Below, piece by piece: positions 1 through 64,000 of a stretch of DNA of 64,000 nucleotides. Numbering within the stretch: the stretch's first letter is position 1; each line of letters begins with the position of its first letter. Location of the stretch: the IMG/VR virus record IMGVR_UViG_3300042508_000428; one strand, written 5' to 3'. Both the position numbers and the translations under genes were made by a program. Source of the stretch: a virus. The notes beneath the pieces are model-generated. The model saw only the letters and a program-made list of their open reading frames with translations, ran no database searches and was not told the DNA's origin.

Positions 1-47
1 AGATAGATAATAATTTATATGGTGATGAGGATTGGTATTATTAATAA

Positions 48-55
48 ACTATTTA
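48..55 (+). promoter_or_regulatory. ACTATTTA putative late promoter element
   Basis: Intergenic octamer recurring upstream of at least 11 late-type genes. Confidence 0.65.
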
Positions 56-77
56 GTATAATTGTAGGAGAGTAACA

Positions 78-971
78 ATGAGAGTTGAGAAATGGGATAT
101 TTTGATGCACCGCCTTCTAACAGAAAAGAAGGAAAAAGAAGAAAAAGCAAGCAAATCGAAAGGTTCAAAGCCAGATTTTCTTGATTTAGATAAAGACGGT
201 GATACTTCTGAACCAATGAAGAAGGCATCAAAAGAGTCGGGTGGTAAAAAAGAAACAAAATCCAAGAAAGGAAAAGGCAAGATCCCTCCTCAACTAAAAA
301 TGCACATCAAGAAAAAGAAAAACAAACTTGATGAAGCAATTGAGAGACTAGAAAAAATTCTTTTTGAACAACACGATCTTCAAGAATATGGAGAAGATAA
401 ACACCCTGATATTGAAGACGACGATGATGATTTTGATGCTGATGATCTGCCATCCTATGGTGAAGAAGACTTTGGTGATTATGGCGAAGAAAGTATGAGA
501 AAATTTGCTCAAAAATCAAAAAATTTTGCAGATAAATACACCGAAGAAGATGACTATGAAGAAGAGGAAGAAGAAGATTACGAAGACGAAGATGATTTTG
601 AAGATGATGATGATATGGAGGACGAAGAAGTTGAAGATGATGATGATATGGATTTAGATGATGAAAATGATATGGAAGAATATCTAACCGAAGCAGAGGT
701 TAAGAAAAAACAACCACGACTTGGTAAAGTAACTCGTAATCCATCCGGCTCAAAAAAAAAGTTTCACGTCTACGTTAAATGTGGCGGAAGAGTAAAGAAG
801 ATCTCATTCGGTGATCCAGGATTATCAATTAAAAGAGATTCTGCTGCCCGTAGAAAGAACTTTAGAGCAAGACATAAGTGTGATCAACCAGCAGGAAAAG
901 ATCGTTGTACAGCGAGATATTGGTCTTGCTATCAATGGAGAGCAGGAAAGAAGGTTGAAGGCGAGGAGTAA
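78..971 (+). CDS. Asp/Glu-rich protein with basic C-terminal Cys/His domain (FGDPGLSIKRDSAARRKNFRARHKC..RYWSC) of a type seen in large phages
   Basis: ORF with GGAG RBS, acidic low-complexity core, motif recognised by eye. Confidence 0.8.
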   Translation: MRVEKWDILMHRLLTEKKEKEEKASKSKGSKPDFLDLDKDGDTSEPMKKASKESGGKKETKSKKGKGKIPPQLKMHIKKKKNKLDEAIERLEKILFEQHDLQEYGEDKHPDIEDDDDDFDADDLPSYGEEDFGDYGEESMRKFAQKSKNFADKYTEEDDYEEEEEEDYEDEDDFEDDDDMEDEEVEDDDDMDLDDENDMEEYLTEAEVKKKQPRLGKVTRNPSGSKKKFHVYVKCGGRVKKISFGDPGLSIKRDSAARRKNFRARHKCDQPAGKDRCTARYWSCYQWRAGKKVEGEE

Positions 972-1825
972 TGAAACAACTTCTTGAAAATTGGAATAGA
1001 TTTATCTTAAAAGAAGCTTCGTACCGCCAAGTTATGGAAAGATTTGGTAGTTCAAAGTTTCTTAAATCTTCCGAATTTAATCAAGTTGACCCAGAAGAGG
1101 CAAAGCAAAAGATATTAGAAACTGTACCAGAGAACTTTGATGTTCAAGAAAAAGCAAATTATCTGGATTGGAGAATCTCAACCTTTATCAAGACTGGTAA
1201 ATATGAAGGTCCATCTGCTGAAATCGTCAAAAGATATTATGAGATTAAGTCTGACGAAGGCAAGAAGAAACTCCTTAACAAAATTAACATCTCAGATATA
1301 AACTCTGTTGAAGAATTTGAAGAGATCGTCTATAATGCTGAAGGATCTCTTGGAGAAAAAGAGAAGAGTAGAAAAGAAGAAAGTACATCTGGTGAAGGTC
1401 AAAATCTTGTTTATGAAGATGATAATTGGAAAGTATATCTTCCAGAAACCAAAGGAGCATCTGTTGCCCTATGTCGTGGACCAAACCCAGACGGAATCAA
1501 GGGTAAATCAACCAGAGCAAAATGGTGTACTGGTGTGTTGACAAGAAAGTATTATGAGGTTTATCATAAACCAGATAATCCTCTGATTATTTTTATTTCT
1601 AAATCTGATCCCGCTGAGAAATATCAACTTAGTTATTTTGGAATTTCAAGCGAATCTCCGTTCTGGAATCCAAATGATCCTGAAAAACCAGAATTTAAAA
1701 ACAACAGAGACAAAGACATTACAGGAACGGATGTATTTTCGGAACTAAATAATATAGTAGCAAGTCTTGAAGATAAACTTCCAGAGAGAGTTGTTAATAA
1801 AGCAAAAAAATTTGCAGGAATGTAA
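971..1825 (+). CDS. Hypothetical protein with N-terminal W-tag (MKQLLENWNRFILKE)
   Basis: Translationally coupled ORF, shared N-terminal motif. Confidence 0.8.
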   Translation: MKQLLENWNRFILKEASYRQVMERFGSSKFLKSSEFNQVDPEEAKQKILETVPENFDVQEKANYLDWRISTFIKTGKYEGPSAEIVKRYYEIKSDEGKKKLLNKINISDINSVEEFEEIVYNAEGSLGEKEKSRKEESTSGEGQNLVYEDDNWKVYLPETKGASVALCRGPNPDGIKGKSTRAKWCTGVLTRKYYEVYHKPDNPLIIFISKSDPAEKYQLSYFGISSESPFWNPNDPEKPEFKNNRDKDITGTDVFSELNNIVASLEDKLPERVVNKAKKFAGM

Positions 1826-1827
1826 AA

Positions 1828-2172
1828 ATGAACTTTAAAGATATAAACGACAAATGGAAATCCTTCTTGACTGAAAATGCTTTCAAAGAAGATAAACTTG
1901 TCAAAAAAGATAAGAAAGAAAAAGTTAAAGATAAAAAAGGCAAAAAGAAAGAATTAATTGTTTCCGAAGAAGATGATGTAAATGAATGGGAAGAATTTGA
2001 AGAAGCCGTAATTAATGAACCATCTGGCGCTGGTGTAAATAAAGCAATAAACTCCGTAGAAGAAAATGAACCACTAGAAGAAATGTCTGCCATGTCCGGC
2101 GGAGCAGTTCAGGGTTTTGCTGGTAATGCTTTTGGAACTCCTGTTAGAAGAAGAAAAAAGAGAAGACATTGA
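1828..2172 (+). CDS. Hypothetical charged protein with N-terminal W-tag
   Basis: ORF 2 nt after previous stop. Confidence 0.7.
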   Translation: MNFKDINDKWKSFLTENAFKEDKLVKKDKKEKVKDKKGKKKELIVSEEDDVNEWEEFEEAVINEPSGAGVNKAINSVEENEPLEEMSAMSGGAVQGFAGNAFGTPVRRRKKRRH

Positions 2173-2197
2173 CAACAACAATAACTTGTCGTATCAT
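2169..2197 (+). promoter_or_regulatory. sigma70-type promoter of thyX
   Basis: TTGACA-N17-TATCAT. Confidence 0.75.
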
Positions 2198-2220
2198 AGA
2201 CCCAAACTTAGAGAGGTCTT

Positions 2221-2916
2221 ATGAAAGTTAGTTTAGTTTCCTATACAAAACCAGCAGGTATATTAGAAGATACAGATATAACCACCCCTACTGATCTGGT
2301 GGCATATTGTGCTCGCGTATCAAACCCAACAAATCAAATGAACTCCGCAACTTCCGAGAAGTTGATTAAGTATCTAATCAAGAATAAACACTGGTCTCCG
2401 TTGGAAATGGTTGATGCTACAATAGAGATTGAAACAACAAGAGATATTGCTCGTCAGATTCTTCGCCACCGATCATTCTCTTTCCAAGAGTTCTCACAGA
2501 GATACTCCGATGTATCTCATTTGGGAGATAGCAAAGAATTTGATTCCTTCTTTGATTATTCAGAGTTAAGACTTCAAGATACAAAGAACAGACAGAATAG
2601 TGTTGAGACAGACGATCAAGCATTAAAGAATACTTGGATTATGTATCAGAAAGAAGTTATGAGAGTATCTCAAGAGGCTTATGTTTGGGCAATTAAACAT
2701 GGAGTAGCAAAAGAAGTTGCTCGTAAAGTTCTACCAGAAGGTTTAACCAAATCTCGTATGTATATGAAGGGTTCATTAAGATCCTGGATTCACTACCTAG
2801 AGGTTCGTGGGGAAGGTTCAGGAACACAAAAAGAGCATATGTTGGTAGCAAACGAAATAGCGAAGATTATTGCAGAAATATTCCCGGTATCAGAGGAATT
2901 AAAAAATGAAATATAA
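2221..2916 (+). CDS. thyX: FAD-dependent thymidylate synthase
   Basis: RHRSFSFQEFSQRY ThyX motif, AYCARVS, HWSPLEM. Confidence 0.97.
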   Translation: MKVSLVSYTKPAGILEDTDITTPTDLVAYCARVSNPTNQMNSATSEKLIKYLIKNKHWSPLEMVDATIEIETTRDIARQILRHRSFSFQEFSQRYSDVSHLGDSKEFDSFFDYSELRLQDTKNRQNSVETDDQALKNTWIMYQKEVMRVSQEAYVWAIKHGVAKEVARKVLPEGLTKSRMYMKGSLRSWIHYLEVRGEGSGTQKEHMLVANEIAKIIAEIFPVSEELKNEI

Positions 2917-3100
2917 AAAGATCTATGAAGGTAATGTAATTCTAACAACCACAAGTCTAACAGAACTTTTAAAAAATGTTCCGTCCGATGTTAAAATGGA
3001 AGAATTAAAAATCATTCCAGTATTTAATGTATTAGGAAGCGGAGGAACAGAGTTGGTTGGTTTTCGACTCGTAGCATACAGACAAGATGGAGAGTCTTAA
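2906..3100 (+). CDS. Hypothetical protein
   Basis: Overlapping start/stop packing. Confidence 0.6.
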   Translation: MKYKKIYEGNVILTTTSLTELLKNVPSDVKMEELKIIPVFNVLGSGGTELVGFRLVAYRQDGES

Positions 3101-3956
3101 GAATCATATTTATCAGTTTGACGAGGTGGTGGTTGGTTTAACAACCACTTCTCTTTTGTATTCTTACATCTTTAATCTTCCTATTGTCTATAAACATAAA
3201 ACCACCCCAAGATTCTTTGAGTTTATCGACAACTCTGTTAATCTTACCAAAACTGGTTTGCTGAAAGAGAACAAACAACTTAACTTTCCAAAAGGAAAAC
3301 TTGTTAAGTCCTACTCGAAGAAGAGAGTTATGGATCATTTATATATGATTCAGTCTCTATGCGGAAACATACCGATCAAAGATGTAGCAGATTTAAGAGT
3401 CGATGAAGAAGAAAAGATCTTAAAGATTACCACAAAGAATCAACGACTATTCCGTTACAAATTTAATAAACTAAGAGTGTTCGATACAAGAGGGTTGGAG
3501 TTCTTACAACCAATCGGGGAATCAATAGAGAAGCATTATGTATTAGACGAGTTCAAGATTAAAATGAAGAACGATAAGTTTTATCATGTAATCCAAAGAG
3601 GCGGGGACTTTCCGAGAAACATTTATATTTCTTCCGATAAGAAACGATTAATGTCTCACTCTTTATTAACTCCCGGAGAAATGGCTTTACCAGACTTCTC
3701 TTCTTTCTTTATTCAGAAATCAACAGAGAGAGAATTAGAGAATCATGGAATCAAAGCAAAGTTGGAATGGGTTAAGAGACACTACGAGGATAAAGATAAA
3801 GACACCTACGAAGAGAAAGATTGGTTGATCATAGACCAGAGGGACGAAGAAGAAGTATGGAAGGATCGCAAAATAAATACATATCACACATGGTTGGGAT
3901 CGTTCCGATCCAGAATGGTCCAACGAATGATGGACTCCCTTGGCCAAAATGTTTAA
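3087..3956 (+). CDS. Hypothetical protein
   Basis: Long ORF, phage-like codon use. Confidence 0.75.
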   Translation: MESLKNHIYQFDEVVVGLTTTSLLYSYIFNLPIVYKHKTTPRFFEFIDNSVNLTKTGLLKENKQLNFPKGKLVKSYSKKRVMDHLYMIQSLCGNIPIKDVADLRVDEEEKILKITTKNQRLFRYKFNKLRVFDTRGLEFLQPIGESIEKHYVLDEFKIKMKNDKFYHVIQRGGDFPRNIYISSDKKRLMSHSLLTPGEMALPDFSSFFIQKSTERELENHGIKAKLEWVKRHYEDKDKDTYEEKDWLIIDQRDEEEVWKDRKINTYHTWLGSFRSRMVQRMMDSLGQNV

Positions 3957-4777
3957 CACCATTATACAACAACTATACTGCCCTTCATCGTAGTGTTCTT
4001 GAGTGCGCAATGGCGGGTTGTTCTTCTATCTGGGTAATAACTGAAAAAAGATATATACCACTTATGAAAGCAGTTGTTGGTTGTTATGTTGAAGATCCAA
4101 TTCTTGCTCAATTACCTGTAGAGTTCAAAGATAATTTCTCAATGAGGATTCCAATATGGTATACTTCGTTACCAGTCAGAGATTTAAAGCGAAGAGAATG
4201 TTATGGAAGAACAATCTTAGCGGGAGCAGAGTATGCAACAAGAGTGGCAAATGGTTTAAGTGAAAACCTAAAACCAGGAAAGTTTTATGTTTCTTTCCCC
4301 GAGTCTGTCTATTCTCCCTGGGTTCTACAAAAAGATAGAAAGAAGATTAAGAGTTCAGATAAAAATTTCTTTATCACCCATGAAGGTAAATCAATAAAAG
4401 ATGGATTGCCTCTTGGATTCACAATGTTTAAAGAAGATTTTGACAGATACAAACTCGATTTTAAATCGAGAGATCAAGGATCGTGGATGGGAGAGACACT
4501 CAAAGATCTTAGACGAAGACCAATAGAAGAGAGGAATTTGGCCTCTAAACTCACCCTTGACGAAATATTCAGGTCTGCTACACTAGAGGGGTCAGTCCTT
4601 AGAGAACTCATAGTTTATTCCAATATCTCAACTTGGGATGGATATGTTAAGTATCTTACAAAAGGACACTTCTACAAAATGCCAAAGAAAGTCAAGTATT
4701 TCAGGTATAATAAAATGAAAAACCTAGAAGAAAGACCAATACAAACAGGGGATTATGAACACGATGACCAGAACTAA
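3890..4777 (+). CDS. Nucleotidyltransferase-like (sugar-phosphate NTase-type N-terminus) protein
   Basis: MVGIVPI..LPWPKCLTPL..ALHRSVLECAMAGCSSIWVIT; start moved to internal Met. Confidence 0.55.
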   Translation: MVGIVPIQNGPTNDGLPWPKCLTPLYNNYTALHRSVLECAMAGCSSIWVITEKRYIPLMKAVVGCYVEDPILAQLPVEFKDNFSMRIPIWYTSLPVRDLKRRECYGRTILAGAEYATRVANGLSENLKPGKFYVSFPESVYSPWVLQKDRKKIKSSDKNFFITHEGKSIKDGLPLGFTMFKEDFDRYKLDFKSRDQGSWMGETLKDLRRRPIEERNLASKLTLDEIFRSATLEGSVLRELIVYSNISTWDGYVKYLTKGHFYKMPKKVKYFRYNKMKNLEERPIQTGDYEHDDQN

Positions 4778-5057
4778 AGATGAAATGTATGCAATAGCGA
4801 AAGAAACTTATAGTCATTTATCGTCAGGAGATCTACAAGAACTAGACCTACCTGATGTATTTGATTTGCTCTCCACTCGCCAGAAAGAGTTGTTTATGAA
4901 CTTCTTCTCTTTGGCGGAGCAGAGTTTCAGAGAAGAACTAGATCCGAAACTAGAGTCTGAATTTATCAACGAAGTAGAAAGAGAATTAGGATTTACCGGC
5001 GGAGAAACGGTAGAAGATATTATTCACCGTATGAATGTAAAGATTTGTAAGTTTTAA
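4755..5057 (+). CDS. Hypothetical protein
   Basis: ORF bridging to dnaE. Confidence 0.65.
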   Translation: MNTMTRTKDEMYAIAKETYSHLSSGDLQELDLPDVFDLLSTRQKELFMNFFSLAEQSFREELDPKLESEFINEVERELGFTGGETVEDIIHRMNVKICKF

Positions 5058-5065
5058 GGAGTTTT

Positions 5066-8000
5066 ATGGGAATCAAGTTTGTAAATTTACACGGCCATAG
5101 TTGTTTCAGTGTGTTCGATGGACTTGGTTTCCCGAATGAACACATTGATTTTGCTTATGGTAATGGAGCAGATGCTCTTGCGTTGACCGATCACGGCAAC
5201 ATGAATGGTTTGTCTTATCAAGTTCTTCACACGAAGAAGATGAAGGCAGAAGGAAAGAACTTTAAACCAATCTTTGGTGTCGAGTCATACTTCATTCCAT
5301 CCATTCCAGAATGGAAAGAGGCATACGATAAATACAAAGAAGAAAAGAAGTCAAAGAAAAACGACGATGAAGAATCCGGAATTGTCGTAGAAGATGAAGA
5401 AGAATCAAAGAAGGATGAAAAGAGTTTCATTAACTTTCGTGCTCACTTGGTTCTTCTTGCTCAAAACCAGAAAGGTCTATCAAATATTTTTCAGTTGGTT
5501 TCCAAGTCTTACAATCCAGGAAACTTTTATCGGTTTCCTCGTCTAGATTATGAAATGCTTAAGCAACACAGCGAGGGTGTTATTGCCCTGACTGCTTGCA
5601 TGGGCGGTCCTTTGTCTAAATGCTTCTGGCAACACAAAGACGAAGGCGAAGAAAAGGTTCTGGAAGAAATGACCAAAGTTGTCAAGAACTTCAAGGCAAT
5701 TCTTGGTGATCGTTTCTATTGTGAACTACAGTGGAATGCTTATCATGAGCAACATGAGATTAACAAATTGGTAATCAAGGTTGCCAAAGAAAACGGTGTT
5801 AAACTTGTTTCCACTTGCGACTCTCACTATCCTCGTCCTGATCTGTGGAAAGAGCGAGAAATCTACAAGATGCTTGGATGGTTGGGTTCAAAGAATATGT
5901 CTTTGGATTCTCTTCCATCAAAGCGTGAAGAACTGATGTCTGAACTCTATCCTAAGAATGGACAGCAGATGTGGGACGCTTATAAAAAGTATTCCACTCA
6001 GACATTTAACGAGTATGATGACGATCTTGTTCGCGAGTCGTTCGAGAATACTTGGAAGATTGCTCACGAACAGATTGAGGAGTTTCTACCGGATACAACG
6101 GTTCGTCTACCTTCTTTCGTTGTTCCAGAGGGTAAGACAGACGTTCAGGCTTTGATTGAATTATGTTCCTCCTCTATGAGAAAGAAAGGCTTGGACAAAA
6201 ACCGCGAATACATCGAAAGACTTAAAGAAGAACTCACTGTTATTAAAGACCGTGGTTTCTGTAAGTATTTCTTGACGATGAAAGCGATCGCTGATAAAGC
6301 CGTTGAGAATCAACTTGTTGGTGCTGGTCGTGGTTCGGCGGCGGGTTCTCTTGTATCTTATCTTCTGAATATTACTCAGATTGACCCAATCAAGTATGGT
6401 CTTCTGTTTAGTCGCTTCCTGCAAAAGAATGCCAAGGATTACCCAGATATTGACTATGACACAAGCGATCCAATGACGCTGAAACAAATGTTGATTGAAG
6501 AGTGGGGTCAAGATTCGGTTGTTCCAATCTCAAATTGGAATACTCTACAACTTCGTTCTCTAATTAAAGATGTTGGCAAGCTTTATGGTATTCCATTCAC
6601 GGAGGTAAATGATACAACTTCTGTCATGGTTAAGGAAGCAACTGCTCCTGCCAAAGAAAGACATGGTATTACTGCTGGTGTTTACACTCCAACATTTGAA
6701 GAGTGTTTGGAGTTCTCAACAACCTTACAGAAATTTCTTGCCAAATATCCAGAGGTCGGCAAGCATATTAAAGCATTACAAGGTCAAGTAAGATCCGCAT
6801 CAAGACATGCGGGTGGAGTTATTGTATCGGAGAACATTTCACACTTCATGCCACTAATTAATAGTGGTGGAGTAACTCAAACACCTTGGAGCGAGGGACA
6901 GAATGTTAGACACTTGGAACCTCTTGGGTTTATTAAGTTTGATATTCTTGGCCTCGCAACTCTTCGTATTATTGAGAATACGATCCGTAGAGTCCTCATT
7001 AAACAAGGTAATGCAAACCCCACCTTCAAAGACATCAAAACCTTCTACGAACAGAATCTCCACCCGTCAACAATAAACTTTGACGATCAAAAGGTCTATG
7101 AACATGTATTCCATGAAGGACGATGGGCGGCGATCTTTCAGTTCGCTGAGAAGGGCGCTCAAGAGTTTTGTAAACGTGCAAAGCCTCGTAGTATTATTGA
7201 TCTTTCTGCTATTACTTCTATTTATCGCCCAGGTCCATTGTCGGCAAAAGTGGACGAAAATTATGTCACGGCTAAGGAAGATCCGAGTTCAATCAAATAT
7301 CTACATCCAATCGTTAAGGAAATCACAGAAGAAACCGCAGGGTTCCTAATATTCCAAGAACAAATTGCTTTGATTGCTCACAAGTTGGGCAAAGATCTAA
7401 CTTTGGATGAAGGTAACTTACTGCGTAAAGTCCTAACCAAGAAAGGCACAGGTAAAGGACACGAGGTTAAAGATGAGATTCACACAAAGTTTATTGAAGG
7501 CTGTCTCGAAAAAGGTATTCAACAAGAAGATGCTCAAAACCTTTGGCAGACATTTGAGTTCTTTTCCGGTTACGGTTTTAATAAGTCTCACGCCGTTTGC
7601 TATAGCATTCTTTCTTATCAGTGTGCATGGCTTCTTACTTATTATTCAAATGAGTGGATTGCTTCATACCTAGACGACGAAAAGGATGATGGTAAATCAA
7701 AAGCAATCTCAATCGTTAAGTCGCTTGGATATGAAGTTGAACCACCAAATGTAAATAACTCTGGCGATCAATGGGAATGCTCAAGCAATGGCAAAACTTT
7801 CTATCAACCTTTGAGTTCAATCAAAGGTCTTGGTGAGAAAGCGATTGAACAGGTAATTAATAATCGCCCATTTAAAACAATTGATGACTTACTTTTTAAC
7901 GATAAAATTGCTTACACCAAACTCAACAAAAAAGGTTTGGATGCTCTTGCTAGATGTGGAGCGCTAGATGATCTAATGGATAATCGCTTCACTGGTCGTA

Positions 8001-8470
8001 AACATTTCTGGATGTCTTTCTGCGATGAACGACCAAAAACAAAGAAGAAGTTTGATGCTTATATTGAGCAGTTCAAAGGAGAGGGTGACTTCTCAAGAAA
8101 TGAAGTGATCAACAATTGTGTTGAACTTCTCGGATTCTTTCCAGTGACGATGGTTATGAGTCCTCAGTTATACAAAAGATTAGAGGACAGCAATGTTCCA
8201 TCTATCTCAAAGTATGATTCAGAACTACAAGTATGCTGGTTTGTTCCAATCTCGTTTGAAACAAAAAGATCTAAGAATGATAAAAACTATTATGTTGTAG
8301 ATGTTGTTGATGACACCGGAAAGACAACTGAGGTTAAGTGCTGGTCTGTTGATACAGAGAAAGATGTGATTTATCTCAATCGTCCTTATGTTGCAAAACT
8401 TAATTACGATGAAAACTTTGGTGGATTTTCTTGCATAGGAATTTCTAAGAGTTGGAAGATGGTTGGATAG
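5066..8470 (+). CDS. dnaE: DNA polymerase III alpha subunit (family C)
   Basis: PHP domain (LHGHS..DG, ALTDHGN), GRGSAAGSLV, PDIDYD catalytic motif, GFIKFDILGL, GYGFNKSHA. Confidence 0.97.
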   Translation: MGIKFVNLHGHSCFSVFDGLGFPNEHIDFAYGNGADALALTDHGNMNGLSYQVLHTKKMKAEGKNFKPIFGVESYFIPSIPEWKEAYDKYKEEKKSKKNDDEESGIVVEDEEESKKDEKSFINFRAHLVLLAQNQKGLSNIFQLVSKSYNPGNFYRFPRLDYEMLKQHSEGVIALTACMGGPLSKCFWQHKDEGEEKVLEEMTKVVKNFKAILGDRFYCELQWNAYHEQHEINKLVIKVAKENGVKLVSTCDSHYPRPDLWKEREIYKMLGWLGSKNMSLDSLPSKREELMSELYPKNGQQMWDAYKKYSTQTFNEYDDDLVRESFENTWKIAHEQIEEFLPDTTVRLPSFVVPEGKTDVQALIELCSSSMRKKGLDKNREYIERLKEELTVIKDRGFCKYFLTMKAIADKAVENQLVGAGRGSAAGSLVSYLLNITQIDPIKYGLLFSRFLQKNAKDYPDIDYDTSDPMTLKQMLIEEWGQDSVVPISNWNTLQLRSLIKDVGKLYGIPFTEVNDTTSVMVKEATAPAKERHGITAGVYTPTFEECLEFSTTLQKFLAKYPEVGKHIKALQGQVRSASRHAGGVIVSENISHFMPLINSGGVTQTPWSEGQNVRHLEPLGFIKFDILGLATLRIIENTIRRVLIKQGNANPTFKDIKTFYEQNLHPSTINFDDQKVYEHVFHEGRWAAIFQFAEKGAQEFCKRAKPRSIIDLSAITSIYRPGPLSAKVDENYVTAKEDPSSIKYLHPIVKEITEETAGFLIFQEQIALIAHKLGKDLTLDEGNLLRKVLTKKGTGKGHEVKDEIHTKFIEGCLEKGIQQEDAQNLWQTFEFFSGYGFNKSHAVCYSILSYQCAWLLTYYSNEWIASYLDDEKDDGKSKAISIVKSLGYEVEPPNVNNSGDQWECSSNGKTFYQPLSSIKGLGEKAIEQVINNRPFKTIDDLLFNDKIAYTKLNKKGLDALARCGALDDLMDNRFTGRKHFWMSFCDERPKTKKKFDAYIEQFKGEGDFSRNEVINNCVELLGFFPVTMVMSPQLYKRLEDSNVPSISKYDSELQVCWFVPISFETKRSKNDKNYYVVDVVDDTGKTTEVKCWSVDTEKDVIYLNRPYVAKLNYDENFGGFSCIGISKSWKMVG

Positions 8471-8488
8471 TATTTAAGAAATCTACAT

Positions 8489-8496
8489 ACTATTTA
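8489..8496 (+). promoter_or_regulatory. ACTATTTA putative late promoter element
   Basis: Intergenic, upstream of 8527 ORF. Confidence 0.65.
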
Positions 8497-8526
8497 TTAG
8501 TGAATCTTTTCGAGGAGAACTAATAC

Positions 8527-9342
8527 ATGGCAAGTGGACACAGAAAAAGAAAAGCAGCCGCATTAAGACTTGATGTTTTAAATCCAGCAGGATTAACAAA
8601 TGTATCCGAAGCAGATCGTGGAAACACAACTAATCAAAATAATCTCATTAACATAGCAACTTACTCAAGGGATGGAGTTACCCCTACTTTTACAGCTGGT
8701 TCTACTACATTATTAAATAATGTTGTAGCAAATGCAGATGGTGCTTGGACAAAAGCAGGATTAACTGGCGAATCAACAAATACTGGGGTTTTCCTCGGAA
8801 CATCGTTGAGTGGAGCGGTTGGTATAACAGCTACAACTAAACATTATTATTTTCCAGCTGTTGGAGGATTACAAACAAACTTATCTGGCGCAAACGGTGT
8901 ATCGGCTCCAGTTATTGTTTATTCTAATGATGGTCCGCAAGCAGGTTATGTTCCTTATTATTTAGGTGGTAGTACTGCAACTAGTTCAATTAAATTCGGT
9001 TCTCAAATCACCGGCGCTGGTTCTGCAACTCACGTTATTGTTTATGTTGGCGGAGAGTTAGAAGCGTCTGATAGAATTAGAATTATGAAGGCGTCTGATG
9101 GTTCGTTGTACGGAACAGTGCCATATATGATAGGTACAAACATTACAACTGGCTCAACTAGTCCAACGATTGTATCTGGTTCAGAATTAAGCGGTTATTC
9201 ATATAGAAAAGCCTTTTTCCTTACAAAAGCCTCAATAAATACCGCACAAGGATTTATACTAGAATTCTCGTCCTCTGCCAGAACATCAACTACACCAGTT
9301 GCTGGCGTATTTGTGGCAATCTCTTCTGGCACTTATGCGTAA
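8527..9342 (+). CDS. Gly/Thr/Ser-rich putative virion structural protein
   Basis: GAGGAG RBS, beta-rich composition, late motif upstream. Confidence 0.6.
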   Translation: MASGHRKRKAAALRLDVLNPAGLTNVSEADRGNTTNQNNLINIATYSRDGVTPTFTAGSTTLLNNVVANADGAWTKAGLTGESTNTGVFLGTSLSGAVGITATTKHYYFPAVGGLQTNLSGANGVSAPVIVYSNDGPQAGYVPYYLGGSTATSSIKFGSQITGAGSATHVIVYVGGELEASDRIRIMKASDGSLYGTVPYMIGTNITTGSTSPTIVSGSELSGYSYRKAFFLTKASINTAQGFILEFSSSARTSTTPVAGVFVAISSGTYA

Positions 9343-9346
9343 TTAG

Positions 9347-9398
9347 TTGACAAATTAGTTCTCTTATGATAACCTCCATAGACAACTATGGAGGTTAT
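9347..9398 (+). promoter_or_regulatory. sigma70-type promoter with 13-bp hairpin occluding the dut RBS
   Basis: TTGACA-N17-TAACCT; ATAACCTCCATAG-ACAA-CTATGGAGGTTAT. Confidence 0.75.
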
Positions 9399-9404
9399 TC
9401 ATTT

Positions 9405-9863
9405 ATGGACAAGATTTATGTTAAGAAACTAAAACCAGAAGCAATCTTACCAACAAGAGCAAACCCTTCTGATGCTGGAGCAGATGTTTATTTTTGCAGT
9501 CACGAACCGCTGACGATCGCTCCTGGAGAGTCTGTATTGCTTGGGACTGGTCTACAAGTCGCAACACCAATTGGTTATGTATGTGAAGTTAAAAACAGGT
9601 CTGGTATGGCATACAAGAAAAGTTTGGTTGTTGGTTCGTGCGTAATTGACTCTGGATATTCTGGAGAAGTTAAAATCAATCTTCACAATATCGGAAGAGA
9701 AGTAAGAACAATTGATCCTTTTGAGAAAATTGCCCAACTTATTTTTTATCAAGTCAATCTACCAACATTTGAATGTTTACCAAGCGAAGTAGATCTTTAT
9801 CTTCATACCCCAACTGTATCCAGTAGAGGTGAATGTGGGTTTGGATCAACAGGAAATAAATAA
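9405..9863 (+). CDS. dut: dUTPase (trimeric type)
   Basis: AGADV, NRSG, VIDSGYSGE, IAQL, SRGECGFGSTG motifs; start after GGAGG. Confidence 0.97.
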   Translation: MDKIYVKKLKPEAILPTRANPSDAGADVYFCSHEPLTIAPGESVLLGTGLQVATPIGYVCEVKNRSGMAYKKSLVVGSCVIDSGYSGEVKINLHNIGREVRTIDPFEKIAQLIFYQVNLPTFECLPSEVDLYLHTPTVSSRGECGFGSTGNK

Positions 9864-10132
9864 TGAGCAACGCAACAAGGAAAATACAAAGACAAAAAGC
9901 AGTTGAAGCAAAGAAAGAGGTGGAAAAAGAACTTACCAGCAAGATTGGTATGTTTGGAAGACTGCCTGATGAATGTTCTGCCTGCCAAAAACCTTTTGAT
10001 AAAAAGTCAAAAGAGATGGCGCAGACTTGGGTGGTGGTAGTTCGCAGTGAACAGAAACTAGTTAGGTTGTTCTGTCCTGAATGTATAGACAAAGTAAAGG
10101 AGTTTTTACCAGATGAAAACGAAGAAACTTGA
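9863..10132 (+). CDS. Small zinc-finger protein (CxxC..CxxC)
   Basis: CSAC and CPEC pairs. Confidence 0.7.
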   Translation: MSNATRKIQRQKAVEAKKEVEKELTSKIGMFGRLPDECSACQKPFDKKSKEMAQTWVVVVRSEQKLVRLFCPECIDKVKEFLPDENEET

Positions 10133-10442
10133 TCTGCTTAGATTTAAAAGCAAAGTTGATAAAAACATTCCATTTATTGTAAAGTTCAAGAGCGATGGTT
10201 GTCCAATCTGTGTTGATCTTGAACCAGATTTCCAAGCAGTTGCTCAATCATTCCCACAGTTAGGCTTCTACGACGTAGATATAAACGAAGAGGAAGACCT
10301 AGCAGATCTTTTTATTGAAGACGGAGTTCCGACACTTTATTACATTAAAGGAAAACACTTCAAAGAATTACCATATCCTCAAAATGGATTTGACAAAGAT
10401 TCTCTAACCTCAGTTATCAAAGATATTTTAAATGGAAAATAA
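10113..10442 (+). CDS. Thioredoxin-like protein
   Basis: GCPIC redox motif, cis-Pro GVPT. Confidence 0.85.
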   Translation: MKTKKLDLLRFKSKVDKNIPFIVKFKSDGCPICVDLEPDFQAVAQSFPQLGFYDVDINEEEDLADLFIEDGVPTLYYIKGKHFKELPYPQNGFDKDSLTSVIKDILNGK

Positions 10443-10770
10443 AAAACTATCAGAAAATTACCAGAAAAGAATTGTTGTTAATCTCTCTGAATATGAATAC
10501 GGAGAGTTTATGGCAAATCTTAAATATGAAAACGTTAATCATCCCGCTAAATTAGTTCGCTTCTTCATAGAACTTTATTTAGCGGGAGACAAAGACGTTA
10601 GAAGTATTGTAGAAAGTTATAAACAAAAAAATAAAATTGCTGGTAGAGCAAAAAAAGATTATATTATTAAACAAGAGACGCTTGCCAAGAATACCGAAAA
10701 GTTATATAATCTAAGTGAAGATGACATAGATGATATTTATGATCTGCTTGACGAAGACTTTCCAGACTGA
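10432..10770 (+). CDS. Hypothetical protein
   Basis: Coupled ORF. Confidence 0.7.
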   Translation: MENKKLSENYQKRIVVNLSEYEYGEFMANLKYENVNHPAKLVRFFIELYLAGDKDVRSIVESYKQKNKIAGRAKKDYIIKQETLAKNTEKLYNLSEDDIDDIYDLLDEDFPD

Positions 10771-10776
10771 GGTATA

Positions 10777-11019
10777 ATGAATTGCGACGAAATCTGTGAG
10801 AAAACAAATACTCCCTGTGATATATCTGATTGTAGAAACTATATAGATTATAAAGATGATCTAAATTGTGTATTGGTTTGTACAAGAAAAAACGGACCTT
10901 TAACTCTTGAAGAAGTTTCTAAACGACTCGGAGTATCTTATGTTCGCATAAAGCAGATTGAAGAAAAGGCAATGTCAAAGATAAAATCAAATGTGCGAAA
11001 TTGTGATGAGGTCATTTAG
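10777..11019 (+). CDS. Stand-alone sigma-70 region 4 HTH protein with Cys-rich N-terminus
   Basis: PLTLEEVSKRLGVSYVRIKQIEEKAMSKIK matches the sigma region 4.2 pattern. Confidence 0.8.
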   Translation: MNCDEICEKTNTPCDISDCRNYIDYKDDLNCVLVCTRKNGPLTLEEVSKRLGVSYVRIKQIEEKAMSKIKSNVRNCDEVI

Positions 11020-11029
11020 TTTTTTCGAT

Positions 11030-11037
11030 ACTATTTA
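11030..11037 (+). promoter_or_regulatory. ACTATTTA putative late promoter element
   Basis: Intergenic, upstream of 11064 ORF. Confidence 0.65.
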
Positions 11038-11063
11038 TTATGATTTCTTAAGGAGAAACTATA

Positions 11064-12002
11064 ATGGCGAAACGTAAAGATTTACTTTTAACAGAATCAA
11101 CAACAATGAGAATGATGGGACTTGCTGGTATTGGTTCCCTAGCAAATCCGTTTTTGAGAGAAGGCGCGAATGTAGATACAGCAGAGGATCCAAATAGTGT
11201 TGACTTTGATATGGACGACATGGGTGACATGGATGACATGGGCGATGTTGACATGATGGAAGAAGGTGAAGAGCTAGATGAAATGTATGGCGAAGAAGAC
11301 TCAATGATGGAAGAATCATACGAAGAAGAGATGGAAGAAAATCTCTATGAAGGCGAAGAAGACCTAGAAGAAGCAAAGAAAAAACCACATGGCGATGGTG
11401 ATGATAGTGATGATTATGAAGAAGACGAAGATCTAGAAGAAGCAAAGAAAAAAGAAAAATGCCCACACTGCCATAAAATCCACGAAGGAGATTGTGGGGC
11501 GATGAAGGAAAGTATTCGTAGAAGCATGAGTAGATTAAAGAGACTTCTAGAACAAGCAGAAACCGATGCGCCACCACCACCAGCAGCAGAACCACCACCA
11601 GCAATGGAAGGTGGAGATCAAATGGAAGCAAAGATTAAAGAGTTCGTAAAGAAACTTGGTGAATTAGTACAAGAAACACTAGGCGTGGAAGTTAAGGTTG
11701 AGGAAGAAGGTGAAGAAGAAATGGAGCCAGCAGAAGGCGGAGAGGGCGAAGAACCAGCAGGCGCATCACCTCCACCACCAGCCGCTCTACAAGAGGCAAT
11801 TGACCGCCTAGTTAATAAAGTTGCTCTCAGAGTTAAGGCTCGTTTAATGGAAGCAAAGAAAGATCCAAAAGCTGCAGCAAAAGCTAAGAAAATGATGAAA
11901 GAAAAGCAAATGGCTGCAAAGAAAAAAGAGAAAGAAGAAGCTGCCAAGAAAAAAGAAATGATGATGAAGAAAAAGAAAGCAGCAATGGCTAAGAAGAAAT
12001 AA
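11064..12002 (+). CDS. Acidic/Pro-rich protein with Lys-rich tail, possible head scaffold/core protein
   Basis: AAGGAG RBS; internal repeats EEDLEEAKKK and DMDDMG; many L/M-x-E sites. Confidence 0.6.
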   Translation: MAKRKDLLLTESTTMRMMGLAGIGSLANPFLREGANVDTAEDPNSVDFDMDDMGDMDDMGDVDMMEEGEELDEMYGEEDSMMEESYEEEMEENLYEGEEDLEEAKKKPHGDGDDSDDYEEDEDLEEAKKKEKCPHCHKIHEGDCGAMKESIRRSMSRLKRLLEQAETDAPPPPAAEPPPAMEGGDQMEAKIKEFVKKLGELVQETLGVEVKVEEEGEEEMEPAEGGEGEEPAGASPPPPAALQEAIDRLVNKVALRVKARLMEAKKDPKAAAKAKKMMKEKQMAAKKKEKEEAAKKKEMMMKKKKAAMAKKK

Positions 12003-12030
12003 GCAGGTAAGCAATCTCCAAGAAATCAAG

Positions 12031-12066
12031 TGAAGCCCAGCCTAAAAACTGGGCTTCATCTTTATT
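12031..12066 (+). terminator. Intrinsic terminator
   Basis: TGAAGCCCAG-N8-CTGGGCTTCA followed by TCTTTATT. Confidence 0.75.
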
Positions 12067-12095
12067 AAGAACCTAATTACTCCAGAGGTAAAACA

Positions 12096-13397
12096 ATGAA
12101 TCTTGAGAAGTTAATTGAAAAACATTTCGCTCCAAAAAAAGGAAACGAATTGTTAATTGAAATGATTGAATCAAAATTGAATGAGCAAGCATTTGGTCCA
12201 ATTTATTCAAAATCAAGAATAAATCTATTATCAGGAGATCCAGATACAGAAGCATATAGAGAATTGCAATCATTATTCTCCGGATTGTTTAAAGGTCAAG
12301 GTGAGTTATTATCTGATCGTTTATCAACCGTTAATAGTTTCTTAACCGCTGACAAAGCACAGGTAAAGAGTTTTCCAATTAATGTTGCGTTTTCATCGAT
12401 ATTGTTAATTCAAGAACTTAAAGAAGCGCTTGAAAAACTAGAGGCAAGTTCTGCCGGTTTCCAAATGGAAACAATTATTGCACAAATCATTCAAGGTTCA
12501 AAATTAGCAAATAACTCAATTGTTGACGTTATTAAAGTTCAAAAGTCTTCCGGCGGAGAAGAATTTGTGAGAGATTATTCAATAAAAACTTTATCAGCAA
12601 CCAGTTTAAAAATCAAAGGTAGTTTTTTAAATCTCTGTAAGAAATTTGCTAATCTTGATAGAAACGAAGAATATGAGTATTTAATTATCACAAAAGATGT
12701 TAAAAATGGTATTTATAGATTTTATGAATGGGTCTTACCATATGAAAACTTTTTTACGCAAATAACTTATCCAAAAGGTTTTCTTGAGGCTGGTGGAAAC
12801 AATGGTAATTTTATTTTTAAAGATGGCGTAGATTTAAATGCAATTAACAAATTAATACAGAAAGAAGGACTAAGTCTAAAGATTTCTTCGAATCAAAATG
12901 TTTATTATTTACACTTCCCGGTTTTAACAGAAAGAGAATCTGATGCTATTTTGAGCAGAATACAATCAGGATATGAGAACAACACTTACAGAAATGCCGG
13001 AGAGGCAATGGTCGATAGGTTTAGGAATCTACAATTTATAGAAGACAACAAAGACTTATTTACAAATGCTGATTCTTTTTCACTAGAAACTCAATTTAGT
13101 ATATCAAAAGGTGTTATCGATGCAAACATAAAAGGATCCGAAGCTTTAATAGGAGAATTTAATTTATCAGACGAAAGATTGCAACAAATTTCAAATGAGT
13201 ATCAAAAAACTCTTGTTGGTAAAATGAATCAAATTCTTAAGGACAACCAAGAAGTGCTATCAAGCATGAACTCATATTTTTCAACAATGAATAAAGAAAG
13301 CGCAGAAAATACATTTCAAGCGATGACAAAGGTTAGAAAAGGATTTAGACAATTCACAACCAAAGCAACACCTGGAGTATCTGACTCGGAAGGATAA
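12096..13397 (+). CDS. Hypothetical protein (late-type, AT-rich)
   Basis: GAGG RBS, 433 aa ORF. Confidence 0.75.
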   Translation: MNLEKLIEKHFAPKKGNELLIEMIESKLNEQAFGPIYSKSRINLLSGDPDTEAYRELQSLFSGLFKGQGELLSDRLSTVNSFLTADKAQVKSFPINVAFSSILLIQELKEALEKLEASSAGFQMETIIAQIIQGSKLANNSIVDVIKVQKSSGGEEFVRDYSIKTLSATSLKIKGSFLNLCKKFANLDRNEEYEYLIITKDVKNGIYRFYEWVLPYENFFTQITYPKGFLEAGGNNGNFIFKDGVDLNAINKLIQKEGLSLKISSNQNVYYLHFPVLTERESDAILSRIQSGYENNTYRNAGEAMVDRFRNLQFIEDNKDLFTNADSFSLETQFSISKGVIDANIKGSEALIGEFNLSDERLQQISNEYQKTLVGKMNQILKDNQEVLSSMNSYFSTMNKESAENTFQAMTKVRKGFRQFTTKATPGVSDSEG

Positions 13398-13400
13398 ATA

Positions 13401-13931
13401 ATGAAAAAAAAGATCTTGACAAAACCATTTGGTCATGTTAGCATAGGTTCGAAGCATTATGTTGTGGAAGTTGCTATGGATGATCAATCTCGTCACAAAG
13501 GACTTTCCAAGAGACATAATCTTGACGAAGGACTCGGCATGTTATTTGATATGCCAAAGGAAGATGTTCATTCTTTCCAAATGAAAGAAACATACATACC
13601 GCTTGATATGGTATTTATTGGAAAATACGGACAGATTGTTGATTACATACCAAATGTTCAACCACTCACCGCTGGACCATATTCCCCAAAAGAGAAGTGT
13701 AAGTTTGTTTTGGAAGTTAGAGGGAACGATTTAAAGGACGAAATAAAAGAAAAAGCTCTTGCAAAAATGAGATTCTTTGATACAATGGAGAAGGCTCAAG
13801 CATACAGAGATAAAAGAATGCTTCAAGAGCAGTTAATACATTACTTAAATGAGGCGATTAATGGCGAAGGCATACGAAGGAAACAAGATTCTTCAAGAAA
13901 AAGTTCTAAACGGAGTGGAAAAACTCTCTAA
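13401..13931 (+). CDS. DUF192-family protein
   Basis: VEVA..R.KGL..R..L....GMLF....FQMKETYIPLDMVFI pattern. Confidence 0.85.
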   Translation: MKKKILTKPFGHVSIGSKHYVVEVAMDDQSRHKGLSKRHNLDEGLGMLFDMPKEDVHSFQMKETYIPLDMVFIGKYGQIVDYIPNVQPLTAGPYSPKEKCKFVLEVRGNDLKDEIKEKALAKMRFFDTMEKAQAYRDKRMLQEQLIHYLNEAINGEGIRRKQDSSRKSSKRSGKTL

Positions 13932-15429
13932 CATTGTAAGTTCTACCCTTGGACCTGGTGGTAGAAATGTAATCCTACAACAAAAAGATAAAAGACCAAT
14001 CATTACAAAGGACGGAGTAACCGTTGCTCGTTTTGTTGATTTTGAAGATCCATTTGAAAATGTTGGAGCACAGATTCTCAAGCAAGTCTCGGCTCTTACT
14101 GCTCACGAAGCAGGTGACGGAACAACTACTAGTACCCTCCTAGCACATAGAATGCTTAAAGAATCTCAAAGATTTATTTCTGCTGGAGTTTCTCCAACTG
14201 AAATGAGAAGAGGAATGGAAAGAGCATCAAAGGATGTTATTGAGTTTGTTCAGTCAAAAGCAAAAACTATTCAGTCAATCGAAGATATTGAGAACATTGC
14301 GACAGTTTCGGCCAATAACGATCCAGTTATTGGTAAGTTGATTGCCAAGGCAGTTGATCTGGCGGGAAAGAACGGAGCAATAACAATTGAAGATTCAAGA
14401 TCTTACGAGACAGAACTTGATCTGACAGAAGGGTTTATCTTTGAATCCGGTTATCTATCTCCTCAATTCATTACTGACGAGATGAGGAAGGTTGCAAAGC
14501 ATAATGATTGTCTTGTCTTTATTACAGACTGGAAACTGGAACATGTTGAACCAATCCTCCCAGTGTTAGAGTTGGCATCAAGAGAAAAGAAACCATTAGT
14601 AATTGTTGCTGATGATATTGAAGGTCAATTGCTTGCTGCACTTATTGTTAATGCTGTTCGTAATTCAATGAAAGTTGTTGCTGTAAAAGCCCCTTACTAT
14701 GGAGAAGAGAGAAGAAATGTTCTGGCTGATCTTGCTGTTGCTACTGGTGGTAAGTTCTTTACTCGCGAGTCTGGTTTGGATTTCAGTTCCTTTACTCTCG
14801 CGGATTTTGGACGTTGTAAAGGAGTCGAGATTGGAAAGTCTCAGACAGCAATCATCGGCGGAAAAGGATCCGCTGAAGCAATTGATAATCGTTCAGAAGA
14901 ACTAAAACAACTAATCAAAGAAACAAATGATCTTGAGGAATGTAAGAGAATTCAAGATCGTGTTACTAGACTAGCAAGTGGAGTCGTTTCAATTAGAGTC
15001 GGTGGTTCAAGCGAAGTAGAGGTGATTGAGAAGAAACATCGCATTGAAGACGCCTTAGAGGCGGTTAGATCCGCCCAACTAGCGGGAACCCACCCAGGGG
15101 GAGGTGTAACGCTTCTACGAGCTTCTAGAACCCTTAAGGCCCCAAAGTTACCACAAGATCAAGTTGACGGATATAACATTGTTATTAGATCCTTATCTGC
15201 TCCGTTTGAAAAGATCTGCGAGAATCTTGACCTTGTTCCACAAACTTTGGCAGAACGAGTCACCAAGTCAAAGGATGGATATGGACTTGACGTAAAGACC
15301 CTGAGGGTGGTAGACTTGTATGAGGCAGGCGTGATAGATCCTGTTCGTGTGACAACTTCTGCGGTCAAGAATTCTGTATCAGTTGTTTCTACTTTGATTA
15401 CAACAAACAACGCAATCGTGGAGGTTTAA
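13861..15429 (+). CDS. groEL: Phage chaperonin GroEL homologue
   Basis: TLGPGGRNV, ITKDGVTVA, GDGTTT, GGGVTLL, GVIDP motifs; no GGM tail; no groES in window. Confidence 0.97.
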   Translation: MAKAYEGNKILQEKVLNGVEKLSNIVSSTLGPGGRNVILQQKDKRPIITKDGVTVARFVDFEDPFENVGAQILKQVSALTAHEAGDGTTTSTLLAHRMLKESQRFISAGVSPTEMRRGMERASKDVIEFVQSKAKTIQSIEDIENIATVSANNDPVIGKLIAKAVDLAGKNGAITIEDSRSYETELDLTEGFIFESGYLSPQFITDEMRKVAKHNDCLVFITDWKLEHVEPILPVLELASREKKPLVIVADDIEGQLLAALIVNAVRNSMKVVAVKAPYYGEERRNVLADLAVATGGKFFTRESGLDFSSFTLADFGRCKGVEIGKSQTAIIGGKGSAEAIDNRSEELKQLIKETNDLEECKRIQDRVTRLASGVVSIRVGGSSEVEVIEKKHRIEDALEAVRSAQLAGTHPGGGVTLLRASRTLKAPKLPQDQVDGYNIVIRSLSAPFEKICENLDLVPQTLAERVTKSKDGYGLDVKTLRVVDLYEAGVIDPVRVTTSAVKNSVSVVSTLITTNNAIVEV

Positions 15430-15430
15430 A

Positions 15431-15838
15431 ATGTTGGCATATTATACGAGCTTGGTAAAGAAAGAGGATTTAGTAAGAAGATTATCAAATGATGGCAAAG
15501 AACTATCCAGTATGTCTAATGATCTTGTTTGCCTTGTAAAGGAATTTGTAAATTCTTGTGATACTAGAGATTTAGAAAATGCTCAAAAATTAATTTTAGA
15601 AGCAGAAGAATTATCAAAAGTAGTATCTACGATGACTTCAAATTTAAAATCTAACTACGAATCTTACTTGTTTTCTTTGTTGCCACAAAGGACAGTGGAA
15701 GAGGAAAAAGAAACAGAAGAAAAGCAAGAAAATGTTTCAAGTCAAACACCCGATACAAAACAACTTACAACTCTATTAGAAGCTATGAAATCTCTTAAAG
15801 AAATGAAGGACTCTCTTGGTGAAAACAAAAAAGTATAA
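15431..15838 (+). CDS. Hypothetical protein
   Basis: Coupled ORF. Confidence 0.65.
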   Translation: MLAYYTSLVKKEDLVRRLSNDGKELSSMSNDLVCLVKEFVNSCDTRDLENAQKLILEAEELSKVVSTMTSNLKSNYESYLFSLLPQRTVEEEKETEEKQENVSSQTPDTKQLTTLLEAMKSLKEMKDSLGENKKV

Positions 15839-16145
15839 ATTAGATAAAGATATATTACAAGAAGTTTATGCTGTACTTAAAAATTGTTCAATAAAAGCAA
15901 AGTTTGTCAAGGCTCATATTGTTATGGAGTCTCCATTCGAATCATATTATTATGATCTATTGAGTCTTTACTATAATTCTATCTTTAACTACATGCATGA
16001 GATAGAAAAACTAATTCTTCAAGAGGGAAAATACTATTTAATTTCTCAAGAGTTGATGGATAAACTGAATAACTATAAAAAGATTATCACAAGCATCGAG
16101 GAGGAGATAAATAGTTCTCCAAAGTATAGTTTAAGGATTCATTAA
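15816..16145 (+). CDS. Hypothetical protein
   Basis: Coupled ORF. Confidence 0.65.
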   Translation: MVKTKKYKLDKDILQEVYAVLKNCSIKAKFVKAHIVMESPFESYYYDLLSLYYNSIFNYMHEIEKLILQEGKYYLISQELMDKLNNYKKIITSIEEEINSSPKYSLRIH

Positions 16146-16495
16146 TGAACTATAACTTAATTCTATTTGGTCTATTGCTTGGTACAATAGGCCATTCGAT
16201 CTCTTGGTTTGCTATGAACTCCCAGTTTTTGTGGGAGTTCTGGAGCACAAGACCATTCTTAACAGCAGTTTTATTTGGTATACCGTCTAATGTTGTGTTT
16301 TGGTTTGCTTCAAAGTCCATTCGAGAAGGAATGGCGGACCCTTGGCAGGTTAGATGGTTATTGTTTGCCATGAGTTTCCCGCCAATGTTTGTTTTAACAA
16401 CCACGATGTTTGGAGATTCATTTCTTAATATAAAGAATCTCCTAACTCTATTTTTTGCTATCTGTATTATATTAACTCAATTCTATCACAGGTGA
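16145..16495 (+). CDS. Small multi-pass membrane protein
   Basis: About 4 hydrophobic helices. Confidence 0.7.
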   Translation: MNYNLILFGLLLGTIGHSISWFAMNSQFLWEFWSTRPFLTAVLFGIPSNVVFWFASKSIREGMADPWQVRWLLFAMSFPPMFVLTTTMFGDSFLNIKNLLTLFFAICIILTQFYHR

Positions 16496-16498
16496 AAA

Positions 16499-17239
16499 AT
16501 GTTTAGATTTTTATTTGCTCTTAGTCTTTTGATTCCAAATTTTGGATATGCTTATGAATGTAATGAGGAAATAGATAGGTTAGCAAGAGAATATGAAATT
16601 AAAATAATTTGCAAAGAACAATCTATTGCAGATTATAATACGGAAATTACATTTAAAGAAGCAAATGATGAGATGATAAATAAATCAAGTAATCCAGTTA
16701 AATTATTTCTTTTAAGATATGACAAATCCTTTATCAAAGAAAAAATAAAGTCTTTAAATTTATTTAATAAAATAACTTTTCGAGGTTCTCGGGCAGGCGG
16801 TCTTCATCATGCAGGACACGTATGGTTAACAATTGGAAATTATCCTGAAGAAAAAATACCAATTATATATCAAGAGATTCTTCATCATGAATTTTCCAGC
16901 GTTATATATAAACAACCAAGTCTTTTTGATAAAACATTAATTTGGAAAAAAATTAGTCCAGGTTACGAGTATTCACTACAATTTTTAAAAAAATGTTTAG
17001 ATAATATAAACTTTGGTAATGCAAGTAATGATGAAATATTATATAAAGGTTATCTTTTAAACTATTCAACGACCGATGATGAAAATGATTTTAATGTTTA
17101 TGCGGAACACTTATTCATGCATCCAGATTTACTTAAAATATATTATCAAAAATACCCATTGGTTGCAAAAAAAGCAAGATTATTTAAACAAATGTATCGA
17201 GACGCAGGGTTTAAAGGAAAATTTCCAGACGAGACTTGA
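16499..17239 (+). CDS. Secreted putative zinc metallopeptidase-like protein
   Basis: Signal peptide (..NFGYA), EILHHEFSS and ENDFNVYAE motifs; very AT-rich. Confidence 0.55.
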   Translation: MFRFLFALSLLIPNFGYAYECNEEIDRLAREYEIKIICKEQSIADYNTEITFKEANDEMINKSSNPVKLFLLRYDKSFIKEKIKSLNLFNKITFRGSRAGGLHHAGHVWLTIGNYPEEKIPIIYQEILHHEFSSVIYKQPSLFDKTLIWKKISPGYEYSLQFLKKCLDNINFGNASNDEILYKGYLLNYSTTDDENDFNVYAEHLFMHPDLLKIYYQKYPLVAKKARLFKQMYRDAGFKGKFPDET

Positions 17240-17264
17240 CAGAGTACTACCACCATCCTACTAT
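17236..17264 (+). promoter_or_regulatory. sigma70-type promoter of Hsp20 gene
   Basis: TTGACA-N17-TACTAT. Confidence 0.65.
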
Positions 17265-17309
17265 ACCACCACTACCCCCTAGAGGGATATAACAAATGGA
17301 GGAAAAAGA

Positions 17310-17663
17310 ATGTATTACACTTACGATATTGTAGATAAAGCACTTGATCAACTCTTTGATCAGAGTCTGCCAGTCCAAAACAAGATTGCATTTGTTGATC
17401 AAAAGGACCACTACTCCCTTACTACACCCCTGCCGGGTGCTAAGAGAGAGGATGTGAAAGTTATTGTAACTGGAAATCAACTAGAAATTTCCTACAACCC
17501 AAGTCAGAAGAACATTTATGCTCCGTCATTTTCTAAGTATTGGAAACTAAATGAAGTTGATTTTGATTCCATTACAGCAGATCTAAAAGACGGATTGCTA
17601 ACTGTTGTTGTTCCAAAGCAAAAATCTCAAAAGCAGGGAACTAGAACTATCGCAGTGAATTAA
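17310..17663 (+). CDS. Small heat-shock protein (Hsp20/alpha-crystallin)
   Basis: LPGAKREDVKV, FSKYWKL, ITADLKDGLLTVVVPK. Confidence 0.92.
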   Translation: MYYTYDIVDKALDQLFDQSLPVQNKIAFVDQKDHYSLTTPLPGAKREDVKVIVTGNQLEISYNPSQKNIYAPSFSKYWKLNEVDFDSITADLKDGLLTVVVPKQKSQKQGTRTIAVN

Positions 17664-17723
17664 CAAAAACAACACTATACTTATAGTAGAGGAGGGAAGG
17701 GAAGTTAACAACTTCCCTTCTGT

Positions 17724-18092
17724 ATGAAAATGAAAGGTTCAATTTGGGCGTATGTAAGAGATAAAGACAGTGTAGAGTATAGATTCCAGATTGACGGAAT
17801 TAAAAGAGGAGTTTATACTAAGGTAATTGATCCAGTCTTTAAAGATTGGAAAGAAGTTGGTTCTGGTGTAAACTACAAAAAAGCTACAGAGACTTTAATC
17901 TTTTCAAGATATTTTTCATCTGAGGATGAAGTAATCAAATGGGTGAAATCAACTATTGAGTTCCCAACCGTGTTCAATAGTTGCAGAGCAAGATGCACAG
18001 TTAAAGTCCTCGTAGCTGATAAAAACGAGGTCAAGAATGAAAAATCAACAACCAAAAGTAGGGCAGTTCGTAAGAGTAAAACTAGTTCGTAG
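17724..18092 (+). CDS. Hypothetical protein
   Basis: ORF; 11-bp hairpin at 17696-17720 just upstream. Confidence 0.65.
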   Translation: MKMKGSIWAYVRDKDSVEYRFQIDGIKRGVYTKVIDPVFKDWKEVGSGVNYKKATETLIFSRYFSSEDEVIKWVKSTIEFPTVFNSCRARCTVKVLVADKNEVKNEKSTTKSRAVRKSKTSS

Positions 18093-18464
18093 TATTCGCC
18101 CTCTTGAATTCAGGACTTTTACTTGTGAAGGTTTGGTCACTTCAATCCTGTTTGACGAGAACTTTGAGGTGTCGTACATTGAAGATGAGAAGCCGATCTC
18201 TCACTGGTTTCATGTGAACGACATTTCTGAATTAGAGGTATTATGATTAAGTGTGAAAATTGTATATATTTCAAAAGCGTAGTTCCTAATTCTGCACAAT
18301 GGGCTGGTAATTGCATTCGATATGCTCCAAGAGCAGGTGATATACAAAGTGGTGGATTTTGGCCATTTGTTTACTTTGACCAATCCTGTGGAGAATTTGT
18401 TTCTAAAGTTAATTCAAACGATTACATTTCCAATTATGAGTATGAAGATGAATGTTCAGAGTAA
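18037..18464 (+). other. Two small hypothetical ORFs (18037-18246; 18243-18464, Cys-containing)
   Basis: ORF track, ATGA coupling. Confidence 0.55.
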
Positions 18465-18966
18465 GTATGCAGAGTGGTCAGTTGATTTAATCAAAGAAGA
18501 TGTACAAAGAAACACCCTCCCGTATGCGTGTTTAATGTCGCATGTCGAGGGTGATTTCAATATGTCCACGGCGGTAAGAAATGCTAATGCATTTGGTTGC
18601 AAAGAACTATTTTACTTTGGACAAAAGCGATGGGACAAGAGGGGGTCGGTGGGTACACACCACTACTCCCTCGTATCTCATTTGAAGGATATTGATGCGA
18701 TTAAAGCATTAAAGTCCAAGTATAAATTTGTTGCGATTGAATGCAACATCGAAAGAAATTGTGTTTCTCTCTTTGATTATAAAATTGAACCGAATACCAT
18801 GTTTATCTTTGGCGAAGAGTCAAAGGGATTGAGCGACGAGATACTCGATCTCTGCGAAGATTATGTTTATATCCCAATGATTGGTTCAGTTAGAAGTCTC
18901 AATGTTGGTACAGCAAGCGGAATTTTGATGGCAGAAGCGATGAAATCGATTTCGCATACTATTTAG
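18448..18966 (+). CDS. SpoU/TrmH-family (SPOUT) RNA 2'-O-methyltransferase
   Basis: DFNMSTAVRNANAFG, FGEESKGLS, IPMIGSVRSLNV SPOUT motifs. Confidence 0.92.
   Translation: MNVQSKYAEWSVDLIKEDVQRNTLPYACLMSHVEGDFNMSTAVRNANAFGCKELFYFGQKRWDKRGSVGTHHYSLVSHLKDIDAIKALKSKYKFVAIECNIERNCVSLFDYKIEPNTMFIFGEESKGLSDEILDLCEDYVYIPMIGSVRSLNVGTASGILMAEAMKSISHTI
18958..18965 (+). promoter_or_regulatory. ACTATTTA putative late promoter element
   Basis: Directly upstream of the exonuclease gene. Confidence 0.6.
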
Positions 18967-18986
18967 TAATAGCAAGGAGATCGATA

Positions 18987-20060
18987 ATGTATCAAAAGTT
19001 ATTTGAGAATTGGAGAAACTACAAAAAAGTAATTAAAGAAGACGTAATGCGTTATTCTGAATATGGTTCCTCGTTTCAAGAAATGAGAGAACTTATCAAA
19101 GATGCATCAGATAAGACATGGATATTCTTTGATACAGAAACAACAGGTCTTTCTGCTGAAAAGGACTTCCACCAAGTTACTCAAATAGCAGCAATCGCTG
19201 TCGATGTTAAAAACTTTGATGAAGAACCAGAGATTCTAGAGAAATTTAATGTTAAGATCCAGTTGGGAGATAGAACCCGTGGTTTTATGGATTGGGATCG
19301 TAGTAAGAAAGCAGAGAAACGAGCCGCCGCCCGTGCTGCTGGGGTAGAGGTAGCCCCCGGCATTAAGCGTATAAGACAAGAACCAGAGAAGTTCAAAGGC
19401 ATTTCTGATATTTTCTCTATGACACAATATGGTGTATCAAGAGATCCAGAAAAGGCAAGAAGAAAAGCGTTCTTACAGGCAAGAGAAATGCCTGGAAAAG
19501 AAGATATCTCAATGGAAGATGTACCAGAGTCCGCTACATTTATGAGACTTGTTCCAGCACTAGAGCAATTCAACGAATTTCTAGATAGATATCCAGATAG
19601 AATTCTAGTTGCTCAAAATGCTCCATTCGATAATGGATTCTTAAATAACATGTATCAAAGAATTGGAGAAGTTCCGCCTGATGACATTGTTGTTGACACA
19701 GTTATGATTTTCAGAAAGTTCTTAACCCCTGCACTAAAAATGTTTAAGGCGACCAGAGAAGCAGGAGAAGAACTAAGTCCAGAAGATTCAAAGATTCTCG
19801 ATGCTCTAACCTCAGATAAGGGTAAACTAACTGTATCCTTAGGAAAGATTATTAAGGCATTTGACGTAGAAAACAAGGGCTGGCATGATGCTCTTGCCGA
19901 TGTGACAATGCTTTTGGATGTTCTAAAAGCAGTTATTAACTTCTTGGATGTTCGCACTGACCTATCTTCATTAGAACCAGAGCCAGAACCAAAACCAAGA
20001 GAGAAGAAAGTTAGTAGTCAATTAAACTTACCAGAACCAAAACCATCTGATATTGGTTAG
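18987..20060 (+). CDS. DEDDh (DnaQ-like) 3'-5' exonuclease with N-terminal W-tag
   Basis: FFDTETTGLS (Exo I), AQNAPFD (Exo II), WHDALADV (Exo III). Confidence 0.9.
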   Translation: MYQKLFENWRNYKKVIKEDVMRYSEYGSSFQEMRELIKDASDKTWIFFDTETTGLSAEKDFHQVTQIAAIAVDVKNFDEEPEILEKFNVKIQLGDRTRGFMDWDRSKKAEKRAAARAAGVEVAPGIKRIRQEPEKFKGISDIFSMTQYGVSRDPEKARRKAFLQAREMPGKEDISMEDVPESATFMRLVPALEQFNEFLDRYPDRILVAQNAPFDNGFLNNMYQRIGEVPPDDIVVDTVMIFRKFLTPALKMFKATREAGEELSPEDSKILDALTSDKGKLTVSLGKIIKAFDVENKGWHDALADVTMLLDVLKAVINFLDVRTDLSSLEPEPEPKPREKKVSSQLNLPEPKPSDIG

Positions 20061-20073
20061 TTTTTAATACGAC

Positions 20074-20132
20074 TTGACAGAAATCTTCCACTCCTGTAGA
20101 CTGTAGGGACATTGACAGCGGGAGTGGAAGAT
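20074..20132 (+). promoter_or_regulatory. sigma70-type promoter with 14-bp inverted repeat covering downstream RBS and start codon
   Basis: TTGACA-N17-TAGACT; ATCTTCCACTCCTG / CGGGAGTGGAAGAT. Confidence 0.75.
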
Positions 20133-20448
20133 GAATAATTTTCGTGAGTTTTTTGAGACAAGAAAACTAGAATTTCACAGAAAAGTTAAGAAAGAAATGC
20201 TAGACCAACTAAACGAGTTGAGTGGAAACCTCACCCGATTTGGTTGGCAGTATGAAGACGGTTATTTTTATTGTAACGCCAAAGAGAAAGATATTCTTTT
20301 TATCTTAAAGAGCGACTTCGAACCATACTTATTTGACTCACTTGCAGTTTTACCAGCGGTGGGGCATCCTATGGAGTATGAAGTGGGTGATGTTCAGCAA
20401 GTTGTTGAATCACTACAAGACTTAATTGATCAGGAAGTAGAGGGATAG
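20131..20448 (+). CDS. Hypothetical protein
   Basis: GGGAG RBS. Confidence 0.65.
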   Translation: MNNFREFFETRKLEFHRKVKKEMLDQLNELSGNLTRFGWQYEDGYFYCNAKEKDILFILKSDFEPYLFDSLAVLPAVGHPMEYEVGDVQQVVESLQDLIDQEVEG

Positions 20449-20449
20449 T

Positions 20450-21208
20450 ATGAGCAAGCGTCAAGTTCGTTGTAGTTATTGTTGGCAGTCTGGTCACAAT
20501 CGCACTTCTTGTCCTAAGGTAAAGGCAGAGGCTGCGAATGGTGATTCTTATGCGAAGAGATTGCTTGAAAGTTCAAGTGTCAAGCAGTGTTCTTATTGCC
20601 GTGGAACCGATCACAACAAGGCAGGTTGTGATAAGTTGTTTAGTGATCAAAGAAACGAAGGTCTGGTCAAGTGGGCACATTTGAATGCCATGATCAATGT
20701 GATCAAAACCAAGAAGATTGCGAACGGAGCATTTATCTATGGTCCAATCATTCATCGTTGGAATGATGTTCCATACAACACTTACGATGGTGAACCAAGA
20801 AACTATGATTTGGGTAACTATTGTGTAAAGCATATTGCTTACAATGATAGCACTCCTTATTCTCCATGCTACGGATTTGAAACACTTGTTGAACCAAGTG
20901 GTGATGCTAGATATTTCCGTACCAGTTTGCCGTTGCCCGGTATTCACAACGAGGTCCAAAACCTTTCTTCCACAATGAAGGAGGCAGTTGATACTTGGAA
21001 TGCTCACCAAGATCGTGTTTCCGGTCTTGCTGATTCAAGAATTAACCGCGTTTACGAAGAAAACTATAATGTGCTTGTCGAAGCATCCGACGAGGAAGTC
21101 AATAAGGCGGTTGAGTCTCTGCTCATGGAAAAGCCGGTAATCGTTGATTTCACTGAACGAAAGCCGTATCAGTCGGAAATGAGAAAGAGAAAGAAAGAAG
21201 CACAATAA
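20450..21208 (+). CDS. Protein with two CCHC zinc knuckles
   Basis: CSYCWQSGHNRTSC and CSYCRGTDHNKAGC = CX2CX4HX4C. Confidence 0.85.
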   Translation: MSKRQVRCSYCWQSGHNRTSCPKVKAEAANGDSYAKRLLESSSVKQCSYCRGTDHNKAGCDKLFSDQRNEGLVKWAHLNAMINVIKTKKIANGAFIYGPIIHRWNDVPYNTYDGEPRNYDLGNYCVKHIAYNDSTPYSPCYGFETLVEPSGDARYFRTSLPLPGIHNEVQNLSSTMKEAVDTWNAHQDRVSGLADSRINRVYEENYNVLVEASDEEVNKAVESLLMEKPVIVDFTERKPYQSEMRKRKKEAQ

Positions 21209-21221
21209 ACACGGAGGACGA

Positions 21222-21935
21222 ATGAGATCAGTTACAGGGCAAAATAAATATGGTGGTTGTGGTTGGTGCTATAGCAGATCACATAAGGCTCAAGATTGTC
21301 CAAATCTTAAACATTCGGTCGGTCAAAATAGTGTCGCTGCCATCAAATACGACAAAAGATTGAGTGGTTCTACTGGTCGCCTATGTGGGTACTGTGGTGA
21401 TGAGAATCATACTTCCGGTATTTGTCCAAAAAGATTTGAGGATTCTCGTAGAACCGTTGTCTCTGAGAGACAAATTGCAGAGAAAGCATTTGAATGGTTG
21501 AAGGAAATTGGGTTTGGACCAGGAGCAATGCTTTCTGGTATGGGCAGAACTTCATCTTGGAGTTCAAGAGAGAAGGGAGATAGAATTGTTGTAATTGAAG
21601 AATTTAATAAGATTACTGGAGAAAGGTTTGTGTCTGAGTTGCTCTACGGCAAAGAAAGAAACTGGTTTCCAGTTTGTGCTGTAGACACAACCAATGAAAC
21701 AATCCGAAACATTTATCTTCCGTTCCATCCAGTCTTTTCTCCGAAACCAACTTCCATGAAGGTTCAGATTATTCATCGTTCAAACGATGAAGACATTGAA
21801 AAGATTAAGAACTTTCTTCCTTCATTATCAAGTCCGCTAAATGATTATACAGACTCAGATGATTTCTTTTCATCGGGATACAGATTTGAGACTGGCAAGA
21901 GCAAAAATCCCAAGATCATTAAGATCCACAATTGA
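21222..21935 (+). CDS. Protein with two CCHC zinc knuckles
   Basis: CGWCYSRSHKAQDC and CGYCGDENHTSGIC. Confidence 0.85.
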   Translation: MRSVTGQNKYGGCGWCYSRSHKAQDCPNLKHSVGQNSVAAIKYDKRLSGSTGRLCGYCGDENHTSGICPKRFEDSRRTVVSERQIAEKAFEWLKEIGFGPGAMLSGMGRTSSWSSREKGDRIVVIEEFNKITGERFVSELLYGKERNWFPVCAVDTTNETIRNIYLPFHPVFSPKPTSMKVQIIHRSNDEDIEKIKNFLPSLSSPLNDYTDSDDFFSSGYRFETGKSKNPKIIKIHN

Positions 21936-22055
21936 CAGCAAACTCTGGGCAGGCTATGCTTAGAGAGTAGAAAGGACAGAGAGCAGTTCGATATGGTTTC
22001 GTTCTGCCTCTGGTTCTTAACCGTGCTTGACAGGATCGTTAAGGTGCGGTATGAT
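21932..22055 (+). promoter_or_regulatory. Two tandem sigma70-type promoters upstream of the MoxR gene
   Basis: TTGACA-N17-TATGCT (21932) and TTGACA-N17-TATGAT (22027), both with TG/GG upstream of the -10. Confidence 0.8.
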
Positions 22056-22119
22056 GTGGGTGTCTTGAACGGTTCAAGGCACTTTTTACTTGGTTCCTAT
22101 TTACTTTGAGGTTTCTACA

Positions 22120-23187
22120 ATGGCTACTATTTCGTTCGGTACTTTCAATGCAATCGTTGACAGCGTGATTGACGCTGGTTTCCCCGTCCTTATCCGTGGT
22201 CGTCACGGTATTGGTAAGTCGCAACTTGTCTATCAGTTCGCTGGTCGTCGCACTCTGGACGTTATCGAGCGTCGTGCTTCGCAGATGACCGAAGGCGATC
22301 TGATCGGTCTGCCTACTCTTGAGCAACGCGTTAATGCGACTGTGACCAAGTGGGCTGCGTCGGATTGGTTTCAAGATGCCTGTGAGCGTCCTGTGGTTCT
22401 GTTCTTCGACGAGGTTGACCGTGGTGCGACCGAGGTTCGTCAGGGTCTGTTCGAGTTGATGGACTCCCGCAAGTTGGCGGGTAAGCACATTCACCCCGGT
22501 ACTTTGATGTTCGCCGCAGTCAACGGTGGTATCCACGGTTCCAACTATCAGGTTTCGGACATGGATCCCGCTGAGTTGGATCGTTACACCACTTTCGATG
22601 TCGAGCCGACCGTTGAGGATTGGCTGACGTGGGCTAAGGATAACGTCGCTGGCGAAGTGTGGGACTTTATCAACAACAACCGTGGTCACTTGGAGCACAC
22701 CGATACCTTTGAGCCGAACAAGAAGTATCCTTCTCGTCGTTCTTGGGCGCGTGCTTCGACTGCAATCAGCAAGAGCAAGTTGATTGAGAAGGGTGCAACT
22801 CCTGAACTTCAGGCAATCGTTCAGGGTTTCGTTGGTTTCGAGGCTTCGACTGCCTTCACCGACTTCGTTCGTAACTATGACCGTCAGGTTAAGGTTGAGG
22901 ACGTTCTGAACGGCAAGGCTCTCAAGATGACCAAGAAGTTCTCGCTGAACGAACACCTCGCTCTGATCGAGAAGTTGGGTGCAAGCAAGGTATTTGATTC
23001 GCAACTCGATGCCGATCAGGCAAAGCATGTCGCGGAGTACTATGTCAATCTGCCTTCCGAGGCGGCAACCAAGATCGCAGGTGTGTTCGGTAAGTTGAAC
23101 AACCCGCTGATCATGAAGCAGACCACCAGCAAGGGTCTTGCTTCGCTGTATGCGGTTCAGATCCTGACTGGTAAGAAGGTCGGTTAG
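22120..23187 (+). CDS. MoxR/dynein-related AAA+ ATPase
   Basis: Walker A GRHGIGKS, Walker B LFFDEVDR, MDPAELDRY, SRRSW; GC-richer codon use. Confidence 0.92.
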   Translation: MATISFGTFNAIVDSVIDAGFPVLIRGRHGIGKSQLVYQFAGRRTLDVIERRASQMTEGDLIGLPTLEQRVNATVTKWAASDWFQDACERPVVLFFDEVDRGATEVRQGLFELMDSRKLAGKHIHPGTLMFAAVNGGIHGSNYQVSDMDPAELDRYTTFDVEPTVEDWLTWAKDNVAGEVWDFINNNRGHLEHTDTFEPNKKYPSRRSWARASTAISKSKLIEKGATPELQAIVQGFVGFEASTAFTDFVRNYDRQVKVEDVLNGKALKMTKKFSLNEHLALIEKLGASKVFDSQLDADQAKHVAEYYVNLPSEAATKIAGVFGKLNNPLIMKQTTSKGLASLYAVQILTGKKVG

Positions 23188-23203
23188 AATCAATTAACAA
23201 CTT

Positions 23204-23243
23204 AGTATGCCACCTTGACAGGAAACTGTCAGGGTGGTATGCT
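23204..23243 (+). promoter_or_regulatory. sigma70-type promoter fully contained in an 18-bp GAAA-capped hairpin
   Basis: TTGACA(23215)-N17-TATGCT; AGTATGCCACCTTGACAG-GAAA-CTGTCAGGGTGGTATGCT. Confidence 0.8.
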
Positions 23244-23280
23244 TCTATCATGTTCAACCCTCCACCTCACAGGTGATGTT

Positions 23281-24510
23281 ATGTCTTACGATCTCAATAT
23301 TGATATTGCTCGTCTGCTCAAGGATGAGCCTTTCTTTGCTGCTCTTTCTCGTCGCATCGAGAAGATTTCCACCAATTCTATTCCTACTGCTGCTGTTGGT
23401 CTTAACCGTGAAGCTATGCAGTATGAGTTCCTTTACAATCCAGAGTTCTTTGAGAAGCTTACCGAAGGTCAGCGTCGTGGTGTAATCGTCCACGAGTTCT
23501 ATCACTTGGTTTTCCGCCATGTTGCTAATCGTCGTCCTGCTCAGGTTATTCGTGAACCAGAGCGATTCTTCAAGTTCTGGAACATCGCTACTGACTTGTC
23601 GATCAACTGCTTGATTGGAGCAGAGAACCTGCCCGAGAATTGCTGTATTCCCGGCGGTAAGTCCTTTGAGAATTTCCCCTCGATGGAGTCTGCTGAGTTC
23701 TATTTCCGCAAGATTCTTGAGAAGGTGGAAATGGATCCGAATGGTGGCGGTGGCGATGGTGTTGACGGTTCTGGTCAGTTTGACGATCACGGCAATTGGG
23801 CAGAAGGTTCCGGTGACGGAATGGAAGCCGAGACCGCCAACGAGCGAGTCAAGGAATACCTGAAGGAAGCAGCCGAAAAGGCTGATGCTAAGGGTTGGGG
23901 TTCCATGACCAGCAAGACCCGCGAGGAAATCAAGAAGTTCCTTGAGTCGTATGTTGACTGGCGTAAGGTTCTGCGTATGTTTATTGGTCGCGCCCAGCGT
24001 GCGGACAAGTCCAATACTCGTCGCAAGATTGATAAGCGTACTCACAGTTATGCTCAGGGTATTGATGTTGTCTCAATCAATCCAGGTCGTAAGATCAACA
24101 AGATTGCCAATATCGCTGTGTCGATTGATCAGTCTGGTTCTGTTGACGATGATTTGCTTGGTGCGTTCTATGCCGAGTTGAATAGTCTTTCCAAGTTGGC
24201 AACTTTCACTGTGATTCCGTTTGACGATCAGGTTTTCGAGCAGAAGGTCTATGTCTGGAAGAAGGGCGATAAGCGTCAGCGTGAGCGAGTTCTTCACGGT
24301 GGTACGAACTTCAGTGCTCCGACCAAGTATGTGAATGAGCGTAACTTTGACGGACACATCATTCTAACCGATATGTGTGCAGAGAAGCCTGTTGCCTCCA
24401 AGAAGCAGAGAATGTGGATGACCTCCGCTCGTCACGCAAAGCGTCCTTACTTCGATCCTCGTCCGAATGAGATGATGATTGTTATTGAAGAGCGACAGAA
24501 GCAAAAGTAG
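23281..24510 (+). CDS. Metallopeptidase-like plus VWA domain protein (DUF2201-type MoxR partner)
   Basis: VHEFYH, WNIATDLSIN, MIDAS-like DQSGS, HGGTNF, LTD. Confidence 0.88.
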   Translation: MSYDLNIDIARLLKDEPFFAALSRRIEKISTNSIPTAAVGLNREAMQYEFLYNPEFFEKLTEGQRRGVIVHEFYHLVFRHVANRRPAQVIREPERFFKFWNIATDLSINCLIGAENLPENCCIPGGKSFENFPSMESAEFYFRKILEKVEMDPNGGGGDGVDGSGQFDDHGNWAEGSGDGMEAETANERVKEYLKEAAEKADAKGWGSMTSKTREEIKKFLESYVDWRKVLRMFIGRAQRADKSNTRRKIDKRTHSYAQGIDVVSINPGRKINKIANIAVSIDQSGSVDDDLLGAFYAELNSLSKLATFTVIPFDDQVFEQKVYVWKKGDKRQRERVLHGGTNFSAPTKYVNERNFDGHIILTDMCAEKPVASKKQRMWMTSARHAKRPYFDPRPNEMMIVIEERQKQK

Positions 24511-24522
24511 TTTCCCTCCCGC

Positions 24523-24551
24523 TTGACACTCAACCTCACGTTGGCTATGCT
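24523..24551 (+). promoter_or_regulatory. sigma70-type promoter
   Basis: TTGACA-N17-TATGCT. Confidence 0.75.
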
Positions 24552-24589
24552 ATGTGTGTTGGCTGGGTGTCAGCCTTTCTGGTGTTCCA

Positions 24590-25222
24590 ATGCTGTATGA
24601 ACTGAATACGATTGATAAGCTTGAGAAAATTTTGGTTTCCCCTCGTCTGCGTGAATCGAGCAAGTCCTTTGTGGAATCTCTGCTCGCACAAGCAAAGAAT
24701 CGTGATCTGTCCGAAAAGCAGATTACGTATGTTGATAAGTTTTGGGAGGAGTGTTATCCTCCGCAGGAAGTGGTGGATGCGGAGGAGTCTTGGAAAAACT
24801 CATTTACTCCCGAAATGAAAGAGAACTTGAAGATTACTGGTATGTATTACGAGTATCACTATCCAAATTCTCGTATCGCAAAGTTTTACAAAGATCCTAA
24901 CTGGATTCCCAGCAAGGATATTTATGAGAAGTCTTGCGAATCTCAATGGGCAAAAACTACTATCAAGAATTACAAGACACCATTTCGTTTTTCAGTTGGA
25001 GATCTCGTTGTTCTGCGAGATACACAGAAGAATCGTTCTGGTTTTGCTAAGGAATACAGGGAAAATCCCATTCTGATTCTTGAGCAGATGAAGCCAGTTT
25101 CAACCAACTTTGTAAATTACTACAAGGTTATTTGTACCGCTCTGATGGAAGATCAAAGGATTGTTGAAGTCAAAGAAGCGGATCTTAATGTTATTAAGAA
25201 CAAGAAGGGTCAAAATGGCTAA
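24590..25222 (+). CDS. Hypothetical protein
   Basis: ORF, start adjusted to internal Met. Confidence 0.7.
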   Translation: MLYELNTIDKLEKILVSPRLRESSKSFVESLLAQAKNRDLSEKQITYVDKFWEECYPPQEVVDAEESWKNSFTPEMKENLKITGMYYEYHYPNSRIAKFYKDPNWIPSKDIYEKSCESQWAKTTIKNYKTPFRFSVGDLVVLRDTQKNRSGFAKEYRENPILILEQMKPVSTNFVNYYKVICTALMEDQRIVEVKEADLNVIKNKKGQNG

Positions 25223-25665
25223 GAAGCGATATGTAAAAGCAGAACAAGGCAGATATAATGTTTCCCTTTCAAGGGCAGAGGCAAGTTATGAAGCAAGCAG
25301 AACCGGAGAGTCATGTATGTATTGCGGAGAATACTATCCCAATGTCCGAAAGTCTCTTTCCGGAAGGTCTTTCACTTGCGACCCTTGTCTCACACGGGCA
25401 TTCTGTCGTTAATAAGGTGAAGACTAGACTTATCAAACCAAAGTTTAATGTTGGTGATATTGTTTATCTTTCCGCTTTTGTGACTGATATTAACTGGAAG
25501 ATGGCAACTTATATTGGGAGACCCTTTGTAATTGTTCAGCTTCCAGTTGACACACAAAAGTTCAAGACCTATACTCTAAGACTGCTGGATGACCCCTCCA
25601 ATGAGGAATGTTGGTATGATCTAGCATTTCACGAAGACTTTCTTGTTAGAAGAGCAGAGGATTAA
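25215..25665 (+). other. Two small ORFs (25215-25412 zinc-finger-like; about 25417-25665)
   Basis: CMYC/CDPC pairs; GTG start after AAGG. Confidence 0.55.
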
Positions 25666-25666
25666 A

Positions 25667-26422
25667 ATGCCTAATTGGTGTAATAACAAAGCAACATTCA
25701 TTCCTGTAACTGATGAAGCAAAGGAACTGCTAAAGCAGTTTAAGGAGTATCTGGATTCAGCACCAGAAGAACCAAAGTTCTTTGGTTGGTTTTATCCTAT
25801 GCCAGAAGATCAAGCAGAAAACTGGTATAGATGGAACATTGATAATTGGGGAACCAAGTGGGATGTAAGTCTTAGCAAAGACAATGTCCATCCAGAAGAA
25901 GGTGTTATTGACTTCTACGAGGAGACTGCTTGGTCACCTCCGGTTGGGTTCTATAACTTTATGACCGAAAAAGGATTCTCCGTAGAGGCTTCTTATTATG
26001 AACCAGGAGCAGGTTTCGTTGGAACTTATTCCGATGGAGTTGATGATTGTGAAGATATTCCAAATGGCGATAAGGCATTCAATCTTCTAAGAAATCTAAC
26101 TTATGATTCGGTCGATGTGTATTTGGAAAATGATCTTGATTTTTCTAGTCTGAAGAATGGTGATGTTATTGGAACAAACCGAGAAGGTAATAGCATTATT
26201 TATCTCAGTCATGAGTTTGTTCCTTGGAGTGAACTTAGAAAGAACAATCTAGGGATCTTTAACTCCGATGCCCGAGATTGGGATAGTGAACTTGATGAAG
26301 TTTGTAATACCGATGAGGATTTCTATTTGCTAGAGATTATCGAGGATAATAGCAAGTGCGGATCTACGAGCGCAATTGTATATTCAAACCGTTTGAATAC
26401 GATTAGTTATTATCCGGATTGA
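25667..26422 (+). CDS. DUF1281/ferredoxin-like-domain phage protein
   Basis: MPNWCNN, WYRWNIDNWGTKWD, TAWSPP, YYEPG. Confidence 0.8.
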   Translation: MPNWCNNKATFIPVTDEAKELLKQFKEYLDSAPEEPKFFGWFYPMPEDQAENWYRWNIDNWGTKWDVSLSKDNVHPEEGVIDFYEETAWSPPVGFYNFMTEKGFSVEASYYEPGAGFVGTYSDGVDDCEDIPNGDKAFNLLRNLTYDSVDVYLENDLDFSSLKNGDVIGTNREGNSIIYLSHEFVPWSELRKNNLGIFNSDARDWDSELDEVCNTDEDFYLLEIIEDNSKCGSTSAIVYSNRLNTISYYPD

Positions 26423-26447
26423 CAGGAAATCTCAGGGGTGGTAGACT
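26419..26447 (+). promoter_or_regulatory. sigma70-type promoter
   Basis: TTGACA-N17-TAGACT. Confidence 0.75.
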
Positions 26448-26476
26448 TGTTCTATCAATGACCCAACGAGGACACA

Positions 26477-27175
26477 ATGAAGAAGCAAGCAGAACCACAA
26501 TTTCAAATGGGCGATGTTGTTAGAGTTGTCATGCCAACAATGGCAGTTAATCTAAAAGAGCCAGCGGAAGGCGAAAAGAAGCTTCAAATTGATGAGGTTC
26601 TGCTTGTTGGCGACGAAGGTATGGTTGTTGTTAATGTTGAATATGTTAAGAGATCAAATGAGTATTTGTACCAGGTGTTGACAGAGAACTCGCTAGAGAC
26701 TAAGATGTTCAGCATCCCAGAGGATCAACTCACTCTATTTTAGGAGACACAATGAAGCGGTTTGTCGTAAATGTTATTGAACAGAAGATCACTCCATTTG
26801 TCGTTGAGGCAAATGATGAGTGGGAAGCAATGGTTAAGGCAAAAGACGGGGAAGGTTATGTTAGTGAAACCGGTTCCATTGATTTGCCAATTGATCCCAT
26901 GTCGTGGGAAGTAACTGAATTTGATCACACTGAACTCTTTGCTGATTGGTTTTAATATGAATACTGCTATTTGTCGTTTTTGTGGTGATGATTATTCGAT
27001 CAAGCGATTTGAGCTTGGTTATATCTCTTGTCTTGATTGCGGTGGCAGACAGGCAGAAGCAGAGAAAGCATTCAAGGCAAGATGTACCGCTCCCGCATAT
27101 AACAAGGGAGCATACACTTATGTCGCCAGCACTGAACAAGTAAAAGGTATTTTTAAGTGCGGTGATTATAAATAG
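26477..27175 (+). other. Three small ORFs (26477-26743, 26752-26955, 26957-27175 zinc-finger)
   Basis: GAGGA/GGAG RBSs; CRFC..CLDC in the last. Confidence 0.65.
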
Positions 27176-27177
27176 GC

Positions 27178-27215
27178 TTGACACGCAAGCTCACTTCGCC
27201 TACAATGGTGGAGTG
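27178..27215 (+). promoter_or_regulatory. sigma70-type promoter of tRNA-Ser, with the -10 as loop of a 9-bp inverted repeat
   Basis: TTGACA-N17-TACAAT; CACTTCGCC-TACAAT-GGTGGAGTG. Confidence 0.8.
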
Positions 27216-27219
27216 TCGA

Positions 27220-27310
27220 GGGGAGATGGTCGAGTGGTTTATGGCAATCGCTTGGAAAGCGATCGAACGTGAATAGCGTTCCGGGGGTTCGAATCCCCCT
27301 CTTCCCGCCA
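27220..27310 (+). tRNA. tRNA-Ser(GGA)
   Basis: Cloverleaf, long variable arm, ATCGC-TTGGAAA-GCGAT, GCCA end. Confidence 0.95.
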
Positions 27311-27334
27311 ACTACTTTGTTATTGAGGATTATT

Positions 27335-28476
27335 ATGGAACCGAGAGACATTGTATACAAAATTCTTGTTGAAGAGGAAACTGGTAATAAGACTTATTTC
27401 CTCAACGACGAACCATGGACTTTCGTTGATCCCGCCCATGTTAAGATCGGAGATATTATTTATTTCGATCCAAATGGTTTGAATCGTTGGGGGATTGTCT
27501 CAAGCATTCGTGAAGCAGACTTTATTTATTATGATGTAGTTTTTCCAAATACCTTCCGCAAGGAAGAGATTGCTATGTTCCAAGTCTACAAAGTGGGGGA
27601 TTCAGATGATGGTTCTAATTCTTAAGAAACTTAATCCAAGGCAGATCGTTGTTCGGCAAGATGATAAGTTCTATCTTGTTTCTGAATCCAGCGAGCATAT
27701 TCAACCAGTCGAGACTATGATCTTTGAATGCGATGAAGCAGGAAGAGTTGAAAATTGGAATGAAGTTGGTGGAGCAGTTGGTTATTCTTTGGAATCACTT
27801 ATGCCAATGATAATGGAACACGGCGTCCACTACAAAGATTGGGACGATTTCCCGTGGTAAAAATGCGAATCGTTATTTTGTGGAGCGACGATAAAGAAGA
27901 TGCCGATGTTGTCGTAAGCCTTTCAAATACGAAAGTAAGTGGAAGTGCTTTGCTTCCAAAGAAATTGGTTGGTAGTTGGATTGTTCACCTAATCAAAAAG
28001 TATCGGAGGATCAAATGAAGAAGATGAAAAACATGGTTTTTCGAATGAATCTGATTCGTAAGATCAAGAGACTTACCATTTACAATCCACTTTTTATGTT
28101 CCTCAAAAACATTTGGCTCTTCCGTAAAGAGTTGTGGAACTTCCGAACTTTTGATTACAAGTATAACATGGATCTTTTCTGCCGTTCTCTGGAGCATACC
28201 AGAGACTTTATGGCAAGTTCCGATGCTGTTTGTGAATCTTCAAACCAAACGGCAGAAGAGATTGATGATTTCCTGAATGCGATTGATAATTTCAACAACC
28301 ATGTTGGAGTTGGAATTGATGAACTTGGTTATGATTTCTCTCCGCTGTGGTCTGAATCCGAAGAGGGCAGAATAAAAGATAAAATCCTGCTTGACAGAGT
28401 TCAGCAGATCGAGGAAGATAGTTGGGAGAGAGCGATGGATCTGTTGAAGAATCGCATGAGACACTGGTGGGATTAA
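27335..28476 (+). other. Hypothetical ORFs 27335-27625, 27606-27860, 28015-28476
   Basis: ORF track with adjusted starts. Confidence 0.6.
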
Positions 28477-28514
28477 CTTAAAATATGATCCTACTTATGG
28501 TAGGATCGTTGTAT

Positions 28515-28586
28515 GCGGGTATAACTCAGGGGTAGAGTGTCAGCCTTCCAAGCTGTTCGTCATGGGTTCGAATCCCATTACCCGCT
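28515..28586 (+). tRNA. tRNA-Gly(TCC), CCA not encoded
   Basis: GCGGGTA/TACCCGC acceptor, CAGC-CTTCCAA-GCTG. Confidence 0.93.
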
Positions 28587-28596
28587 CTGAGACAAT

Positions 28597-28673
28597 CGGT
28601 GTTTAGCGCAGTCTGGTAGCGCATCTGCTTTGGGAGCAGAGGGTCGTGGGTTCAAATCCCCCAACACCGACCA
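28597..28673 (+). tRNA. tRNA-Pro(TGG)
   Basis: TCTGC-TTTGGGA-GCAGA, ACCA end. Confidence 0.95.
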
Positions 28674-28681
28674 ATCATTAC

Positions 28682-28755
28682 GGGCGGTTAGTTAAACGGG
28701 ATAACATCGGCTTTGCAAGCCGAGATCGAGGGTTCGATTCCCTCACTGTCCACCA
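28682..28755 (+). tRNA. tRNA-Ala(TGC)
   Basis: TCGGC-TTTGCAA-GCCGA, G3:U70 pair, ACCA end. Confidence 0.9.
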
Positions 28756-28779
28756 ACAATAAACAACCAAGAGTTCGTT

Positions 28780-30130
28780 ATGATTTTAGATATTAGTGAA
28801 ATCTATGTCATTCTACAGGGATTTGATCCAATCATAGATCCCGTGAGCAATACACAAGACCTCTATTTTGATTATGATGAAGCAATCTTTGAATGCGAAA
28901 GAAAAAACTTTCTTGAGAAAGAAAAATCAGGCGATAGTATTTCCAAAAGTTATTTGTATTATGTTCGCTCTTTAAAAGAAGCAATCGAATCTACGATTGA
29001 GAAAGCAAAAGAGGATGAACAAGAAGATTGTTACAATAGAGGTTGGAAAGACGGAAGAGATAGCGGATACGAAGAAGGATATGATGCCGGATACGATGAA
29101 GGAATCGAACAAGGACGAAGTGAAGGAGAAAGATGAGCATTTTAATTGAAAACATCAAGTTTATTTCGCCATACACTCGGGATGTATTAAAGTCTCATTA
29201 TCCAGAGTTCTGTAAGGCAGATCTATTTGAAGAGTTGGAAAAGATTTGTAGAGAAGCGGTTATGTCGAGATACAATCGTGTTAATTTTGCTCAACAAGAG
29301 GCAAAGGAAAGAATGCCTTCTGCTGAAAATGTAATCTTCCGCATTGAGCATTATTACGAATACTCCTTGATCAAGGGTTCCAAGATGCGATTTACCAAGA
29401 AGGAACTTGATCAGGCGATGGAAACCCTGAATCCAGAAGAACAAGAAAAGGTTCTTAAGTGGATGAATGATAATGGCGGGTTTGACAAGTATATTCATGT
29501 AGGGTACAATGCCTAAGCTGATGGACACAGAGCAGTTGGAGAAGATTAGAAAAGAGTTTGAAGATGCCCGTATTGCTTACGACAATGCCTCAGAAACTCT
29601 TTGGAACTCTTTACCCTACGACGATCAGTTGAAAGTGTTTCACGCGGTTGTAAAGCGAATTTGTAAGGCTGAAATCGAAGAACGAGGCTCATACCGATAT
29701 GCTTTATACGATGTGTTCGGTTTCGAATCAGATGCTTATGTAATTGGAATGGACTGCGGTTATTTGGATCTTCATAATGCTCTTTATGACGCAGGGGTTT
29801 ACGCCAAACTGAAAAAGGAAGGAAAGCTTCCAGAGGATAAGAAAGATGTTGGACTTTAAGGTAAGAGAACTGGTTTCAAGACTCGAAGCAGAAACTGATG
29901 GTATTCTTGTAACTTGTGTTGAAAATCGTAAGTGGGATCGTAAAGCAAAAAAGTATAATCAGGAAACTGATTGGCGAGTAACCGCTGAGTTTATTGATGA
30001 TTCGAATTATTCCAGCATTGATCTTTGTGTTGCCTCAGAAGAAGAAGCAAGAGCGGTTGCTTCAAATGCTGTTGCTTTCCTAAAAACAATGCGACCAGTT
30101 CTATTAATTGAGAAAGAAGATAAAGAATAG
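28780..30130 (+). other. Four coupled hypothetical ORFs (28780-29136 with GxxxG repeats; 29133-29516; 29509-29859; 29846-30130)
   Basis: Overlapping start/stop codons. Confidence 0.65.
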
Positions 30131-30133
30131 TGT

Positions 30134-30168
30134 TTGACAAGCGAACGGAGACACGCTATACTGTCTCC
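30134..30168 (+). promoter_or_regulatory. sigma70-type promoter of the tRNA-Ile/ncRNA/tRNA-Ser unit
   Basis: TTGACA-N17-TATACT; GGAGACA/TGTCTCC inverted repeat around the -10. Confidence 0.8.
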
Positions 30169-30174
30169 AACAAC

Positions 30175-30252
30175 GCGCCTGTGGCACGACTGGTTAATGG
30201 CATTCGTCTTATAAGCGATGGTATGTTGGTTCAAATCCAACCGGGCGCACCA
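30175..30252 (+). tRNA. tRNA-Ile(TAT), atypical D and anticodon stems
   Basis: GCGCCTG/CGGGCGC acceptor, TCGT-CTTATAA-GCGA, canonical T arm, ACCA. Confidence 0.78.
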
Positions 30253-30452
30253 GATCTATAATAAGTAATTCTTCTAGTGTAAGAAAGGATAAAATAATTA
30301 ACCAGGTCGTGTAGTACTTAAATAACCCTGTCAAAGGGGACAGATGCTACAACCTTTAGGGGGAAGTGGTCCCGAAGCAAAAAGAACAGGCACATTAGTT
30401 CCGTAGAATACGAAATATGGTCAATTCGTGTGCTGAACTCTTATTATAGATC
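30253..30452 (+). ncRNA. Putative 200-nt structured ncRNA between two tRNAs
   Basis: Perfect 13-bp terminal stem GATCTATAATAAG/CTTATTATAGATC plus nested helices; no ORF. Confidence 0.65.
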
Positions 30453-30457
30453 AATCT

Positions 30458-30548
30458 GGAAACATACCCAAGAGGCTGAAGGGGGCGGTTTGCTAAACCG
30501 CTAGGGGGCGAAAGTCCCGCACAGGTTCAAATCCTGTTGTTTCCGCCA
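30458..30548 (+). tRNA. tRNA-Ser(GCT)
   Basis: GCGGT-TTGCTAA-ACCGC, long variable arm, GCCA. Confidence 0.95.
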
Positions 30549-30559
30549 AGGAGAAGGAA

Positions 30560-31393
30560 ATGAGAAAAATATTTACATCTTTAATATTATCGCTGGGCTT
30601 GGTTGCTTCGAGAGCAGATGCTCTTTCAATCGAAGATAAGATTTATAAGCCGACAGCGGAAGATGTAAAGAAGGCAGACAAGAGTTTTGCTCTGCCGATT
30701 TGGACAAAGGTTGCAATCATCAAAGGTAATGACGAATTAGATCCCCGTCACGCGAATAAAGTGAGAGCAACCTTTCTCGCTCATCATGAGAACAAAGATG
30801 CCAAAAAGCATTATGTTGTCATTTGGAATCATGGAATGAATGGTTTCAGAAACTTCTCCTCCAATACTTATCCATTCCTAAAATGGTTATATGAAAACAA
30901 AAAGAGTTTCACTTGGATTGCTCCAGAACTTCCTTGGAGCAAGAATGTAAACGGAATTGATGGAAGAACATCTTGGAGCAAAAAAGATAGTTTCAAGATA
31001 TTTGTTAAATCAGCGATGGATGCAACTCCACTTATGACAACTGGTATTCAGCCGAATAAAGAACTTGTCTTTGTCGTTGCTGGACATTCTCGTGGAGGCA
31101 AGTCAATTCGTGATGCTGCTAAACATGGTGGACTCTGTGATATTTTACCAAACTGGGTTCTCTGGTCTGATTCTAGTTATAGCAAATGGTTAGATACAGC
31201 TTGGGATGCTTGCTTGGGGAATAGCCCTGTTCGTATGGAAGTATTCTACATGAGGGGAACTGAAACTCAGGCATCAGCAAAAAGAATGCAAGCAAAAGGA
31301 AATCCACTTGTTGAATTTTACCCCTTGACTTCCCCTTGGTATCATGGTAAGATTGGATCATCAGTGATAATGATGTCAGAGGCTTTTAGATGA
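30560..31393 (+). CDS. Secreted alpha/beta-hydrolase-like protein
   Basis: Signal peptide (..SRADA), HG oxyanion motif WNHGM, nucleophile elbow GHSRGG. Confidence 0.65.
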   Translation: MRKIFTSLILSLGLVASRADALSIEDKIYKPTAEDVKKADKSFALPIWTKVAIIKGNDELDPRHANKVRATFLAHHENKDAKKHYVVIWNHGMNGFRNFSSNTYPFLKWLYENKKSFTWIAPELPWSKNVNGIDGRTSWSKKDSFKIFVKSAMDATPLMTTGIQPNKELVFVVAGHSRGGKSIRDAAKHGGLCDILPNWVLWSDSSYSKWLDTAWDACLGNSPVRMEVFYMRGTETQASAKRMQAKGNPLVEFYPLTSPWYHGKIGSSVIMMSEAFR

Positions 31394-31605
31394 AGAATCC
31401 ATTTACACAACATCCACAATCAGTAGGCGAAACATATATTGAACACTTGCTGATTGCTTGGAAAGGAACTTACAGGCTTGGTGTTTCAGCAATAATCTTC
31501 TTCTTTCACGCAGTCTTTCCATTCCTTCCAATCCCAAAACCTTTCGACTTGACTTCTACATCGGATTGGCTAAACTCTATTAGGAACAACAGGGAGAAGA
31601 AATGA
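31390..31605 (+). CDS. Small membrane protein (FTQHPQSVGETYIEH, DUF6356-like)
   Basis: Motif recognised by eye. Confidence 0.65.
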   Translation: MKNPFTQHPQSVGETYIEHLLIAWKGTYRLGVSAIIFFFHAVFPFLPIPKPFDLTSTSDWLNSIRNNREKK

Positions 31606-31746
31606 TTACCTTTTTTTATGGTTTCGGTTTTGCCTTTCTTCTTTTCGCGATCCTAGCGGGTCTTACAAAAGACAAAGAGGCTTTGGCAGATCGTAAACCA
31701 ATTTATCTTTCTAACAAAAAGAAGAATGTAAACAGGAGAGTATAGA

Positions 31747-32703
31747 ATGAATTTAAAGATGATTGATCTATTTGCTGGAACTGGAGCCTTTTCTTTGGCA
31801 TTTGAGTCAACAAAAAAAGTTGACGTTGTTTTTGCAAATGACATGGAAAAAACTTCAAAGCAAATTTATGATCTTAACTTTAATCACAAACTAACTCTTG
31901 CAGATATTGATAAGTTTGATGTTAATCTAATCCCTTCTCATGACATTCTGACAGGTGGCTTTCCGTGCCAACCTTTCAGTATCGCTGGCAAACAACAAGG
32001 ATTTTCTGATAAAAGATCAAACGTTTTCTGGAAAATCCTTGAGATTATCGACAAGCACTCTCCATCTTGTATTGTTCTAGAGAACGTTAAAAATCTAACT
32101 TCTCATGATGGTGGTAATACTTTCTCCGTTATCAAATCAAATCTTGTAAACAGAGGTTATCATCTTCATTACAAAGTGTTGAATACCTCAGAAATTACAC
32201 AAGTTCCACAGAATAGAGAGAGAATTTACATTGTTGGGTTTAAGCAAAAAGAAATGGCTGACAAGTTCAATCTTGATTTTCCATCTCAAACAAACCTGAA
32301 AATTGGTTCTCTATTGGAAACAAGCGTTCTAGGTAAGTATTATTATGGAAACAATGTTAAAATCTATGGGAAACTAGTCTCAGATGTTGTTAAAAAAGAT
32401 GTGATCTATCAATACCGTAGATATTATGTCAGAGAAAACAAGAGTAATGTATGTCCAACATTAACTTATAACATGGGTAGTGGCGGACATAATGTTCCAA
32501 TCTTGCTTGATTCAAACGGGATTAGAAAACTCACTCCAAAAGAGTGTTTTAATTTCCAAGGCTTTCCACAAACATATATTGTTCCATCAAATATTTCTGA
32601 CAGTGGACTTTACAAACTAGCTGGAAATGCTGTATCATACCCAGTAGTAGAACTAATCGCAAACAGAATCGTTGGTCTTTATGAAGAAACAAATGACGCA
32701 TAG
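31747..32703 (+). CDS. C5-cytosine DNA methyltransferase, M.Bsp6I-like (probable GCNGC)
   Basis: DLFAGTG, GFPCQPFS, ENVKNL, QNRERIY, YKLAGNAV; TRD YQYRRYYVRENKSNVCPTLTYNMGSGGHNVP. Confidence 0.95.
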   Translation: MNLKMIDLFAGTGAFSLAFESTKKVDVVFANDMEKTSKQIYDLNFNHKLTLADIDKFDVNLIPSHDILTGGFPCQPFSIAGKQQGFSDKRSNVFWKILEIIDKHSPSCIVLENVKNLTSHDGGNTFSVIKSNLVNRGYHLHYKVLNTSEITQVPQNRERIYIVGFKQKEMADKFNLDFPSQTNLKIGSLLETSVLGKYYYGNNVKIYGKLVSDVVKKDVIYQYRRYYVRENKSNVCPTLTYNMGSGGHNVPILLDSNGIRKLTPKECFNFQGFPQTYIVPSNISDSGLYKLAGNAVSYPVVELIANRIVGLYEETNDA

Positions 32704-32711
32704 AGGATAAA

Positions 32712-33074
32712 ATGGCAACTAGATCTTATATCGGAAAAGTTAATCAAGATCAAACTATCAGCGCTATTTATTGTCATTGGGATGGTTATCCTTCTCACAA
32801 TGGAAAAATCCTTCTTCAGAATTATGAAACAGATGATAAAGTTGATTCGTTGCTTTCGAAAGGAGATCTCTCTGTTTTAGGAGAAACAATAGATACTTGC
32901 TCATTCTATCAAGATGGATCTATCGGAGAATACAGCAATATTGATTTGTTTTTTGATAGAGGCAAGAATTGTTGGATAGAATATTATTACCTATACGACA
33001 ATGGATATTGGAAATGTTTTGATTATGATTGTGAACCAATCTCTATCGTAGAGGCAATTAAAGAGGCAGGTTGA
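32712..33074 (+). CDS. Conserved phage hypothetical protein (IYCHWDGYP)
   Basis: Motif MATRSYIG..YCHWDGYP. Confidence 0.75.
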   Translation: MATRSYIGKVNQDQTISAIYCHWDGYPSHNGKILLQNYETDDKVDSLLSKGDLSVLGETIDTCSFYQDGSIGEYSNIDLFFDRGKNCWIEYYYLYDNGYWKCFDYDCEPISIVEAIKEAG

Positions 33075-33099
33075 CAGGAACCTCCAGCTAGTGTAGACT
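33071..33099 (+). promoter_or_regulatory. sigma70-type promoter of tRNA-Leu
   Basis: TTGACA-N17-TAGACT. Confidence 0.8.
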
Positions 33100-33107
33100 A
33101 GCATCAT

Positions 33108-33191
33108 GCTCTTGTGGCGGAACAGGTAGACGCAGCAGACTTAAAATCTGCCAACTATTTAGTTATGTGAGTTCGAGTCTCACCGGGAGCA
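33108..33191 (+). tRNA. tRNA-Leu(TAA), CCA not encoded
   Basis: GCAGA-CTTAAAA-TCTGC, variable arm, T arm. Confidence 0.93.
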
Positions 33192-33536
33192 CTAAAAAGA
33201 GGTGAGTTATGAAAGCAGTAGAATTCGTTTTTGACGGCAAAGACTACTACATTCTATCTCACCGAGAACTCGGAATGAGCATTTTCGAAGGTAATGCTAG
33301 ATTTCTTTGGTTTAAACAAGCAATGAATATCAAAGAAGTTCGTATGGTTTCAAAAAGTTTGTTTGAGATCTTAAAAAATAAACACGGATCTCGTATAGTA
33401 AAAGAATGAAAGTAATTAAACTAAAAATTGATTATTTTCCAGAACCAAGAGATTGGATAAGAAAAACTTGGATATATTCTAATGGTAATAAGAGAAAAAC
33501 TTGTAAGGTAAAATTTAGAGAAGTAGATTTAGATAT

Positions 33537-33612
33537 GCCGTCGTAGCTCAGTTGGTAGAGCATCTGATTTGTAATCAGGCGGTCAGGGGTTCGACTCCCT
33601 TCGACGGCACCA
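33537..33612 (+). tRNA. tRNA-Thr(TGT)
   Basis: CTGA-TTTGTAA-TCAG, ACCA end. Confidence 0.95.
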
Positions 33613-33779
33613 ATCCAGAAGTAGCCGAAAGATTGGTTAAAATCACTTTGAATGATTGGATTGAATAGGATCCTGACCGTTAGGTAGGTTAAAGAAGGCT
33701 CAACCAGTGAGATTAGTTTTTAACAACATCAATATATGGTCCCTGTAACAAAATAACTCTTAACCGCAATCCTGGATAA
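33613..33779 (+). ncRNA. Putative structured ncRNA immediately after tRNA-Thr
   Basis: Ends pair: ATCCAG/CTGGAT and GATTG-GTTAA/TTAAC-CGCAATC; no ORF. Confidence 0.45.
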
Positions 33780-33781
33780 CC

Positions 33782-33923
33782 AACAAACACTGGAAGTAGA
33801 AAGCTTGCATTAGTTTAAAGTGGTAAATTCCCGGATTGCCGGGCGATGTAGGTTCAAATCCTACATGTTAAAAAGATTCAGGGTATCATGGAACTTGATA
33901 ATTCCGAAATCCCAGTGTTTGTT
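33782..33923 (+). ncRNA. tRNA-like element with a 4-nt anticodon loop inside a 12-bp closing stem
   Basis: AACAAACACTGG/CCAGTGTTTGTT; D-loop GG; CCCGG-ATTG-CCGGG; GTAGG-TTCAAAT-CCTAC. Confidence 0.65.
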
Positions 33924-33935
33924 CCCTTCTGTTAT

Positions 33936-33943
33936 ACTATTTA
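33936..33943 (+). promoter_or_regulatory. ACTATTTA putative late promoter element
   Basis: Intergenic, upstream of 33968 ORF. Confidence 0.6.
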
Positions 33944-33967
33944 TTATATAATGGGAGGGATCTATGA

Positions 33968-34441
33968 ATGTTAAACCTATTAGCACAAGTTGACTTAGCA
34001 AATCATGTTTCTAGCGCCGTATCAAACGGCGAAATCGACATAAACCAATTGGCGCACCTAAGTGGAGGCAATCCTATGATGATTGTTGCACTAGGTGCTA
34101 TTGCCGTTTTGGGCGGTAAAAAAGTTTGGGATTGGCTCAAACAACGACAAGAACAACAACACGAACAAAAGATGGCTGAAATTGAAGCATCAAAGGTTTC
34201 TGTTGGAACGGGACACGAACAATGTGTCGCCAAACAACAAGAACTAGAATCACAAGTTTCAGGGTTAAAAGGAAAAATCTCTGATATTGAATCAAAAGCA
34301 ACAACGGCAGAAAAGAAAGCAGAAGAAATCAAAGTCTCCAATCAAGAAACACTTGAATCAATTGAAGATGCCGTAAAGAAAGTAAAGAAGAAAGTTAAAA
34401 AACTTGAGGAGCAGGTAGAATCAACCAAGAAGGGGAAATAA
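33968..34441 (+). CDS. Membrane-anchored coiled-coil protein
   Basis: TM helix MMIVALGAIAVLGG followed by heptad coiled coil. Confidence 0.7.
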   Translation: MLNLLAQVDLANHVSSAVSNGEIDINQLAHLSGGNPMMIVALGAIAVLGGKKVWDWLKQRQEQQHEQKMAEIEASKVSVGTGHEQCVAKQQELESQVSGLKGKISDIESKATTAEKKAEEIKVSNQETLESIEDAVKKVKKKVKKLEEQVESTKKGK

Positions 34442-34444
34442 GAA

Positions 34445-35209
34445 TTGGATGAAACTCTCTTGCCAAAAGAAGCAACCTCTGCTACACTTACCAAAGATAA
34501 ACAAGGAACCGCTTGTGTTGTCAAATCTGGTGAGAAAGTTGAGATATTATCATCGGGCAAATACAGAATGCCTGATGGTTCAATCATAAGCGACATATCG
34601 GATTGCGATTTACAAAGTGGATCTCAGTTGGTTTATAGAGAAGAAGAACCAAAGGAGGAAAAATTGATCGCTATTAAAAGAGAGAAACCAAAACCAAAGA
34701 TTCATAAAACTGAAACTGCTGTCGTATTACCCACCGACACCACACCACCCATACACGACCCCACCATACCTACAATACCTGTGGTGGAATCTACCCTTAT
34801 TCCTCCAACAACAGGTAGAGATATAAACCCAGTTAACTCTGGTGTAATTGATCCAATCGTTGCTGGAGCAATCGCAACCGCTGCTATTGCCTCTGTTGTT
34901 TCTTCCGTAGCATCTTCATCGACAAAAGCAAGAAGAGCAAAGAAAATGGAAAATTCACAAAGATCGCAAGACTCACAGAAGCGGGAGCAGAAGGAAAAGG
35001 AAGAGCAGACCAAATGCAATTCCAAATCTGATGGTGTTAAGTCCTCAATCGCTATGACAGAAGAGATTGTAAATACCAGTCCAGCAAATAGAATTGAGAT
35101 CAAGGAAGATAGAGAGTTTAATAAGAGAGTTAAAGTTCTTAATGCTGAGATTATGAAACTTAATAAAGATATTAGATCAATAGAAGAAAGTCTTTCAAAG
35201 AAGAAATGA
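34445..35209 (+). CDS. Pro/Thr-rich protein with a TM-like helix
   Basis: ORF; IVAGAIATAAIASVV segment. Confidence 0.65.
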   Translation: MDETLLPKEATSATLTKDKQGTACVVKSGEKVEILSSGKYRMPDGSIISDISDCDLQSGSQLVYREEEPKEEKLIAIKREKPKPKIHKTETAVVLPTDTTPPIHDPTIPTIPVVESTLIPPTTGRDINPVNSGVIDPIVAGAIATAAIASVVSSVASSSTKARRAKKMENSQRSQDSQKREQKEKEEQTKCNSKSDGVKSSIAMTEEIVNTSPANRIEIKEDREFNKRVKVLNAEIMKLNKDIRSIEESLSKKK

Positions 35210-35238
35210 AAACAAACTAAAGAAGATTATTCGCCCAC

Positions 35239-35291
35239 TTGACACAAAAACCCTCCTCTGCTATAGTTAGGTATATAGAGAGGAGGGTTTT
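35239..35291 (+). promoter_or_regulatory. sigma70-type promoter with 13-bp inverted repeat covering downstream RBS
   Basis: TTGACA-N17-TATAGT; AAAACCCTCCTCT/AGAGGAGGGTTTT. Confidence 0.8.
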
Positions 35292-35294
35292 GCT

Positions 35295-35755
35295 ATGCTT
35301 GTCGTATGTAAAAAGTGTAAAGTCGAACACGATTCGAGAGACATTAACTCCAACGGATTTTGTGTTTGGTGTGAACAGAGAGAATCTGTTGAGATGGTTA
35401 GGTTTCAGCAGGATCAAAAGTATTTCTATAACTACTTTCATAAACAATTTGACTGGAAATCTCTGCCTTGCTATGCTAAGGGTATGAGAACGAGGTAGAT
35501 ATGAGCAAATATTACTGGTCTACAAAGTCATCGGTAAAGCACAATCTTGGCACCAACATTTCTAATTTGGAATCGTTGTTCTGCCAAGAATCTGAAAGAA
35601 TGTTGTCAACTGATTTGATTGAGGTGGAAGGTCCGAATATGATTTCGTGTCCTCCACATTTTATCAAGCTCATTCATGCCCTTAAGTTGTTAAGGGAAGT
35701 TGAGAATTCAATTGACAATGGCGAGTTCTTTTCTCTGGAAGAGAAGTCTGATTAA
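35295..35755 (+). other. Two small ORFs (35295-35498 zinc-finger; 35501-35755)
   Basis: GAGGAGG RBS; CKKC..CVWC. Confidence 0.65.
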
Positions 35756-35764
35756 ACAATTAAC

Positions 35765-36123
35765 GGGTCTGAAATGGTATCGATCGGGTAGAGTTTTATG
35801 ATTATGCAGGACGATGGGGAGCGAGGCATCGTAAAAACGCTTAAATGTTTAATTGCCAACGACAACGTTGCTTTTGATTACGCCGTAGCGGCTTAAATCA
35901 CGGAGTCTCCAAACACTCTGTAAAATAAGTTTGGATAGGTTGGAATCTTATCGAAAACAAGATTCATCGGCTTTTCTAACTGGTTTTGCCCTGAATAAAT
36001 CAGTATGAAGTCCCTGTAACCCAGGTGTTTTGTCAAGGGTAGGTTGGGTGCTTGACTATTCCTGTGAATGAGTAATCATAAAAACTATGTGAGACGCGGG
36101 TTCGACTCCCGCCAGATCCACCA
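35765..36123 (+). ncRNA. ssrA: tmRNA (one-piece), tag ANDNVAFDYAVAA at 35855-35896
   Basis: GGGTCTG..TGGTATCGA 5' end, GCGGG-TTCGACT-CCCGC T arm, CAGATCC-ACCA 3' end with G3:U, tag ending in AA-stop. Confidence 0.95.
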
Positions 36124-36136
36124 AGCGGAGAATAAA

Positions 36137-36788
36137 ATGCCTTATATCAGATTGACAACTTATACTGCGAAAGAGTTGAGAGAAAAGTTGTTGGAAGTTG
36201 TTCATGAGATTAGTCTTGCGAATGAAGATGAAATCTATTCTGGTTCTCTTGACTTCTCATCGACAGATGAAGTTAGAGGCAGTATCGCTTATGATATGGA
36301 GATGCATTATGATTTCTCTGTTAGTGAAAAAGAACTACGAGAGAACTTGGAATTTGTTCCTCCCCATGTGATTCATACATACAATACTTATCCAGAAGAT
36401 TGTGCTAGAGATAATGATCGTTATTGGGAAATTGTAAATGATATGAAACAGGATATATTTTCTGATGATATTTCACCTTTCTTCCCAAAGAAGGATGAAC
36501 CAAGCGAGGAAAAAGATGAACCAAAGGAAGGCGATTAGAATTGTTAATTCCAAGAACTTTATTTGGATGGAAGGTATGCTCGCCTACATTCCTGTTGAGG
36601 ATGAATGGCATCCCATTCGTCTAACTCCTCCACTTGTGGATAATTGGAATTCTAAACAAATTAAAAACTGCTTGCCAGATATTGACGACCCTGCTACTAT
36701 TGGGTGTCTGCTTGTGCTGGCAGGAGAAGAAATTGATCTTGATAAGATCGAAGAAATGTTGGAACCAGAATCGGATATGATTGCTTAA
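36137..36788 (+). other. Two hypothetical ORFs (36137-36538; about 36516-36788)
   Basis: GGAG RBS after tmRNA; starts adjusted. Confidence 0.6.
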
Positions 36789-36931
36789 CAATGAAAGTTT
36801 ATCATCTTAAAGTTGAAATAGACAATACATATATTCCCTCTCGTTCTTCTTGTAAGTATATGCTTTATTACAACTGGCTGACTGACGGGAAAATCTGGAA
36901 AACTAAAGCAGTCGCAGTTATTGGATGAAAA

Positions 36932-37339
36932 ATGGCAAACAGAATAGAACTTACCAGAAGAAACGAGCGACTCTTTGGATTCGCAAAGAGAATGGCGGAA
37001 CTTTCCAGTTACGGGAAGTTTCGTCATGGTGCTGTTTTGGTTCACCATGGTGTTGTCCTTAATGCTTCCCACAACAAGGATAAGCCTTGTTCGTTTGGAA
37101 GCAGATTCCGTTGTAGATCAAAGGGTCAGGCAACTCTCCATGCTGAACTTGGGGCAATCCTCAATATGCCCCGTGAGTCAACCGAAGGTTCTGATATTTA
37201 TGTGGTGAGAGTGAATTACGAGAATCAATACAGAAACTCCAAGCCCTGTCCAATGTGTCAAGAGGCAATGAGATTCTGTGGAGTCAAGAGAGTATTTTAC
37301 TCAACTGAATACGGGCACTTTGAAGTGATGAAGCTATGA
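36932..37339 (+). CDS. Zinc-dependent cytidine/dCMP deaminase-family protein
   Basis: HAE and PCPMC zinc motifs. Confidence 0.9.
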   Translation: MANRIELTRRNERLFGFAKRMAELSSYGKFRHGAVLVHHGVVLNASHNKDKPCSFGSRFRCRSKGQATLHAELGAILNMPRESTEGSDIYVVRVNYENQYRNSKPCPMCQEAMRFCGVKRVFYSTEYGHFEVMKL

Positions 37340-37599
37340 GAACAATTGAATTGCAAGTTGAAATTTTTTATTATAACAAAATCAGAAACCTTCGTTATGA
37401 ATGGTTTGGCTTAAAGAATCAGGCAAAAAGGGTTAGGGTTTGGGTAGAGTTGGATGAAGAAATCTTATAAGAATAAAATTGAGTTATATATTCGATATGG
37501 TTCAGATAATTCAATATCTAAGGTGTGGAATATCACAAAAGCAGAAGGTTTATTTCCATACAAAAAGAATGAATGCTTCTATCTAGAATAGGAAACACC

Positions 37600-40500
37600 A
37601 TGAAAACCATTCCCTGCTCTTACAAAGATTGCGACCAAAGACGAGTTCACTTTTCTATTCCAGATGAAACCCGCTCTCACCGAATGGTTGAGGTCAAAGA
37701 TGATCATGAAGGCGATGCTTATTGCTCCTTGACTTGTGCTATTGTGGATGGTAAGATGAGTGTCAAGAACGAACAACCGAAACATTCTCCAACTTGTGGT
37801 TGGCATAAAGATTGGCATGATTGTAGTTGTGGAGCGTTTGACAAGAAACCTTCCAAGTGGTACGATTGTGCCAAGTGTGATGCTGGTTATGAAGATCAGC
37901 AATGCACATGTAAGGAATCAAAATGAGTGGCGGACACTTTAACGGAAACGGATACATCTATTATCAAGTATATCAGTTTGCTGATGAACTCGATAATGAA
38001 ATCGAACGGAATAACACTAAGGATGAATGGGGTTATGCTCCTGAACTTAGTGAAGAAACCCTAAACTACCTTCGACAGAAAGTTGTTGAACTCCGCAAGA
38101 TCGCAGAAGAAATGAGACACATTGATTATCTCTATTCTGGCGATCATAGTGAAGAGTCCTTTATGGAAAGGATGAATGAATCAAATGCCTGATATGAACC
38201 CAGAAAATAACCGCGATACATTTCAAGGTCGTGGAGTTCAAATTCAACAATACAAAGACGCTCTTGAAAAGACCAAAAAGAATATGATGGAAATGGAAAG
38301 AGATTTGTATTTGAAGATTAATGTTCTTGAAGAACAAAACGAAGAGATGAAAGAACTTCTCAAAATCATTTATGAAACTGATTGTTTGCGTGATTGGGCT
38401 TTTGAGGATGATGATGGAAATTCTATTGCCGATAAGGTTCGCAAGATTGTGAAGGACTAAGAATGAAGTTTATTTTTTTGGACAGGGATGGTAACGAAAC
38501 CTACAAAGGGTGGAAATATCCATCACAATCAACGCCTATGGAGTTTCCTTCTTTGGAAAAATTTGTCGAGTGGTCGGTAGAGGTTGAACTTCCAAGACAC
38601 ACATTCATTCCACCTAACGGATATGCTGGCGGATATCAAAATAAAACTCCTTACTGGATGGTTTATTGCGAGAGTGGTTATGACTGATGAAAAAGGAATC
38701 AGATCCAAACACTTAAAGGAGTGTTCTTGGTATCAAGATGACACAACTTGCGATTGCGATCTTTTTAGTCCATTAGGGATCTACGCTCCTTACATCCCTT
38801 TACAAATCAGCAAAATTGAAATCACCAACGACAAGGAATCAAAATGAGCAAAAAATTCGTATGCAAAAGCGACACGATTTTTGATGAATTCATTATCATT
38901 GAAGCCCTCAAACAAAGTATTCTTTTTGAAAAACCTGCCCATGAAATTCTGAACATTACCAAAAATGACCTGAAACGATTCATTCTAGAAATGGATGGAA
39001 TTGTAGAGCAGGAGCAAGAGGAATCAAAATGAGTGCTTATTCTTACAATGCTGGTTATCACAGAGGTCTGAACACTGAATACCACAACGTTCCCGTTGAA
39101 ATACTATACAAGCAATGGGCTGATGGAGTAGACATTCTTTTAATTCCTGTATCTTTTGACCCTGTTGCTTTTGAGGAAGGTTATGCAGACGGCGTGCGTG
39201 ATTATCTAAAAAATAGAAACTGCGTTGAAGATTAGACAAGAAGTAAAAATGAAACCCTACGAATTAATTGACGGAAAACTGATCATCAGAGATCCTGAAA
39301 TCATCCAGAAGTTGGATCACCTTTCGGAAGAAGAACTGAAGCAAGTTGCCGAGATCATGAGAAAAGATCTTGATGAGATGAAGAACAATCCGGAGAAATC
39401 AAATGCCTAACTGGTCTGATGATGAGGGAAGAAGTTATTTTGGTAAAGTAGAGTGCAAACGATGCTTACAAGACTTTGATTACGATAAGAAAACAGGAGA
39501 AGTACCAATTCATAAATGTATTGGTGGAGAACTCTGGACTTCTGCGTATGTAAATGGTGTGTGGCATTATCCAGTCAAAGTGAGGTCAAAATGAACATTG
39601 ATCAATTCCTACAACAAAACCAATTGACACTTATCAAATCATTTCCTGTTCTTTGGAGAGCTTGGGCTTGTGATTCTGAATGGTACTTGACGCAGAACTC
39701 AAACGGTGATAAGATTCTTGTTGCAAGCGATCATGGCGTACCTCGCGTTGGTAGTCCAGAAGAGCTTGAAGAACGAATTGAATATTATAAAGAGATCACA
39801 AAAGAATCAGAAGAGATTCTAAAAGAGTTAGAGACAAAATGAAATTCCCAATCCGTCGTGAGAAAGCAGGAGTCATTGGCGATAAACCTATGTGGGTTTG
39901 TTGCTATTCGTGCTATTTACACGCAGACGAGTCTCTGCTAAGATTGCTGTGGCAAGTGATCACGGAATACAAGAGCGATAATTATTTGGTGGGTTAAGAA
40001 TGTTAGGGCCACAAATTTGCGTAAAATGTAGAGCGGAATATAATTGTGAAAAGATTAGCGAAGATGTGGTGCGTTGGTTTTGTCCCAAGTGCGGAGAAAC
40101 AGATAGCCAAGATTATGCTTTGACAATTCCAGAAGAACTTTATGAAGAGATTTATGGAACCAAGTGGATTCTATAATAAGGAGAAACATGGCTGATATAT
40201 CAAAATGCCGTGGAACTGATTGCCCAATGAAAGATAAGTGTTGGCGATATTTGGCCCCATCCAGCAAATGGCAAGCATACTTTCATGCTGAAAGTGGATT
40301 AAATCAAGACAAGAACGAATGTAAAAACTTTATCGAAGCAAAAGAAAATCAAGTGGTCCAAATTAAGGGAAATTTATTCAAATGATTAATGTCTTCTTAT
40401 TAAGAATTGATCGGGAAGGAAGTAAGCTGTGGTTTAGAAACAGTCTCTTACATAGAGATTACGGTAAGCCTGCTATTATTTATTCAGATGGTAGAAAGTG

Positions 40501-40823
40501 GTGGTGTAAAGATGGGGGCGTTATTGGATACGAATACAAAGGCAAGGACTAAGATCATTGTGCTCAAAGTTAGGTTAGAAAAACCAGTTGAATTGTTTCG
40601 TTTATCCACTGGTGAATCATTTGTTGAAAATGGAAGAGTTTATTACATTGATTACAGAGATCAATTTGCACGAAAAGTCTTTACCAAAGATTATGAAAGC
40701 GATCATTTTTCTCCATCATACACTATGTTTGAATTTCAAGAAGTAGTTCCAGTAAAATCTTGGATATATCTTGATGATGCATATCGTGATTGGAAGAGAA
40801 TAAGAAGAGATAAACAGACTTGA
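37600..40823 (+). other. Dense run of about 12 small hypothetical phage ORFs, many Cys-rich
   Basis: Tightly packed + strand ORFs with recurrent AGGAATCAAAATG starts. Confidence 0.6.
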
Positions 40824-40848
40824 CAGAGTAGAAGAGAGGTGCCATACT
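40820..40848 (+). promoter_or_regulatory. sigma70-type promoter of the HNH gene
   Basis: TTGACA-N17-CATACT. Confidence 0.6.
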
Positions 40849-40882
40849 ACCTACCTACTTGTGAGTGAGATACGGGGATGTT

Positions 40883-41401
40883 ATGGACACACTGGTTTTA
40901 AGCACAGCATATCAGCCTATGCGCTATGTTGACTGGAAAGAGGCATTTTGCCTTTGGTTCTCTGGTCGAGTTGAAGTCATTGAGTTCCACAAAGACAAGG
41001 TGGTAAACACCATCAGTGAAACCTTTAATGTTCCTTCAATTGTCCGCTTTGTAAAGGGTGTGATTAGAAGAAGCAAACAATCGAAGTCAGCAAAATTCAA
41101 TAGAGCAAATGTATTGCTCCGCGACAATAGTGAATGTCAGTATTGCCGTGTTAAATTGGAACGAAAGAACTTTACATTTGATCATGTCCTGCCTGTTTCT
41201 CAAGGCGGAAAGACAAATTGGAAGAATATTGTTGCTTGTTGTGTTCCTTGTAATCAAAAGAAAAAAGATAGAACACCTTATCAATCAGGAATGAAACTTA
41301 TTCGAGAACCTTATGTTCCGGATAGTTTTGAAATACTAAACAAGTCCAGAGCCAATATAACTTGGCCGGAAGAATGGAAGGATTACATAGGTGATTTATG
41401 A
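40883..41401 (+). CDS. HNH endonuclease (McrA-like)
   Basis: CQYC, FDHVLPVSQGGKTNWKNIVACCVPCNQKK. Confidence 0.92.
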   Translation: MDTLVLSTAYQPMRYVDWKEAFCLWFSGRVEVIEFHKDKVVNTISETFNVPSIVRFVKGVIRRSKQSKSAKFNRANVLLRDNSECQYCRVKLERKNFTFDHVLPVSQGGKTNWKNIVACCVPCNQKKKDRTPYQSGMKLIREPYVPDSFEILNKSRANITWPEEWKDYIGDL

Positions 41402-43144
41402 CGATGGTTCACAGAGAAGGATTCATTTCAGCAGATATTAGTGAAATGTGGGCAGGTTATTATGCTCACTTGGTTACGGAATGGAAGGATGGAAAAAGTG
41501 AAGAGCGATCCATCCCTTGTCGAACGAAAGAAGAAGCAGAAGAGATTGTTGAAAAATTTCTAACAGGAGAATACAATGCCGAGGGTTAAAGCAGTTAAAC
41601 AAAAGAAACTTACAGTTGCCGAACTCAAACGGCGAATGACAGAGGGAGCAGTATTGACCATGGTTGATTTCCATGGAACTCCAGTTAAAAAGCGAAGAGT
41701 TGTTGCTGGCATCTCAACCACTTTTGTTAAATTTAGTGGGGATGAAATTAAAGAAGGTCAATATTCATATTTGAATTGGCCGAAATCAACCGAGTTGACA
41801 GGAAATGACGAAGGGTTTACAATCTCTCTCAAGTATGGAGCAGTCCGATATGTCTGGGGAGAACCAAAGACCGAAGACAACGAAAACCCTGAGAATCAGG
41901 AATAGCGAACCAAAAGATCGCAAAGATATTCTCATTATAGAGAAAGTTTGGTATTGGAAAGAACTCACTCATAGAGATCCAGAAACTGGTCCTGCTTACT
42001 CTTATTGTTCATTTTATAAAGAAACTCTTGATGTTTGTACAGAGTTTCACACATACTACGAATTAGGATTTCAAGTAAGGGAACCAAAATGAGAGAAGAA
42101 CTCGAAAACAAATTGTATGAAAAGTATCCCAAACTCTTTGCCCAAAGGAACCTTCCTGATACGATTAGTCTTATGTCGTATGGGATTGGTGTTGGTGATG
42201 GTTGGTATAACATTATGAATGTCCTTTGCTGGACGATTCAAAATCATGTTGATTACCAGCAGAGAAAGAATCCAGAATACAAACAGGTTGAGTTCTTCCA
42301 GATCAAGGAAAAGTTTGGTGGTCTGCGAGTTTATACCAGCGGTGCCGATGAAGTAGTTAATAACCTAATCGTTTTTGCCGAGAACATGGCAATTGTTACT
42401 TGCGAACAATGCGGAAACCCTGGGAAGATTAGATACACCAGTTGGAATACTTGTCGGTGTGATGAATGTCAGAAGAAGTATTGCGATCAAAGAGGAATCA
42501 AAGATGAAGAAGAAGATGAACAAGATGACTGATACTGATTCAGTTTTCGCAGAAAAGGTAGTGAAACGAAAGAAACCAAAGAAGCAGATTGTTTCTAAGG
42601 AATCGAAGTCCAGCGGAGACAAAGAAGATGATCTAATCGAAATCTATGATGTTGACGATTTGGATGTTGATCTTGGTTATTATCGTGATGTTGCTTCGTC
42701 CATGCGAGATTGGTAAAAGGTAGTAGACATATAGTGGGATAGTACTACTCCACCCCACTACTACACCCCTATACCCCTGCCCGCATATACGAGAGAGAGG
42801 GCGATATGTCAAATTATTCCGTGGCAAACAATATTCATGGTATAAAAGAAAAAATCGAAAACGGAATAACTATCTTGTATGATGAATACGAATATGAGGT
42901 TGGAGACATTGTTTTAACCGCTCCACATGTTTGGTACATGTATAAAATTTTATCTGGTTATAAAACAGCAAGTAATGAAGTATTATTTGTAGTCTCGTCT
43001 AAGGAAAAACCTATTGAATCATCATCACATATGATTCGGGATCACAGATACTCTTATAAAATAGTTGCTCTGGAGAATCCAAGAATTGTTCTTGATTATT
43101 TAAGATATGAAGAGTTAATACCTTTAAAACTTAATAAAGATTAG
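41398..43144 (+). other. Small hypothetical ORFs incl. 41576-41905, 42089-42532 (QIKEKFGGLRVY conserved phage motif), about 42504-42716 and 42806-43144
   Basis: ORF track. Confidence 0.6.
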
Positions 43145-43318
43145 AACTTAATAAAGATTAATAGTTCTATTTATTTGATTGTTGAATACTTTATTACTTA
43201 ATAATCATTCTCGATAAAGTAGGCATTTAACTTCCTCAGCATATTCCGCTGAAAGCATATGTGACACTGAAAAAAAAGATCTTTATGCCTCACTTTGTAT
43301 ATGAGGGACTGAAAGCCA

Positions 43319-43976
43319 AACGGCAGACTGAGAGGTCTTGACGCCAGCAAACAGATCGGGTAAGATACCTAAGTCAAAGCGAGAGACCTGCGCGGTTTCT
43401 CGAAACGGCAAACGGCAAACCGGGGAACGCGAGACTGCGAGGTCTTGACAACCGTTCCAAGTTGTGGTAAGCTACTAAGGTCAACGCGGGAAACGGGCTT
43501 CGCGCTCTGAAACCGCAAACGCTCCTTGAAAACCGAGTAGATTCGCAAACGTGATACTGCGAGGGCTTGACAACCGAATCTGGTTGTGGTAGACTACTAA
43601 ACGCGGAATGGTTCCGCAAGGAGGCGAAATGTCGATTACGAATGACGCACTGAAGGGTATTGTTCTTGGTCTGACGATTGCCAAATTGGTTATTCTGCTG
43701 AACGGCTAACTGAACCGAAACGTGAGACCGCGAGGTATTGACAGCGGTTCCGAGTTGTGGTAAGATCCTGACTGTGACGGCGACCTGAGCGGTTGCCGAG
43801 ATTAAGAAACGCGGTACTGAGAAACGCGATACTGCGAGGGCTTGACAACGGTTCGAAGTTGTGGTAAACTCCTGAATGTGAGCGAGCCTGAGCGGTTCGC
43901 GAAACGACGGAGAGAAGCAGAAATCGGAAACGTGATACTGCAAGCTCTTGACAAGCGAATCTACTTGGTGTACAAT
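43319..43976 (+). promoter_or_regulatory. Array of six tandem sigma70 promoters, each with a conserved 19-nt upstream element
   Basis: TTGAC(A/G) at 43338, 43445, 43567, 43738, 43842, 43948, all N17 to TAAGAT/TAAGCT/TAGACT/TAAGAT/TAAACT/TACAAT. Confidence 0.9.
43629..43709 (+). CDS. 26-aa hydrophobic peptide MSITNDALKGIVLGLTIAKLVILLNG
   Basis: AGGAGG RBS 4-5 nt upstream, directly downstream of promoter P3. Confidence 0.6.
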   Translation: MSITNDALKGIVLGLTIAKLVILLNG

Positions 43977-43988
43977 CCCTAAGTCGGC

Positions 43989-44038
43989 GGTGAGCTTCGC
44001 GTTCACCCACTCCGCATCGGATCTTTGATAACTGAATA
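43989..44038 (+). promoter_or_regulatory. boxB-like hairpin plus rrn-type boxA-like antitermination element
   Basis: GGTGA-GCTTCGCGT-TCACC then GATCTTTGATAACTGAATA. Confidence 0.65.
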
Positions 44039-44166
44039 ACGATTGCGAGCACAGAGTTGCTCTGCAAAGATGATGGACTGCCGTGGTCTGCGAAGTCACG
44101 AGACCTTCCACATCGCAATCAAGACGACACGCAATAAGTGCGTGACGTAGAGTGAGTACGATTAAT

Positions 44167-44240
44167 CCGCCTTTAGCTCAGTTGGATAGAGCATCTGCCT
44201 TCTAAGCAGAGGGTCGCAAGTTCGAGTCTTGCAAGGCGGG
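44167..44240 (+). tRNA. tRNA-Arg(TCT), CCA not encoded
   Basis: TCTGC-CTTCTAA-GCAGA; CCGCCTT/AAGGCGG. Confidence 0.93.
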
Positions 44241-44282
44241 CCGAGTAAGTGTGAAGCAAACCCCTAACCATGCGAGGTTACA

Positions 44283-45098
44283 ATGAGCACGAACACCAAG
44301 ATCGGAAATTTCCTCTACACGAACGCTGACTTGCCGTTCTATTCGCAAGTCCTGTCGATCCTGAACGAAAACCCCAAGGGTGCGTCGTTCATCACTGTTG
44401 CGGGTAAACCGCAAATCATGTCGCAGTTCAACAACGATGTTGCTCGTTCGCAACAGAAGGTCAAGTCGATCCTGTCGAGTCTGCGTATGCGTTCGGTTAT
44501 CTTTGAGACTCAGCAACCCGGAAGTTCGTTCTCGGTTTACAAGATTGCGGATAAGGATGTGGCCTTGACGCTAATCTCTGAGGGTGGTAAGATTGTTGAA
44601 AGGTTGGTGCAGCGTACCGCTGACTGCGCTAATACTGAAAAGGTTTCGGCGGTTGTTTCCAATATCAATACCAATACCAAGAAGGTGAATACCATGGCTA
44701 CCAAGACTGCTACCAAGAAGGCTCCTCGTTTGTTCGTTAACCCTGAGACCAGCAAGGTTGAGCCGTTTGGCGCTGGTCGTCCGTCCAAGGCAAAGTTGGC
44801 GTTCGAGTGCAACGCCGATGGTCAGTATCTCAATCCGCAGGCGGCGCTTGCGTTCGCTCAACAGGGTGGCAAGTCGGAAGATAAGCTGACCAAGGCTGAG
44901 TTGCTCGATCTGCTCCGTAAGGTTCGCGCCGAGCGTGACGAGGCAATCGCCGCTCGCGACACTCTCGCCGGTGTCCTCGGTTCGCTGAATACCGCTTCGG
45001 TTGACGCTGAAGCGGATTCGGATGACGGCGATGACCTCGATCTCGATGCTGAGTCGGTCGATGCCGATGACGAGATTGAGGCGACCGACGCCGAGTAG
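44283..45098 (+). CDS. Early protein with GRP (AT-hook-like) motif, coiled coil and highly acidic tail
   Basis: GAGG RBS; strongly biased GC-richer codon use; tail DAEADSDDGDDLDLDAESVDADDEIEATDAE. Confidence 0.8.
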   Translation: MSTNTKIGNFLYTNADLPFYSQVLSILNENPKGASFITVAGKPQIMSQFNNDVARSQQKVKSILSSLRMRSVIFETQQPGSSFSVYKIADKDVALTLISEGGKIVERLVQRTADCANTEKVSAVVSNINTNTKKVNTMATKTATKKAPRLFVNPETSKVEPFGAGRPSKAKLAFECNADGQYLNPQAALAFAQQGGKSEDKLTKAELLDLLRKVRAERDEAIAARDTLAGVLGSLNTASVDAEADSDDGDDLDLDAESVDADDEIEATDAE

Positions 45099-45104
45099 TC
45101 AAAC

Positions 45105-45386
45105 GGTGGCTTGCGATAGACCCCAAACAGAATGGGGTTCAATCAACGGTTTCCCGCTGTAGGGAAATGCAGTTGGACGCAAGCCACCATTCGCGGTGTG
45201 GTTCCACCGATTGGAAGTGAACCCATCCCGCTGTGGTTGAACAGCACAGCAGGCGACGGTTACGCCGATTGGAAGCTAACCCATCCAACCGTGGATGACA
45301 AGCACGGCTACTTGCACAATCGTCTAAATGGAAAGTGCGCGTGAATATACGCGTGATGCGGGTTCGACTCCCGCTTGTGCAAGCCA
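45105..45386 (+). ncRNA. Putative multi-domain ncRNA with two CGATTGGAA-loop hairpins and a 3' tRNA-like domain
   Basis: 11-bp stem 45105-15/45178-88; repeated hairpins; T arm GCGGG-TTCGACT-CCCGC; 6-nt anticodon loop. Confidence 0.7.
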
Positions 45387-45408
45387 ATCAATAGACAGAG
45401 GTTTCACA

Positions 45409-45954
45409 ATGCTGTTCTGTTTCATTCACAAAGATACCAAGCGGTTCAAACAGTTCTGGATTGAACAGGTAAACCTTAGCGAAAGCATTTACGAATCCGA
45501 AAACCCCAGCGATGTTGCGTTGGTTCGCAAAGTTCAACAAGAAAATGCAAGGCTATTTGATAATCAGGTAAGGGAGTTGCTTCAGCGTGGTTGGGTTCGC
45601 CCATAACACCCAATCAATAGACGGAGGTTCCATATGTTTGATGCAAGCAAGATGACGATTGCTGAGGTTATGCAAAAGGCGCAGGAACACATGATCGCCC
45701 TGCGACAGGAAATCGAAGAGACGGAAGTCAAGTGTAACGATATTAGTGATCGTTGTATGGAACTTGACGATATGGAAAATCGCGATGATGGCGAACTCCA
45801 ACGAATGGACATTCGTCGGTGGGTTATGAACGGCAAACTGGATGACCTCAACGATCAACTGGCCGATACACATCGGGTTGTCGAAATCTTCAGCAAGGTG
45901 GTTTACAATACATCGAATATTCAAGATGTCATCGACGCCATTCGCTCTGTGTAG
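45409..45954 (+). other. Two small early ORFs (45409-45606; 45634-45954 coiled coil)
   Basis: GAGG/GGAGG RBSs. Confidence 0.7.
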
Positions 45955-45970
45955 TGAATAGGTGTTCAAT

Positions 45971-46046
45971 TTCCCGATAGCTCAGTTGGTAGAGCGAGTG
46001 ACTGTTAATCACTTTGTCGTGTGTTCGATTCACACTCGGGGAGCCA
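45971..46046 (+). tRNA. tRNA-Asn(GTT)
   Basis: AGTGA-CTGTTAA-TCACT, GCCA end. Confidence 0.95.
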
Positions 46047-46057
46047 AACGAATAAAT

Positions 46058-46133
46058 GGATCAGTAGCTCAGTCGGTAGAGCAGCGGACTCTTAATCCGT
46101 AGGTCGTGGGTTCGATCCCCTCCTGATCCACCA
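46058..46133 (+). tRNA. tRNA-Lys(CTT)
   Basis: GCGGA-CTCTTAA-TCCGT, ACCA end. Confidence 0.95.
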
Positions 46134-46227
46134 GATACGAATAAACAATAGACGGAGGGAACAAATGATCGTTATTGATTGGCAACTTCGTTCTTGGATC
46201 TACGACGAAAGTTTCTGGGACTAACAA

Positions 46228-46455
46228 ATGCAGGAGGTCATCATGTATGATGTTCACACGAATGAAGAACTGATTGATTTTCATAACAAGCATGATCCTT
46301 TGTTCGCTAGACTGCTACGGGAAACTGAAGTAGAAAAGGACGAGAACAAGTTTCAGATTGGTGTTGCCCTTGTGTCTCTCGTTCTGTCGGGCAAGGTAAA
46401 AATCATTCAGAGTCCACAGGGCGAACTTCTATTCGAGCACCAACTCCCCAACTGA
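46228..46455 (+). CDS. Small hypothetical early protein (true start may be the second Met)
   Basis: GGAGG RBS. Confidence 0.6.
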   Translation: MQEVIMYDVHTNEELIDFHNKHDPLFARLLRETEVEKDENKFQIGVALVSLVLSGKVKIIQSPQGELLFEHQLPN

Positions 46456-46655
46456 TTGAGGTAAATGATGGATGCAACTAAAGTGGTGAAGCAGATCAAG
46501 GACAAGGTTCGTGAAACAGTTGTTCAGGAAAAGGAAGACTGGACTAAAGCGGTTTCTGAATACAAGAAAAGGCAGGAACTTCTAGCGAAGTCGCAAGAGC
46601 AAAGAGTCATTGGTTTCAAGTGGTAGGAACAAACGGGACTAACAATCCCACAATC

Positions 46656-46727
46656 GGCCTTGTCGTCCAAAGGTTAGGACGAGAGACTTTCAATCTCTAA
46701 ATCCGGGTTCGAGTCCCGGCAAGGTCA
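46656..46727 (+). tRNA. tRNA-Glu(TTC), CCA not encoded
   Basis: AGAGA-CTTTCAA-TCTCT; GGCCTTG/CAAGGTC. Confidence 0.92.
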
Positions 46728-46765
46728 CCGATAATGAATAAACAATAGACCGAGCGGAGATACGA

Positions 46766-47356
46766 ATGGATGTTTACACAGAGGCAGAACTGAGAGAGTC
46801 GTTTGCAGACTTCAAGGACTATGCACTGAAAATTGAGAAACGAAACAAGAGGCTTGGATTGAAAAGCCGATTGCCCAACATGCCAGAGGAAGTTAGCGAA
46901 AACATCGCCAAGTTTATCGTTCAGAATCATATGAATGATCAGACTGCGTTGTGGCCCAAGGGCACGAAGGGAAAGGTCAAACTTCCAGGCGATCTCCGTT
47001 CAGATTCATTCGGCAGGCTGGAAGTCAAGTGTTTCACTTCAACTGGCCCGATCTCATTCGGTCCAACCGAAGCATGGGATACGCTACTGTTCCTTGATGC
47101 AACAGATTGGCGGAATGATCGTTTCGTTATGTATGGTGTTTCGCTTGCAAACAATGACCCGCTATGGGAAGCCGTGCAGATTAGCAAGAAGCAAACGTAT
47201 GGCGATCAATGCAAAGCTCAACGTCGCCCACGCATTGGATGGGGTGCGCTGAGTCCACAGATCACATCCAACTGCACAAAGGTATTTGATGGAACGTTTG
47301 ATGAAGTGTTTGTGAATATTCAGCAGACTCAACAGGGGCATAGTTCAGTTGGTTAG
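46766..47356 (+). CDS. Type II restriction endonuclease, R.Bsp6I-like (probable GCNGC)
   Basis: SRLPNMPEEVSE, GD..LEVK PD-(D/E)xK core, SFGP..WDTLLFL, QTYGDQ..RRP, all paralleling R.Bsp6I motifs as recalled. Confidence 0.75.
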   Translation: MDVYTEAELRESFADFKDYALKIEKRNKRLGLKSRLPNMPEEVSENIAKFIVQNHMNDQTALWPKGTKGKVKLPGDLRSDSFGRLEVKCFTSTGPISFGPTEAWDTLLFLDATDWRNDRFVMYGVSLANNDPLWEAVQISKKQTYGDQCKAQRRPRIGWGALSPQITSNCTKVFDGTFDEVFVNIQQTQQGHSSVG

Positions 47357-47410
47357 AGCATCGCTCTGATAAGGCGAAAGTCGGTGGTTCAAGTCCACCT
47401 GCCCCTACCA
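47334..47410 (+). tRNA. tRNA-Ile(GAT)
   Basis: TCGC-TCTGATAAG-GCGA arm, AGGGGCA/TGCCCCT, ACCA; overlaps the last codons of the endonuclease ORF. Confidence 0.92.
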
Positions 47411-47662
47411 CACACGAAGGAGACAACATGACGTTCAAATTGAAAGTGCCGACCTACAATAAAGTAATCACACATTTCAGCGGTGGCTTGGTTCATCGAA
47501 CAGTATCCAGCCGTTACAGTCCAAAGTGGGTTTGGTTCATTCAATAGACTGCGGGAGGATAGAATGGATTGGTTGCTTGTGATCGGAGTCACTTTCGTTT
47601 GGGCTTCCTTCACTCTTTATATGTCCGAGAAAGAATAAACACCTAAACAGATAGGACGAACA

Positions 47663-47758
47663 ATGAATACCTCTCAACTGCTTCTGCTTATGCTTTCCAT
47701 CCTTCCGCTCACCATGTCCATTGGTTTGGTGGCAACGAAGGTTGAGAATCGAGCTTGA
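47663..47758 (+). CDS. 31-aa hydrophobic peptide MNTSQLLLLMLSILPLTMSIGLVATKVENRA
   Basis: AGGA RBS; single TM helix. Confidence 0.5.
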   Translation: MNTSQLLLLMLSILPLTMSIGLVATKVENRA

Positions 47759-47795
47759 CAGAAATCGTGGGACTTGCTATAATCATTCCCACGAT
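47755..47795 (+). promoter_or_regulatory. sigma70-type promoter with 9-bp inverted repeat around the -10
   Basis: TTGACA-N17-TATAAT; ATCGTGGGA/TCCCACGAT. Confidence 0.85.
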
Positions 47796-47796
47796 C

Positions 47797-47873
47797 GCTA
47801 GGGCAACCACGAACCCAATGGTATTAGGCATGAACCCGATTGGAATGTACGGTTCTGTAAGTCCTGCCCTAGC
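47797..47873 (+). ncRNA. Small structured RNA with a third CGATTGGAA loop
   Basis: GCTAGGGCA/TGCCCTAGC closing stem; GAACC-CGATTGGAATGTAC-GGTTC. Confidence 0.55.
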
Positions 47874-47879
47874 ACATTC

Positions 47880-47957
47880 GCCAGCATAGCTTAATTGGAA
47901 TAGAGCCAATCCTTGGTATGGATTGTGATGGTGGTTCGAGTCCACCTGCTGGCACCA
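47880..47957 (+). tRNA. tRNA-Thr(GGT)
   Basis: AATCC-TTGGTAT-GGATT, GCCAGCA/TGCTGGC, ACCA. Confidence 0.9.
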
Positions 47958-47981
47958 CGAACAATCGTGAATGGGGGAAAC

Positions 47982-48992
47982 ATGAATGGAAATGATCTAA
48001 TCGAGTTGTTTGAATATGCATATGATTACTGCGAGGACAACGACTATGATCCATCCGTTGATGTTTCACGTTCAAACGATGATGAGATCGGTTTCGATTA
48101 TTCAGATACTCTTGACCACCTGTGGGCAGGATAGATAAACGGAGATAGCGAATGTCTTTCTATACAATGTATGCCCTATGTGTGCTGATTACGACTTGCT
48201 ACGTCGCGATTGATCTATCAGAGAATACGAAGGATTATTCGCAATACAAAGCAAGGGATAAACTCTTTGCCATTTCTGTTCTCGGTCTATTCTGGCCCGT
48301 GCTATTCGTTGGGGTTGTGGTTGGCTTTCTATACAGCGCAATCAAATCATTAAACGGAGGTGTCAAATGATCGCATGGATGCGCCGTCATATCGAACAAT
48401 ACAAGTTCCTTGCGGAAGCAAGAGGACAGCATTACGATCGTTTGTATATTGATCAGAATGGTAAGCTATGTCGCGAACATCTATTCGTGGAAGAAGAAGG
48501 GTGGAACGACGACCAGTATCCCTATGACATTGATGACGATGAAGAATGGGACTACTCCGATGAAATGGAAGACGGAAGCCTATAACGAATAGATGAACCA
48601 TAACAACCAATCGGGAGGAATAAACATGGCACTGGAAGATAAGAAGAGTTTGTATTTGATCCTTGACCTAGCACGTTACCTTGCGGATAGAGAAAGAGCA
48701 AACACTAGAATGAATGAGGGTGAGTTTTCAATGGCAGAGAACATTGCAAGACACACACTCAATCTACTGAGGGAGGAACAATCGCATGACTAGGAACGAA
48801 CTCATTCTCATTATCGGTCTCAGCATTGTTGTATTCATTCCCATGGGATGGATGGCATACCACATGCACAAACTAAACCAGTGGGTAGAGAAAGTAGATA
48901 AGCAATCAGTCCTGCTGGATAAACGAGTAACCTATCCCTATCCAAAGACACCAGAACCACCTAGACCAAAGAAGAAGTCAGAGGGTAAGTAA
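47982..48992 (+). other. Five small early ORFs (47982-48134, 48152-48370 membrane, 48367-48585, 48593-48793, 48786-48992 membrane)
   Basis: RBS-preceded, coupled ORFs. Confidence 0.6.
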
Positions 48993-49791
48993 ATGGTGTT
49001 AGATAGATTGCACTATCACATACATTCACACATGGTATACGAATAGGTAATCAGTAGATAGCAGGGGAGATAGAGAAGCCTAAACGATGCTGTTAAATAA
49101 TCGTGGTAGGAGAGAATAGATAATGGGCAGGAAATGGATGACCAGTGAACCAGCCAAATACACTATCCCGACCTGTTGACAACCATCGTTAAATGCGTTA
49201 TTATGCATGTGGTACTGCTCCCCTGCTGGATTACATAGCAACACTCCTCTACCACGGGTAGGTGAACAGCATAGGCGGAGGCACCCAAACAGTGGGTATG
49301 GACTAGACCCCTGGATCTGTATTATCAAGCATGACCCCTCCGCCATAGGGTATCACACTTCATCTATTCAGTCAAGGGTAGATTATGGGTGGACAACGAT
49401 TACGTTTCTTTCTAACACCCAGCGAAAGTTGAATACCTCAGGGCACAACGCATTATATAACAAACGGTTAAGGTTGTCAACCAAACGTGTGATAAGGTTC
49501 TATCAGCGCCTAGCGAAATGTTAATCAACCCTGTTTAAACATTGCAGACCAGCATAAGGAATATTCATTTCGATTAAATGATTAATGAATAAACGTTTAA
49601 CAGCAAAGCATTGCAGCAAAGTCAAACATCGTTCAGGGCACAAACAATGCCCCCTCCCCCTCCCCCTTCTAAACCGAATGGAAACCGGAATTTATGTTTC
49701 AAGGCGCAGTATCGCGAATAAACGGTTTGCTTGACCCTCTTTCAACGCGCCTATAATTTTCCCAGATTTGAACTTTTTTGTCAAGTCTCAC

Positions 49792-49799
49792 ACTATTTA
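49792..49799 (+). promoter_or_regulatory. ACTATTTA putative late promoter element (further copies at 50951, 51656, 55540, 58057, 62332)
   Basis: Intergenic copies upstream of late-type genes. Confidence 0.65.
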
Positions 49800-49803
49800 A
49801 TCT

Positions 49804-50421
49804 ATGATGAAATCATTATTAACAGAGTGGCGTAATTTTATTCTCAAAGAGAATTGGATTCGAATCAAAGAAGAACCAGAAACAAGAGACTCAGATCTTT
49901 CTCCTACAACTTGTGCTTATAAGGGTCAAAAAGGAACTTGCATGAAGTTCCTTCAAAAGAAGAATGGTAAGAAAATTGTTGTAACAATGTTTGAACCAGA
50001 TCCTAAACAAGCAAGTGTTGCAAAACAAGAATCATACTTTAAACCAGAAAATATAAAAAAAGTTTTGGAAATGCTAAATGATTCAAAATCAATTTTTGCA
50101 TATGAACAAGAATCGGGATCTGAAATCTTGGAACCAGAACAATATCTTAAAGAATTAAAAGCAAAGTGTCCAAGAGATCCAAGAACTGCTTATAATTATG
50201 CACAAATTAATAATACTATATTAATTGCTATTAATCAAGAATACAATAAATATAAAAAACAATTTCCAAATCAAGAGTATCCAGATTGGGTGGAACAAAA
50301 TATAAACGTTCTTGAACAAAATCTTATTAAAAAATATGTAGGAGCACCTCAAGAAATTCAGAACATAAATTATTTTAGAAATAATGATGATCTTTGTTTA
50401 ACACTAATTGGACTTAAATAA
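49804..50421 (+). CDS. Hypothetical protein with W-tag (MMKSLLTEWRNFILKE)
   Basis: Shared N-terminal motif. Confidence 0.75.
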   Translation: MMKSLLTEWRNFILKENWIRIKEEPETRDSDLSPTTCAYKGQKGTCMKFLQKKNGKKIVVTMFEPDPKQASVAKQESYFKPENIKKVLEMLNDSKSIFAYEQESGSEILEPEQYLKELKAKCPRDPRTAYNYAQINNTILIAINQEYNKYKKQFPNQEYPDWVEQNINVLEQNLIKKYVGAPQEIQNINYFRNNDDLCLTLIGLK

Positions 50422-50951
50422 TGAAACAAATTTTAACAGAGTGGAGAAAGTATGTCAATGAGGAATTAACGGATGTGGTCGTTCCGGAGGAACAAAAATA
50501 TCCAAGATTTCCAGGATTCGACATAAACAAAGTTGATTTTAAAATTAAGTTTGGAAAGTTAAGAGACTTATTGGTAGATGATAAAAAGATAAAAAAATTA
50601 AGAGTTCCAAGTTGGTCTTTGCAAACAGATGCATATTTAAATCCTGGAGAAAATGATATTGCTGCGGTTGCATATGATGGAGATCGACCTGTTGCAATTG
50701 CTGCTATAACACAGGATAAGTATAGTCCATATGGTTTGATAAATGTATATGTAGATTCTTGGTATCGTGGTCTTGATTTGGCAAGCAAAGTTATTGATAA
50801 AGCATTGGAAAATTCTGGACATTGGAAAAAACTTGTTGCTTCAAGAGTTCCTGTTAAAATGTTAAAAAAGCGCGGTTATGAAACAACCGATAATTATTGT
50901 AATTATGTTGATTGTGAGGTTTTTAGAAACAAGAACTATAAAAAAATATAA
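50421..50951 (+). CDS. GNAT-like acetyltransferase with W-tag
   Basis: INVYVDSWYRGLDLASKVI resembles GNAT motif A. Confidence 0.65.
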   Translation: MKQILTEWRKYVNEELTDVVVPEEQKYPRFPGFDINKVDFKIKFGKLRDLLVDDKKIKKLRVPSWSLQTDAYLNPGENDIAAVAYDGDRPVAIAAITQDKYSPYGLINVYVDSWYRGLDLASKVIDKALENSGHWKKLVASRVPVKMLKKRGYETTDNYCNYVDCEVFRNKNYKKI

Positions 50952-50976
50952 CTATTTATACAAAGAGGTATTTTAA

Positions 50977-51567
50977 ATGAAAGAATTAATTGCTGAGTGG
51001 AGAAAATATATTAACGAGCAAACTGCTCAACAAGCTCCAAGTCAAGATGTCATTGCTAGTGCTCTTGGATATTTGATGACATATGTAAAAGATAATCCAA
51101 ATAAATTATCTTCTATTGAACCAGCAATTAATGAACTTGTTGCTTATAGAACAAATCCCAAATCAGCATTAAGTCAAAAGGTTTCAACAATTGCGTTAAA
51201 TAAAGCAAGGGATACAGCACAACAAGATCCTGAATTGTTTAATTTTTGGAAAGGTTATGGAAACATGGATGTTGCAAAATTCTTGAATTCAATTCGTTCC
51301 AAACCTTCAACACAAGCGCAAGAACAAGCAAAAGATCAACCAGCCTCACAGCCAAAAGTAACTGAATATAGATTTAAAGGCAGGATTGACTCACCAGAAA
51401 TAAAAGTGGACGATGATGGTACTGTAACAGCTACGGTTACAAGTCCAGATGCACCAGGAATAGTTGGTGTTGGCAAGGTGTCTGGTATGAAAAATTTTGG
51501 TCTTGCAAGAGATGCTGCAATTTCAAGAGCAATAACAGATCTTGCGAGAAAAGCGCAGCAACAATAA
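50977..51567 (+). CDS. Hypothetical protein with W-tag (MKELIAEWRKYINE)
   Basis: GAGG RBS, shared motif. Confidence 0.75.
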   Translation: MKELIAEWRKYINEQTAQQAPSQDVIASALGYLMTYVKDNPNKLSSIEPAINELVAYRTNPKSALSQKVSTIALNKARDTAQQDPELFNFWKGYGNMDVAKFLNSIRSKPSTQAQEQAKDQPASQPKVTEYRFKGRIDSPEIKVDDDGTVTATVTSPDAPGIVGVGKVSGMKNFGLARDAAISRAITDLARKAQQQ

Positions 51568-51668
51568 CAAATTTTAATAAACAAATTCAAAAAAAATTTT
51601 TGGAAAAATTTCGCGATTTTGGTCTTTGACTTTTATCCTGTTTCTAGGTTCTTTGACTATTTATTGGT

Positions 51669-52394
51669 ATGATGAAACAATTATTAACAGAATGGCATAA
51701 ACATATTTTAAACGAAGTTAAACCACAAATCAAACCAAAAGTTAAACCACAAGTTAAAACCCCACAGGCTCCAACTCCTGGTAAATTCTCATATACTTAT
51801 AGTCCAAAATTAATTTCCTTTTTAAAATCAAGAGAGGCATTTAAAAGTAGTCCATATCAAAAGAAGGGCGATAGACCAACAATTGGTTATGGGACAACTT
51901 ATTATGTAAAAAATGGTAAAGAAGTTGCTGTTACATTAGATGACAAACCAGTAACAGAGCAACAAGCAAATCAATTAATGCTTGATTATTTAAACCAGAT
52001 TGTTATGCCTAGTTTGAATCGATACCTTAAAGATAAACCATTGACACAAAATCAAATAGATGCTCTTGCCTCTGTTATGTATAATATGGGAAATAAAGGA
52101 TTTTTAGACACAGAATTGTTTACGGTAGCAAGTTTAAATCCAGATGATCCAAAAGTAAAAGATCTTTTTTTATCTGATGAAGTTGCAACTGTTGGAGGAA
52201 AAGTTTCTTTAGGATTAAAAAAGAGAAGAAGAGAAGAATTAAATATGTATTTAATTCCTGGTTCAGGAAATATTAGTAAGGGAACAGTAACTCCTCCAGG
52301 GGAAATTAAACCGATTTCTTCTGCTTCTCCTCAAAAATCTGATCCAAAAGAACCAGAAGAAGATATGTTGTCAAGATTTTTAAGAAAATTTTAA
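51669..52394 (+). CDS. GH24 (T4-type) lysozyme with W-tag
   Basis: REAF...PY....RPTIGYG, QNQIDALAS..YNMG, GL..RR..E. Confidence 0.9.
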   Translation: MMKQLLTEWHKHILNEVKPQIKPKVKPQVKTPQAPTPGKFSYTYSPKLISFLKSREAFKSSPYQKKGDRPTIGYGTTYYVKNGKEVAVTLDDKPVTEQQANQLMLDYLNQIVMPSLNRYLKDKPLTQNQIDALASVMYNMGNKGFLDTELFTVASLNPDDPKVKDLFLSDEVATVGGKVSLGLKKRRREELNMYLIPGSGNISKGTVTPPGEIKPISSASPQKSDPKEPEEDMLSRFLRKF

Positions 52395-52406
52395 TTGGAA
52401 TTTAAT

Positions 52407-54632
52407 ATGAAAAAGAAAAGTCTTTATCAAAAATTATTGGAAGCAATCGATAATCAATTAAATGAGATTACTCGTGAAAAACTTAGAGGCACAAAATTAC
52501 AAACTTATATTTCTAAAAAAGAAGATGTAACAACTCAATTAAATCACATATTTGAAGGGCAAAATCGTATATTAATTCCTTTTAATACGGGAACGAATTA
52601 TACAGGCAGAGATGCCGAAATGATTGAATATATCAATATGTTAAGGAACGAAGGTTGGACAATCGATTTTAATGAACCATTTGGTTATGCCACAAAAATT
52701 GTTAAATCTGAATATGGTGGCAAAACATTTGAAACAAAAAGAAAAGAACGACTTGGTCCTTTGTTCGCCAAAATGGGCAGAGAAGCAAGTGAGTTTTGGC
52801 AAAAACATAATAAGTTTTATACAACAAAAGAGAATGAATTTTATTTTAATAAAAAATATACAATTATAATTTCTAGAGTTCCAATGGATATTTTAAGAAT
52901 GTCTGATCATGATGGTTGGAGTTCTTGTCACGGAACACACGGTAGTTATTTTAAGTGTGCTGTCTCAGAAGCGGTTGATGGCGGAGCAATTGCATACGTT
53001 GTTAATAACGATGATGTTCAAGGACTTGATTTAACAAAAGCAGAAATATTTGCCGACTGGGAAAGACAAGTTTCTGGTATCAAGCCTCTATCAAGATTAA
53101 GAATCAGAAGATTTGTTGGAACTGATAAATATCAAGGAATTGAACTAGGAATACCAGAGCAAAGAGTTTATGGACAATCTTTTGAAGGTTTCTACGAAGC
53201 AATTGCTAGTTTTGTTCAACAAAAACAAACTGATATGACATCGAAACTTAAAGATGTTGTAAGCAAATCAAGAGATCCTGTTGTAAGATTGGATTATTTT
53301 TTTCTAACCGGAGGATCATATCAAGATCATCCAGGAAGAGAATTGTTTGAAGAGTTTTATGGAAATGAATTTAAGTTTAAATATGAGACAAGTTATAGAG
53401 CATCTACATCAGAAAGGGAAGAAGTAGAAGGAAGAGTTGCAGAAATAGTAGAAAATTTTAATAATCAAAGCAAACATGCTTCTCTATCTGCCGATGTTGA
53501 TGTTGGAGAAGAAGAAATTATAGTTAATGCAACTGCAAGATTTGTAATTGATTTTAACGAAGCAGTTGATGTTGCCAAAGCAAAAGCAGTTGAAAATTTA
53601 GTACAAGATAAATTAACTAATTTTAAATATATGTTTCGTGGCGACATGAGTGTAGAATATTTTGAAAAAGAACCTGGAAAATATTTTCCAGAATTTAGAT
53701 TTTTAATTGATTTAGATGAGGATTATGAAACCAGCGTAGATGGTTTAGAAATATTTGCTCGCGATTTATTTTATGCTGAAGAAGATTACTCATCGGCTTT
53801 GTTATCTATTAAATCAGCATATATAACTTACGGAGTTATAGAAAATGAATATTTTGAAAAAATAAAAAATTTAAATCTAAATAAACTTGAAAATATTGAA
53901 ATAAAAGACGGAATTATTTTTACAAGATTAAAAGAAATGAGATTTCTAAATGATTTTGAAAAAATAAAAAATGAAATTGTTAATCAACAACCTCAAGAAA
54001 CAAGAGAAAAAATTGATACAACACTTTATGATAGAGATCCTAACATTACCTATGCAATAAGAAGAGATTATTTAGAAGAGGCGATGTTAAACACTGTTTC
54101 TCAAATAAAAGAAAACTTTCTTAGTGGAAATTCATTTACACCAAAACAACCAGATTTATTTTTATCACAAGAAAAAACTGGATCTGATTTACAAGCTGGT
54201 TTAAATAACCTTTCAAAGTTTAATATTAATTTTAACATGGAAATTGGACCAATTGCAGACTATTACATATTTAGATCAATTATTCAATACGATGATGAAG
54301 AAGAGTTAACCGCTGGTCAAGACAGAAATAAAAATAGAGAAGTATTTATTAAATTTTTAACTTATTTAAATAACAATTATGCTCAAATTTTTCAAGCTTT
54401 TAGATCGATTGTTATACAAGCAAACGAAATGAGAAAAGAAAAAATGTTAGAAATCATAGAAAACATGAAATCTTTAAGAGATAAAGGCGGGTATATTCCT
54501 GCAGACTTATCGCAAAGAAGACTTACTCAAACATTAAAAGGTCGCGATGGTCAAGAATATCAAGAATATATTGAAGAAAAGAAAAATAGGTTATTTAAAT
54601 TAGACGGGGCAACTTGGAGAATACTTAAATGA
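52407..54632 (+). CDS. Large hypothetical protein (ISRVPMDILRMSD..SSCH motif)
   Basis: About 740-aa ORF, AT-rich. Confidence 0.75.
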   Translation: MKKKSLYQKLLEAIDNQLNEITREKLRGTKLQTYISKKEDVTTQLNHIFEGQNRILIPFNTGTNYTGRDAEMIEYINMLRNEGWTIDFNEPFGYATKIVKSEYGGKTFETKRKERLGPLFAKMGREASEFWQKHNKFYTTKENEFYFNKKYTIIISRVPMDILRMSDHDGWSSCHGTHGSYFKCAVSEAVDGGAIAYVVNNDDVQGLDLTKAEIFADWERQVSGIKPLSRLRIRRFVGTDKYQGIELGIPEQRVYGQSFEGFYEAIASFVQQKQTDMTSKLKDVVSKSRDPVVRLDYFFLTGGSYQDHPGRELFEEFYGNEFKFKYETSYRASTSEREEVEGRVAEIVENFNNQSKHASLSADVDVGEEEIIVNATARFVIDFNEAVDVAKAKAVENLVQDKLTNFKYMFRGDMSVEYFEKEPGKYFPEFRFLIDLDEDYETSVDGLEIFARDLFYAEEDYSSALLSIKSAYITYGVIENEYFEKIKNLNLNKLENIEIKDGIIFTRLKEMRFLNDFEKIKNEIVNQQPQETREKIDTTLYDRDPNITYAIRRDYLEEAMLNTVSQIKENFLSGNSFTPKQPDLFLSQEKTGSDLQAGLNNLSKFNINFNMEIGPIADYYIFRSIIQYDDEEELTAGQDRNKNREVFIKFLTYLNNNYAQIFQAFRSIVIQANEMRKEKMLEIIENMKSLRDKGGYIPADLSQRRLTQTLKGRDGQEYQEYIEEKKNRLFKLDGATWRILK

Positions 54633-55537
54633 TTAATTGGTATAAATTTTTATTAAACGAAGGAACAAGAAACTTCCTTAATCATAATCTTCGATATATT
54701 TCATTTATATCTCCAGAAAGAGGTAATGCAACTTTATTAAATTTATCAAGATTTTATACTGAAGAAGAATTTATAAATGCATTAAAAGAATCAAATACTA
54801 TAAAAATAATGAGTGAATACCAGATTGATGAACTTTTAGGTAAAGGAGCAATGGGTCTTGCCTTTACATTAAAAGATCCACATGAAAATTATATTTTAAA
54901 ATTTCAAATTCTTGATGAAGATGCTATACATGAAGGCGGAGAAGTTGGAACTGAATACATCACTCATCTTTACAAAAAACAAGAACAAGATGATTTTGAT
55001 CCCAAAGAATTAAGAGTTTTAGATTCTGAAAAAGGATTTGCAACTATAGGAAGCAACGATAAGATATTTATCTCCGCTACAGTTATGGCGAAAGCAGCGC
55101 AAACTGGTATATCTGGTAAAACAGGAAAACCAATGACCACTGATGATGTAATGAATGATATTATTAGAACAAGAATTAAATATATAATTATGAATATTGT
55201 AGATTTGAAACATGCAACACAAGATTTTAGAAAAACAAGTATAACAAAAAAAATAAAAGAAGATACACGTGCATCAGATTATGAAGGAGAAAGAATAGAA
55301 CACCTTTTAAAAATAGGTGATAATAAAAATCTTTTTAGACTTTTGTACAGCATTTTTGATATTAGAAATTTGCTTCGTCAATTATCTGAAAAACAATTTA
55401 TAGGTATTTGTTTACAATTATATAAAATTATGGACGAAGCATTTGTTAAAAACGGTTATCACGTAACACTGGATCTACATAGTGGAAACTTTGGATTCAG
55501 ACCGAATTCAGATATTCCAATCTTCTTCGACATTTAG
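54629..55537 (+). CDS. Protein-kinase-like enzyme with W-tag
   Basis: Gly loop LGKGAMG, Lys in ILKF, catalytic loop DLHSGN, terminal FFDI. Confidence 0.75.
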   Translation: MINWYKFLLNEGTRNFLNHNLRYISFISPERGNATLLNLSRFYTEEEFINALKESNTIKIMSEYQIDELLGKGAMGLAFTLKDPHENYILKFQILDEDAIHEGGEVGTEYITHLYKKQEQDDFDPKELRVLDSEKGFATIGSNDKIFISATVMAKAAQTGISGKTGKPMTTDDVMNDIIRTRIKYIIMNIVDLKHATQDFRKTSITKKIKEDTRASDYEGERIEHLLKIGDNKNLFRLLYSIFDIRNLLRQLSEKQFIGICLQLYKIMDEAFVKNGYHVTLDLHSGNFGFRPNSDIPIFFDI

Positions 55538-55570
55538 AAACTATTTATAATACCAAACGGAGGATAATTT

Positions 55571-56509
55571 ATGCTAATTAAAAGAGGTATGACAGGTCCA
55601 GTGGTTGCATCTTTGCAACAAAACCTAGAAGATCTAGGTTATGAATTGGGCAATGTAGATGGAGCATTTGGTAAGAATACAGAAGCCGCTGTAAAAGATT
55701 TTCAAACAAAGAAAGGTCTTGGTGCAGACGGTGTTGTTGGTCCAAAAACATTACAAGCAATTGATGCTGCTCTAAAAGCTGCTGGTAAAGAAGGCGCAGA
55801 GTTTGATGACCAACCAGAAGAACCCCCCGCAGTTGTTCAAGAAGCTGCTGTAAAGATGGGCTGGGTTACATGCCCCGCCGATAAAGTCGCTGGTAAAGAC
55901 GGTTACGGTTCAACAGTATTAAGAACCGATGCTTCCGTGGTTTATAAGAATCTAAAAGCCGAAGTAAATGCCCTTGGTGGTGTCGTAACCTCTGCTGGTG
56001 GTCGTCGTGCCCTAAGCTCTGGTGCTGGTCCTGCAAGATCAAAGACCTCCATGCATTATACTGGTTTAGCTTTTGATATGTCATTGGCAACTGGTATGCA
56101 AAACTTCGATACAGATCCTTATCTCTGTGTAAGAGTTGAAGGAACTCGTAAATGGACCGTGTGGTGCAAATCACCAAATGCTCCAGAAGTTACACTAGAT
56201 GCCGTTGTTTGTAGAACAAAAGGCGGTAAAACCGTTCTAGAAACAAAGAAGATGACTGTAAAAGCCTTCAATTTCACAGAAGTCGCAGCCAAGCATGGTT
56301 TCGTAAACATTTCAGCAAGAAAGAGTTTCTTTGAGGGTGGAGCCTATGGTGGTGCTGAATGGTGGCATTTCCAATATGACAAAGCCCTAACAAAGAATGT
56401 TTCTAAGTTTGGTGAAGAATTATTAAAAGTTTACTCCTTAAATGAAGCTCAAAAGTTTGTATACTGGAGCGAAGTAAAAGATAACGTTTATGGCGTCAAC
56501 TGGTTCTAA
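55571..56509 (+). CDS. Endolysin: PG-binding domain plus M15-type peptidase
   Basis: LQQNLEDLGY..VDGAFGKNTEAAVKDFQ..GLGADGVVGPKT; SMHYTGLAFD; EWWHFQY. Confidence 0.9.
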   Translation: MLIKRGMTGPVVASLQQNLEDLGYELGNVDGAFGKNTEAAVKDFQTKKGLGADGVVGPKTLQAIDAALKAAGKEGAEFDDQPEEPPAVVQEAAVKMGWVTCPADKVAGKDGYGSTVLRTDASVVYKNLKAEVNALGGVVTSAGGRRALSSGAGPARSKTSMHYTGLAFDMSLATGMQNFDTDPYLCVRVEGTRKWTVWCKSPNAPEVTLDAVVCRTKGGKTVLETKKMTVKAFNFTEVAAKHGFVNISARKSFFEGGAYGGAEWWHFQYDKALTKNVSKFGEELLKVYSLNEAQKFVYWSEVKDNVYGVNWF

Positions 56510-56518
56510 GAGGTATAA

Positions 56519-56932
56519 ATGAAAACTTGGTTAAAAGACAACCTACCCACACTGGCAGTATTTACAATTATTCTAGCTACTTGTCTCTGGTTTAAAAATC
56601 AGTTTGATAAAGATGCGCTTGAAGAAGCACAACATCAACATGTTTTAGAACTAGAAAAACAGAGAAAAGCTTATGATGCTCAAGTAGAACAAATTAATAA
56701 AGTAAATGCTGAAACAATAGCAAAGCAGAAGTTATTGATGGAAGAATACAAAAACCATCTTGACTCTTTACAACTTGAATACGATCAAAAGGTAAAAGAG
56801 TTAGAAGATTTGCGTGTTACAAAGATTCAAGAACTCACAAAGAAAATCAAACAAGACCCAGAAGTTGTTCTCGACAACCTTGCTCACAAGTTTGGTTTTG
56901 AAGTTGTTCCAATAACAGAGGATGTTCCATGA
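56519..56932 (+). CDS. i-spanin-like protein (N-terminal TM plus coiled coil)
   Basis: Position after endolysin and predicted topology. Confidence 0.55.
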   Translation: MKTWLKDNLPTLAVFTIILATCLWFKNQFDKDALEEAQHQHVLELEKQRKAYDAQVEQINKVNAETIAKQKLLMEEYKNHLDSLQLEYDQKVKELEDLRVTKIQELTKKIKQDPEVVLDNLAHKFGFEVVPITEDVP

Positions 56933-57360
56933 ACAAACTAATCGCCATTATTCTATGCTTTATGTTTGCTTCGCCAGCATTTGCTGATGGAAAAGTAGCA
57001 AGTATCAAGGAGGGTCAGAAGGCTCCATTTACCGGTTATCTATTTGACCCTGCTGCATTTGCCACAATAGAAACAGATAAAGAGTTGTTAATAAAGAAGT
57101 GTGAGGCAGACAAAGAGTTCTTAGTAAAGAAGTGTGATGGCGAATGTAAATTCATAAATGATACTTGCAAAAATGAAAAGGAAGCGCTTGAAAAAACCTT
57201 CAAGATTCAACTCGATACAAAGAATAGCGAGATAACAAGATTAAATGAAATAATCAATGGTCACAAGCCAGTCAGCAGAGGTTTGTGGTTTGGAATTGGT
57301 GCCGGAGTTGGTGTTATCGTTACGACTGGACTAGTTATAAGCATAGCAAAGATTTTATAG
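56929..57360 (+). CDS. Signal-peptide protein with C-terminal TM helix, possible spanin partner
   Basis: SPAFA cleavage site; GLWFGIGAGVGVIV tail. Confidence 0.5.
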   Translation: MNKLIAIILCFMFASPAFADGKVASIKEGQKAPFTGYLFDPAAFATIETDKELLIKKCEADKEFLVKKCDGECKFINDTCKNEKEALEKTFKIQLDTKNSEITRLNEIINGHKPVSRGLWFGIGAGVGVIVTTGLVISIAKIL

Positions 57361-57372
57361 GAGATTAAATGA

Positions 57373-57813
57373 ATGTCAATAAAAGATGCATTAGCAAACG
57401 TAATAAAGTCAGAGGGTCAAGTGCAAGTTCCACAAGATAAATCAAACCGTTTCAACATTCTTTTTCAGAGAATGATGAGTGTTAGATGGTACATTACATT
57501 TATCACAATGGTTACATTGCTCGCCATTCTCTGTGGTATCGTTCTTTCCATTATGGTAAAAGCAACAATGGAACAAGAATGGAAAGAGATACTACTTCTA
57601 ATACTTGGTGCCTTCATTGGTTCCTACAATAGAGTCATTGACTTCTGGTTTAATAATTCCCAAAGAGATCAGATAATGCTACAAAAGATTGATGAAGAGG
57701 ACGACCCACCAGGAACTCCAAAATCAGATACATTGTTGGTATCTCCTCCGCAAGATGCTATTGAAGTCAAAATGCCAGAACCAGTTCCAACAAAATCCAA
57801 AGAGGATAAATGA
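57373..57813 (+). CDS. Two-TM holin-like membrane protein
   Basis: Two hydrophobic helices, lysis-cassette position. Confidence 0.5.
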   Translation: MSIKDALANVIKSEGQVQVPQDKSNRFNILFQRMMSVRWYITFITMVTLLAILCGIVLSIMVKATMEQEWKEILLLILGAFIGSYNRVIDFWFNNSQRDQIMLQKIDEEDDPPGTPKSDTLLVSPPQDAIEVKMPEPVPTKSKEDK

Positions 57814-58043
57814 TAGAAAGTGAAGAGGAAGATTACGAATATTTAGACGAGAAACAGGTAAAAAAACTGATTTCTCGTCTTATGTTTGAGATAGAAAAAC
57901 TGAAAGATGAAAACGAATCACTTTGGTTTATGTTGGAAGAATTAGAACAAAGTAATATAGATGGTAATAAAGTAATCAGTGAATCATTAAAAAATTTAAA
58001 ATCTTACAAACAAGCATACAATAAAAAGCCAGCAGAAGCTTAA
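57810..58043 (+). CDS. Small coiled-coil protein
   Basis: Coupled ORF. Confidence 0.6.
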   Translation: MIESEEEDYEYLDEKQVKKLISRLMFEIEKLKDENESLWFMLEELEQSNIDGNKVISESLKNLKSYKQAYNKKPAEA

Positions 58044-58082
58044 TTCTCTCTAAGCGACTATTTAGTTAGAGAGGTTTATTGT

Positions 58083-58442
58083 ATGAATAATATTATTGAT
58101 AAATTAATAGAATACGAACAACAATTCAGAATTCTTCACTGGCAGACTAAGTCTTATGCTCGTCATAACGCATATGGAGACTTTTATTCTACTATGGGTG
58201 ATTTAATCGATCAATTTGTTGAAACCCAAATGGGCAAATATGGTAGAGTAAAAACTGATGGTTCAATCCAAGTTTCAAACATGAATGATGTTCAAATTAA
58301 AGATTATCTTGAAGAAATAGAGCAATTTTTAATTGAAATGAGCGAAGAATATGATTCGACAAAAGATAGTGATCTTTTGAATATTAGAGACGAAATGCTT
58401 GGAGAAGTAAATAAACTCAAATATCTACTAACATTGGATTAA
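58083..58442 (+). CDS. Ferritin/Dps-like four-helix protein (DUF5856-like)
   Basis: LHWQTKSYARHNAYGDFY..IDQFVE; LLNIRDEMLGEVNKLKYLLTL. Confidence 0.75.
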   Translation: MNNIIDKLIEYEQQFRILHWQTKSYARHNAYGDFYSTMGDLIDQFVETQMGKYGRVKTDGSIQVSNMNDVQIKDYLEEIEQFLIEMSEEYDSTKDSDLLNIRDEMLGEVNKLKYLLTLD

Positions 58443-58447
58443 GCAAA

Positions 58448-59239
58448 ATGAAATTAATTGTAGAAAATTGGCAAAATTATATTGAAGAAGGTATTGAAGA
58501 TGGAGAGCACAACTTCAAATATTATGCTTTTGACTGGGATGATAATATTGTTGAAATGCCAACAAAAATTATTCTTTTAGATAAATCTGGTAATGAAGTT
58601 GGCATGGGAACAGAAGATTTTGCTCACTATAGAGGAATGATCGGCAAAGAAGAATTTGATTATGAAGGTGTTGTCGTAAAAGACTTCGCCTCAAATCCAT
58701 TTAGAAACTTTAGAGTTGCAGGTGATGGACAATTCTTAAAAGATATTCGTTCTGCGGAACCTGCTCCTTCTTGGAATGATTTTGTCGAATGTATTAATTC
58801 AGCATCAATTTTTGCTATTATTACAGCAAGAGGACACAAACCATCTACCCTTAAAAGAGCGGTATATAAATATATAATCTCGAATCATGATGGAATTAAT
58901 TCTGGGGAAGTAAAAAGAAATATTCAAAAATACAATAAACTTTTTAACAAAACTAATAAAGATAGTTCAATTCAGGGATACTTAGATCTTTGTAAATTCT
59001 ATCCTGTTTCTTTTGGACCAATGGCATCAATGGCAAGTCCAGAACAAGCAAAAGTTCAAGCATTAGGTGAATTTATTGATTATTGTCAAAAAATAAATAA
59101 ATATATGCCAATTAAAGTTGGTTTTTCTGACGACGATGGAAAAAATATTGATCTCATTGAGAAACACTTTGGCGAACCAAGAGAACTAGTTAGTATGACA
59201 ATTAAGTATACAGGCAAACAACATGGAGAGAAAAAATGA
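58448..59239 (+). CDS. HAD-superfamily phosphatase/nucleotidase-like protein with W-tag
   Basis: FDWDDNI (motif I), IITARGH (II), GFSDDD (IV). Confidence 0.8.
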   Translation: MKLIVENWQNYIEEGIEDGEHNFKYYAFDWDDNIVEMPTKIILLDKSGNEVGMGTEDFAHYRGMIGKEEFDYEGVVVKDFASNPFRNFRVAGDGQFLKDIRSAEPAPSWNDFVECINSASIFAIITARGHKPSTLKRAVYKYIISNHDGINSGEVKRNIQKYNKLFNKTNKDSSIQGYLDLCKFYPVSFGPMASMASPEQAKVQALGEFIDYCQKINKYMPIKVGFSDDDGKNIDLIEKHFGEPRELVSMTIKYTGKQHGEKK

Positions 59240-59616
59240 AGTTAGACATTAATACACTAAGAAAAGCAGTTAATCAAAAACTTGTTTCTGAGCAATTTGT
59301 TGGATTTGCTGAGCCAGTTGAGGTTCATCAAGGTTCTCACAGTTCTTTCGGTCATGATGATTTTGAAGAAGATCACAACTATAGTCATGATTATGAAATG
59401 CATATGGATGATGGACACACAGATGGTGGTGAAGAACAAGAAATGATTAAACAAAATCTTTTTCAACTCTCCGTTTATGCTGCCAAACTCCATGATTTAA
59501 TGGAAGAGGGTTGTGATACTGAAGAGTGGGTACAAGAAAAAATTGTAGAAGCAACCTCAAAAATTAGCGATGTTTATCACTACCTAGAATATCAACAATA
59601 TAAGAAATCGAGATAA
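59236..59616 (+). CDS. Hypothetical large-phage protein (EWVQEKI...ISDVYHYLEY)
   Basis: Coupled ORF. Confidence 0.7.
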   Translation: MKLDINTLRKAVNQKLVSEQFVGFAEPVEVHQGSHSSFGHDDFEEDHNYSHDYEMHMDDGHTDGGEEQEMIKQNLFQLSVYAAKLHDLMEEGCDTEEWVQEKIVEATSKISDVYHYLEYQQYKKSR

Positions 59617-60833
59617 TGAGAAATGATAATTTAACTCATGATTGGTTAGACTTTGTTGCCGAACACAAAGAGGCAAATAAACTTGTATTAAAAGAACAAG
59701 AAACAAAAAAAATTGGTGATGTTAACGTAATTGTTAAACATGGTTTAGAATTTAGATCTTCTGAAAGAACTAAACCAATAAAAGGCGTCGTAATTCATCA
59801 TACTGCTGGCAATACTCCTTCTGCCACTTTTGCAACCTTAAAATACAGTAAAAGTCCAAAATCTACAAATTACGAAGTAGATAAAGATGGAACAATTTAC
59901 GAATATATCCCAGCAGATAGAGTTTCTTGGGCAACTGGTGGTGGGGCAAATGAACATACAATAGGAATAGATTTAACACACCTAAGCGGAGCAAAATGGC
60001 CTCCTGCTCAAATAGATGCAGTAAGAAGACTTGTTCAAGCGTTAGCAAAAAAATATAATTTTGGATTAGTTGTTGCTCCAGATAAAGGACCAATGAGATG
60101 GCCCGAGTGGCAGAAAGAAGGTGGCGGATATACTTTGTTTAGACATAGAAATTTTGTTAATACTGGATGTCCTGAAAATTTTCCGATGGATCAATTAGCA
60201 TCTGGAGGTTCTTCAGTTTCAAGCGGTCCTGAAAATTTAACTAAATTTGATATTAGTAACCCTGAAACATATCTACCAAGTTTACTATCCACTTCTGATG
60301 ATGAAGAGCCTGGAGTTTTATCAAAGGCTTATGATTATATAAAAGATATTGGATCTTCTGCTTGGGAAAAAGTTAAATCTGTATTTACAGAATCAATTGA
60401 TGAAAAATTATTTCATGTTCAAGATAAATCCAAAAATAAAATTTATGAAAATAATAAGAAATATTTTGATTCACTTTTAATGTTCTTAAAAAAAGAACTA
60501 AAAATAACAAAACCAGTTAAAATTATCCTTGAAGAGGATGAAAAAAATTCTAAAAAAGTTTTAGGTAGAACTGGTGGATATGTAAATCAAGAAAACAAAA
60601 TTCATATCTTTGTGACCAATAGACACGTAAAAGACGTTTTAAGATCTCTTGCTCACGAGATGGTTCATCATAGACAAAACATTCGCGGAGAATTTAAGAA
60701 AAATCAACCAACGATTCATGGTTATGCACAACAAAATCCACATTTAAGAAAAATGGAAAAAGAAGCGTATTTAAAAGGAAATATGACTTTTAGAGACTGG
60801 GAAGACGATTATAAATACAGAGGTAAAAAATAA
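59616..60833 (+). CDS. N-acetylmuramoyl-L-alanine amidase fused to an HExxH metallopeptidase-like domain
   Basis: VIHHTAG, YEVDKDG, FRHRN..CP; SLAHEMVHHRQ. Confidence 0.8.
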   Translation: MRNDNLTHDWLDFVAEHKEANKLVLKEQETKKIGDVNVIVKHGLEFRSSERTKPIKGVVIHHTAGNTPSATFATLKYSKSPKSTNYEVDKDGTIYEYIPADRVSWATGGGANEHTIGIDLTHLSGAKWPPAQIDAVRRLVQALAKKYNFGLVVAPDKGPMRWPEWQKEGGGYTLFRHRNFVNTGCPENFPMDQLASGGSSVSSGPENLTKFDISNPETYLPSLLSTSDDEEPGVLSKAYDYIKDIGSSAWEKVKSVFTESIDEKLFHVQDKSKNKIYENNKKYFDSLLMFLKKELKITKPVKIILEEDEKNSKKVLGRTGGYVNQENKIHIFVTNRHVKDVLRSLAHEMVHHRQNIRGEFKKNQPTIHGYAQQNPHLRKMEKEAYLKGNMTFRDWEDDYKYRGKK

Positions 60834-62299
60834 TGTTTTTGTCCGAAAGAAGATTAAAACAATCAATATTAAAAAAACAAATTCTTAATGAATTAAATTT
60901 TTTATTAAATGAGTGGTCTCCTTTTGATGATTTTTATGTAGAAATGCCACCAGAAGATCCAAATTCTCCAACTGAAGTAACAAAAAGATTTTGTAAAAAA
61001 AATCCAAATGATCCAAATTGTCAACCATCAATCTTTTATAATGCAACAAAATTTATTCTTTATGATAATTGGGTGGAATTTTATAAAGCATTTAAGGGAG
61101 CAAACTACGAATCTATAAAAAAAATGTTTGAAATGATGGGAAAAGATACCATGTGGGTTTTAAAAAACGATCCCGTTGCTGCTATTACATATGGACTAGA
61201 TATATTGAGTATTGCTGATCCAACTGGGCTTGCGGATTTAACTCAAGGAGTTGTTCTTTTAAGTCAAGGTCAAAAAATTGGACTTTTGCCTTTAATATTT
61301 GGATCTATCCAAGTCGCTTCAAATATCGCCGCTGCCGAAACTGGTGTCGGAATATTGGGAGCTGTTGGAGTAAAAGTTACCATCATTGGACTAAAGACGA
61401 TGATAAGATCTGGAAAAATAATGGATACTTTACGTCTATTAGCAAATCCTAATATTAAAAAAGTAGTTAGCAGATTAGAAAAGAGTAATTCACCTCAGTT
61501 TAGATCTGCGGGTCAAAGTTTAAACAATGCCCACAAAAAAGCGGAGCAAATTATACAATCTGGCAAAAACATCCCTGATGGTCAAGATGGTATTAGAAAG
61601 TTAGAAGAGATTATTGGTGACAGTATATCAAAATATGATGCAACTAGTGCCAATAGATATCAAAATGTTATAGATAACATGAAAAGTGGACAACCAATTT
61701 CTACAGGCATGAGAGTGTTACAAGTTGCTGGCGCTGCTACTTCTACTGCAAGTCTTACATCTTCTGATGAACTAGCAAAAAAGAAGGAAGAAGAAAGAAA
61801 AGCAAAAGCATATGCCAGTATAAAAAACTGGTGTAAAGAAAGAGCAAACATTGAATTTTGTAATAAATTTGCAGTTATAAATAAAGAAAAGATTACAATT
61901 GAAATTCCAGAATTGAACATTAGTGGACCAAGTTCGGTTTTTGATGAAAAAATTAAAAATAGTCTAGTTTTTCGTGATTTAAAACGAAGAGAATATGATA
62001 AAACATCAGAAGAAGTAATTGAAGATATTAAAAGCGCTCTTGAGATGTGGCAAAAAAGAGCGCAAAATAATTACAACAATTTTTATCAAAATAAAACAGA
62101 ATATGGTGATCCAACAGAAAAAGATGATAAACAATATTTATCCGATGAAAGTACTGGTAAGTCGCGACCGTTTGGATCACCAGGTCTTCCGGCAACAAGA
62201 CCATACGGTTCTACAGGGCTTCCAGCATCAAGACCTCCTCGAAAAAGAAGTAGAATAGATGATGAAACAAGAGGTGGAAGGGGAGTTGTAGTTAAATAA
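60833..62299 (+). CDS. Hypothetical late protein with hydrophobic helices and C-terminal repeats ending DDETRGGRG
   Basis: 488-aa ORF. Confidence 0.7.
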   Translation: MFLSERRLKQSILKKQILNELNFLLNEWSPFDDFYVEMPPEDPNSPTEVTKRFCKKNPNDPNCQPSIFYNATKFILYDNWVEFYKAFKGANYESIKKMFEMMGKDTMWVLKNDPVAAITYGLDILSIADPTGLADLTQGVVLLSQGQKIGLLPLIFGSIQVASNIAAAETGVGILGAVGVKVTIIGLKTMIRSGKIMDTLRLLANPNIKKVVSRLEKSNSPQFRSAGQSLNNAHKKAEQIIQSGKNIPDGQDGIRKLEEIIGDSISKYDATSANRYQNVIDNMKSGQPISTGMRVLQVAGAATSTASLTSSDELAKKKEEERKAKAYASIKNWCKERANIEFCNKFAVINKEKITIEIPELNISGPSSVFDEKIKNSLVFRDLKRREYDKTSEEVIEDIKSALEMWQKRAQNNYNNFYQNKTEYGDPTEKDDKQYLSDESTGKSRPFGSPGLPATRPYGSTGLPASRPPRKRSRIDDETRGGRGVVVK

Positions 62300-62365
62300 G
62301 TAAGAAACAAAGGCAATAAAAGAAAAATAAAACTATTTAAGATATACCAAGGGTAGGAGAAGAAA

Positions 62366-63781
62366 ATGTTAATTAACGAAAAATTTTATAGTAAATTAAA
62401 AGTTAAAAATTCTGAACTTTTATATGAAAGATTATTAAAAGAAGTTACAGGTGGCGCTTCTTGGTGGGACGAGGTTGTTGCGGCAATAAAAAATCTTGAT
62501 ATGAGTAACTTGCGCACTTCTGATGTTTTTGAAGATATAATACAAGATACCATTACTTCTATAAAAAAATCTGGAAAATCACTTCCCGCAGATCTTGATG
62601 GTATTGTAAGACGAATTTATATAGAAGCCCAAAACACATTAACTGCAAAAAATGTTGATCAGATGGATCCAGCAGAAGCTGTAAAAGTTTATAATCAAAC
62701 AAAGTCTGATATTGCAAAGAAATTAAATAAAGATTTAAGCCTTGGACAAAAATCACCAACAGTAAAAGACTTTTCTCAAGGTACACAAGTTGGTGGAGCA
62801 CAAACTGGTGGAGCACAAACTGGTGGAACAACTACTGTTCGACCCGTAGACCCTCCTTTAATGCCAGTACCCGCTTCTACTTCCCTTGAAGTAGTTCAAG
62901 ATTTTTACCGTGATTTTTCAGTACGAATTGATCAACTTAAGAAAAATAGTGTTAATTTTGATGACTATGTTAAAGGTTTTTATAATCTTCTTATGGAATA
63001 TAAAAAAGCAAATCTTCCTAGGGGATTTTCTGTGCATGATTTAGCTTATATTGTTAAGTCGGATTCCGACTTAATGAAGAATGCAAATACTTGGTATAGC
63101 AGACTTTTTGATAGTTTTGTTCAAGGTAGAATTTCGGGTTTTGAAGCCGCTGCTAAATCACCACCAAATTGGTTTGAAAGAATCTTTAATAAAACTCTTG
63201 TAGGAACTGGAGCGATCGTTACAATTGGAGGCCCTGTGGCATATCTTGCTGACATGCTTGGTTATACTGGTTCTAGATACTTTCCACCAGATGGTATGGC
63301 CAAAAAATTAATAGGAGAATGTAATCGAGATATTCAAAATGCACAAAAATGGGATTGGATAACAAGATATAAATGTGAAATGGCTTCTAAAACATTTACT
63401 GAAAGTTTACGAAGTCGTCCAGCTGATGAACAACAGTTTGTAGATACTGGTTATGTTATTCTTAGAAAATTAGATGAATTAGTAAACCAAAATTTAGTTC
63501 CAGAGGCACCAAAAGAAAAACCAGCACCAAAAGATGGTGATTATACTCCAAGTCCAGCGCCTCAAAAAGCTGAAGAAGTCAATGGGCCTGAACTAAAAGT
63601 TAAAATAGTATCTAAAGAAGGAAAAACTCTTACATTTACTGTAATTAAAAGAAACGGTAAATATTATTTACCAGCAGAAACTGTAGGAGAAAAACAATTT
63701 GAGGAAGAAGAACTTAATCCAAGTATTCCAAAAGATAAAAAAATTATAGATGCATACGAAAAAGAAAGAAAAAAATCATAA
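62366..63781 (+). CDS. Hypothetical late protein with a TM-like segment
   Basis: GGAG RBS; GGAQT repeat. Confidence 0.7.
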   Translation: MLINEKFYSKLKVKNSELLYERLLKEVTGGASWWDEVVAAIKNLDMSNLRTSDVFEDIIQDTITSIKKSGKSLPADLDGIVRRIYIEAQNTLTAKNVDQMDPAEAVKVYNQTKSDIAKKLNKDLSLGQKSPTVKDFSQGTQVGGAQTGGAQTGGTTTVRPVDPPLMPVPASTSLEVVQDFYRDFSVRIDQLKKNSVNFDDYVKGFYNLLMEYKKANLPRGFSVHDLAYIVKSDSDLMKNANTWYSRLFDSFVQGRISGFEAAAKSPPNWFERIFNKTLVGTGAIVTIGGPVAYLADMLGYTGSRYFPPDGMAKKLIGECNRDIQNAQKWDWITRYKCEMASKTFTESLRSRPADEQQFVDTGYVILRKLDELVNQNLVPEAPKEKPAPKDGDYTPSPAPQKAEEVNGPELKVKIVSKEGKTLTFTVIKRNGKYYLPAETVGEKQFEEEELNPSIPKDKKIIDAYEKERKKS

Positions 63782-63802
63782 ACAATAATTTTGGGACCAA
63801 AA

Positions 63803-64000
63803 ATGAATAAATTTTTTAACAACAGAAAAAAATTTTCTAATAATATTTCACCCGCCTCTCTTTTATATGAGCAAGACGATGAATCAAGAGGTGGTAGAGG
63901 AACTGTAGCAGACGATGAATCAAGAGGTGGTAGAGGAACTGTAGCAGACGATGAATCAAGAGGTGGTAGAGGAACTCCAGTCGTAGTAAGACCAAAATCT
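63803..64000 (+). CDS. Partial ORF (runs off window) with DDESRGGRGTVA repeats
   Basis: Open frame from ATG 63803 to window end. Confidence 0.65.
   Translation, partial: MNKFFNNRKKFSNNISPASLLYEQDDESRGGRGTVADDESRGGRGTVADDESRGGRGTPVVVRPKS
63875..63976 (+). repeat. 36-bp in-frame tandem repeat, 2.8 copies
   Basis: GACGATGAATCAAGAGGTGGTAGAGGAACTGTAGCA. Confidence 0.95.

Follow-up and report, generated by a model that had tools for sequence, protein, structure and literature searches.

The early operon of the phage described here carries a 19-nt element, GATCTTTGATAACTGAATA, that is identical to boxA sites of bacterial rRNA (rrn) operons. We think it reasonably probable that this element is a working rrn-type boxA, transcribed from all six of the tandem early promoters that precede it. 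Since the 19-base signal is identical to the rrn boxA, the phage probably borrows the rRNA anti-termination machinery of its host. The most likely function of the boxA would be to load the host NusB–S10 and thereby form an rrn-type, Rho-resistant elongation complex. From the sequence, we infer Nus-factor binding, anti-termination, and independence from a phage cofactor.

The element lies in a 64,000-nt stretch of DNA, hereafter called the window, which comes from a 77.5-kb IMG/VR virus record (IMGVR_UViG_3300042508_000428) with a CheckV completeness of 37% and a GC content of about 38%. The record encodes a DnaE-type polymerase, GroEL, an amidase endolysin, tmRNA, and at least 15 tRNAs. None of the named phages is close, as the DnaE identity is below 31% and the DNA matches are confined to tRNA. 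The features that the original prediction had read as an imitation of an rRNA operon—the last promoter, the hairpin, boxA, the closed leader, tRNA-Arg, and the downstream tRNAs and ORFs—were all recovered in place. All of the features of the locus described below are on the + strand.

The boxA sequence and its counterparts in rRNA operons

The boxA occupies positions 44020–44038, with its core at 44022–44036, and was assigned from its exact rrn identity and its conservation. It is located at about +38 from the inferred start of the last promoter, P6, and a 12-nt linker separates it from the preceding hairpin. The boxA is unpaired in the centroid fold. The first tRNA and the first ORF begin 128 nt and 244 nt downstream, respectively.

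Where else does this sequence occur? In a set of 185,579 bacterial and archaeal species, each represented by a single genome, the exact 19-mer is present at 56 loci, as compared to a chance expectation of about 4 (uniform composition, 596 Gb, both strands). The matches were positioned against 16S and 23S landmarks, which were located by primer-site motifs and by BLAST searches against rRNA segments. Thirty of the 56 matches are rrn leader or 16S–23S spacer sites, distributed over 21 genomes and at least five phyla, and all 30 are in the sense orientation. Sixteen of these lie 53–255 nt before the 16S 5′ end, in Lachnospira eligens, two Eubacterium species, and MAGs of Blautia, Armatimonadota, delta-proteobacteria, and one unclassified organism; one of the 16 is cut by a contig end and was assigned via its identical flank. 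The other 14 lie 84–162 nt before the 23S, in Myxococcota/“Deltaproteobacteria” (nine), Acidobacteriota (four), and Planctomycetota (one). No Rfam RNA was found near any of the nine examined among the remaining 26 matches, which are a mix of chance matches, contig-end cases, and possibly non-rrn boxA sites. Five contigs of a Lachnospira sp. MAG (L017, L021, L027, L029, and L044) start 29–50 nt before an exact 19-mer and have identical flanks, with no rRNA or other Rfam RNA downstream of it (Rfam was run on L017 only). These contigs look like a multi-copy, non-rrn repeat that carries boxA.

By its sequence, the 19-mer is thus a genuine rrn-type boxA, as originally predicted, matching the leader and spacer boxA of several phyla at 19/19 positions, and its position after a 5′ hairpin, which had also been predicted, follows the rrn order. 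The window contains no excess of loose copies of the 15-nt core (6 found versus 6.3 expected); the boxA finding is weak on the within-window statistics and strong on the external evidence. One copy of the core with a single mismatch, TCTTTGATAACTGAG, is located on the minus strand at 10409–10423, antisense and directly before a + strand ATG. This copy is unexpected by simple odds, and there is no sign of transcription in that direction. AT-rich repeats at 43122–43209, with 76% likeness to the boxA region, were rejected as an ORF end plus a low-complexity spacer.

The always-sense orientation of the rrn matches also bears on the possibility that the sequence acts as DNA, as an operator or roadblock at +37 to +55 by which a phage or host repressor silences the early array. 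A single site directly after the last promoter could block all six promoters, and GATC is present in the element. Nevertheless, we regard such an operator as quite improbable: the sequence lacks dyad symmetry, it is absent from the other promoters in the window, the relatives do not keep its GATC (they have GGTC, GAAC, and AGCT), and its always-sense identity with the transcribed rrn boxA would have to be a coincidence.

Searches of viral contigs for the exact boxA or promoter-box patterns yielded only chance matches in unrelated contigs. The short-query BLAST matches in named phages (two Mycobacterium phage records, Staphylococcus phage records, and others) were likewise dismissed as chance, and are within or beside structural or lysis genes. 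The phage element does not match the gammaproteobacterial boxA consensus, GYTCTTTAANA (PMC5725501), and this mismatch argues against a gammaproteobacterial host.

Promoter array, folded leader, and downstream unit

The six tandem sigma70-type promoters are predicted at 43318–43979, from the repeat families D1/D2 and a promoter scan, which gave matches at 43338, 43567, 43738, 43842, and 43948. The array repeat unit, AAACGnGAnACTGCGAGGnCTTGAC-N17-TAnnnT, is present in six copies, and an upstream box, AAACGnGAnACTGCGAGG, is conserved in each of the array promoters. The last promoter, P6, consists of TTGACA at 43948–43953, a 17-nt spacer, and TACAAT at 43971–43976, and agrees with the consensus at 11 of 12 positions. 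Judging from the position of the −10 element, the P6 transcript would start near 43982–43983. All six predicted promoters read into the boxA. The sole ORF inside the array (43629–43709) encodes 26 aa and is hydrophobic, by reading its sequence.

Two other kinds of element are interspersed among the promoters. A GC-rich hairpin with a UGAGC or UGCGC pentaloop occurs within about 15 nt after most of the array promoters (43381–43910), and the post-promoter hairpins are kept in the relatives with a YNAGC-GG loop. They may be 5′-end stabilisers or protein-binding sites. In addition, a weaker boxA-like word, GCTCCTTGAAAACCGAG, is located at 43520–43536 between promoters 2 and 3. The word is identical in the related contig L145, while the version in the relative G003 is GCTCTTGGAAATCGAG. 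In lineage D, GCTCTTTGACAACTGGG stands after the first promoter in its place, and the word part CCGAGTAG recurs directly before the −35 boxes; therefore, GCTCCTTGAAAACCGAG may be a promoter-upstream element, rather than a boxA.

The transcript begins with a 5′ hairpin in the boxB position (43989–44007), identified from the sequence and the fold, with a 7-bp stem that includes one G-U pair and a 5-nt loop. Its helix is kept in the relatives, and four of six pairs are changed on both sides. Following the boxA, a conserved folded leader RNA of about 80 nt extends from 44041 to 44120, as defined by RNAalifold and pair counts. It contains three helices: P1 (44041–44046 with 44115–44120, GATTGC/GCAATC), P2 (44047–44052 with 44056–44062), and P3 (44082–44089 with 44094–44100). 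In the MFE fold, GATTGCGA (44041–44048) pairs with TCGCAATC (44113–44120). The junction is conserved and unpaired, with CTGCAA(A)GA and CTGCAAGA. A small hairpin, present in both the MFE and centroid folds, lies between the leader domain and the tRNA (44125–44150), and L145 has a hairpin of another sequence at the same place.

The RNAalifold analysis of five sequences yielded four helices—the 5′ hairpin, P1, P2, and P3—in which 12 of the 25 pairs are changed on both sides. For example, lineage D has G-C in place of an A-U pair of P1, and the sequence of P2 is GAGCA/TGCTC, GAGAA/TTCTC, or GAAGTC/GACTTC, depending on the lineage. In the leader helices, 93.3% of the cells are paired, as compared to 31–42% in the slid controls. 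None of the 500 shuffles reaches the observed covariation score, in a test limited by the small number of related sequences. The fold of the single sequence is unremarkable (z = −1.18). Since the helices covary in the relatives, the multibranch leader that had been noticed in the sequence is real and conserved, whatever its role. No Rfam family matches this leader at either the gathering or the permissive thresholds, and the domain is a candidate for a new phage leader or small-RNA family. Its homologues were located at 2348–2528 of L145, 1330–1556 of L097, and 1577–1878 of L103, each on the minus strand.

These properties of the leader raise the question of whether the conserved block works without Nus-factor anti-termination. 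The put RNA of HK022 is a structured RNA just after the promoter, and alone makes the polymerase terminator-resistant. Similarly, the block could be an RNA processing or folding unit, such as a small stable RNA or a put-type polymerase-binding RNA, in which case its rrn likeness would reflect a shared processing or chaperone factor. A conserved leader directly 3′ of the boxA, with compensatory changes and no Rfam family, is what such a unit would present, and the conserved AAYTGAA extension exceeds the 8 nt recognised by NusB–NusE in the crystal structure (PMC3177189). However, the 19/19 identity with rrn boxA across phyla would be left unexplained, and the boxA itself is unpaired. We therefore consider a pure processing or folding unit unlikely, although worth keeping in mind. 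The processing and anti-termination roles are compatible, since the rrn complex also chaperones RNA folding (PMC8632103).

The first gene of the operon is tRNA-Arg(TCT), at 44167–44242 (ARAGORN; Rfam RF00005, 70 bits), which is syntenic in all of the relatives covering the region. The first ORF, at 44283–45098, encodes a 271-aa protein that is conserved in the relatives; its core, GRPSK...KLTKAELLDLL, is conserved, and its C-terminal tail is strongly acidic. This protein has 59 homologous protein clusters in metagenomes and belongs to no Pfam or PHROG family; the operon ORFs as a whole gave no family matches. In the remainder of the unit, up to the next consensus promoter (45132–47754), small ORFs alternate with a tRNA-like RNA and the tRNAs for Asn, Lys, Glu, and Ile, and untranslated stretches of about 140–400 nt occur repeatedly. 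Such tRNAs (including tRNA-Thr), the tRNA-like RNA, and the small ORFs extend to about 49.8 kb. The tRNA-like RNA (45312–45386), to which ARAGORN assigns a four-base anticodon (aata) and Rfam a tRNA score of 37 bits, may represent either a tRNA of the frameshift type or a tRNA mimic.

The unit contains untranslated stretches of about 300 nt (from the start to the first ORF), 289, 273, 139, and about 800 nt, and we found no convincing intrinsic terminator on the + strand before 48251. This is a setting where protection from Rho would be useful. The second tRNA/tmRNA cluster of the phage (27–36 kb) is without a boxA, indicating that boxA is no general requirement for the RNA genes of this phage. 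The tmRNA of that cluster, at 35765–36123 with the tag ANDNVAFDYAVAA, had no close match among 30 bacterial tmRNAs, and its likeness to them is limited to the 3′ 31 nt.

The spacing of the boxA also allowed us to consider whether it recruits the Nus factors for repression, as in E. coli suhB, since Nus-dependent repression via a 5′-UTR boxA has been documented (PMC5725501). We find this hard to believe, because suhB and the predicted candidates have the boxA at most about 50 nt from the start codon (PMC5725501), as compared to the 128 nt to the tRNA and 244 nt to the first ORF in the phage, and because the phage boxA stands behind six strong promoters.

Conservation in related phages

A search with DnaE yielded 34 related viral contigs, while the single-protein searches with the 271-aa and 745-aa ORFs retrieved no relatives. 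In G003 (DnaE identity, 77%), a boxA with two mismatches, GAACTTTGATAATTGAATA, follows tandem promoters (four within the 953 nt examined), and downstream of it come a homologous leader, then tRNA-Arg(TCT), and then an ORF homologous to the 271-aa one. In G002 (DnaE identity, 85%), GCTCTATGACAACTGAAAG is at the boxA position, and a second copy, GCTCTTTGACAACTGGG, lies after the first promoter. A pattern based on the leader helices, from which the boxA was left out on purpose, recovered five more metagenome contigs. Two of them, L145 and L158, carry GGTCTTTGATAACTGAATAG, while L177, L179, and L182 are of the G002 type, one with GATAAC. At the same place, the relatives accordingly have the boxA variants GGTCTTTGATAACTGAATAG, GAACTTTGATAATTGAATAC, and GCTCTATGA(C/T)AACTGAAAG.

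Four lineages, three besides the window, thus share one order: promoter array, hairpin, boxA, leader, and tRNA-Arg. The arrays of the relatives contain four to six promoters. G001 and G004 end before the boxA region, according to synteny arithmetic, and the distant relatives G005 (DnaE identity, 59%; one tRNA) and G024 (41%) are without the arrangement. The expectation that a boxA would follow the promoter arrays of related phages therefore holds for all of the close relatives that cover the region.

No other block of the 5′ leader is kept as well as the boxA: 12 of its 19 positions do not vary (11 of 15 in the core), while the hairpin region and the linker have 4 of 25 and 1 of 12 invariant positions, respectively. 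These statistics are thin, with only four phage lineages. The boxA differs by lineage, from CTTTGA to CTATGA and from C to T, and these variants may or may not be tolerated by NusB–S10.

This pattern of conservation must be weighed against the base composition of the region. The GC content is 0.46–0.51 at 44–48 kb, versus about 0.30–0.42 across most other parts of the window. A module whose GC content is about 50%, as compared to about 38% for the phage, might be a functionless relic, passively kept after the capture of a host rrn or tRNA-operon fragment, and bacterial rrn spacers indeed place tRNA genes beside the boxA. Such a relic is very unlikely, since the flanks have diverged almost fully between the lineages while the boxA was kept, and since the surroundings of the boxA resemble no bacterial rrn context retrieved.

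A degenerate boxA scan, with two mismatches allowed in 28 related records, gave mostly noise and was discarded; the recurrent CTACTTGAAAAYTGG encodes an N-terminal LLENW peptide. In G010, G015, G017, and G012 (e.g., L139), many late ORFs start with MK(L/Q)LLENW(R/K)KY, encoded by CTACTTGAAAAYTGG, and these are false boxA-like matches.

Proposed mechanism and known anti-termination systems

Anti-termination by boxA and the Nus factors is textbook knowledge for rRNA operons and, together with the N protein, for lambdoid phages. In rrn operons, the nascent boxA RNA binds NusB–S10, and with NusG, NusA, SuhB, and S4, the polymerase becomes Rho-resistant (PMC13753749, PMC3177189, PMC5725501). How would this system operate on the phage operon? 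We propose that, as the nascent RNA emerges, the 5′ hairpin forms first, and the single-stranded GAUCUUUGAUAACUGAAUA is then exposed. The host NusB–S10 (NusE) would bind this boxA RNA. Together with NusG, NusA, and probably SuhB and S4, it would turn the RNA polymerase into an rrn-type anti-termination complex, which would resist Rho and possibly intrinsic terminators, and elongate fast. The 4–6 kb early unit could thereby be expressed, even though its small ORFs alternate with tRNAs, small RNAs, and long gaps that are not translated. The complex may also aid the folding of the conserved leader RNA and the tRNAs.

A search of five related phage fragments (records 25–62% complete) yielded neither a NusG nor a NusB gene, and thus host factors would be used. 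A phage cofactor may nevertheless take part, given the incompleteness of these records and the lack of family matches for the operon ORFs. Rho is dispensable in some bacteria, and a host of this kind would weaken the anti-Rho rationale.

The phage locus resembles the bacterial rrn signal (boxB hairpin–boxA–boxC) in that the boxA is identical, the hairpin comes first, and the signal is on the sense strand soon after tandem strong promoters and before stable-RNA genes. In contrast, it is phage-borne, and heads an operon of tRNAs, small RNAs, and small ORFs, rather than rRNA. The proposed rrn dress of the operon consequently fits in its tandem promoters, hairpin, and boxA, and fails in that there is no definable boxC and no leader–trailer processing helix of the RNase III type. 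No long-range complement to the leader was found within 43980–49900. Its closing helix is local (44041–44120), and the boxA is instead followed by the local three-helix RNA.

The rrn leader of B. subtilis offers a close parallel. A small 5′ hairpin is directly followed by the boxA-like consensus AUGAUCUUUGAAA, and NusB binding has been observed by NMR (PMC13753749). The phage boxA has GAUCUUUGA in common with this consensus, and a small 5′ hairpin lies directly upstream in both, while the phage has UAA after the GA, where B. subtilis has AAA.

Among phages, the lambdoid nut sites likewise place a boxA in an early transcript to engage the host Nus factors, a role that for the present phage we infer from its sequence. 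In the lambda nut site, the boxA comes before the boxB, its sequence departs from the rrn consensus, and the N protein is needed. Here, the boxA is of the full rrn type, the hairpin precedes it, and no N-like protein was identified among the operon and array ORFs.

Our literature search for boxA in connection with phage tRNA or early operons found no description of such an arrangement, the known cases being rrn, lambdoid nut, suhB, and CRISPR arrays. The distinguishing features of this locus are the six-promoter array and the conserved three-helix leader. On a bolder scheme, which we advance with considerable reserve, a large freshwater phage clade would possess a compound rrn-mimic early unit, in which the array feeds the boxA-loaded host complex and the three-helix leader serves as a new cis partner (put-/boxC-like or a chaperoned small RNA), for N-independent, phage-specific processive anti-termination.

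If the boxA works as proposed, then phages can take over the rRNA transcription mode of the host directly, with no evident protein adaptor, and the escape from Rho of long phage RNA operons with little translation would have an explanation. In uncultured phages, the boxA could also serve as a simple marker by which to recognise early or stable-RNA operons from sequence, and it might point to the host phylum as well.

Outside rRNA operons, a boxA is present in the suhB 5′ UTR (PMC5725501), and gammaproteobacterial CRISPR operons are further targets, according to the citation in PMC13753749. As proposed for the phage, a boxA outside rRNA operons controls the transcription of poorly translated RNA in these cases, which are cellular genes, in contrast to the phage early operon with its six-promoter array. 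Phage operons of mixed RNA content also have a precedent. The tRNA cluster of T4 with the stable RNAs species 1 and 2, for which we know of no report of an rrn-type boxA leader, similarly combines tRNAs and small stable RNAs, the latter presumably excised by host RNases.
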